Shown: positions 1 to 41,182 of the stretch, one piece after another
Numbering within the stretch: position 1 is the stretch's first letter
Layout of the letters: every line of letters starts with the position of its first letter
Assembly: GCF_003334355.1 (NCBI RefSeq)
Contig: NZ_QOWP01000031.1
Direction: 5' to 3' (one strand)
Source of the DNA: Escherichia coli
Lineage (GTDB): Bacteria; Pseudomonadota; Gammaproteobacteria; Enterobacterales; Enterobacteriaceae
DNA: 41,182 bases
The notes under the pieces: model-generated
Told to the model about the DNA's origin: nothing
Database searches by the model: none
Seen by the model: only the letters and a program-made list of their open reading frames with translations
Translations under genes and position numbers: made by a program

Positions 1-90
1 CGTGTCAGTGGTGGCGCATTATAGGGAGTTATTCCGGCCTGACAAGAGGAAATTTAAAATAATTTTCTGACCGCGCAACATTCAACCAAA

Positions 91-948
91 TCAGCCTAAA
101 ACTGCCAGTTTTTCGAGCGTTTCGAAGCCGTAACGCTGTAAAACGGGCAATAATTGTTCAGCTCCTGGCGTCATTGCCATACAAAAGGCAATATTCGCAT
201 CGGCAGATTTTGCATCCGGGGCTTCATGTTCTAACAACCAGGCCGTTCGGCGAGCAATCGCTGCGCCAGAATCCACCAGCCGGGTTCCCTCTGGCAGCAC
301 TTGTAACAGTTCTTCTTGTAGTAGAGGGAAATGGGTGCAACCCAATACAACGGTATCTGGCGGCTCTTTCATTCTTAACCACGGGCGTAGGATACGTTTT
401 AGTGCATCCAGAGAAACATCTTCGCCATGTAGCTTCGCTTCAGCCAACTCAACCATCTCTGCCGAGCCCAGCATTTCTATCTGGCATTCATTAGCGAAAC
501 GCGCGATCAGCTCATGAGTATAAGAACGTTTAACTGTTCCGCGGGTTGCCAGTAATCCGACAATGCCATTTGCCGTCAGACGTGCAGCAGGTTTAATCGC
601 CGGCACGACACCAACAACCGGGAAGTCGAACTTTTCGCGTAATGCAGGAAGTGAAACGGTACTGGCAGTGTTGCAAGCGACCACAGCCAGCGCAAGGGGA
701 TAACGTTCTTGCACCGCGGTGACAATTGCCACCACTCGCTCAACAATAAACGCTTCGCTTTTTTCGCCATACGGGAAAGCGACGTTATCGAAAGCATAAA
801 TGTAATGGAGATCCGGTAAGAGATGCCGGATCTCGTCATAGACCGACAACCCACCGACGCCGGAGTCAAACACCAGCACGGTGGGACGTGGTTCAGAAGG
901 TGTAGCTGCCAGACAAGGTGTATTCCCGTCCTGCAGTTTGGTAGCCAT
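91..948 (-). CDS. murI: Glutamate racemase MurI
   Basis: ORF-track protein (289 aa) recognised as E. coli MurI; start trimmed to the internal Met (MATKLQDG...) giving 285 aa, the length I remember for K-12; ATG confirmed as cat at 946-948 on the plus strand. Confidence 0.9.
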
Positions 949-2737
949 AGACTGTCTCATAATCTTTGTCGAACAGGTTGGCTATTTTACCACGAACTGT
1001 CAGGTGAGAGGTGACCGGATACGCAACCGCAAGATCCCACAAGCTCACACCGCCCATTTTAACGGTTTGATAAGAATAAGATGAGTAATCCTTATCATAG
1101 CGAGTGCCTAAATACTGATAAGTAATACCCCAGTCGAAGTCATACAACTGCCAGTCGAGCTGGTATTTCACCTGCTGTTTAGCACGGCGTAACAACGGCG
1201 TGTCGGTAATCGCATTGCGCGCATCGACATAATCATAACTCACAGTATGCGTCAGTGGTCCGGTATCAAAATTGGCGGTCGCCTCGACGCCCTTAATCCG
1301 CGCTTTCCCTTCGTTGTAATATTTCAGAGTGTGATCATCATAATCGATCAAGTCACTGACATCGTTACGATATCCGGAAATACGCCAGTTCACCCCAGCG
1401 GTTAAGCCTTCAAACGCGCCTTCCCACTGTTTGCTTTTCTCCGGGTCCAGATTCGGATTTCCGTAGAAGCCATACAGTTGCCCCAGATTTGGTGCCTTAT
1501 AAGATGTCCCGTAGGAAGCAATGAAGCGATAACCTTCGATGAATTCCCAACCGGCGCTGGTTTGCCAGGTTCCATGACGACCAAACTGTGAGTTATCGTC
1601 ACTGCGTGCTGCGCCTTCAAAGGTAAAATCGCCGACTTGTTGCAGCCCGGTCAGATAGATGCCGGTATTACGTTGATCATATCCATCCTCAACATAACCT
1701 GTACCCGGCGTCGTAGTCTGTTTCTGCCAGTCGACACCCGCACCAATACTACCGTGACCAACGATGACATTGTTTGCCCACTGGACGGTGTATTGCTTCA
1801 TCTCATCGAGCGTCGCCGACGAATCATAACGACCATAATGGGGATCGTAGTTGTAATCTTTGCTATGGCTATAGCTGGTAATGAGTTGTGATTTAATCAG
1901 TTCGCCGTTATAGCGCAGCCCGGCGTCCCAACTTTGGCTATAGAGTTTACGGGTATCGAGCAACGGTGAACCGGGAGAATAATACGCGTCATAATTGGTA
2001 CGGTTATCATAGCCATAGCCGCGCACAAAGCCGCTCCAGGCATCAGTAAAGTTATGCTCCAGCGCGCCATAAAGCGTTTTACTTAAAAAACCATCGTTAT
2101 CTGTCTGCGCTTGCGTTCCGGTATTACCATAGGCAACAACATCATAACCATGAGTATGGGCATAATCGCCCAACAGCGTTACCCGTGTCTTATCCCCCAG
2201 TTGTTGCTGCGTAGAGACATCATAGTTCTGATAACTATTGCTTCCCCACCCTGCTGAAATTTCCGTTCCGGGTTCATCGCGCGTCGTGATGATATTCACC
2301 ACCCCGCCTATTGCATCGGAACCATAAACAGCGGAGCGCGGCCCACGGATATATTCAACACGCTGGACAAGCGCAATAGGGAACTGGCTAAGGTCGGCAG
2401 AACCACTCACCCCCGCCAGATTCAGGCGTACGCCATCAATTAACACCAACACATGACTGGCATTTGTACCGCGAATAAAAATAGATGAGAGCTGACCTGA
2501 ACCGCCGTTTTGGGTGATATCGACGCCCGGAAGACGGCGCAGCACATCATTGACCGAGGTCGACTGCCAGCGGTCGATATCCTGACGGGTCACAACGGTG
2601 GTTGGTGCAAGCACAGTGCTGCGCGGCTGTTCAAAACGGTTAGCAGTAACGACGAGAGTATCCGGGCTGGTATCCTGTGCCCAAGCGGAAAATGCCGTGA
2701 CGGAACACGCCGTCAGCAGCGAAGCTTTTTTAATCAT
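893..2737 (-). CDS. btuB: TonB-dependent outer-membrane vitamin B12 transporter BtuB
   Basis: 629-aa ORF contains the BtuB sequence starting [10 protein letters not shown] (signal peptide, TonB box DTLVVTA, C-terminal beta-barrel ending in F); start set at the internal Met (614 aa). The 3' end overlaps the murI start by 56 bp. Confidence 0.92.
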
Positions 2738-2977
2738 TGTAAAGCATCCACAATAGAAGAAGGATGCCGCAGGTTTCATCAATATTACGCGATGATGAGA
2801 ACCAGATGCGACGTTGGCCGGCAGGTCTTCGGGCTTGGAGGGGTATCTAAGATACTAAGAGATGATGACTTCCCACCGGATGGCAGTGTCCGCATAACGC
2901 AATCATCGCACCTTTCCTTACCGCTGCGCGTCAGCTCCAGATTCGCACTGGATTCCCTATTAACTCACAGGACCGGC
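2738..2977 (-). promoter_or_regulatory. Cobalamin (B12) riboswitch in the btuB 5' leader
   Basis: Roughly 240-nt untranslated leader directly upstream of the btuB ATG; minus-strand sequence GCCGGTCCTGTGAGTTAATAGGGAATCCAGTGCGAAT... and the B12-box-like GAAGACCTGCCGGCC (plus-strand 2811-2835) match the btuB leader as I remember it. The 5' boundary is approximate. Confidence 0.75.
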
Positions 2978-3105
2978 AAGTGGATGCTACAGGTTGTAAC
3001 AAGTTACTGTCCAGACGTAGCTCACAAATAGGAATTCATCAAGATCTGGACATCTGATGAGCAATCCCTACAATCGCCGCGTACTTTAATTTTTCAGGAT
3101 ACATC

Positions 3106-4206
3106 ATGACCCCCGAACACCTTCCAACAGAACAGTATGAAGCGCAGTTAGCCGAAAAAGTGGTACGTTTGCAAAGTATGATGGCACCGTTTTCTGACCT
3201 GGTTCCGGAAGTGTTTCGCTCGCCGGTCAGTCATTACCGGATGCGCGCGGAGTTCCGCATCTGGCACGATGGCGATGACCTGTATCACATCATTTTCGAT
3301 CAACAAACCAAAAGCCGCATCCGCGTGGATAGCTTCCCCGCCGCCAGTGAACTTATCAACCAGTTGATGACGGCGATGATTGCGGGTGTGCGTAATAATC
3401 CCGTTCTGCGCCACAAGTTGTTCCAGATTGATTACCTCACTACGCTGAGTAATCAGGCGGTGGTTTCCCTGCTATACCATAAGAAGCTGGATGATGAGTG
3501 GCGTCAGGAAGCGGAGGCCCTGCGCGATGCACTGCGCGCGCAGAATCTGAATGTGCATCTGATTGGTCGGGCAACGAAAACCAAAATCGAGCTGGATCAG
3601 GATTACATCGATGAACGTCTGCCGGTCGCAGGGAAAGAGATGATCTACCGTCAGGTAGAAAACAGCTTTACCCAGCCGAACGCGGCGATGAATATTCAGA
3701 TGCTGGAATGGGCGCTGGACGTAACCAAAGGCTCAAAAGGCGATTTACTGGAGCTGTACTGCGGCAACGGTAACTTTTCATTAGCGCTGGCGCGCAATTT
3801 TGATCGGGTATTAGCCACCGAAATCGCTAAGCCGTCGGTTGCTGCTGCGCAATACAACATCGCAGCTAACCATATTGATAACGTACAAATTATTCGTATG
3901 GCGGCAGAAGAATTTACTCAGGCGATGAATGGTGTGCGCGAGTTTAACCGCCTGCAAGGGATCGACTTAAAGAGTTATCAGTGCGAAACCATTTTTGTCG
4001 ACCCACCGCGCAGCGGTCTGGACAGTGAAACCGAGAAAATGGTGCAGGCGTATCCGCGTATTTTGTACATCTCCTGTAACCCGGAAACGTTATGCAAGAA
4101 TCTGGAAACATTAAGCCAGACGCACAAGGTCGAACGTCTGGCTCTGTTTGATCAGTTCCCCTACACGCACCATATGGAGTGCGGCGTATTACTGACCGCG
4201 AAGTAA
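3106..4206 (+). CDS. trmA: tRNA (uracil54-C5)-methyltransferase TrmA
   Basis: 366-aa ORF, full-length match to the remembered TrmA sequence ([18 protein letters not shown]...). Confidence 0.92.
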
Positions 4207-4213
4207 AACCCAT

Positions 4214-4235
4214 GCCGGATGCGCCAGCATCCGGC
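4214..4235. terminator. Perfect hairpin between convergent trmA and yijD (likely bidirectional terminator)
   Basis: GCCGGATGC-GCCA-GCATCCGGC: 9-bp perfect stem with a 4-nt loop, read directly from the sequence, sitting between two convergent stop codons. Confidence 0.55.
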
Positions 4236-4245
4236 ATAATACCGA

Positions 4246-4605
4246 TTACTCAGCAACTTCCTGCTTACGGTTACGCATCTTCGCGCCAATCCAGAACACC
4301 ATAATGACGGAGAGTACTGCCGGGAAGAAGTTAGAGCCGATATCCGGATATTCCGCACGAACTACCGTGCTGTACAGCAGTACGCCGAGAATAAAACAGG
4401 CAGCTGCCAGACCCGGCAAGCCTACCGGCATAGTGCGATTAAGATAACGTTGATGCAGGCAGTAAACCGTCAGCACCAGGGAAATAATCGGGAATACAGA
4501 AAATGGCACAATGGAGCTAAACAGCGCTGCGAAAGTACCATTAATCGATAAGCCAGCAACTAACGCCAGCAGCAGCGTACCTCTATCTTGATTTGCTTGT
4601 TTCAT
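4246..4605 (-). CDS. yijD: Inner-membrane protein YijD (DUF1422)
   Basis: 119-aa ORF, strongly hydrophobic with predicted TM helices; position between trmA and fabR as in K-12. Confidence 0.85.
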
Positions 4606-5252
4606 TACTCGTCCTTCACATTTCCCGGAATAATTGCGGTTTTCTCTTGTTCACGGCGATACCAGTAATAAGCCCCTTTCGAAATCATTCGCAGTTGCAG
4701 TACCAGTCGCTCTTCTAATTGCCGACGTTGTTCGACGCCGACGTCCAACGCCTCGGCACCCGCACTGAAGACAATTGTCACCATTGCTTCGGCTTGCGCT
4801 TCAGTAAACGCACGCGGCATATGGTTTTCGAGTTCCAGATAGTCCGCAAGTTCCGCAATGAAGTGCTGAATTTCACGCGCAACGGCGGCACGAAACGCAG
4901 CGGAGGTGCCGGAGCGTTCCCGCAATAATAACCGGAAGGCGTTAGGATTATTACCGATGAACTCCATAAATGTGGAGACCGAGGTGCGGATCACACTCCC
5001 GCCTTTGGCGATACGCTGACGCGCCTGGCGCATGAGTTGGCGTAGCATTAAACCGCTCTCATCAACCATGGTCAGACCCAGTTCGTCTACGTCGCGGAAA
5101 TGCCGATAAAAAGAGGTGGGAGCAATGCCCGCTTCACGCGCCACTTCACGCAAACTCAGGCTGGCGAAGCTGCGTTCAGCACTTAATTGGCTAAATGCGG
5201 CTTCCACCAGCGAACGGCGGGTTTTTTCTTTTTGTTGCGCTCTTACGCCCAT
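4605..5252 (-). CDS. fabR: TetR-family repressor of unsaturated fatty-acid synthesis FabR
   Basis: ORF-track 247-aa protein trimmed to the internal Met ([20 protein letters not shown]...), giving 215 aa; helix-turn-helix region recognisable; cat at 5250-5252. Confidence 0.85.
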
Positions 5253-5585
5253 CACGATGTCTGAATCCTTGCCAAAAGTACTGCTGGCACTATACCAGAG
5301 AATGAACATACTGGATTGCTCCAGTATTGTGAATGAACGGTAACGCAATAAAACATATTTACTGCAATTCTTTGGCCGGTTCTTTTACGTACAGCGGAAA
5401 CCTGCCGCTTAAACGGAGAGTATCGTCGATAAAAATCCAATAAAACGTCAGGGCAAAAGTAAGAAACAGACAAAGCAAAGGCCGCTCAGGATATAGCCAG
5501 ATAAATGACGGGGATCAATTGGCTTACCCGCGATAAAATGTTACCATTCTGTTGCTTTTATGTATAAGAACAGGTAAGCCCTACC

Positions 5586-6986
5586 ATGCCACATTCCTAC
5601 GATTACGATGCCATAGTAATAGGTTCCGGCCCCGGCGGCGAAGGCGCTGCAATGGGCCTGGTTAAGCAAGGTGCGCGCGTCGCAGTTATCGAGCGTTATC
5701 AAAATGTTGGCGGCGGTTGCACCCACTGGGGCACCATCCCGTCGAAAGCTCTCCGTCACGCCGTCAGCCGCATTATAGAATTCAATCAAAACCCACTTTA
5801 CAGCGACCATTCCCGACTGCTCCGCTCTTCTTTTGCCGATATCCTTAACCATGCCGATAACGTGATTAATCAACAAACGCGCATGCGTCAGGGATTTTAC
5901 GAACGTAATCACTGTGAAATATTGCAGGGAAACGCTCGCTTTGTTGACGAGCATACGTTGGCGCTGGATTGCCCGGACGGCAGCGTTGAAACACTAACCG
6001 CTGAAAAATTTGTTATTGCCTGCGGCTCTCGTCCATATCATCCAACAGATGTTGATTTCACCCATCCACGCATTTACGACAGCGACTCAATTCTCAGCAT
6101 GCACCACGAACCGCGCCATGTACTTATCTATGGTGCTGGAGTGATCGGCTGTGAATATGCGTCGATCTTCCGCGGTATGGATGTAAAAGTGGATCTGATC
6201 AACACCCGCGATCGCCTGCTGGCATTTCTCGATCAAGAGATGTCAGATTCTCTCTCCTATCACTTCTGGAACAGTGGCGTAGTGATTCGTCACAACGAAG
6301 AGTACGAGAAGATCGAAGGCTGTGACGATGGTGTGATCATGCATCTGAAGTCGGGTAAAAAACTGAAAGCTGACTGCCTGCTCTATGCCAACGGTCGCAC
6401 CGGTAATACCGATTCGCTGGCGTTACAGAACATTGGGCTAGAAACTGACAGCCGCGGACAGCTGAAGGTCAACAGCATGTATCAGACCGCACAGCCACAC
6501 GTTTACGCGGTGGGCGACGTGATTGGTTATCCGAGCCTGGCGTCGGCGGCCTATGACCAGGGGCGCATTGCCGCACAGGCGCTGGTAAAAGGCGAAGCCA
6601 CCGCACATCTGATTGAAGATATCCCTACCGGTATTTACACCATCCCGGAAATCAGCTCTGTGGGCAAAACCGAACAGCAGCTGACCGCAATGAAAGTGCC
6701 ATATGAAGTGGGCCGCGCCCAGTTTAAACATCTGGCACGCGCACAAATCGTCGGCATGAACGTGGGCACGCTGAAAATTTTGTTCCATCGGGAAACAAAA
6801 GAGATTCTGGGTATTCACTGCTTTGGCGAGCGCGCTGCCGAAATTATTCATATCGGTCAGGCGATTATGGAACAGAAAGGTGGCGGCAACACTATTGAGT
6901 ACTTCGTCAACACCACCTTTAACTACCCGACGATGGCGGAAGCCTATCGGGTAGCTGCGTTAAACGGTTTAAACCGCCTGTTTTAA
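5586..6986 (+). CDS. sthA: Soluble pyridine nucleotide transhydrogenase SthA (UdhA)
   Basis: 466-aa ORF with N-terminal FAD-binding motif GSGPGG and flavoprotein disulfide-reductase family architecture; matches remembered SthA. Confidence 0.92.
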
Positions 6987-7886
6987 AACTTTATCGAAAT
7001 GGCCATCCATTCTTGCGCGGATGGCCTCTGCCAGCTGCTCATAGCGGCTGCGCAGCGGTGAGCCAGGACGATAAACCAGGCCAATAGTGCGGCGTGGTTC
7101 CGGCTTAATGCACGGCAGATAAACAACCCCATCGCGTTTGCGCTCCGGCGGCACAGCCAGCGCTGGCAGTAAAGTGATCCCGCTACCTGCCGCCACCATG
7201 TTGCGCAGAGTTTCCAGGCTGGTCGCGCGGAAGTGTGTATCTTCATCCGCCCCGGCTTCAAAACAGAAACCCATTGCCTGATCGCGCAAACAGTGACCAT
7301 CTTCCAGCATCAGCAGTTTTTCCCCTGCCAGATCGGCCATCGGTACGCATTCGCGGTTCGCCCACGGGTGATCTTCATAGATAGCCAGCAACATTGGCTC
7401 ATCAAACAACGGCACTTCAATGAATGCTTCGCTCTCTTTCACCAGCGCGAGGATCACGCAATCGAGTTTGCCGCTGTCCAGTTGCGCCAGTAACTGGTGG
7501 GTCTGTGCTTCATGCAGATACATTTCCAGCTTTGGAAAGGTCTGGTGCAGCATAGGGATAATATGCGGTAGCAGGTACGGTCCAACTGTGGGAATCAAAC
7601 CAATGTGCAGCGGTCCGGACATCGTCTCGCCCTGCTGGCTTGCCATCTCTTTAAGGACTTTCACCTCACGCAGCACGGTACGCGCCTGATCCACCAGCAG
7701 CATTCCCGCCTGGGTGAACAACACTTTACGGCTGGTCCGCTCCAGCAACATCACGCCCAGCTCATCTTCCAGCTTACGAATTTGCCCGCTAAGCGTCGGC
7801 TGGCTAACGTGGCAGGAATCTGCCGCACGCCGAAAATGGCGGTGTTCAGCCAATGCCACCAGGTACTCAAGATCACGAATATTCAT
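6969..7886 (-). CDS. oxyR: LysR-family hydrogen-peroxide-responsive regulator OxyR
   Basis: 305 aa from the internal Met ([44 protein letters not shown]...); the 3' end overlaps the sthA 3' end convergently by 18 bp. Confidence 0.92.
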
Positions 7887-7981
7887 TATCCATCCTCCAT
7901 CGCCACGATAGTTCATGGCGATAGGTAGAATAGCAATGAACGATTATCCCTATCAAGCATTCTGACTGATAATTGCTCACA
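7887..7981. promoter_or_regulatory. Divergent oxyR/oxyS promoter region with OxyR operator
   Basis: Intergenic segment between the oxyR start and the oxyS 5' end (ATAGGTAGAATAGCAATGAACGATTATCCCTATCAAGCATTC...); OxyR autoregulation and oxyS activation from this region is established knowledge. Individual operator half-sites were not delimited. Confidence 0.6.
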
Positions 7982-8090
7982 GAAACGGAGCGGCACCTCT
8001 TTTAACCCTTGAAGTCACTGCCCGTTTCGAGAGTTTCTCAACTCGAATAACTAAAGCCAACGTGAACTTTTGCGGATCTCCAGGATCCGC
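7982..8090 (+). ncRNA. oxyS: OxyS small regulatory RNA
   Basis: 109-nt sequence GAAACGGAGCGGCACCTCTTTTAACCCTTGAAGTCACTGCCCGTTTCGAGAGTTTCTCAACTCGAATAACTAAAGCCAACGTGAACTTTTGCGGATCTCCAGGATCCGC matches oxyS as I remember it; ends in a GC hairpin (GCGGATCTCCAGGATCCGC) followed by T8 at 8091-8098. Confidence 0.85.
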
Positions 8091-8152
8091 TTTTTTTTGC
8101 CATAAAAAAGCCCGGCGATAAGCCAGGCTCAAATTTATACATATAAATGTTC

Positions 8153-9526
8153 TTACCCTAACCGAGCATGCGCAAAAGCAATCGCCTGCGCCACCTGCTG
8201 CGGTGAGACGCCGCCTTTTGCCGCACGCTTGTCGAGGCACGATTGCAGCGACAGAATCGGATAGACATCTTCGTCAATCACCTGACTGAATTTCTGCAAC
8301 TCACTGAGCGGCAGATCTTCCAGCGGTTTGCCCTGACGAATGGCTTCCACCACCGCTTCACCAACAATATGGTGCGCCTCGCGGAACGGTACGCCTTTCG
8401 CCACCAGATAATCCGCCAGTTCGGTGGCGTTGGCGTAACCCTGCTGAGCCGCTTCCTGGCAACGTGGACGTTTCACCTGAATGCCGTCCAGCACCAGCGC
8501 CGCCATATGCAGGCAGTCCAGCCAGGTATCGAGCGCGTCGAACAGACCTTCTTTGTCTTCCTGCATATCTTTGTTGTAAGCCAGCGGCAAACCTTTCAGC
8601 GTCATCATCATGCCGGTTAACGCCCCCTGCACCCGACCGCATTTACCGCGAATCAGCTCCAGCGCATCCGGGTTTTTCTTCTGCGGCATTAATGATGAAC
8701 CGGAAGTCACGCGGTCAGAAAGCTCCACAAACCCCGCTTCGCCGGTGTTAAAGAAAATCAGATCTTCAGCAAAACGCGACAGATGCACCATGCCGATAGC
8801 GGCAGCAGAAAGCAGTTCCAACACATGGTCACGGTCAGAAACGCTGTCGAGACTGTTACGGGTCGCCGAAGCAAAGCCCAGCCAGCCTGCTAACTGTTCA
8901 CGGTCGATTTCATAGGCCGTTCCCGCCAGCGCGCCACAGCCTAGCGGGCTGACATCCAGACGCTTAAGCGCATCCTGCAAACGGCTTTCATCACGCGCCA
9001 GCATCTCAACATAGGCCAGGCACCAGTGCGCGAACGTCACCGGCTGGGCGCGTTGCAGGTGAGTGTAACCTGGCATTACCGCGTCCTGATTGTTTTGTGC
9101 GGTTTCCACCAGCGCCGATTGCAGCTGCCGGTTAGCCGTCAGTAACTCGCTAACGGTATCTTTGCACCACAGTTTCAGGTCAGTCGCTACCTGATCATTA
9201 CGGCTACGCCCGGTATGCAGCTTTTTGCCTAACTGGCCCACTTTGTCGATCAGTTTGCCTTCCACCCAGCTATGGATATCTTCGGCGTCGCTTTCAAGGA
9301 TTTGTTGTGGCCTGGCGCGAACATCTTCCAGCAACACGTTCAGCGCCTCTTCCAGTTGCGCCTGCTCTTCTGCGGTTAACACGCCTACCGTGACCAGGGC
9401 TTTGGACCAGGCCACAGAGCCAACAATATCCTGCTCCGCCAGACGGTAATCAAAGCGCAGTGAGTCGTTGAATTGTTTGAACCGTTGATCTGCTGCCTGG
9501 GTAAAACGCCCGCCCCAAAGTGCCAT
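8153..9526 (-). CDS. argH: Argininosuccinate lyase ArgH
   Basis: 457-aa ORF, full-length match to remembered ArgH ([34 protein letters not shown]...). Confidence 0.93.
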
Positions 9527-9586
9527 AACTCTGTTTCCTTATTTTGAAATTCAATGCCGGAAAGCTGCGCCTCCGGCCAACAAAAC

Positions 9587-10363
9587 TTAAGCTAAAATCC
9601 GCGTACCCATCGGCATACCGTTAAACAGTGCCGGAAGCTGCTCCGCATGACGCCAGGAGGCGATATCTACCGGACGGCCCAGCGTGCGGGCCGCATCCAG
9701 CGCCGCGTTCACTTTCACTATCATGCCGTCAGTAATAATGCCCTGCTCAATCAGTTGTTCTGCTTTCGCGGCGGTCATTTCGGCAATGCGTTGCCCTTTG
9801 CCGTCGAGAATGCCGCTGACGTCGGAGAGCAAAATCAGATCCGCGCCCAGCGTTGCCGCCAGCGCCGTTGCCGCCTGGTCGGCATTGACGTTCATCAGTT
9901 GCCCTTCGTCTGTTACGCCAATGGAGCTGACCACCGGCAGATAACCGTTCTCCAGCAAGGAGTTGATAAGCTTAGGCGAACCTGGCTGCGCCAGTCCAAC
10001 ATGGCCTAACTCTTCATCAAGCTGGGTCACTTTGACGCTGTCGCCGTCACCGAGAAACAAACCTACGGCCGCAATCTGATGTTTCTTCGCCCATGCCAAC
10101 AGGGTTTTATTTGCCGTTCCCGCCAGTGCTCCGGTGATAATGTCTATCTGATCCGCAGGCGTCACCCGCAGGCCATTTTTCTTTTTCACCGGCAGATTCA
10201 GCCCTTTCATCAGCTCATCCACCACGCAACCGCCGCCGTGCACAATCACCAGCGGACGCTGATGTGACTCACGATAATTCACCAGTGCGCTAAACAGACG
10301 TTCCAGCGCCTCTTCACTATCCAGCAGTACGCCGCCCAGTTTGATAATTAATGGATTCATCAT
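9587..10363 (-). CDS. argB: Acetylglutamate kinase ArgB
   Basis: ORF trimmed to [24 protein letters not shown]... (258 aa); amino-acid kinase family; cat at 10361-10363. Confidence 0.9.
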
Positions 10364-10370
10364 TGCACCC

Positions 10371-11375
10371 TTAAATAAGAGACTGCGTTTCCGCATAGCC
10401 GAAACGAATATTGGCGCACTGTACCGCTTGTGCCGCCGCGCCTTTCAGTAAGTTGTCTTCGGTCGCCACAATAATCAGATGCTCGCCCTGAACGGCAAAC
10501 CCGATATCGCAAAATGGCAGCCCAACGACATTTTTCAGCGCCGGAACGCCTTTGTCATACAGCCGCACCAGCGGTTTATGGGCATACGCCTGCTGTAACA
10601 CTTGCGCGACTTGCGCCTGGGTCACACCCGATTTCAGGCGGCAGGTAATGGTTTCGAGAATGCCGCGCGGGAAATTGCCCAGATGTGGGGTGAAGATAAC
10701 GTCAGCACCGAGGTGTGTGGCGATCTCTGGTTGATGGCGATGAGTAAAGACGCCATACGGTTGCAGGCTAACTTCACAAAAGCTGTTTGAAATGGCCGCT
10801 TTACGCCCTGCACCGCTCACGCCGCTGGTGGCGTTGATCACCGGCCACTGATTGAGGTCAAGAAGATCGGCATCAATCAACGGTTTCAGCGCCAGCTGTG
10901 CCGCCGTCGGATAACAGCCCGGCACCGCAATCAAATTCGCTTCTTTTAATTTATTACCGCACCACTCCGCCAGACCGTAGGCTGCCTGTTCCAACAGTTC
11001 CGGGTATTGATGGGTAAAGCCGTAATATTTTTCATAGAAGGTGGCGTCGTTAACACGAAACGCGCCGGAAAGGTCGAACACCACGCAGCCCGCTTCAAGA
11101 AACTGCGGCGCTAAATCGTGGCTAACTTCATGGGCGGTGGCGAGAAACACTACGTCCACCCCTGGGCTAAACTCGCTGATATCCGACATCGGCTGCAACG
11201 GCAGATCAACGATGCCTTTTAGCTGCGGATGCAAATCGGAGATTAACTTTCCCGCATCATTGCTTTGCGCTGAAACAGTCAAAGCGGTTATGTTCATATG
11301 CGGATGGCGATTTACATAGGTCACTAGCTCTGCGCCAGCGTAGCCGCTGGCACCCACAATCAGCGTATTCAACAT
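10371..11375 (-). CDS. argC: N-acetyl-gamma-glutamyl-phosphate reductase ArgC
   Basis: 334-aa ORF ([18 protein letters not shown]...) with Rossmann motif GASGYAG; matches remembered ArgC. Confidence 0.93.
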
Positions 11376-11528
11376 CGGGGCTATTCACCTTCTTATGTCT
11401 GGTTGCCAGGTTAAACGTAAAACATTCACCTTACGGCTGGTGGGTTTTATTACGCTCAACGTTAGTGTATTTTTATTCATAAATACTGCATGAATATTGA
11501 TACTATCATGACCAGAGGTGTGTCAACA
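11376..11528. promoter_or_regulatory. Divergent argE / argCBH control region with ARG boxes
   Basis: Between divergent argC and argE; contains TTTATTCATAAATACTGCATGAATATTGATACTATCATGA (about 11472-11512), which looks like tandem ArgR operator boxes (TnTGAAT...ATTCAnA-like). Confidence 0.65.
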
Positions 11529-12680
11529 ATGAAAAACAAATTACCGCCATTTATCGAGATTTACCGCGCTCTGATTGCCACACCTTCAATAAGCGCCACG
11601 GAAGAGGCACTCGATCAAAGCAATGCAGATTTAATCACTCTGCTGGCGGACTGGTTTAAAGATTTGGGCTTCAATGTGGAAGTGCAGCCTGTTCCAGGAA
11701 CTCGCAACAAATTCAATATGCTGGCAAGTATCGGACAGGGGGCTGGCGGCTTGTTGCTGGCGGGGCATACCGATACGGTGCCATTTGATGACGGTCGCTG
11801 GACGCGCGATCCGTTTACACTGACGGAGCATGACGGCAAGCTTTACGGCTTAGGCACCGCCGACATGAAAGGCTTTTTTGCGTTTATCCTTGATGCGCTA
11901 CGCGATGTCGACGTCACGAAACTGAAAAAACCGCTCTACATTCTGGCGACTGCTGATGAAGAAACCAGTATGGCCGGAGCGCGTTATTTTGCCGAAACTA
12001 CCGCCCTGCGCCCGGATTGCGCCATCATTGGCGAACCGACGTCACTACAACCGGTACGCGCACATAAAGGTCATATCTCTAACGCCATCCGTATTCAGGG
12101 CCAGTCGGGGCACTCCAGCGATCCAGCACGCGGAGTTAACGCTATCGAACTAATGCACGACGCCATCGGGCATATTTTGCAATTGCGCGATAACCTGAAA
12201 GAACGTTATCACTACGAAGCGTTTACCGTGCCATACCCTACGCTCAACCTCGGGCATATTCACGGTGGCGACGCTTCTAACCGTATTTGCGCTTGCTGTG
12301 AGTTGCATATGGATATTCGTCCGCTGCCTGGCATGACACTCAATGAACTTAATGGTTTGCTCAACGATGCATTGGCTCCGGTGAGCGAACGCTGGCCGGG
12401 CCGTCTGACGGTCGACGAGCTGCATCCGCCGATCCCTGGCTATGAATGCCCACCGAATCATCAACTGGTTGAAGTGGTTGAGAAATTGCTCGGAGCAAAA
12501 ACCGAAGTGGTGAATTACTGTACCGAAGCGCCGTTTATTCAAACGTTATGCCCGACGCTGGTGCTCGGTCCGGGTTCCATCAATCAAGCTCATCAGCCTG
12601 ATGAATATCTGGAGACGCGGTTTATTAAACCCACCCGTGAGTTGATTATCCAGGTAATTCACCATTTTTGCTGGCATTAA
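11529..12680 (+). CDS. argE: Acetylornithine deacetylase ArgE
   Basis: ORF-track protein trimmed to [26 protein letters not shown]... (383 aa); M20 peptidase family; atg at 11529. Confidence 0.9.
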
Positions 12681-12683
12681 AAC

Positions 12684-12785
12684 GTAGGCCGGATAAGGCG
12701 CTCGCGCCGCATCCGGCACCGTTGCCAAACTCCTGTGCCGCAATAATGTCGGATGCGATACTTGCGCATCTTATCCGACCTACAC
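12684..12785. repeat. REP/BIME cluster (two inverted REP units)
   Basis: GTAGGCCGGATAAGGCGCTCGCGCCGCATCCGGCAC and GTCGGATGCGATACTTGCGCATCTTATCCGAC: imperfect palindromes with the GCCGGATAAGGCG...CATCCGGC REP signature. Confidence 0.8.
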
Positions 12786-13031
12786 CTTTGGTGTTACTTG
12801 GGGCGATTTTTTAACATTTCCATAAGTTACGCTTATTTAAAGCGTCGTGAATTTAATGACGTAAATTCCTGCTATTTATTCGTTTGCTGAAGCGATTTCG
12901 CAGCATTTGACGTCACCGCTTTTACGTGGCTTTATAAAAGACGACGAAAAACAAAGCCCGAGCATATTCGCGCCAATGCGACGTGAAGGATACAGGGCTA
13001 TCAAACGATAAGATGGGGTGTCTGGGGTAAT

Positions 13032-15683
13032 ATGAACGAACAATATTCCGCATTGCGTAGTAATGTCAGTATGCTCGGCAAAGTGCTGGGAGAAACCATC
13101 AAGGATGCGTTGGGAGAACACATTCTTGAACGCGTAGAAACTATCCGTAAGTTGTCGAAATCTTCACGCGCTGGCAATGATGCTAACCGCCAGGAGTTGC
13201 TCACTACCTTACAAAATTTGTCGAACGACGAGCTGCTGCCCGTTGCGCGTGCGTTTAGTCAGTTCCTGAACCTGGCCAACACCGCCGAGCAATACCACAG
13301 CATTTCGCCGAAAGGCGAAGCTGCCAGCAACCCGGAAGTGATCGCCCGCACCCTGCGTAAACTGAAAAACCAGCCGGAACTGAGCGAAGACACCATCAAA
13401 AAAGCAGTGGAATCGCTGTCGCTGGAACTGGTCCTCACGGCTCACCCAACCGAAATTACCCGTCGTACACTGATCCACAAAATGGTGGAAGTGAACGCCT
13501 GTTTAAAACAGCTCGATAACAAAGATATCGCTGACTACGAACACAACCAGCTGATGCGTCGCCTGCGCCAGTTGATCGCCCAGTCATGGCATACCGATGA
13601 AATCCGTAAGCTGCGTCCAAGCCCGGTAGATGAAGCCAAATGGGGCTTTGCCGTAGTGGAAAACAGCCTGTGGCAAGGCGTACCAAATTACCTGCGCGAA
13701 CTGAACGAACAACTGGAAGAGAACCTCGGCTACAAACTGCCCGTCGAATTTGTTCCGGTCCGTTTTACTTCGTGGATGGGCGGCGACCGCGACGGCAACC
13801 CGAACGTCACTGCCGATATCACCCGCCACGTCCTGCTACTCAGCCGCTGGAAAGCCACCGATTTGTTCCTGAAAGATATTCAGGTGCTGGTTTCTGAACT
13901 GTCGATGGTTGAAGCGACCCCTGAACTGCTGGCGCTGGTTGGCGAAGAAGGTGCCGCAGAACCGTATCGCTATCTGATGAAAAACCTGCGTTCTCGCCTG
14001 ATGGCGACACAGGCATGGCTGGAAGCGCGCCTGAAAGGCGAAGAACTGCCAAAACCAGAAGGCCTGCTGACACAAAACGAAGAACTGTGGGAACCGCTCT
14101 ACGCTTGCTACCAGTCACTTCAGGCGTGTGGCATGGGTATTATCGCCAACGGCGATCTGCTCGACACCCTGCGCCGCGTGAAATGTTTCGGCGTACCGCT
14201 GGTCCGTATTGATATCCGTCAGGAGAGCACGCGTCATACCGAAGCGCTGGGCGAGCTGACCCGCTACCTCGGTATCGGCGACTACGAAAGCTGGTCAGAG
14301 GCCGACAAACAGGCGTTCCTGATCCGCGAACTGAACTCCAAACGTCCGCTTCTGCCGCGCAACTGGCAACCAAGCGCCGAAACGCGCGAAGTGCTCGATA
14401 CCTGCCAGGTGATTGCCGAAGCACCGCAAGGCTCCATTGCCGCCTACGTGATCTCGATGGCGAAAACGCCGTCCGACGTACTGGCTGTCCACCTGCTGCT
14501 GAAAGAAGCGGGTATCGGGTTTGCGATGCCGGTTGCTCCGCTGTTTGAAACCCTCGATGATCTGAACAACGCCAACGATGTCATGACCCAGCTGCTCAAT
14601 ATTGACTGGTATCGTGGCCTGATTCAGGGCAAACAGATGGTGATGATTGGCTATTCCGACTCAGCAAAAGATGCGGGAGTGATGGCAGCTTCCTGGGCGC
14701 AATATCAGGCACAGGATGCATTAATCAAAACCTGCGAAAAAGCGGGTATTGAGCTGACGTTGTTCCACGGTCGCGGCGGTTCCATTGGTCGCGGCGGCGC
14801 ACCTGCTCATGCGGCGCTGCTGTCACAACCGCCAGGAAGCCTGAAAGGCGGCCTGCGCGTAACCGAACAGGGCGAGATGATCCGCTTTAAATATGGTCTG
14901 CCAGAAATCACCGTCAGCAGCCTGTCGCTTTATACCGGGGCGATTCTGGAAGCCAACCTGCTGCCACCGCCGGAGCCGAAAGAGAGCTGGCGTCGCATTA
15001 TGGATGAACTGTCAGTCATCTCCTGCGATGTCTACCGCGGCTACGTACGTGAAAACAAAGATTTTGTGCCTTACTTCCGCTCCGCTACGCCGGAACAAGA
15101 ACTGGGCAAACTGCCGTTGGGTTCACGTCCGGCGAAACGTCGCCCAACCGGCGGCGTCGAGTCACTACGCGCCATTCCGTGGATCTTCGCCTGGACGCAA
15201 AACCGTCTGATGCTCCCCGCCTGGCTGGGTGCAGGTACGGCGCTGCAAAAAGTGGTCGAAGACGGCAAACAGAGCGAGCTGGAGGCTATGTGCCGCGATT
15301 GGCCATTCTTCTCGACGCGTCTCGGCATGCTGGAGATGGTCTTCGCCAAAGCAGACCTGTGGCTGGCGGAATACTATGACCAACGCCTGGTAGACAAAGC
15401 ACTGTGGCCGTTAGGTAAAGAGTTACGCAACCTGCAAGAAGAAGACATCAAAGTGGTGCTGGCGATTGCCAACGATTCCCATCTGATGGCCGATCTGCCG
15501 TGGATTGCAGAGTCTATTCAGCTACGGAATATTTACACCGACCCGCTGAACGTATTGCAGGCCGAGTTGCTGCACCGCTCCCGCCAGGCAGAAAAAGAAG
15601 GCCAGGAACCGGATCCTCGCGTCGAACAAGCGTTAATGGTCACTATTGCCGGGATTGCGGCAGGTATGCGTAATACCGGCTAA
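13032..15683 (+). CDS. ppc: Phosphoenolpyruvate carboxylase Ppc
   Basis: 883-aa ORF ([30 protein letters not shown]...), ending ...GMRNTG as in remembered Ppc. Confidence 0.95.
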
Positions 15684-15697
15684 TCTTCCTCTTCTGC

Positions 15698-15728
15698 AAA
15701 CCCTCGTGCTTTTGCGCGAGGGTTTTCT
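15698..15728 (+). terminator. Rho-independent terminator of ppc
   Basis: AAACCCTCG-TGCTTTTGCG-CGAGGGTTT stem-loop followed by TTTTCT, 15 nt after the ppc stop. Confidence 0.7.
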
Positions 15729-15864
15729 GAAATACTTCTGTTCTAACACCCTCGTTTTCAATATATTTCTGTCTGCATTTTATTCAAATTCTGAATATAC
15801 CTTCAGATATCCTTAAGGAATTGTCGTTACATTCGGCGATATTTTTTCAAGACAGGTTCTTACT

Positions 15865-17598
15865 ATGCATTCCACAGAAGTCCAGGCTAAACCTCTTTTT
15901 AGCTGGAAAGCCCTGGGTTGGGCACTGCTCTACTTTTGGTTTTTCTCTACTCTGCTACAGGCCATTATTTACATCAGTGGTTATAGTGGCACTAACGGCA
16001 TTCGCGACTCGCTGTTATTCAGTTCGCTGTGGTTGATCCCGGTATTCCTCTTTCCGAAGCGGATTAAAATTATTGCCGCAGTAATCGGCGTGGTGCTATG
16101 GGCGGCCTCTCTGGCGGCGCTGTGCTACTACGTCATCTACGGTCAGGAGTTCTCGCAGAGCGTTCTGTTTGTGATGTTCGAAACCAACACCAACGAAGCC
16201 AGCGAGTATTTAAGCCAGTATTTCAGCCTGAAAATTGTGCTTATCGCGCTGGCCTATACGGCGGTGGCAGTTCTGCTGTGGACACGCCTGCGCCCGGTCT
16301 ATATTCCAAAGCCGTGGCGTTATGTTGTCTCTTTTGCCCTGCTTTATGGCTTGATTCTGCATCCGATCGCCATGAATACGTTTATCAAAAACAAGCCGTT
16401 TGAGAAAACGTTGGACAACCTGGCCTCGCGTATGGAGCCTGCCGCACCGTGGCAATTCCTGACCGGCTATTATCAGTATCGTCAGCAACTAAACTCGCTA
16501 ACAAAGCTACTGAATGAAAATAATGCCTTGCCGCCGCTGGCTAATTTCAAAGATGAATCGGGTAACGAACCGCGCACCTTAGTGCTGGTGATTGGCGAGT
16601 CAACCCAGCGTGGACGCATGAGTCTGTACGGTTATCCGCGTGAAACCACGCCGGAGCTGGATGCGCTGCATAAAACCGATCCGAATCTGACCGTGTTTAA
16701 TAACGTGGTTACGTCTCGTCCGTACACCATTGAAATCCTGCAACAGGCGCTGACCTTTGCCAATGAAAAGAACCCGGACCTGTATCTGACGCAGCCGTCG
16801 CTGATGAACATGATGAAACAGGCGGGTTATAAAACCTTCTGGATCACCAACCAGCAGACGATGACCGCCCGCAATACCATGCTGACGGTATTTTCGCGCC
16901 AGACCGACAAGCAGTACTACATGAACCAGCAACGTACGCAGAGTGCGCGTGAATACGACACCAACGTGCTGAAGCCGTTCCAGGATGTGCTGAATGACCC
17001 TGCGCCGAAGAAACTGATCATCGTTCATCTGCTGGGTACGCATATCAAATACAAATACCGCTACCCGGAAAATCAGGGCAAGTTTGATGGCAATACCGAT
17101 CATGTTCCGCCAGGATTAAGCGCAGAAGAGCTGGAATCATATAACGATTATGACAACGCTAACCTGTATAACGATCATGTGGTTGCCAGCCTGATTAAAG
17201 ACTTTAAAGCGGCAGACCCGAACGGATTCCTGGTTTACTTCTCTGACCACGGTGAAGAGGTTTACGACACGCCGCCTCATAAAACCCAGGGGCGTAATGA
17301 GGACAACCCGACGCGTCATATGTACACCATTCCGTTCCTGCTGTGGACGTCGGAAAAATGGCAAGCGACTCATCCCCGTGATTTCTCACAGGATGTCGAT
17401 CGTAAATACAGCCTGGCGGAACTGATCTACACCTGGTCAGATTTGGCGGGCTTATCTTACGACGGTTACGATCCAACCCGTTCAGTGGTGAATCCGCAGT
17501 TCAAAGAAACTACCCGCTGGATTGGTAACCCGTACAAGAAAAACGCGCTGATCGATTACGACACACTGCCGTATGGCGATCAGGTGGGTAATCAGTAA
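15865..17598 (+). CDS. eptC: Phosphoethanolamine transferase EptC (YijP)
   Basis: 577-aa ORF with N-terminal multi-TM region and C-terminal sulfatase-like domain; position after ppc as in K-12. Confidence 0.88.
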   Translation: MHSTEVQAKPLFSWKALGWALLYFWFFSTLLQAIIYISGYSGTNGIRDSLLFSSLWLIPVFLFPKRIKIIAAVIGVVLWAASLAALCYYVIYGQEFSQSVLFVMFETNTNEASEYLSQYFSLKIVLIALAYTAVAVLLWTRLRPVYIPKPWRYVVSFALLYGLILHPIAMNTFIKNKPFEKTLDNLASRMEPAAPWQFLTGYYQYRQQLNSLTKLLNENNALPPLANFKDESGNEPRTLVLVIGESTQRGRMSLYGYPRETTPELDALHKTDPNLTVFNNVVTSRPYTIEILQQALTFANEKNPDLYLTQPSLMNMMKQAGYKTFWITNQQTMTARNTMLTVFSRQTDKQYYMNQQRTQSAREYDTNVLKPFQDVLNDPAPKKLIIVHLLGTHIKYKYRYPENQGKFDGNTDHVPPGLSAEELESYNDYDNANLYNDHVVASLIKDFKAADPNGFLVYFSDHGEEVYDTPPHKTQGRNEDNPTRHMYTIPFLLWTSEKWQATHPRDFSQDVDRKYSLAELIYTWSDLAGLSYDGYDPTRSVVNPQFKETTRWIGNPYKKNALIDYDTLPYGDQVGNQ

Positions 17599-17616
17599 TT
17601 ATCAGCCAGGCGCTAT

Positions 17617-17700
17617 TTGCCGGATGCGACGCTTGACGCGTCTTATCCGGCCTACAGATCGCGGCGGTAGGCTGGATAAGGCGTTTACGCCACATCCGGC
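17617..17700. repeat. REP/BIME cluster
   Basis: TGCCGGATGCGACGCTTGACGCGTCTTATCCGGCCTACA ... GGCTGGATAAGGCGTTTACGCCACATCCGGCA: paired REP palindromes. Confidence 0.8.
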
Positions 17701-17812
17701 AATACAACTGCCGCAATGTTTACATCGAACTCCCCTCAGGCCACACTTTTCAGGTGGCCTTTTTTAATAATGCCAGTTACTGTTTTCCCGTCTACATACC
17801 TAAGGGAATAAC

Positions 17813-18664
17813 ATGTATCACGACGTCAGCTATCTGCTCTCCCGCCTGATCAACGGCCCGCTGTCCCTGCGCCAGATTTACTTTGCCAGCAGTAACGGCC
17901 CGGTGCCCGATCTTGCGTATCAGGTCGATTTTCCACGGCTGGAAATTGTGCTGGAAGGTGAGTTTGTTGATACCGGCGCTGGAGCAACGTTAGTTCCCGG
18001 CGATGTGCTGTACGTTGCCGCTGGTGGCTGGAATTTCCCACAATGGAAAACACCCGCTACCACCTTTAGCGTGCTGTTTGGCAAACAGCAACTCGGCTTC
18101 AGCGTCGTGCAATGGGATGGCAAACAATATCAAAATCTGGCGAAGCAACACGTCGCCCGGCGCGGCCCACGCATAGGTTCTTTTCTGCTACAAACGCTCA
18201 ATGAAATGCAAATGCAGCCGCAGGAGCAGCAAACGGCAAGGCTTATCGTCGCCAGCCTGCTTAGCCACTGCCGCGATTTGCTTGGCAGCCAAATCCAGAC
18301 CGCCTCACGCAGCCAGGCACTATTTGAAGCTATTCGCGATTATATCGACGAACGCTATGCCTCCGCGCTTACCCGCGAATCTGTTGCGCAGGCGTTTTAT
18401 ATTTCGCCAAATTACCTCTCGCACCTGTTTCAAAAAACGGGGGCCATTGGTTTTAACGAATACCTGAATCACACGCGACTGGAGCACGCTAAGACGTTAT
18501 TGAAAGGCTATGACCTGAAGGTAAAAGAAGTGGCGCACGCCTGCGGCTTTGTCGACAGCAACTACTTCTGCCGTCTGTTTCGTAAAAACACCGAACGCTC
18601 GCCGTCGGAATATCGTCGGCAGTACCACAGCCAACTGACAGAAAAACCGACTACTCCAGAATAA
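17813..18664 (+). CDS. yijO: AraC/XylS-family transcriptional regulator YijO
   Basis: 283-aa ORF; C-terminal AraC-type HTH recognisable (...YISPNYLSHLFQKTGAIGFNEYLNHTRLEHAKTLL...). Confidence 0.85.
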   Translation: MYHDVSYLLSRLINGPLSLRQIYFASSNGPVPDLAYQVDFPRLEIVLEGEFVDTGAGATLVPGDVLYVAAGGWNFPQWKTPATTFSVLFGKQQLGFSVVQWDGKQYQNLAKQHVARRGPRIGSFLLQTLNEMQMQPQEQQTARLIVASLLSHCRDLLGSQIQTASRSQALFEAIRDYIDERYASALTRESVAQAFYISPNYLSHLFQKTGAIGFNEYLNHTRLEHAKTLLKGYDLKVKEVAHACGFVDSNYFCRLFRKNTERSPSEYRRQYHSQLTEKPTTPE

Positions 18665-18992
18665 GATGGGTTTGCTGCGGCGCAGAAAGCACTTTGCGCA
18701 CCGCGCTCATTACCCGCTGCGGCTCACGCAGGAATGCGTAGATGCTGCATTGCACATAGCGGCAATGTTCAAATCGCTCGGCACCGGCAAGCTCGATATC
18801 CGTAATCAACAGAGCAACATCCGCCCGACGGATATCCTCGTCCGCTAAACGATTCTCCGTTCCCAGCGCGCCCTGAGTTTCAATGCTGACTCCCCACTTC
18901 TCTAACAGGCACAACTTTTCCAGCCGTTCCGCCGCCATATAAGTATGCGCCACGCCACTGACGCAGGCGGTTACTGCCACCAGGTATGCCAT
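18651..18992 (-). CDS. frwD: PTS fructose-like EIIB component FrwD
   Basis: 113-aa ORF with the EIIB motif VTACVSGVAHTYMAAE; convergent 14-bp overlap with the yijO 3' end. Confidence 0.88.
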   Translation of the reverse strand: MAYLVAVTACVSGVAHTYMAAERLEKLCLLEKWGVSIETQGALGTENRLADEDIRRADVALLITDIELAGAERFEHCRYVQCSIYAFLREPQRVMSAVRKVLSAPQQTHLILE

Positions 18993-18993
18993 T

Positions 18994-19872
18994 TTAACCT
19001 CCCACGGTAACCTGAAATCCGGCCCGTTCTGCCATTTCGCGCATCGTTGTCACATCGGCTGACGACGGCGCAGGCACCTCTTTCATCGACCATGTTTTCC
19101 CCAGCAGGCGGTATTTCGGTTCGCCGTACTGATGAAACGGTAACAGATGGATCTGCCTGATTTTCAGCGGGATCAGTACATCCAGCGCCTGCTGCATATT
19201 CTCCCGGCTGAGCGTGAAACCAGGGATCAACGGTAAACGCGGGATCACGTTGACACCCTCACTCACCAGCAAACGCAGATTCTCCAGCACGCGTGGCAGG
19301 TTCATCTTCACCACATCCCGCGCCTGAGTCGCGTCCATAATTTTTAAATCGAACAGCACTTCATCGCACAATTTCGCCAGCGGTAACAGCTTGCTTGCTG
19401 GCGCGTCTCCGGCAGTTTCAATGGCGCATGACACACCCCACAGCCGCAGTCGCTGTAAAAAACGGGTAGCAAACTCCGCCTGCATTAACACTTCGCCGCC
19501 AGAAAGCGTGACGCCGCCGCCGGACGTGCGAAAAAAAATGTCATCTTTCATCACTTCCCGTTCCAGAGCGTCAAGGCTGATATCGCGACCAATCCGTTCA
19601 AACGCCCCGGAGGGGCATTCATCCGCATCACGCAAACATTTCGCACAGTGCAGACATTTCGCCTCTCTGCGTACCGTCTGGATTTTGCCGGAGATCGACT
19701 CCGGATTAGCACACCACGGGCAAAGATGCGGACAGCCTTTAAAAAAGACCACCGTACGAATGCCCTCACCGTCATTCAGTGAATAACGCTGAATGTTGAA
19801 AATGCGCGCCACATCATTGCGGCGCGTTTCCACAACGTTACAGCTGATGCGCTGTCCGGCGGATGATGTCAT
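18994..19872 (-). CDS. pflC: Glycyl-radical enzyme activating enzyme (radical SAM) PflC
   Basis: Trimmed to MTSSAGQRISCNVVETRR... (292 aa); radical-SAM CxxxCxxC in GCPHLCPWCANPE; cat at 19870-19872. Confidence 0.88.
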   Translation of the reverse strand: MTSSAGQRISCNVVETRRNDVARIFNIQRYSLNDGEGIRTVVFFKGCPHLCPWCANPESISGKIQTVRREAKCLHCAKCLRDADECPSGAFERIGRDISLDALEREVMKDDIFFRTSGGGVTLSGGEVLMQAEFATRFLQRLRLWGVSCAIETAGDAPASKLLPLAKLCDEVLFDLKIMDATQARDVVKMNLPRVLENLRLLVSEGVNVIPRLPLIPGFTLSRENMQQALDVLIPLKIRQIHLLPFHQYGEPKYRLLGKTWSMKEVPAPSSADVTTMREMAERAGFQVTVGG

Positions 19873-22135
19873 CCTGGATCTCCTTCGACAGTTCGACAAA
19901 GAAGGCGCTGTATCCGGCAACGCGCACCACCAGCCCGGCATAATCTTGTGGGCGCTGTTGCGCTTCCCGCAACGTGTCGGCGTTCACCACGTTAAACTGA
20001 ATATGTTGTAACTTAAGCTGGGTAAACGCCCGTAAGAAGTCGGCCAGTTTGCGTAATCCCGCTTCACCTTCCAGGGTCGCCGGAGTGAATTTCACGTTCA
20101 GCAATGTACCGTTAGACAGCAGTGTGTTATCGAGCTTACTGACTGACTTCAGTACCGCCGTTGGCCCTTGTGCGTCCTGACCCAGCATAGGTGACAAGCC
20201 GCCGTCTGCCAGCTGTTCTCCGGCAAAACGACCGTCTGGCATCGCGCCAACCACCGATCCCAACGGAACGTGAGCAGAAACGGTATACGATCCCGGCGTG
20301 AAGTAGCCGCCGCGCGGGTTCTGGTATTTTTCCACTTCTTTGCAGTAGTGGCGCAACAGTTCGGCGCTAATGTTATCCACCTCGTCGATATCGTTACCGT
20401 ATTTCTCAAAGCGGTTAATTAAGCGAGCGCGGACTTTTTCGCCTTCTGGCGTTGCAAAGTTGGCTTTTAATACCGACAGCAATTCGTCAAAACTTAAACG
20501 CTGTTGATCAAAAACCATCCCTTTCAACGCATGGAGAGAATCGCTCAGGTTGGCGATACCGATCCCCTGTACGCCGGAGAAGTTATAACGCGCGCCGCCA
20601 TCGGTAATATCGCGGCCTTTTTCCAGACAATCGCTGATAAAAGACGAGAGCAGCGGTACAGGTGCCCAGTCGCGATGGCCGATATCGCAAATATTACTGC
20701 CTTCAACCATCAGGGTGATGTAGTGGCTGATCTTGGCACGGATCTGTTCCAGTAAACCTTCATAAGTCAGCGCGGCATTGCCTTCATTTTCATGCAGGCA
20801 GATTTCCATCACTTTCAGCAGGTTAAACATCGCGATGTCATGCAAGCCGTAGGTTCTGCCGGGAATAGATAATTCCACACAGCCCACTACGGAATAGTCG
20901 CGCGCATCTTCCAGCGAAACGCCACGGTTGAGGAACGCTGGCACCACCACTTCATCGTTAAAGATTTGCGGAATACCGGTGCCGAGGCGAATGGTTTCGG
21001 CGGTTTTCATCAGGAACGGCGTGTCGATCAAGGCGTTAGTGCGCACGCCGAGGTTCGGTTGCGGTAATTGCACGCTTTGATAGGCGTCAAGGCAAAGGAA
21101 CGAAAGCACGTTCACCGCGCTACGTCCGTTCTCGGTTAACCCGCCGAGCAGTGCGGTATAGCCGGTCGGGAAACCGGCGAAATAACGCGCGCTGCTGGTG
21201 GAGCGCAACAGCACGATGTCGTTGCATTTCACCCATAAAGATTCGAGCAGTTCTTTCAGGAACGCCGCATCTTCGCCCTGGGTTAATGATGTCTGATAGA
21301 ACGGCAACATATACTGGTCGAAGCGCCCCAACGATAGCGAACTGGCGTTGGATTCGTATTGCAGAATGATGTTCATGTACCAGAATAACTGGCACGCCTG
21401 CCAGAACGTCTGCGGCTTATGTTGCGCGTTATGGCGGGAGATCTCCGCAATAGTCAGCAGCTCTTCGCGACGCTGGGCATCTGTGCAGTTTGCCGCCATC
21501 GTTTCCGCCAGTTCGGCGTAACGCAAAATGTGTTTCTGCGAGGCTTCCAGCAGTAACAGCGCTGCCTGATAAAAGTGATTCTCCGGCTGTTGCTGACAAT
21601 GTTGCTGCATCTGTGCTACCAGCTCCCCCAGCCCGTGATTCAGCAGGCGTGGGTAATCAATAATAATGTGCCCCTGGCCTTTATCTGTCTGGTTGATGCT
21701 GAAAATCTGCGTGCTGGTCGCGGCTTTTACTTCATCTGTCATCTGCCCGTTGATGAAATCTTTCATCGAACGTTTTTCCCAGTACGGGAACAACTCTTCG
21801 CGGTAGATACGTTTATCTTCTTCGCTGATAGCAAAGCGGTCCTGCGGACGCGTCGGGAATTGATCCAGCTCTTTCAGCAGCCAGTAAGGGTCCATTTCCG
21901 GCGACATAATCCCGGCGCGCGGTTTTACGGTGCGGTTACCGGCAATCAGTTCTTCATCACGAATCGAAATTTCAACATGTTCAAGGATATACGCTGTTGC
22001 TTTCGCCCGGCGCAATATCACCGGTTCGCCTTCGGTTTGCCGATGGCTGGCGGTATAAAGCAGCGCCCGCTCCAGCGAGATTTCACGGGTATTGGAAAAC
22101 AGTGCAGTTTTGAGGCGAGAGATACGATTCGTCAT
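19838..22135 (-). CDS. pflD: Pyruvate formate-lyase-like glycyl radical enzyme PflD
   Basis: 765-aa ORF; C-terminal glycyl-radical motif (VRVAGYSAFF); 3' end overlaps the pflC start by 35 bp. Confidence 0.9.
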   Translation of the reverse strand: MTNRISRLKTALFSNTREISLERALLYTASHRQTEGEPVILRRAKATAYILEHVEISIRDEELIAGNRTVKPRAGIMSPEMDPYWLLKELDQFPTRPQDRFAISEEDKRIYREELFPYWEKRSMKDFINGQMTDEVKAATSTQIFSINQTDKGQGHIIIDYPRLLNHGLGELVAQMQQHCQQQPENHFYQAALLLLEASQKHILRYAELAETMAANCTDAQRREELLTIAEISRHNAQHKPQTFWQACQLFWYMNIILQYESNASSLSLGRFDQYMLPFYQTSLTQGEDAAFLKELLESLWVKCNDIVLLRSTSSARYFAGFPTGYTALLGGLTENGRSAVNVLSFLCLDAYQSVQLPQPNLGVRTNALIDTPFLMKTAETIRLGTGIPQIFNDEVVVPAFLNRGVSLEDARDYSVVGCVELSIPGRTYGLHDIAMFNLLKVMEICLHENEGNAALTYEGLLEQIRAKISHYITLMVEGSNICDIGHRDWAPVPLLSSFISDCLEKGRDITDGGARYNFSGVQGIGIANLSDSLHALKGMVFDQQRLSFDELLSVLKANFATPEGEKVRARLINRFEKYGNDIDEVDNISAELLRHYCKEVEKYQNPRGGYFTPGSYTVSAHVPLGSVVGAMPDGRFAGEQLADGGLSPMLGQDAQGPTAVLKSVSKLDNTLLSNGTLLNVKFTPATLEGEAGLRKLADFLRAFTQLKLQHIQFNVVNADTLREAQQRPQDYAGLVVRVAGYSAFFVELSKEIQDDIIRRTAHQL

Positions 22136-22185
22136 GAGGAACTCCTGTGGGAAAGCGAACCCGCCCTTGCGAGCGGGAGAAGAAC

Positions 22186-22506
22186 TTAAGCGGTTTGCGC
22201 CAGGTGAGCTTCAATTTTGCTCATAATGGCGTCAGCACGTTTTACCGCATCGCTGATGTTGACGCGCACGATGGTCTTGCCAGCAAAACGCTCTTCAAAC
22301 TTGATGCCGATATCTTTGGTCAGAATCACCATATCAGCGCTCGCCACGTCTTCCGCTGTCAGTTCATTTTCCAGACCAATTGACCCCTGGGTTTCTACTT
22401 TCACTTCCCAGCCTTTCGCTTTCGCGGCACTTTCCAGCGCCTCTGCTGCCATATAGGTATGGGCAACACCTGAAGGACATGCGGTTACTGCAATAATTTT
22501 CGTCAT
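22186..22506 (-). CDS. frwB: PTS fructose-like EIIB component FrwB
   Basis: 106-aa ORF with VTACPSGVAHTYMAAEALE; paralogous to FrwD. Confidence 0.88.
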   Translation of the reverse strand: MTKIIAVTACPSGVAHTYMAAEALESAAKAKGWEVKVETQGSIGLENELTAEDVASADMVILTKDIGIKFEERFAGKTIVRVNISDAVKRADAIMSKIEAHLAQTA

Positions 22507-22520
22507 GGCTTGTTCCTCAA

Positions 22521-23600
22521 TTAATTAATTTCAAAATCCAAATCCAGGTCGTCTTCTTTTTCATCAGTCGAAGACCCATTTTTACGCGCCAGACTTTTCA
22601 GCACGTTCACACAAACAGCCGTCACCACTGCTCCGACAGCCACTGCGGCGATATAACCCAGCTTGCCTTCAACCACCGGCAGTACAATCAGACCACCCCA
22701 GCCTGCATAGCACTGCGCACCGACCAGCGCCGCAGTTACCGCACCACAAACAGAACCAACCATGATGGAAGGAATGACACGCAGCGGATCGGCAGCGGCG
22801 AAAGGAATCGCCCCTTCAGTAACCCCAACGCACCCCATCACCAGCGCCGCTTTACCAGTTTCGCGCTCTTCTGCGGAGAAATTTTTACGACCAATCAGCG
22901 TCGCCAGCCCCATCCCCAGCGGTGGAACACAAATCCCAACAGCGGCAATAGCCACCACGGTATAAACACCCTGAGCAACGCAAATCAGCATGAAGGCATA
23001 GGCCACTTTGTTAACCGGACCGCCCATATCGAACGCCAGCATCAGACCCATGATCACCGCCAGCATAACAATGCTGCCCTGCTGCATCCCCTGAAGCCAC
23101 TGAGTCAGGCTGTTGGTCAACGCCCCTACAGGCTCGCCCAAGCCCCACATCATGATGCCTGCGGTAATCAGTGTGCCGACGATAGGAATGATGAAGATAG
23201 GCATCACCGAGCGCAGAACTTTATGCACCGGAATTTTCTTCAGGTAATGCACCACGATGCCGCCGATAATCCCGGCGATCAGCGCACCAAAGAAGCCCGC
23301 ACCAAAGCTGTTACCAACCCAGGCACCGATAGCGCACGGAGCCAGCGCAGAACGCTCTGCAATGGAGTAACCAATGTAAGCGGCGAGGAAAGGCACCATC
23401 AGCGTCAAACCCGCAACGCCGATATCAAACAGTTTTTTCAGATTCGGATCGGCTACGGCATCCGGCACTGCGCCTTTGCCATACAACATGACGGAAACCG
23501 CCAGCAAAATACCGCCCGATACCACGAAGGGAATCATGTGTGAAACGCCCGTCATTAAATGCTGACGGGTATTTTTCAGGATCTGCACCAACTCATTCAT
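22521..23600 (-). CDS. frwC: PTS fructose-like EIIC permease FrwC
   Basis: Trimmed to MNELVQILKNTRQHLMTGVSHMIPFVV... (359 aa); polytopic membrane protein; cat at 23598-23600. Confidence 0.88.
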   Translation of the reverse strand: MNELVQILKNTRQHLMTGVSHMIPFVVSGGILLAVSVMLYGKGAVPDAVADPNLKKLFDIGVAGLTLMVPFLAAYIGYSIAERSALAPCAIGAWVGNSFGAGFFGALIAGIIGGIVVHYLKKIPVHKVLRSVMPIFIIPIVGTLITAGIMMWGLGEPVGALTNSLTQWLQGMQQGSIVMLAVIMGLMLAFDMGGPVNKVAYAFMLICVAQGVYTVVAIAAVGICVPPLGMGLATLIGRKNFSAEERETGKAALVMGCVGVTEGAIPFAAADPLRVIPSIMVGSVCGAVTAALVGAQCYAGWGGLIVLPVVEGKLGYIAAVAVGAVVTAVCVNVLKSLARKNGSSTDEKEDDLDLDFEIN

Positions 23601-23908
23601 AAGCTGCTCCCGGGCTTGCAAAAGCCCATGTCCATATTTTTGATGGAGGAAACAATAGGCAATCGCAGGCGGAGCAAACAGTGGATAAAAAGGCCATTTA
23701 CTGGACTTTTGTAATATCAGTACAAAAATGCGATCCGCCTCATAACTTGCGATAATCCGGAAGCATGCCGCAAAACGGCGTCTTGTGAGACGCGTCGCAA
23801 ATTGACGGTTACATTACATTTGTCCAGCTTTTGGCAGATTTGTCACATGGCAGGCCGTTGCCGTGCGCTCTTATCCTGTAAACAGAAAACCGTACCGGGA
23901 GAGAGGCA

Positions 23909-26410
23909 ATGGCCCTGATTGTGGAATTTATTTGTGAGCTACCTAACGGCGTACATGCACGTCCGGCAAGCCACGTTGAAACGCTGTGTAATACTTTTTC
24001 ATCACAAATTGAGTGGCATAACTTGCGCACTGACCGCAAGGGCAACGCCAAAAGCGCCCTTGCGCTGATTGGCACCGATACGCTGGTGGGCGATAACTGC
24101 CAGTTACTGATTTCCGGGGCCGACGAACAGGAAGCGCACCAGCGTTTAAGCCAATGGCTGCGCGATGAATTCCCCCACTGCGACGCACCGCTGGCGGAAG
24201 TTAAATCTGACGAACTGGAACCACTGCCGGTTTCACTGACCAATCTGAATCCGCAAATTATCCGCGCCCGCACCGTGTGCAGCGGTAGCGCAGGCGGCAT
24301 TCTGACGCCGATCTCTTCTTTAGATCTCAATGCGCTGGGTAATCTTCCTGTTGCCAAAGGCGTTGACGCCGAGCAATCCGCGCTGGAAAACGGCCTGACA
24401 CTGGTATTGAAAAACATTGAATTTCGACTGCTGGATAGCGACGGTGCTACCAGCGCGATACTGGAAGCTCACCGATCCCTGGCTGGCGATACTTCTTTAC
24501 GTCAGCACTTACTGGCAGGCGTCAGCGAGGGATTAAGCTGTGCCGAAGCGATTGTCGCCAGTGCACACCACTTCTGCGAAGAGTTCGCCCGTTCCAGCAG
24601 TAGCTACCTGCAAGAACGCGCCCTGGACGTACGCGACGTCTGCTTCCAGTTACTCCAGCAAATCTACGGTGAGCAACGCTTCCCGGCACCGGGAAAACTG
24701 ACGCAGCCCGCCATTTGTATGGCTGATGAACTGACCCCCAGCCAGTTCCTCGAACTGGATAAAAATCACCTCAAAGGATTGTTGCTCAAAAGCGGCGGCA
24801 CCACCTCACATACGGTGATCCTTGCCCGTTCGTTCAACATTCCAACGCTGGTTGGTGTGGATATTGATGCCCTCACTCCGTGGCAGCATCAGACGATTTA
24901 TATCGACGGCAACGCTGGGGCGATTGTGGTTGAGCCAGGGGAAGCCGTAGCCCGTTATTATCAGCAAGAAGCCCGCGTACAGGACGCCCTGCGTGAGCAA
25001 CAGCGTGTCTGGCTGACCCAACAAGCCCGTACCGCTGACGGTATCCGCATTGAAATTGCCGCTAACATCGCTCACTCCGTGGAAGCACAGGCCGCGTTCG
25101 GCAATGGTGTGGAAGGCGTTGGTTTGTTCCGCACTGAAATGCTCTATATGGATCGCACCAGTGCACCGGGCGAAAGCGAGCTGTACAACATTTTTTGTCA
25201 GGCGCTGGAGTCTGCCAACGGACGCAGCATTATTGTGCGCACTATGGACATTGGCGGCGACAAACCCGTTGATTATCTAAACATTCCCGCAGAGGCAAAC
25301 CCGTTCCTCGGTTATCGCGCGGTGCGTATTTATGAAGAATACGCCTCGCTGTTCACCACACAACTACGGTCGATCCTGCGCGCCTCCGCTCACGGCAGCC
25401 TGAAAATCATGATCCCGATGATCTCCTCAATGGAAGAGATCTTATGGGTGAAAGAAAAACTGGCGGAAGCCAAACAGCAACTGCGTAACGAACACATTCC
25501 GTTTGATGAGAAGATCCAGCTCGGCATTATGCTGGAAGTGCCGTCGGTGATGTTCATCATCGATCAATGCTGCGAAGAGATTGATTTCTTTAGTATTGGT
25601 AGTAATGACCTGACGCAGTATCTGCTGGCGGTGGATCGCGATAACGCTAAGGTTACTCGTCACTACAACAGCCTGAATCCGGCATTCTTGCGGGCGCTCG
25701 ATTACGCCGTGCAAGCGGTGCATCGCCAGGGAAAATGGATTGGTCTGTGCGGTGAGCTGGGAGCGAAAGGTTCCGTGCTGCCGTTGCTGGTCGGTTTAGG
25801 GCTGGATGAGCTGAGCATGAGCGCACCATCAATTCCGGCGGCGAAAGCGCGGATGGCGCAACTTGATAGCCGTGAGTGCCGCAAGTTGCTCAACCAGGCA
25901 ATGGCCTGCCGTACTTCGCTGGAAGTGGAACACCTGCTGGCGCAATTCCGCATGACCCAACAAGACGCACCGCTGGTCACCGCCGAGTGCATCACACTGG
26001 AAAGCGACTGGCGCAGCAAAGAAGAAGTACTCAAAGGCATGACCGATAACCTGCTGCTGGCGGGCCGCTGCCGCTATCCGCGTAAACTGGAAGCCGACTT
26101 GTGGGCGCGCGAGGCCGTTTTCTCTACCGGTCTGGGCTTTAGTTTTGCCATTCCACACAGCAAATCAGAACACATTGAGCAATCCACCATCAGCGTAGCG
26201 CGTCTGCAAGCGCCGGTGCGCTGGGGCGATGATGAAGCGCAATTCATCATTATGTTAACCCTGAACAAACACGCTGCGGGCGATCAGCATATGCGCATTT
26301 TCTCGCGCCTCGCTCGTCGCATCATGCACGAAGAATTCCGTAACGCGCTGGTTAACGCCGCCTCTGCCGACGCTATCGCCAGCCTGCTGCAACATGAACT
26401 GGAACTGTAA
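23909..26410 (+). CDS. ptsA: Multiphosphoryl-transfer PTS protein PtsA/FrwA (HPr-like + Enzyme I + EIIA-Fru-like)
   Basis: 833-aa ORF; N-terminal HPr-like segment with His ([13 protein letters not shown]), central PEP-utilising Enzyme I region ([21 protein letters not shown]), C-terminal EIIA domain. Confidence 0.88.
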
Positions 26411-26421
26411 AAGGAAACATC

Positions 26422-27084
26422 ATGGAACTGTATCTGGACACCGCTAACGTCGCAGAAGTCGAACGTCTGGCACGCATATTCCCCATTGCCGGGGTGACAA
26501 CTAACCCGAGCATTATCGCTGCCAGCAAGGAGTCCATCTGGGAAGTGCTGCCGCGTCTGCAAAAAGCGATTGGTGATGAGGGCATTCTGTTTGCTCAGAC
26601 TATGAGTCGTGACGCGCAGGGTATGGTGGAAGAAGCGAAGCGCCTGCGCGACGCCATTCCGGGCATCGTGGTGAAAATCCCGGTGACTTCCGAAGGTCTG
26701 GCCGCCATTAAGATGCTGAAAAAAGAAGGTATTACTACACTTGGCACCGCTGTATATAGCGCCGCACAAGGGTTATTAGCCGCACTGGCAGGGGCAAAAT
26801 ACGTTGCTCCGTATGTTAACCGCGTAGATGCCCAAGGCGGAGACGGCATTCGTACGGTTCAGGAGCTGCAAGCACTGTTAGAAATGCACGCGCCAGAAAG
26901 CATGGTGCTGGCAGCCAGCTTTAAAACGCCGCGTCAGGCGCTGGACTGTTTACTGGCAGGATGTGAATCCATCACCCTGCCCTTAGATGTAGCGCAACAA
27001 ATGCTCAACACCCCTGCGGTAGAGTCAGCTATAGAGAAGTTCGAACACGACTGGAATGCCGCATTTGGCACTACTCATCTCTAA
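26422..27084 (+). CDS. fsaB: Fructose-6-phosphate aldolase 2 FsaB (TalC)
   Basis: 220-aa [36 protein letters not shown]...; transaldolase-like family. Confidence 0.9.
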
Positions 27085-27094
27085 AGGAGCAATT

Positions 27095-28198
27095 ATGGAC
27101 CGCATTATTCAATCACCGGGTAAATACATCCAGGGCGCTGATGTGATTAATCGTCTGGGCGAATACCTGAAGCCGCTGGCAGAACGCTGGTTAGTGGTGG
27201 GTGACAAATTTGTTTTAGGTTTTGCTCAATCCACTGTCGAGAAAAGCTTTAAAGATGCTGGACTGGTAGTAGAAATTGCGCCGTTTGGCGGTGAATGTTC
27301 GCAAAATGAGATCGACCGTCTGCGTGGCATCGCGGAGACTGCGCAGTGTGGCGCAATTCTCGGTATCGGTGGCGGAAAAACCCTCGATACTGCCAAAGCA
27401 CTGGCACATTTCATGGGTGTTCCGGTAGCGATCGCACCGACTATCGCCTCTACCGATGCACCGTGCAGCGCATTGTCTGTTATCTACACCGATGAGGGTG
27501 AGTTTGACCGCTATCTGCTGTTGCCAAATAACCCGAATATGGTCATTGTCGACACCAAAATCGTCGCTGGCGCACCTGCACGTCTGTTAGCGGCGGGTAT
27601 CGGCGATGCGCTGGCAACCTGGTTTGAAGCGCGTGCCTGCTCTCGTAGCGGCGCGACCACCATGGCGGGCGGCAAGTGCACCCAGGCTGCGCTGGCACTG
27701 GCTGAACTGTGCTACAACACCCTGCTGGAAGAAGGCGAAAAAGCGATGCTTGCTGCCGAACAGCATGTAGTGACTCCGGCGCTGGAGCGCGTGATTGAAG
27801 CGAACACCTATTTAAGCGGTGTAGGCTTTGAAAGTGGTGGTCTGGCTGCGGCGCACGCAGTGCATAACGGCCTGACCGCTATCCCGGACGCGCATCACTA
27901 TTATCACGGTGAAAAAGTGGCATTTGGTACGCTGACGCAGCTGGTTCTGGAAAACGCACCGGTTGAGGAAATCGAAACCGTAGCTGCACTTAGCCATGCG
28001 GTAGGTTTGCCAATAACTCTCGCTCAACTGGATATTAAAGAAGATGTCCCGGCGAAAATGCGAATTGTGGCAGAAGCGGCATGTGCAGAAGGTGAAACCA
28101 TCCACAACATGCCTGGCGGCGCGACGCCAGATCAGGTTTACGCCGCTCTGCTGGTAGCCGACCAGTACGGTCAGCGTTTCCTGCAAGAGTGGGAATAA
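27095..28198 (+). CDS. gldA: Glycerol dehydrogenase GldA
   Basis: Trimmed to [24 protein letters not shown]... (367 aa); iron-containing alcohol dehydrogenase family; atg at 27095. Confidence 0.92.
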
Positions 28199-28205
28199 CC
28201 TACTC

Positions 28206-28230
28206 CAAACTCCCGGCTTGTCCGGGAGTT
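28206..28230 (+). terminator. Hairpin immediately after gldA (possible terminator)
   Basis: AAACTCCCGG-CTTGT-CCGGGAGTTT: perfect 10-bp stem, but only a weak T-tract follows, so function as an intrinsic terminator is uncertain. Confidence 0.45.
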
Positions 28231-28243
28231 TGAACGCAAAATT

Positions 28244-28343
28244 GCCTGATGCGCTACGCTTATCAGGCCTACGCAATCTCTGCAATATATTGAATTTGCG
28301 TGCTTTTGTAGGCCGGATAAGGCGTTCACTCCGCATCCGGCAC
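28244..28343. repeat. REP/BIME cluster
   Basis: GCCTGATGCGCTACGCTTATCAGGCCTACG ... TGTAGGCCGGATAAGGCGTTCACTCCGCATCCGGCAC; almost the same arrangement as the cluster at 38083-38181. Confidence 0.8.
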
Positions 28344-28472
28344 TCTGTGCCAGTAATCTGAAACTCCCACGTTGTTCAGGAATTTTTTATCCGCTTCTGG
28401 ACATTTTCTCTACAGAACAATCGTTAGCCCGGAAGGTCGAATCTGTGACTCTTATTTTCACGGACGAACCAG

Positions 28473-29090
28473 ATGAAAGCTTCACTGGCGCTGCTCAGCC
28501 TGCTAACGGCATTTACCAGCCACTCCTTAAAATCTCCCGCCGTTCCACCAACCGTGGTACAAATCCAGGCCAATACCAACCTTGCCATCGCAGACGGTGC
28601 CAGACAGCAAATTGGCAGCACGCTATTTTACGATCCGGCGTATGTGCAGCTTACTTATCCTGGCGGTGATGTTCCGCAAGAACGCGGTGTATGTTCCGAT
28701 GTGGTGATCCGCGCATTGCGCAGCCAGAAGGTCGATTTGCAGAAACTGGTTCACGAAGATATGGCGAAGAATTTTGCTGAGTACCCGCAAAAATGGAAGT
28801 TAAAGCGCCCGGACAGCAACATCGATCACCGTCGGGTGCCTAATCTGGAAACCTGGTTTAGCCGCCATGATAAAACACGCCCCACCAGCAAGAACCCCAG
28901 TGACTATCAAGCGGGCGATATTGTCTCCTGGCGACTGGATAACGGGCTGGCACATATTGGGGTGGTTTCAGATGGCTTCGCCCGCGACGGTACGCCGCTG
29001 GTGATACATAACATTGGCGCAGGCGCGCAGGAAGAAGATGTGCTGTTTAACTGGCGGATGGTGGGGCATTATCGTTATTTTGTTAAATAA
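28473..29090 (+). CDS. yijF: DUF1287-family protein YijF (predicted secreted)
   Basis: 205-aa ORF with N-terminal signal-peptide-like segment (MKASLALLSLLTAFTSHS); synteny with K-12 yijF. Confidence 0.8.
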   Translation: MKASLALLSLLTAFTSHSLKSPAVPPTVVQIQANTNLAIADGARQQIGSTLFYDPAYVQLTYPGGDVPQERGVCSDVVIRALRSQKVDLQKLVHEDMAKNFAEYPQKWKLKRPDSNIDHRRVPNLETWFSRHDKTRPTSKNPSDYQAGDIVSWRLDNGLAHIGVVSDGFARDGTPLVIHNIGAGAQEEDVLFNWRMVGHYRYFVK

Positions 29091-29116
29091 GAGATCGCCC
29101 CACATGAAGAAAAAAT

Positions 29117-30022
29117 TCAGATCCTTTTTACACTGACGGCTTCTTTTTTCTTACGGCTCACCAGCGCCAGTGCCAGCACAATCAGCACAATACCGCTACC
29201 CTCAACCGCGCCAGGATTCTCACCGAGCAGCCACCAGGAAAAGAGTACGCCGCAAACGGGAACGGCCAGTGTGCTTAAGCTGGCAATACTGGCAGGCAAG
29301 TTTTTCAATACAAACAACCATAAGCTCCACGCCAGCGCCGTCGCCAGAATCGCACTGTAGGCCAGCGCCCAGAACACGGTGGGTTGCCAGTCAATTTCAC
29401 GTTGCGGTACCAGTAAAGCGACCACACTCATCACCAGCGCCGCATACAGCATCTGCCAGGATGTTAACGACAATAAATCCACGCGCGGATGACGGGCGTA
29501 AAGGCGTTTAGCGACAATGGCGCTCGCCCCCCAACTGACACCGGAGAGGATCGCCAGCATGGCGCTTTTCATCGAAGAGAAATCGAGTTGCCACGGCTGC
29601 AACACCAAAAATAAACCGAAAGCGGCAATCAGAATCGCGAAATATTGCCCACGTCGCAGGCGTTCACCGAGAAACAACGCGGCGAAAATCACTACCCAGA
29701 ACGGCATGGTATAGCTCAGGATCGCTACTTTCCCCGCTCCGCCGCTGACCAGCGCCCACTGCGCCAGACCAACCATCCCACAGGTTTGTAACAGGGCAAT
29801 GGCTAAGGTGTAATTAAACGGCGTCGGGCGCATTCCGCGACCACGTAATAAAAGGACGATGAATAAAACGAGAGCGCCGAAAATGCAGCGTAAGGCGGTG
29901 AAGTCGAAGGCACCGATGTAGCTGGTGACTTGCTTCATGAAAATCCAGCTATAACTCCAGATAAGTGTGAGCACAACCAGGCCACTGATTGCCAGTGGGT
30001 TGCTCTTTCCTGCGGCAGACAT
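29117..30022 (-). CDS. yijE: EamA/DMT-family transporter YijE
   Basis: Trimmed to [26 protein letters not shown]... (301 aa); about 10 TM segments; cat at 30020-30022. Confidence 0.85.
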
Positions 30023-30069
30023 GAGAGATCCAGTGTGTAGTTTTCCTGTGGACACTATACGCCGGTAAA

Positions 30070-30106
30070 GAAACTTCAGCGACTGCCTGAAAGGCAGTCG
30101 CTGAAG
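30070..30106 (-). terminator. Rho-independent terminator of katG
   Basis: Minus-strand CTTCAGCGACTGCC-TTTCA-GGCAGTCGCTGAAG followed by TTTCTTT, just downstream of the katG stop. Confidence 0.7.
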
Positions 30107-30115
30107 AAGGTCAGA

Positions 30116-32420
<2,305 letters not shown>

Positions 32421-32624
32421 AAATTGATCTTAATTAAGCTTTTTTGATTATGTCCGAATTCGGACAAATGCTTTATAAAAAAGGGTTTTAGCTTCATATC
32501 CTTCAAGTAATGAGGGAGAAAACAAGGCTGATAACCTTATTTTCCCGCCCTCATTTCGAGGCAGCATTTTGTGCTCTGTTTAAAATTTGTGATCACTGTG
32601 TGATTTTCACAAAAGCCACACTAT

Positions 32625-33518
<894 letters not shown>

Positions 33519-33572
33519 TTACCTCATCAATCGCTTGTAGTTATATGTTGTGTTGTGCACATCTATCCGTTT

Positions 33573-33612
33573 AGACGTCCAGATGTAAAGATGAAGGAAA
33601 AGCCGAAGGGCG
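33573..33612 (-). promoter_or_regulatory. MetJ operator (tandem met boxes) upstream of metF
   Basis: Tandem 8-mers AGACGTCC AGATGTAA AGATGAAG GAAAAGCC resembling the AGACGTCT met-box consensus, about 60-95 bp upstream of the metF ATG. Confidence 0.6.
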
Positions 33613-33863
33613 TCAACCGAAAAATGACCAATGATGGTGAGGAAAAATCAGGGAAGATGAAAAAACTTCAGGATGGTAAGAAAAAGAAAATCCGGTATGC
33701 AAAGCAAACCGGACTGCAAATATAAACTAACCATGTACTTATTGCTTCTTGCCGGATTCGTCGTAAACGCTTAATCCGGCCTAATCCTATGATAATTCAA
33801 TATATTTCATTAGAAACCATAAACCCGAAAACATGAGTACCGGGCATTATTAAATTTCTGAAA

Positions 33864-36296
33864 TTACAACAACTGTGCCAGCCGGTTGATATCCGACTGA
33901 ATCGCCCCGGCGGTGACGTCGCGCCCCGCGCCAGGCCCACGGATCACCAGCGGGTTGTCGCGATACCAGCGGCTTTCGATGGCAAAGACGTTATCGCACG
34001 GCAGCAGTGATGCCAGCGGATGGTCTTCACGCACCGCCTCCACGCCCACACGCGCTTTGCCGTTGGCATCGAAACGCGCCACGTAGCGTAGCACCAGCCC
34101 CATTTCGCGGGCCGCTTCCAGCCGTTGCACCATCTGCTCGTTAAGTTCATCGCCATTTTCAAAGAAATGGTCGATGCTGCCGCCTTCGCAATGAGCAGGC
34201 ACCAGCGATTCCACACGTACCTGGTCCGGTTCAATGTTGTAACCCGCTTCACGCGCCAGAATTACCAGCTTGCGCATTACGTCTTTGCCGGAGAGGTCGT
34301 CACGCGGATCAGGCTCGGTTAAGCCCTGCTGCCACGCCTGATCCACCAGCTCGGTAAACGGCACGCTACCGTCGAATTGCAGGAACAGCCAGGAGAGCGT
34401 GCCGGAGAAGATCCCGCTGATCGACAAAATAGTATCGCCGCTGTCGATCAGATCGCGCACGGTGTGGTTGATCGGCAAGCCCGCACCGACGGTGGCATTG
34501 TACAGCCAGTGACGCCCGGTTTTTTCGAAGGCGTCGTGGATCTGGCGATATTTATTGCTGTCGCTGGCTCCCGCCAGTTTGTTGGCGCTGATAACGTGGA
34601 AACCGTGGCTGGCGAAATCAAGATACTGATCAGCAAGCTGCTGGCTGGCGGTAACGTCCAGCACCACTAAATCATCATACGGATGGGCGCGCATCCACAG
34701 GAACAACGACTCTTCATCCTGCTCAACCGCTTCATCGTTGAAGAAGGCTAACGCGCGGCTGGCGTCCAGCCCGTCATAGCTCAACAGGCTGCGGCGGCTG
34801 TCCACCACACCTGCCAGCACAAACTCAAAGCCGGTACGTGCCGAAAGCGTACTCTGCTCACGGGCGAACAGTTCCAGCCAACGGGAACCGATATTGCCCT
34901 TACCGAACAATACCAGGCCGATGCGTTTTTCTGCGCGGAAGACGGACTGATGCAGCCCCTGAATCAGGCTTTCGGTCGGGCCGGTGCGCAGTACTGCCAC
35001 CAGGCTGATGCCGTCATCGGACTGCCAGGTAAATTCGACCGGCTGGCCTTTCAGTTGCTGCCAGAAGCGGTGGCAATGCAGCGGGTTACGGGTGACGCCT
35101 GCACCGACCATCGCCACCAGCGCCAGCCCCTGACGCAGGCGCAGTTCGCCAGGTAATCCCGCTTCGTCGAGGATTTTCAGCGCACTGTCGGCCACTTCTG
35201 AGGTGTAGCAAAATTGCAGCAACTGGCGATCGTTATGTACGCCAACCGCCAGCGGGCGTACCTGCGCGCGTTTCAGGATTTGGTCGATCTCTTTATGCGC
35301 CAGTTTGAAATCCTGACTGGCGGGCACCTGAAACTCAATCAAACAGACATCATCGTGGCTGGTGACAATACGCGCACCAGTACCGGAGGCCAGCACGCGT
35401 TCAATGCGCGTGGAACCTTGATCCGGCGTGTAGCTACAGCGCAGTTGCAGGTCGATTTCGCTGCCAGAAACCGGCTGTAAAGTACGGGCGTGAAGAACGG
35501 GAGCCGCCAGGCGCGCCAGTTCGCTGGCCTCATCCAGACGCAGCAACGGCAGCAGGCAGGCATCTTTCACTTTACGCGGGTCGGCACTGTATACCCCGGC
35601 GACGTCGCTCCAGATGGTTACGCGAGAAACACCCGCCAGCGCACCGATTTGTGTCGCGGAATAGTCGGAACCGTTACGCCCCAGCAGCACCGTTTCACCG
35701 GCGTTGTTGCGGCTGATAAATCCGGTCACCACCAGACGTTTGCCCGGATGTTGCACCAGCAGCTGTTGCAGCAACGGGTAAGAAAGCCCTTCATCAACCT
35801 GCGGTTGTGCGGCGCGTTCAGCGCGTAAAAACTCGCGGGCATCAAGCCAGGCCGCTGGCAGCCCTTGTTGATTAAGTACCGCAGACATCAGGCGTGCCGA
35901 CCATACTTCCCCGTGGCCCACCACTTCCGCATACACTGCGTCGTTAATACCGCTGTCGAGCAGCGCCGCCAGGCGCTCAAGGTCGCTGACAAAAGCGCTA
36001 ATGAGGCTATCGGCTTCTTCAGCGGGTAGCAGACCGCTAATCAGATCACACTGATAGCGACGCAGCGTTTGTTGAACCTGATGCGCAGAGAGACGATCGG
36101 TCTGGCTTAGTTTCAACCAGTTAATCAACTGGTTAGTGGTGCTACCGGCAGCGGAAACCACCATCATATCGTCAGGCTGAGAGTACTCCGCCATAATGCC
36201 CGCGACACGCAAATAACACTTCACATCAGCCAGACTACTGCCACCAAATTTATGCAGCTGACGACCTTTCGCCCCTGCCTGCGCAATCACACTCAT
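33864..36296 (-). CDS. metL: Bifunctional aspartokinase II / homoserine dehydrogenase II MetL
   Basis: 810-aa ORF MSVIAQAGAKGRQLHKFGGSSLADVKCY...; aspartokinase N-terminal plus homoserine dehydrogenase C-terminal. Confidence 0.93.
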   Translation of the reverse strand: MSVIAQAGAKGRQLHKFGGSSLADVKCYLRVAGIMAEYSQPDDMMVVSAAGSTTNQLINWLKLSQTDRLSAHQVQQTLRRYQCDLISGLLPAEEADSLISAFVSDLERLAALLDSGINDAVYAEVVGHGEVWSARLMSAVLNQQGLPAAWLDAREFLRAERAAQPQVDEGLSYPLLQQLLVQHPGKRLVVTGFISRNNAGETVLLGRNGSDYSATQIGALAGVSRVTIWSDVAGVYSADPRKVKDACLLPLLRLDEASELARLAAPVLHARTLQPVSGSEIDLQLRCSYTPDQGSTRIERVLASGTGARIVTSHDDVCLIEFQVPASQDFKLAHKEIDQILKRAQVRPLAVGVHNDRQLLQFCYTSEVADSALKILDEAGLPGELRLRQGLALVAMVGAGVTRNPLHCHRFWQQLKGQPVEFTWQSDDGISLVAVLRTGPTESLIQGLHQSVFRAEKRIGLVLFGKGNIGSRWLELFAREQSTLSARTGFEFVLAGVVDSRRSLLSYDGLDASRALAFFNDEAVEQDEESLFLWMRAHPYDDLVVLDVTASQQLADQYLDFASHGFHVISANKLAGASDSNKYRQIHDAFEKTGRHWLYNATVGAGLPINHTVRDLIDSGDTILSISGIFSGTLSWLFLQFDGSVPFTELVDQAWQQGLTEPDPRDDLSGKDVMRKLVILAREAGYNIEPDQVRVESLVPAHCEGGSIDHFFENGDELNEQMVQRLEAAREMGLVLRYVARFDANGKARVGVEAVREDHPLASLLPCDNVFAIESRWYRDNPLVIRGPGAGRDVTAGAIQSDINRLAQLL

Positions 36297-36298
36297 TT

Positions 36299-37459
36299 TT
36301 ACCCCTTGTTTGCAGCCCGGAAGCCATTTTCCAGGTCGGCAATTAAATCTTCGCCATCTTCAATACCGGTGGAGATACGCAGCAGCGTCTCGGAGATCCC
36401 GGCGGCAGCACGCGCTTCTGGTGCCATGCCTGCATGTGTCATGGTTGCGGCGTGAGAGATTAAACTTTCCACTCCCCCTAATGATTCCGCCAGCGTAAAC
36501 AACGACAGCCCGCCCAGGAAACGACGCAGCGTCTGCTCATCGCCATCCAGTTCAAAACTCAACATTGCGCCAAAGCCTTTTTGCTGGCGCGCGGCAATTT
36601 CATGCCCCTGATTTTCCGGCAGCGACGGGTGATACAGTTTTTTCACCAACGGCTGGGTTTGCAGATATTTCACAATCGCCTGCGCGTTGCGCTGGGCCAA
36701 CTCCATGCGCGGCACCAGCGTTCGCAACCCGCGTAGCAGCAGATAGCTGTCAAACGCGCCGCCCGTCACGCCAATATTGTTTGCCCACCAGGCAAGTTCA
36801 GTGACAACGTCCGGGTCTTTAGCAATCACCACGCCAGCCACCACGTCAGAGTGACCGTTCAGATATTTCGTGCATGAATGCAACACCAGATCGGCACCTA
36901 ATGCCAGCGGATTTTGTAATGCCGGGCTTAAGAAGGTGTTATCCACCACGCTCACCGCCCCGACTTCCCTAGCCAGATGGCAGATTTTCGCAATATCCAC
37001 GACGCGTAACAATGGATTACTTGGGCTTTCTACCAGTACCAGTTTGGGTTTTTCTGCCAGCGCTGCCCGTAATGCCTGTTCATCGCCTTGATCAACAAAC
37101 AACACGCGATAGCAACCGCGTTTCGCCAGGCTGTCGAACAGGCGATAGCTACCGCCGTAGCAGTCGTGCGGCGCAACCAGCAGATCGCCTGGTTTCAAAA
37201 AGACGGTCGTTACCAGGTGAATCGCGGACATGCCGGTATTAGTAAGTACTGCACCAGCACCGCCTTCCAGTTCTGCCAGCGCACGCTGAACCACATCGCG
37301 CGTTGGGTTGCCGCGACGCGAGTAATCATGCGCGCGCGGTTCATTAAATCCGGTAAAGTTATAGGTACTGGAAAGATGGATCGGTGGGACAACGCAACCA
37401 TACTGTTCGTCGTCATTTAACCCGCTACGCACTGCGATGGTGGCCTGTTTACGCGTCAT
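36299..37459 (-). CDS. metB: Cystathionine gamma-synthase MetB
   Basis: Trimmed to MTRKQATIAVRSGLNDDEQYG... (386 aa); PLP-dependent family; cat at 37457-37459; 2-bp gap to metL. Confidence 0.92.
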   Translation of the reverse strand: MTRKQATIAVRSGLNDDEQYGCVVPPIHLSSTYNFTGFNEPRAHDYSRRGNPTRDVVQRALAELEGGAGAVLTNTGMSAIHLVTTVFLKPGDLLVAPHDCYGGSYRLFDSLAKRGCYRVLFVDQGDEQALRAALAEKPKLVLVESPSNPLLRVVDIAKICHLAREVGAVSVVDNTFLSPALQNPLALGADLVLHSCTKYLNGHSDVVAGVVIAKDPDVVTELAWWANNIGVTGGAFDSYLLLRGLRTLVPRMELAQRNAQAIVKYLQTQPLVKKLYHPSLPENQGHEIAARQQKGFGAMLSFELDGDEQTLRRFLGGLSLFTLAESLGGVESLISHAATMTHAGMAPEARAAAGISETLLRISTGIEDGEDLIADLENGFRAANKG

Positions 37460-37509
37460 GTGATGAAGTTCCCTGGGCTTGGTCGGTGAAATGTCAGGCA
37501 CCAGAGTAA

Positions 37510-37545
37510 ACATTGTGTTAATGGACGTCAATACATCTGGACATC
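37510..37545. promoter_or_regulatory. Met-box-like repeats in the divergent metB/metJ control region
   Basis: TGGACGTC AATACATC TGGACATC TAAACTTC: tandem 8-mers related to AGACGTCT between divergent metB and metJ. Confidence 0.5.
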
Positions 37546-37735
37546 TAAACTTCTTTGCGTATAGATTGAGCAAATCCCAAATAGCCGTTAAAATTATATG
37601 CATTATCACGCCGACAGGTGCATTACACGATGTCACGGTAACGCCTGTACGGTAAACTATGCGGGTTTACGGTCAGTACCCACATAAATTGTGTGGTCTG
37701 GTCTCAATTTATTGACGAAGAGGATTAAGTATCTC

Positions 37736-38053
37736 ATGGCTGAATGGAGCGGCGAATATATCAGCCCATACGCTGAGCACGGCAAGAAGAGTGAACAAGT
37801 CAAAAAGATTACGGTTTCCATTCCTCTTAAGGTGTTAAAAATCCTCACCGATGAACGCACGCGTCGTCAGGTGAACAACCTGCGTCACGCTACCAACAGC
37901 GAGCTGCTGTGCGAAGCGTTTCTGCATGCCTTTACCGGGCAACCTTTGCCGGATGATGCCGATCTGCGTAAAGAGCGCAGCGACGAAATCCCGGAAGCGG
38001 CAAAAGAGATCATGCGTGAGATGGGGATTAACCCGGAGACGTGGGAATACTAA
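37736..38053 (+). CDS. metJ: Methionine repressor MetJ
   Basis: Trimmed to [58 protein letters not shown]... (105 aa); atg at 37736. Confidence 0.93.
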
Positions 38054-38082
38054 AGCAAAAAAGAGCGGCGCGGAGTGGAATC

Positions 38083-38181
38083 GCCTGATGCGCTACGCTT
38101 ATCAGGCCTACGTCATATTGCAATTTATTGAATTTGCACGAACTTGTAGGCCGGATAAGGCGTTCACGCCGCATCCGGCAT
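38083..38181. repeat. REP/BIME cluster
   Basis: GCCTGATGCGCTACGCTTATCAGGCCTACG ... TGTAGGCCGGATAAGGCGTTCACGCCGCATCCGGCA. Confidence 0.8.
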
Positions 38182-38236
38182 AAACAACGAGCACGTTGTC
38201 TGCGACCCACCGCTTTTTATACATGGACGTTTAACT

Positions 38237-38845
38237 ATGAAAAACAGGCTGCTGATCCTCAGCCTGCTGGTTTCTGTACCTGCCTTTGCCTGGCAGCCAC
38301 AAACCGGCGACATCATCTTTCAGATCTCTCGCTCATCGCAAAGTAAAGCGATCCAACTGGCGACCCATTCCGATTATAGCCACACCGGTATGCTGGTGAT
38401 ACGCAACAAAAAGCCCTACGTTTTTGAAGCGGTCGGCCCGGTGAAATACACCCCGCTCAAGCAGTGGATCGCCCATGGTGAAAAGGGCAAATACGTTGTT
38501 CGCCGCGTTGAAGGCGGACTGAGTGTTGAACAACAGCAAAAACTGGCGCAAACGGCAAAACGTTATCTCGGTAAACCGTATGATTTCAGCTTCTCATGGA
38601 GCGACGATCGCCAGTACTGTTCGGAAGTGGTGTGGAAGGTTTACCAGAACGCGCTGGGAATGCGCGTGGGCGAGCAGCAGAAGTTGAAAGAGTTCGATCT
38701 CAGCAACCCGCTGGTCCAGGCTAAGCTCAAAGAACGCTACGGCAAAAATATTCCGCTTGAGGAAACGGTAGTTTCACCACAAGCCGTTTTCGACGCGCCA
38801 CAACTCACCACAGTCGCCAAAGAGTGGCCGCTGTTTTCGTGGTAA
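38237..38845 (+). CDS. yiiX: YiiX, DUF830-family predicted periplasmic protein
   Basis: 202-aa ORF with N-terminal signal peptide (MKNRLLILSLLVSVPAFA); synteny with K-12 yiiX. Any enzymatic function is not evident from this sequence alone. Confidence 0.8.
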   Translation: MKNRLLILSLLVSVPAFAWQPQTGDIIFQISRSSQSKAIQLATHSDYSHTGMLVIRNKKPYVFEAVGPVKYTPLKQWIAHGEKGKYVVRRVEGGLSVEQQQKLAQTAKRYLGKPYDFSFSWSDDRQYCSEVVWKVYQNALGMRVGEQQKLKEFDLSNPLVQAKLKERYGKNIPLEETVVSPQAVFDAPQLTTVAKEWPLFSW

Positions 38846-38848
38846 TGG

Positions 38849-38950
38849 ATGATGAAAAAAATAATTCCCGCCGTAGTCTGTTTGTTGCTTTGTAGTTGCA
38901 CGACCTTTCCGCAAGCTGTCGCTCCGGTAAACGGTGATGCCTCCAATTAG
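38849..38950 (+). pseudogene. Short lipoprotein-like ORF whose 3' end runs into the IS1 terminal repeat (probably an insertion-truncated gene)
   Basis: ATG at 38849; translation MMKKIIPAVVCLLLCSCTTFPQAVAPVNGDASN*; hydrophobic N-terminus with a Cys-containing segment; the last 6 codons and the stop lie inside the IS1-like left inverted repeat beginning at 38933. Confidence 0.35.
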
Positions 38951-38989
38951 TTGAATTAAGGATATAATACTCGCTTTTAAGGTTGTTTC

Positions 38990-39262
38990 ATGGTCACAGT
39001 TAACCTTCATTGCCCCCGTTGCCAGTCCGTTCAGGTTTACCGTCACGGGCAGAACCCAAAAAGACATGATCGATTCCGCGGCCGTGACTGTCACCGGGTA
39101 TTTCAGCTCAGTTACTGTTACGAGCCCCGTAAACCGGGAGTTAAAGACCAAATCGCTGAAATGACTTTCAACGGTGCCGGGGTTCGCGATACTGCCCGTA
39201 CGCTGAAAATCGGCATTAATACAGTCATCCGAACTTTAAAAAACTCTCGCCACGAAGAATAA
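38990..39262 (+). CDS. insA: IS1 InsA-like protein (zinc-finger / HTH transposition regulator)
   Basis: 90-aa ORF MVTVNLHCPRCQSVQVYRHGQNPKRHDRFRGRDCHRVFQ... with CxxC...CxxxC zinc-finger-like spacing and a C-terminal HTH-like segment (ARTLKIGINTVIRTLKN); similar to remembered canonical InsA at roughly half the positions. Confidence 0.75.
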   Translation: MVTVNLHCPRCQSVQVYRHGQNPKRHDRFRGRDCHRVFQLSYCYEPRKPGVKDQIAEMTFNGAGVRDTARTLKIGINTVIRTLKNSRHEE

Positions 39263-39696
39263 CGTCATCCCCGGTCGCTCATGCTGATGTGGCACTCATC
39301 TGCAAACTTAGTCAGCAATGGAGCTTTGTCGGCAGTAAAGCGCGACAGCACTGGTTCTGGTACGTGTACAACACGAAAACTGGTGGTGTTCTGGCCTACA
39401 CTTTTGGCCCCCGGACTGACGAAACCTGTCGTGAATTGCGGGCGCTGCTTACCCTTTTACCATCGGCATGTTGACCACTGACGAATGGGGTAGTTACGCT
39501 AGAGAGTTACCGAAGGAGAAGCATCTGACTGGTAAGATTTTTACTCAGCACATTGAGCGTAACAATCTGACCCTGAGAACCCGAATCAAACGTCTGGCCC
39601 GCAGAACCATCTGTTTCTCGCGTTCTGTAGAACTTCATGAAAAAGTCATCGGTGCTTTTATCGAAAATATATGTTCTACTAATTGGAGTCATCACC
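39240..39696 (+). pseudogene. insB: IS1 insB-like transposase gene, interrupted by a frameshift
   Basis: InsB-like sequence is split across two frames: 39289-39474 (...QWSFVGSKARQHWFWYVYNTKTGGVLAYTFGPRTDETCRELRALLTLLP) and 39468 onward (MLTTDEWGSYARELPKEKHLTGKIFTQHIERNNLTLRTRIKRLARRTICFSRSVELHEKVIGAF...), with the shift near 39445-39450; the second frame has no stop before the right inverted repeat. Confidence 0.55.
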
Positions 39697-39837
39697 CTTC
39701 TGATAAGCTTTCCTTGGATGATTACCAGACTGAATACACAGCCAAAGATTTTTACCTCATTCTGCTCTTTTTTCTCAAATGACATATATTATATTTTACA
39801 TCATATTCATAGGCATATGACATTCCCCCGCCCCCCA

Positions 39838-40074
39838 TTATGTCATTGTGGGTTGATGTTGGGCTTTCATAAAAAAAACATCTTTTTTTGAACTAGCATT
39901 AATTATATTTACTTTATATATTAAAATATTTTCTCCATCTGGAAATATTTTAGCCACACAATATAAAGCAGCTGAATCCGAATTACTGAAAAATATATTA
40001 TCATCACCCATAACTCCAGCCATTAAATGACTGGAGACTAAAGCAAGGAAATAACAACATTGTATTGCCTTCAT
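39838..40074 (-). CDS. Candidate Rhs immunity protein (78 aa, signal-peptide-like N-terminus)
   Basis: ATG 1 nt after the Rhs TAA stop (minus strand GGGAGTAATTAAAATGAAGGCA, with GGGAG as a Shine-Dalgarno-like sequence); MKAIQCCYFLALVSSHLMAGVMGDD... The ORF track's longer 90-aa version starts inside the rhs gene. Very AT-rich. Role inferred from position immediately 3' of an Rhs C-terminal domain. Confidence 0.55.
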   Translation of the reverse strand: MKAIQCCYFLALVSSHLMAGVMGDDNIFFSNSDSAALYCVAKIFPDGENILIYKVNIINASSKKDVFFMKAQHQPTMT

Positions 40075-40075
40075 T

Positions 40076-41182
40076 TTAATTACTCCCTTGCCTGATAATT
40101 GTAACTCCATTCCCTTTAGCTTTGGGATTATATTTTAGATAGGTGTTATTTGGTGTTCCCAAGTAACTACTGTATTCTTTTTTTCCCATTCCATTCATAT
40201 AAGAATTCGTTAAATCTTTGCTTGAAAAATTTAGACTATCATAAACATCATTTTCTTTTGTTACTTTATTTCCTTTATCGTCAGAGTAAAAACCGTGAGT
40301 GTGATAATCGCCTACTCTCTCTGAACCTTCAGGGCATTTTATATTTCGCAAGTCTACACTATCATTATCATTTGAACTTATCGGATTCATGGGGAAATAT
40401 TCACCTTGCTTCTTACATATTAGTCCACCATATTCTTTATTCTCGTTAATTGATTCTCCATTACACATTGCCAATGCAAATATTCCAATATCATCTATAT
40501 TTTTTGATTTAAATTCATATAATCCTAATGGATCCATGCTATTCACCGGGCTCAGCGGATATGTATACAGGTTCCATCCCCCCTTCAGCCCAATCGGATC
40601 CTGAGTGATATACCTCCCCCGCAGCGGGTCATAATAGCGGTGGCGGTTATAATACAGGCCGGACTCCTCATCATACTGCTGCCCCGGCAGGCGGATGAGC
40701 TGCTGCAGCTGGTGCGGGTTCTCTTCATTCAGCTGGTTACCCCATTCATCGTATTCCCGGCGTATTTCCAGCCAGTCAGGCCCGGTGGCTGACGTTAACT
40801 GGCTGTGGTGGTTATAGTAAAACGCCGATGCCCTGCCATCCGGCGTGGTGATGCGCGTGATGAGGCCCGTCACCACATCCGGGCTGTATTCTGTTGTCCT
40901 GCCTGCGGCATCCGTCTGTGCCCTGAGCCTGCCCACCGCGTCAAACTGACTCTGCGTGACGCTGCCGTCCGCGTGTTCCTTTTTCACCACCCGCTTCAGC
41001 CCGCCTTCGCCTGCGGTATGCAGGACTTCACGGCGGTTCAGGCTGTCGGTGATGGTGATGCGGTCCTTCTCATACTGATACGTGTAGCTTAAGCCTGCCG
41101 GGTTTAGCTGTTCTGTCACCCGCCCGTCGCTGTCGTAACGGTAACGGATTTCCGGCCGGCCCGTGTGACGGTGCGCCACCAT
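40076..41182 (-). CDS. Rhs-family polymorphic toxin, 3' portion (YD-repeat core end + DPxGL + 147-aa variable C-terminal domain); 5' end lies beyond the window
   Basis: ORF is open to the window edge; translation contains YD-repeat core sequence and the core-terminal motif ...[39 protein letters not shown], followed by a 147-aa AT-rich tail ([10 protein letters not shown]...RQGSN). Stop at 40076-40078. Confidence 0.85.

Follow-up and report, generated by a model that had tools for sequence, protein, structure and literature searches.

IS1A of Escherichia coli K-12 is 768 bp long, is bounded by repeats of ~23 bp that start with GGTGATG, and encodes insA and insB′, with a zinc finger, an HTH domain, and DDE_Tnp_IS1; insB′ is reached through an A6C motif, whose role in IS1 frameshifting has been described (PMC12428005). 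A separate subgroup contains ISEc30 and IS1N, an iso-IS1 of Shigella dysenteriae that is 766 bp long, intact, and multi-copy, and that duplicates its target. In IS1N, insB′ is unbroken from A6C to a TAA located inside the right terminal inverted repeat (IRR), and the product ends in ...FIEKHMFY followed by the stop. AT-rich DNA is the preferred target of IS1, and IS1 elements can also mediate adjacent deletions, as in the classical gal/chl deletions that start at an IS1 end. According to the genome paper of E. coli W, strain W has one IS1H (insXY), Crooks (ATCC 8739) has a partial copy, and an Rhs element at b3936-b3937 is present in W and Crooks and absent in K-12 and B (PMC3032704). The Rhs locus at yiiX-priA has been catalogued as well (Jackson et al., 2009; PMC2935791). 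In an active IS1H, the zinc-finger/HTH product of insA would bind the inverted repeats, slippage of the ribosome by −1 at A6C would join insA to insB′ to produce a DDE transposase of 231 aa, and insertion would lead to a target duplication of 8-9 bp.

In this work, we analyzed a 41,182-nucleotide stretch of E. coli DNA (contig NZ_QOWP01000031.1; hereafter the window) that represents the metL-metB-metJ-yiiX region of the species. It contains an element that is very likely a fossil of the IS1H isoform, within the IS1N/ISEc30 subgroup, placed between yiiX and the distal, orphan-tip end of RhsF by something other than a simple insertion. The element starts 87 bp past the yiiX stop and is followed on its right, in order, by a 55-bp AT-rich spacer, dsORF-f3 (minus strand), and the Rhs tip and core (minus strand). 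In complete genomes, the distance from the end of the Rhs gene to rpmE is 159 bp. The features of the region are as follows.

38237-38845, plus strand: yiiX, the conserved left neighbor (annotation of the region)
38852-38932, plus strand: stump of a DUF2459/TIGR02117 gene, consisting of the first 27 codons with a lipoprotein signal peptide, cut by the left terminal inverted repeat (comparison with the intact 207-aa allele)
38933-39696, plus strand: defective IS1-family element of the IS1H/IS1N subgroup, 764 bp (identity to same-locus copies and to IS1N)
38933-38955, plus strand: left terminal inverted repeat (IRL), matching IRR at 21/23 positions and differing from the IRL of IS1N at 1 position
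38990-39262, plus strand: insA ORF, 90 codons (90 aa), open, with Cys31Gly (ORF listing and alignment)
39235-39244, plus strand: TTTAAAAAAC, the A6C programmed −1 frameshift motif, intact (frame relationships checked)
39238-39474, plus strand: first piece of insB′, in the −1 frame relative to insA, with a premature TGA at 39472-39474 (the listed ORF is 39289-39474)
39452-39454, plus strand: C run (CCC in the window) with a 1-nt deletion, the first insB′ frameshift; relatives have one base more
39453-39782, plus strand: second piece of insB′, in the third frame, reading through IRR into the flank (the listed ORF is 39468-39782)
39664-39667, plus strand: A run with a 1-nt deletion (A4 versus A5 in relatives), the second insB′ frameshift
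39674-39696, plus strand: IRR; the TAA at 39680-39682 within it was the insB′ stop ancestrally and has fallen out of frame
39697-39751, no strand: AT-rich spacer of 55 bp from IRR to the dsORF-f3 stop, probably the original insertion side (GC content)
39752-40075, minus strand: dsORF-f3, the downstream ORF of RhsF, frameshifted here (A8 versus A9 at 39871; comparison of copies)
40076-41182, minus strand: 3′ end of the Rhs core ORF with its C-terminal tip, running off the window (ORF listing)

The segment 38933-39696 descends from the IS1 family and is now a pseudogene. Its ends, GGTGATG...CATCACC, lie exactly at 38933 and 39696; the left end is GGTGATGCCTCCAATTAGTTGAA, the right end is the reverse complement of GGTGATGACTCCAATTAGTAGAA, and the two match at 21/23 positions, as imperfect repeats of ~23 bp do in the IS1 family. 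The length of 764 bp is within the ~740-800 bp typical of the family, and insA leads into insB′ in the −1 frame at the A6C slippery motif. For sequence comparisons, a conceptual protein of 231 aa was derived by a −1 slip at A6C and the addition of one base in each of two homopolymers. This repaired protein matches the whole NCBIfam profile NF033558 'IS1 family transposase' (positions 1-199/199; E=7e-72; 241 bits versus a cutoff of 100 bits), so the element is real, far beyond chance. Its homologs carry PF03811, PF12759, and PF03400 (zinc ribbon, HTH_Tnp_IS1, and DDE_Tnp_IS1).

These findings agree with an earlier sequence-only reading of this DNA, which had recognized an IS1 relative with the InsA/InsB organization at 38933-39696. 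That reading also regarded the proteins as far from canonical IS1. The distance is real, with 39% amino-acid and ~57% DNA identity to K-12 IS1A and length differences at five indel positions. However, the element is not an undescribed form, as it belongs to a catalogued isoform group (IS1H/IS1N), and RefSeq already annotates it as a pseudogene with frameshifts.

Across its full length, the repaired protein shares 84-87% identity with many intact transposases of 231 aa that are annotated as IS1N, ISEc30, or plain 'IS1 family'. The hosts of these relatives include Shigella dysenteriae and Klebsiella (IS1N), Izhakiella, Enterobacter, Salmonella, Pantoea, Cronobacter, Edwardsiella, and others. No intact protein more than 87% identical to the repaired transposase was found in a collection of 5.8 billion proteins. 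The subgroup mates IS1N and ISEc30 (84-85% protein and 79.5% DNA identity) have in common with the element a near-identical IRL, the A6C site, a 231-aa InsAB′, and a C-terminal FIEK(H/Y)MFY that ends with its stop in IRR. Unlike IS1N, the copy in the window is 764 bp long, limited to a single locus, and apparently dead.

About 1,500 E. coli records hold a same-locus copy that is 99.9% identical to the element, and PGAP, the NCBI annotation pipeline, names these copies 'IS1 family transposase' (frameshifted) in RefSeq. Another 764-bp copy at this locus, 98.4% identical, carries the PGAP name 'IS1-like element IS1H family transposase' (frameshifted). The IS1H-named copy resembles the window element in locus, length, inverted repeats, and both indels, whereas 12 positions differ between the two, and the window variant has a private T at 39355. 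IS1H is an ISfinder isoform name, and isoforms in that system share more than about 90-95% identity with their reference; the comparison made here is to the PGAP-named copy (98.4%) rather than to the ISfinder reference sequence. The name 'IS1H' is also in use for one canonical IS1 copy in K-12, which makes for a name collision.

Among the 5,426 complete E. coli genomes examined, 2,401 have a copy of the IS at a query coverage of at least 80%, and the right flank (379 bp) is present in 2,170, each time at the dsORF-f3 site. About 40% of E. coli genomes have the copy as a fixed feature of this edge of the RhsF toxin island. The seven loci inspected (ATCC 8739, CFSAN061768, O157:H7 FRIK2455, CFSAN027346, YZB902, A1_181, and the window) are all yiiX-RhsF loci, and two stray contigs also represent this locus. 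No copy at least 95% identical was seen at any second locus among 60 sampled matches and the inspected loci. In other genomes, a 132-bp remnant that resembles the right end of IS1H is found in the same orientation at RhsE, 8-10 bp past dsORF-e4. The IS flanks at RhsE have no relation to those at RhsF, and a shared ancestral IS-Rhs junction for the two loci was rejected on this ground.

The ends of the element lack the 8-9 bp target duplication expected in the IS1 family. As noticed in the sequence-only reading, the 9-mers abutting the IS differ (CCGGTAAAC on the left and CTTCTGATA on the right; 3/9 match), and no true direct repeat of 6-10 bp exists next to the ends. A shifted or degenerate duplication was also considered and rejected, with a best match of 7/10 located away from the IS end. 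The adjoining 9-mers are identical across the four same-locus copies compared. Relatives do duplicate their targets, as seen from the 8-bp GGGAAATT at one IS1N copy, and TCGAGCTTG and TCTAGCTTG, which match at 8/9 positions, flank a degenerate plasmid copy.

The comparison with IS-less strains that had been proposed as a check identified the left flank as a truncated DUF2459/TIGR02117 gene. The query for an empty site consisted of 150 bp of each flank joined together and was searched against the 5,426 E. coli genomes. None (0/5,426) joins the two flanks, which rules out an allele formed by simple insertion, and the search uncovered genomes in which the left flank runs into a gene for a 'TIGR02117 family protein'. 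In AR_0369 and EC10, yiiX is followed by a gene for a 207-aa DUF2459 lipoprotein and then by rpmE, without the IS and without Rhs. The window retains 27 codons of this gene (38852-38932; MKKIIPAVVCLLLCSCTTFPQAVAPVN). In the intact allele, the left flank is expected to continue as AATGACTTTG, which is missing here together with the next 550 bp. These 550 bp at the 3′ side of the DUF2459 gene are present in 289 E. coli genomes, BL21 included, in which the gene is intact, and are missing from the Rhs-bearing loci. The gene occupies the same position in Salmonella (metJ, arylsulfotransferase, DUF2459, rpmE) and Citrobacter (metJ, yiiX, DUF2459, and further on rpmE), which indicates that it is ancestral. 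K-12 does not have the gene and has a 60-bp spacer instead.

Because 550 bp of a resident gene are replaced by the IS and RhsF, the junction reflects a deletion or replacement and not a simple insertion, and the left terminus of the IS is the joint. The loss of these 550 bp of the target gene also explains why no target duplication is present. In proposing an IS-mediated deletion or rearrangement junction, the sequence-only reading was correct about the type of joint, whereas the IS as its maker is plausible. We consider that the junction was probably made by IS1 itself, given the lack of a duplication and the known ability of IS1 to cause adjacent deletions.

The end state expected from an adjacent deletion fits what was found, with an endpoint at the IS terminus, the IS kept, no duplication, and the ancestral sequence gone on one side. 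The classical IS1 adjacent deletions are similar in that a single IS is kept and the deletion extends from one terminus without a flanking duplication; they differ in that the event here is reconstructed from the end state alone. On the right of the IS, the DNA has 32-35% GC, compared with 46-57% on the left. Since the right flank is AT-rich and the left flank is not, the right side is probably the side of the original insertion. The most likely full history, for which the chances seem about evenly balanced, is the following. IS1H would first have inserted into the AT-rich DNA just beyond dsORF-f3. Intramolecular transposition from IRL into codon 27 of DUF2459 would then have deleted the intervening DNA and left a single IS without a duplication. 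Finally, the copy would have decayed and, fixed in the allele, would have been passed on with it by descent or by homologous recombination.

Genomes that could represent intermediate stages, either with an intact DUF2459 gene plus RhsF or with the dsORF-f3 flank lacking the IS, were not found among those searched. An IS-less right flank was found neither in the 5,426 E. coli genomes nor in the representatives of 100,044 species. The sole return of a protein scan with dsORF-f3 against one genome per species was a contig of contaminating E. coli DNA within a Lachnospiraceae MAG, and this contig has the same arrangement.

A different origin, which we regard as possible but clearly less likely, is that IS1H and RhsF arrived as one block, for example through IS1-mediated replicon fusion or a one-ended transposition that placed IRL in DUF2459, with the second IS copy and the 3′ part of the gene lost later. 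The IS would then be the scar of island integration. This origin would fit the position of the IS exactly where chromosomal DNA gives way to island DNA, as well as a right flank that was never seen without the IS (2,170 genomes, with the IS adjacent at every inspected locus), and the 132-bp remnant in the same orientation past dsORF-e4 of RhsE hints at a recurrent association between IS1 and Rhs. However, it involves extra steps, as a second IS copy and 550 bp would both have to be lost; moreover, the IS flanks at RhsE and RhsF are unrelated, and the AT-rich Rhs tips simply suit IS1 targeting.

An unlikely explanation is illegitimate or homologous recombination independent of the IS, that is, allele replacement at a yiiX-rpmE hotspot in which the IS was a passive passenger that lost its duplication. 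The three yiiX-rpmE alleles (the K-12 spacer, DUF2459, and IS plus RhsF) rejoin at the rpmE terminator CAGGCACAAAAAAAGCGCCGTGCGGCGC, and this common endpoint counts against a local deletion by the IS in that it fits wholesale allele replacement by homologous recombination equally well. Identities between lineages are 95-96% for yiiX and 98.4-98.6% for the IS, which also suggests regional recombination. Nevertheless, the breakpoint coincides with the IS terminus to the base, as predicted for a joint made by a transposase, and an unrelated deletion would rarely end at GGTGATG. A simple insertion with a 9-bp duplication that decayed by point mutation is hardly credible even for an old element (1.4-1.6% divergence between lineages), given that the flanks match at 3/9 positions, the best shifted match (7/10) is not adjacent to the end, the adjoining 9-mers are unchanged in four same-locus copies, and the absence of AATGACTTTG and the next 550 bp effectively refutes it.

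The decay of the transposase gene, the last step of the deletion history favored above, can be followed base by base. An alignment of the window with an intact 766-bp IS1N of S. dysenteriae has gaps in the coding region at 39453 and 39664 only. The first corresponds to the insB break that the sequence-only reading had placed near 39445-39450, which is the C-run deletion at 39452-39454, 2-9 nt away. Due to this deletion, the insB′ frame stops at the TGA at 39472-39474; due to the A-run deletion, the downstream frame skips the TAA at 39680-39682 in IRR and continues to 39782. The earlier remark that insB has no stop before the right repeat is right in that the frame overruns, but the stop of an IS1 element normally lies inside that repeat. 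An active IS1 member needs one uninterrupted insB′ frame with its stop inside IRR. The two 1-nt deletions break this frame here, and insB′ of the intact relatives is read in a single unbroken frame rather than having the same broken structure.

The extra base of the C run is present in the intact relatives, the pO157 remnant, the 78% plasmid copy, and K-12 IS1A, and also in a metagenome contig of the same yiiX-RhsF locus (L025). The second run is A5 in the 92% copies (L26 and LR31), the 78% copy, and the 132-bp remnant of the RhsE locus, and restoring A5 gives the C-terminus FIEKYMFY followed by the stop, the same as in the closest intact relative (P0001). Both indels are common to the four same-locus copies that were aligned base by base. 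Among 60 full-length matches sampled from ~2,400 E. coli assemblies, the uninterrupted ones are 764 bp each, except that one variant and the copies of the 92% type span 763 bp, and no repaired copy of 765 or 766 bp was found. Without such a copy in the sample, and with all seven inspected loci at yiiX-RhsF, the lesions must be real and old; the frame breaks are mutations and not sequencing errors. The A-run deletion, C31G, and D108S were found in every examined copy at the yiiX-RhsF locus, L025 included. The C-run deletion is missing from L025 (n = 1 metagenome contig), so it is either later and polymorphic or was reverted by slippage.

That the breaks are sequencing or assembly errors, or a native three-frame layout with extra programmed frameshifts from which transposase is still made, is extremely improbable: both indels sit in homopolymers and the C run is restored in one metagenome contig of the locus, but the sampled lengths are uniform apart from the 763-bp copies, four same-locus copies carry both indels, all intact relatives use a single −1 shift, an invariant Asp and a zinc-finger Cys are gone too, no copy at least 95% identical was seen at a second locus, and PGAP flags a frameshifted pseudogene.

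Two further, lineage-specific lesions were identified at nearly invariant positions in an alignment of 28 sequences. In insA, Cys31Gly (GGC, 39080-39082) affects the CxxC...CxxC zinc finger at a Cys that is nearly invariant among the 27 relatives. In insB′, CELDEQW has changed to CKLSQQW (Glu106Lys, Asp108Ser, and Glu109Gln); the codon of Asp108Ser is AGT at 39310-39312, and all relatives have Asp at this position. The conserved acidic positions of the alignment are Asp108, Asp165, and Glu190/Glu215, and the element keeps D165, E190, and E215. Thus, the zinc-finger cysteines and DDE acidic residues conserved in the IS1 family are incomplete here, by C31G and D108S. The DDE motif of IS1 was reportedly the subject of work by Ohta and colleagues in 2002. 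Given this motif and the conservation of the residue, Asp108 is presumably catalytic, in which case it would be the first catalytic Asp.

Same-locus copies differ in the insA ORF by three synonymous and three or four non-synonymous changes, including H19R and D67Y at conserved residues, and this mixture indicates drift rather than selection. A domesticated insA was ruled out, as a zinc-finger Cys has been lost and non-synonymous changes are as frequent as synonymous ones. Judging from its sequence, the gene is destroyed and the copy is predicted to make transposase no longer. The inactivity suggested in the sequence-only reading is therefore upheld, with Cys31Gly and Asp108Ser, which it had not noticed, in addition to the two insB′ breaks.

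The copy at RhsF and the remnant at RhsE raise a broader idea that we consider a long shot, namely, that IS1H-type elements may repeatedly set the distal boundary of Rhs orphan-tip arrays. This could occur through IS1-type transposition that integrates or trims Rhs islands, or selection could retain a dead IS that insulates yiiX from the convergent orphan immunity genes.

Outside annotation, the importance of these findings is slight; the element is known and the Rhs locus is well described. For annotation, the small ORF at 38849-38950 is the stump of a DUF2459 lipoprotein gene, and three clean alleles can be told apart between yiiX and rpmE (empty, DUF2459, and IS1H plus RhsF). The fixed IS junction provides a handy lineage marker and a textbook-like example of a deletion joint at an IS terminus. 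On present data, the IS1H lineage persists in E. coli as defective copies only. Since no intact protein closer than 87% was found, 'IS1H' matches in mobile-element screens should not be taken as active elements.

The interval between yiiX and rpmE (window 38846 onward; compared loci L002 and L011) is occupied by one of three alleles: a 60-bp spacer in K-12, an intact DUF2459 gene in 289 genomes (including BL21), or the IS1H-type element together with RhsF. All three alleles diverge directly after the yiiX stop codon and rejoin at the rpmE terminator stem. The metJ-yiiX spacer (window 38054-38236) differs by a 124-bp indel, being 183 bp in the window, ATCC 8739, and K-12 versus 59 bp in O157:H7 and CFSAN061768. 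Within metL/metB (window 35895-37690), a cluster of ~40 SNPs separates the window from ATCC 8739; the next 3.5 kb contains only ~7 differences. This drop looks like the boundary of a recombination tract.

Variation at the RhsF locus was found in the following features:

L025, equivalent to window 38868-40032: yiiX-IS-dsORF-f3 locus on metagenome contig k119_31431 (ENA ERZ27262323)
L028 1001-2540, E. coli A1_181 (also H48-H50): fossil IS1H split by an IS1F-type IS1
Window 39752-40075 (-): dsORF-f3, the last downstream ORF of RhsF, frameshifted by an indel at 39871

In the metagenome copy, the C-run reads CCCC and the first insB' frameshift is absent; the A4 deletion and KLSQQW are both retained, and the result is a read-through ORF of 164 aa (P0098). 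This C-run may predate the deletion, may have been restored by slippage, or may be an assembly error. The IS1F-type insertion, found in a few genomes, lies in the opposite orientation to the fossil element that it interrupts. The window element itself carries a private T at 39355, versus C in every other copy examined; in the dead insB', this T replaces Leu with Phe. The 5,426-genome collection contains no record that matches the window element at 100% identity. Separately, the homopolymer at 39871 in dsORF-f3 is polymorphic in length between strains, with A8 in the window versus A9 in ATCC 8739, YZB902, and the metagenome contig; a frameshifted dsORF-f3 was also flagged by PGAP in O157:H7, CFSAN027346, and A1_181.

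Two related sequences were found at other loci:

L023 2501-2632, E. coli ECZP248, RhsE locus: IS1H-like right-end remnant, 132 bp
L006 3001-3763 and L010 1501-2263, E. coli L26 and LR-31: 92%-identical IS1 copy

The RhsE-locus remnant is 93.9% identical to window 39564-39694 and has an intact A5 run. It lies 8-10 bp after dsORF-e4 of RhsE and is oriented like the IS at RhsF; its other side is truncated and adjoins an ISAs1/H-rpt element (ydcC). The DNA adjoining the IS at RhsE is unrelated to that at RhsF. This remnant probably explains the median of two places per genome. The 92%-identical copy is located at a different locus from the window element, flanked by a transketolase fragment and a ProQ/FinO pseudogene, and it too lacks a target duplication. 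It shares the C-run deletion with the window element, keeps Cys31, CELDEQW, and A5, and has extra 1-nt deletions of its own. The shared C-run loss may represent an independent homopolymer slip.

The closest intact relative is the transposase P0001 of Izhakiella capsodis (L018), at 87%. At the position equivalent to window 39238, this relative has TTTAAAAAC (A5C), versus A6C in the window and IS1N; despite this, the annotation of P0001 gives a 231-aa product from a 694-bp range. The frameshift site of the Izhakiella relative may differ.

Follow-up and report, generated by a model that had tools for sequence, protein, structure and literature searches.

A signal-peptide-like N-terminus in dsORF-f3, the frameshifted immunity gene of an Escherichia coli RhsF element, suggests an envelope target for its Tox-JAB-2 toxin

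The small open reading frame that follows an rhs gene near the end of an E. coli contig raises the question of the compartment in which its product, and the toxin that it would neutralize, are at work. The window, by which we mean the whole stretch of 41,182 nucleotides analyzed here (contig NZ_QOWP01000031.1), ends in the order metF-metL-metB-metJ-yiiX, followed by an IS1 copy with a frameshift, then the small ORF and last the 3′ portion of an rhs gene that the window cuts off. The RefSeq counterpart of this locus is bounded by yiiX and rpmE, and the gene annotated there upstream of the small ORF codes for an RHS core protein whose tip is DUF4329. The ORF itself, of 78 codons (39838..40074, minus strand), opens with MKAIQCCYFLALVSSHLMAGVMGDD in both the sequence and the ORF list and is an allele of a known, named gene, dsORF-f3 of the E. 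coli RhsF element, with which it shares 99.7% DNA identity, the start and the location between rpmE and yiiX. The gene is reportedly named after the work of C. W. Hill on Rhs elements. Since dsORF-f3 already has a name and is common, with copies in 2084 of 5426 complete E. coli genomes, its presence is not news; what its N-terminus implies for the toxin is the matter addressed here.

Any reading of the N-terminus depends on the start codon. The ORF list gives a frame of 90 codons (39838..40110, minus strand), the thirteenth of which is the ATG at 40074-40072. This internal ATG is separated by a single nucleotide from the rhs stop codon (TAA, 40078-40076), and a Shine-Dalgarno sequence read from the DNA, GGGAG (40083..40087, minus strand), lies 8 nt 5′ of it within the last rhs codons. 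The RefSeq entry WP_001323627.1 (RHS element protein dsORF-f3) begins at the same MKAIQCC start, and at homologous loci the small gene starts either 1 nt past the toxin stop or in an ATGA overlap with it. Given the Shine-Dalgarno spacing, the RefSeq start and the distance to the toxin stop in homologues, the start at 40074 is to be preferred, and the initial annotation, which had chosen it over the ORF-track start at 40110, was right to do so. The upstream ATG was rejected, as AGGGA abuts it directly with poor spacing, RefSeq does not use it and its 12 additional residues would bury the hydrophobic segment. A scan for promoters and terminators around dsORF-f3 returned nothing above shuffled sequences.

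The gene lies downstream of the variable Rhs C-terminal domain and co-varies with it, toxins of 54-72% identity being accompanied by homologues of 31-50% identity. Together with the 1-nt gap, this co-variation substantiates the earlier proposal that the ORF encodes immunity to the C-terminal toxin of rhs, and judging from its position and its homologues dsORF-f3 is the cognate immunity gene of that toxin, a classification that follows the established Rhs CT/immunity paradigm. The family lacks a model of its own, with no match to Pfam or NCBIfam for the 78-, 90- or 107-aa forms of the protein. In a word-indexed search of 5.8 billion proteins the hits were confined to E. coli variants and fragments of dsORF-f3, and phmmer, run exhaustively against 1.84 billion representatives, contributed just five truly divergent members, of 100-131 aa and 29-52% identity. 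Further relatives were sought through the toxin, in a scan of one genome per species that yielded 29 loci, to which five fetched singly were added, so that some 34 downstream ORFs were surveyed; the scan used six closer toxin sequences and is therefore biased to matches of VG[DVI]YHTHG or E[YF]GGL[IV]C. Against these ORFs, a profile of the core family recovered those of Acidovorax, Superficieibacter and Rahnella at E < 1e-8 and three more at E < 1e-3. Nearly all ORFs next to these toxins present the same arrangement, in which a helix, preceded in some by a hydrophobic N-terminus, leads into two pairs of strands separated by an (R)G.G loop.

The copy in the window is a pseudogene. The intact allele has nine consecutive T on the coding strand (T9) where the window has eight (T8; 39871..39878, minus strand), a 1-nt deletion located by alignment with E. 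coli ATCC 8739. The T9 allele encodes 107 aa, with the C-terminus ...FFYESPTSTHNDIMGGGGMSYAYEYDVKYNICHLRKKSRMR. The 78-aa product of the T8 allele is native over residues 1-68, departs from the native sequence thereafter and meets a stop ten codons on, so that the last 39 residues are replaced by 10 unrelated ones (MKAQHQPTMT) read through out of frame; the 3′ limit of the ORF at 39838 is hence a product of the frameshift and not the native stop. Coding sequence for the native C-terminus persists intact but out of frame at 39752..39874 (minus strand), where it encodes FYESPTSTHNDIMGGGGMSYAYEYDVKYNICHLRKKSRMR followed by a stop and includes the conserved GGGG loop as well as beta3-beta4 and the C-terminal Arg of the native protein. 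An identical allele is labeled 'frameshifted' by PGAP in STEC276 and E2865. Homologues from Enterobacter, a JGI metagenome and Salmonella, whose upstream toxins are, respectively, 72%, 72% and 54% identical to that of the window, keep the C-terminus YES...GGGG..Y.Y..D...C.L..K..M[RK], which is absent from the window allele; from these homologues it follows that the 107-aa form is the ancestral one. Compared with the AlphaFold model of the intact protein, the T8 product ends inside strand 2 and is devoid of strands 3 and 4 and of the conserved C-terminal Arg. With half of the sheet lost it is unlikely to fold, and the model points to a product that is probably inactive.

The T8 allele could be alive if slippage of RNA polymerase or the ribosome on A7-GAUG-U8 restored the frame in some products, which would turn the gene into a leaky or phase-variable immunity switch. 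Slippage on runs of about nine A or T is established in enterobacteria. Such a switch would suit the abundance of both alleles among carriers in complete genomes (561 with exact T8, 785 with exact T9), the persistence of the out-of-frame C-terminal sequence and the case of strain E2865 (L036), in which an intact full-length rhsF lies beside the T8-frameshifted immunity gene. Eight U, however, are below the length for efficient slippage, the homopolymer run is not conserved in homologues and, were the target periplasmic, an intact toxin without immunity would be tolerable rather than self-toxic, so that the combination seen in E2865 would need no rescue. We consider a switch of this kind quite unlikely. 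The reverse case is found in strain 120899 (L037), where an rhsF with an internal stop lies beside an intact immunity gene.

The carrier is damaged as well. The 3′ part of the rhs core, composed of RHS/YD repeats, occupies 40520..41182 (minus strand) and runs off the window. A blastn comparison with the full-length RhsF of E2865, a PAAR-Rhs protein of 1394 aa that carries PAAR at its N-terminus, places at 40740..40756 (minus strand) the junction of a 2026-bp internal deletion, which is in-frame, is marked by 17-bp direct repeats, joins rhs nucleotide 1478 to 3505 and removes the cocoon-encoding core. Full-length forms are present in other strains, and only 46 of the 5426 complete genomes have the deleted one. 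The window thus retains the DPLGL motif but not an intact Rhs carrier with PAAR, cocoon and DPxGL autocleavage site. With the immunity gene and some 2 kb of the rhs core both damaged, the module is decaying in this strain, which probably neither fires the RhsF toxin nor resists it.

At the yiiX-side edge of the element, and outside the toxin-immunity module, same-locus annotation and the ORF list identify the frameshifted IS1-family transposase (38990..39682, plus strand). It lies between yiiX and dsORF-f3 in all the genomes inspected (ATCC 8739, STEC276, E2865 and 120899) and represents an insertion that is old and fixed; a further IS1A is present in one strain (H1, H15 type). Among the loci collected, a 2.2-kb contig of a 'Lachnospiraceae bacterium' MAG (L006, SFGN01000258.1) matches, at 99% identity, the RhsF tip of E. 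coli together with an intact dsORF-f3, and almost certainly represents DNA of E. coli that was mis-binned in a Firmicutes MAG.

The frameshift leaves the N-terminus untouched, and residues 1-23 (40006..40074, minus strand) have the layout of a signal peptide, with an n-region MK, an h-region AIQCCYFLALV... and a c-region offering LMA↓G and VMG↓D. The n-region carries one positive and no negative charge, K2 being its single basic residue, and is followed by an uncharged run of 21 residues (3-23). In the h-region, with its CCYFLALV core, Kyte-Doolittle hydropathy over eight residues peaks at residue 6 with 2.51, which falls within the 2.25-3.2 obtained by the same measure for the signal peptides of OmpA, PhoA, MalE, Bla and Lpp. 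Candidate -3/-1 sites, followed by acidic residues, are VSS↓H (15), LMA↓G (19) and VMG↓D (23), and the position of cleavage is ambiguous among them; the equivalent sites in homologues read LMA↓E, SLS↓G and AFG↓G. As a control, 27 long ORFs of the window were put through the same simple signal rule, and only three satisfied it, all of them envelope proteins and YiiX among them. A long ORF at 893-2779 (minus strand) starts upstream of a typical signal peptide, and its mechanical first-ATG start masks the signal; the simple rule thus depends on correct start codons. The signal-peptide-like N-terminus proposed in the initial annotation is borne out by these properties and by a layout kept in about ten homologues, and we infer from them that the intact protein would be exported by Sec and cleaved. 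Speaking against a signal peptide are the Q, S, S and H within the h-region, the solitary basic residue and the ambiguous cleavage site. No lipobox ([LVI][ASTVI][GAS]C) was found at the end of the h-region of dsORF-f3, and the idea that the E. coli protein might be a lipoprotein was discarded, the residue after LMAG being V and not Cys.

Export need not imply release, as the hydrophobic N-terminus might be an uncleaved signal anchor that tethers the immunity domain to the outer face of the inner membrane, in the manner of some colicin and type VI secretion system (T6SS) immunity proteins. The ambiguous cleavage site is compatible with this reading, and so are a few homologues with long h-regions and a dG near 0 (L013, -0.6; P0063, +0.3; L022, +1.0) and one homologue in the Imm-NTF2-2 family that is a lipoprotein, so that membrane attachment does occur in the system. 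The E. coli h-region, however, has only 8-10 strongly hydrophobic residues, and its best 19-residue window gives a summed dG of about +4 kcal/mol on the Hessa scale (values from the literature), which makes it too polar and too short for a stable membrane anchor; most homologues, moreover, have small -3/-1 residues at the equivalent position. An anchored form is therefore unlikely, and a cleaved signal peptide remains the preferred interpretation.

Conservation of the layout across relatives supports that interpretation. The ten or so homologues, which are 17-50% identical, share the tripartite n-h-c organization although their N-termini are not conserved in sequence. A signal-like N-terminus is present in all nine enterobacterial members of the dsORF-f3 group (E. 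coli, L003, L004, L005, P0063, P0071, L007, L008 and P0085) and in a betaproteobacterial one, from Acidovorax (L010). Within this clade a -3/-1 site falls near residue 18-24 and the n-region is basic (mostly +1 to +3), except in Rahnella (L007), which has no basic residue there. The Imm-NTF2-2 proteins that partner other DUF4329 toxins are signal-like in five of five cases, one with a lipobox (ILFAC); they lie downstream of the tip in E. coli (including the K-12 RhsB/YhhH pair), Salmonella and Phytobacter, and upstream of the toxin in Scandinavium (L041). In this last locus, the called start of the ORF downstream of the toxin (L041:3271-3501) omits an in-frame extension, MKGTLLFMILASFVCCSS, that would provide the ORF with a signal or lipobox-like N-terminus. 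In a Salmonella enterica entry of 344 aa (P0085), toxin and signal-bearing immunity protein are annotated as a single fused ORF. Speaking against export, a Salmonella survey (PMC10469887) reports 'no TM/signal peptide' for whichever ORFs it scored as the partners of its DUF4329 effectors.

Loci from outside the Enterobacteriaceae are of both kinds. Some 15 of them are signal-like, and a signal is absent in at least 10 of the roughly 34 surveyed downstream ORFs, all of them non-enterobacterial and clearly belonging to one immunity superfamily; their sources are Burkholderia, Duganella, Acinetobacter, Zophobihabitans, Methylumidiphilus and several MAGs of Acidobacteriota, Planctomycetota and Myxococcota. 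Some Tox-JAB-2 toxins must therefore be neutralized in the cytoplasm, and export is a property of the enterobacterial clades rather than of the entire toxin family. The inference, drawn initially from the E. coli N-terminus, that the toxin acts outside the cytoplasm is strengthened by the signal-bearing state of all the enterobacterial relatives and Imm-NTF2-2 partners, but it does not extend to those other lineages. In a subfamily from Acidobacteriota, Myxococcota, Planctomycetota and related MAGs (L013, L015, L016, L018-L020), the immunity protein is a tandem domain duplication of 170-194 aa, with a hydrophobic N-terminus in L013, L020 and possibly L019 and none in L015, L016 and L018; localization thus varies even within this subfamily.

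The predicted structure sets the N-terminus apart from the remainder of the protein. The AlphaFold model of the 107-aa form (pLDDT 85) comprises a helix at residues 2-21, a loop, a second helix at 31-43 and four strands at 53-59, 63-70, 84-92 and 97-106. The first helix, corresponding to the putative signal, is separate, has lower pLDDT and is absent from the signal-less homologues, which begin just before helix 2; it therefore lies outside the conserved fold and is dispensable. The predicted fold resembles cystatins, PepSY domains and M4/M36 propeptides, all of them protease-inhibitor folds. On the best reading of the model, intact dsORF-f3 would begin with a signal peptide, spanning approximately residues 1-19 or 1-23, followed by a cystatin/NTF2-like domain of 85 aa with one helix and a four-stranded sheet. 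The last residue is Arg or Lys in 23 of the 25 Tox-JAB-2 immunity proteins in an alignment of L001, L003-L005 and L007-L032, and Lys in K-12 YhhH, which lies outside that alignment. This pattern suggests that the C-terminal Arg/Lys may plug the active site of a JAMM toxin by mimicking its product.

The toxin domain follows the DPLGL cleavage motif and ends with rhs (40076..40519, minus strand). Its 147 residues match the Pfam family DUF4329 (PF14220) with an E value of 2.3e-15 (residues 235-355), a family that Zhang et al. 2012 (PMC3482391) described as Tox-JAB-2 with conserved E, H[ST]H, S and D. In the window these correspond to the E of KEYGG, HTH, and the S and D of FSSKD, which are invariant in 16 diverse toxins and present in 33-35 of the 35 toxins of the locus set. 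The domain has the JAB/MPN (deaminase-like, JAMM/MPN+) fold, and its best structural matches are isopeptidases; a sequence search of the PDB with the toxin profile retrieved nothing meaningful. With E, HTH, S and D conserved, the toxin is a metal-dependent JAMM domain, and the Cys-His hydrolase that had first been suggested is not supported. Two Cys residues, in LICKK (approximately 40415-40417, minus strand) and KCPEG (approximately 40334-40336, minus strand), occur together in 12 of the 35 toxins and are both missing from the other 23. All 12 Cys-pair toxins are encoded at loci with a signal-bearing immunity protein, and the pair is seen only there; it is a probable candidate for a disulfide, which would fit an oxidizing compartment.

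These observations bear on a further possibility, in which the immunity protein is cytoplasmic, the toxin is a nuclease or RNase and the hydrophobic N-terminus is either a coincidence or a piece of the fold. We regard it as very unlikely. An incidental hydrophobic segment would not be expected to keep its n-h-c layout while its sequence drifts, and helix 1 would not be expected to be dispensable, as the signal-less homologues indicate, if it were part of the fold. Furthermore, the two immunity families of enterobacterial DUF4329 toxins are unrelated in sequence and yet both bear signals, and the structural matches of the toxin point to isopeptidases. The proposal that JAB toxins are nucleases was made by Zhang et al. 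2012 (PMC3482391), and the 'RNase' label has been repeated in later surveys of T6SS effectors; we found in the literature neither an experiment supporting that proposal or label nor a published assay of Zn-dependent hydrolase activity or substrate for Tox-JAB-2, the activity and substrate of which are stated as unknown in one 2024 preprint. The signal-bearing enterobacterial immunity proteins and the Cys pair conflict with the nuclease or RNase label and suggest instead a JAMM peptidase that targets the envelope.

Taken as a whole, the evidence is probably best explained if dsORF-f3, frameshifted in the window, is in its intact form a Sec-exported periplasmic inhibitor of an envelope-acting JAMM toxin belonging to an RhsF-type PAAR-Rhs protein, a reading in which we place reasonable though not full confidence. 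Under this scheme, translation of dsORF-f3 would be coupled to the rhs stop, and Sec would carry the protein to the periplasm, where it would be set free, or possibly kept anchored, and would bind and block the JAMM toxin injected by the T6SS of neighbors. A periplasmic immunity protein implies a periplasmic substrate, and thus a peptide or isopeptide bond rather than a nucleic acid; the substrate would most plausibly be found in peptidoglycan or its attachments. If it existed on both sides of the membrane, as do peptidoglycan precursors, the signal-less homologues could be reconciled with this scheme, although here we are speculating. A more specific version, which we put forward as tentative and rather doubtful, would have Tox-JAB-2 toxins act as periplasmic JAMM isopeptidases that cut a bond of the envelope (a peptidoglycan stem or cross-link, or the lipoprotein-peptidoglycan link) and that are blocked by cystatin-like immunity proteins inserting their near-invariant C-terminal Arg/Lys into the zinc site as a product mimic. 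If true, this would be the first JAMM-fold enzyme active outside the cytoplasm and would define a new class of T6SS cell-wall effectors.

While the gene was already known, an envelope site of action for Tox-JAB-2 seems to be a modestly new suggestion, in that we did not find it stated in the searchable literature. That literature likewise yielded no report on the function, localization or structure of dsORF-f3, and no experimental work on the toxin-immunity pair studied here. If correct, the localization argument would reassign a common class of effectors, present in more than one third of complete E. coli genomes and including the K-12 RhsB/YhhH pair. Nomenclature calls for some caution in this respect. 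The EHEC pair designated 'RhsF/RhsFI' (PMC7618764, PMC7216683) is ECs0604-5 / z0704-5, at another locus and with a nuclease-like toxin, and 'RhsFI' (NAR 2025) was for this reason set aside as evidence for a cytoplasmic, RNA-binding immunity protein, since it concerns ECs0604 and the resemblance is a clash of names. The present locus is instead the 'RhsB z5488' of PMC7216683, in which the tip was modeled on the proteasome lid while the RNase label was still repeated.

Among known systems, the enzymes nearest to the toxin are the JAMM/MPN+ isopeptidases (BRCC36, Rpn11, AMSH, archaeal JAMM1 and CBASS Cap3), which are cytoplasmic and act on ubiquitin-like C-termini, and from which the toxin differs in a longer and variable spacer between HxH and S..D and in its clade-specific Cys pair. 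On the immunity side, Zhang et al. 2012 (PMC3482391) assigned Imm-NTF2-2 (PF15631; YhhH in K-12) as the immunity family of Tox-JAB-2. Like dsORF-f3, Imm-NTF2-2 proteins follow a DUF4329 Rhs tip, have a signal- or lipoprotein-like N-terminus and apparently combine a helix with a curved, cystatin/NTF2-like sheet, with GG ahead of the last hairpin and a basic C-terminal residue; dsORF-f3, however, is some 20 residues shorter and does not have the conserved Trp. Neither its 90- nor its 107-aa form matches the family in Pfam, and hhalign gives the immunity alignment a probability of 0.3% against YhhH, so that dsORF-f3 falls outside Imm-NTF2-2 by sequence but probably works like one of its members. 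For Tox-JAB-1, the sister family, the same authors described an immunity protein that is a lipoprotein with a signal peptide. This protein, Imm65, resembles dsORF-f3 in being exported and in having an Rhs toxin of the JAB fold as its partner, but it is a lipoprotein from another sequence family and is confined to the Bacteroidetes. Finally, Tsi1, Tsi3, Tai and Tli (Tai3 in PMC7216683) are small, effector-adjacent proteins with an N-terminal Sec or lipoprotein signal and a presumed periplasmic site of neutralization. Their effectors are amidases, muramidases and lipases that are mostly not encapsulated by Rhs, whereas the effector here is a JAMM-fold domain at an Rhs tip whose envelope substrate is putative; nonetheless, it is into this class, that of the exported immunity proteins of envelope-acting T6SS effectors, that dsORF-f3 would fit.
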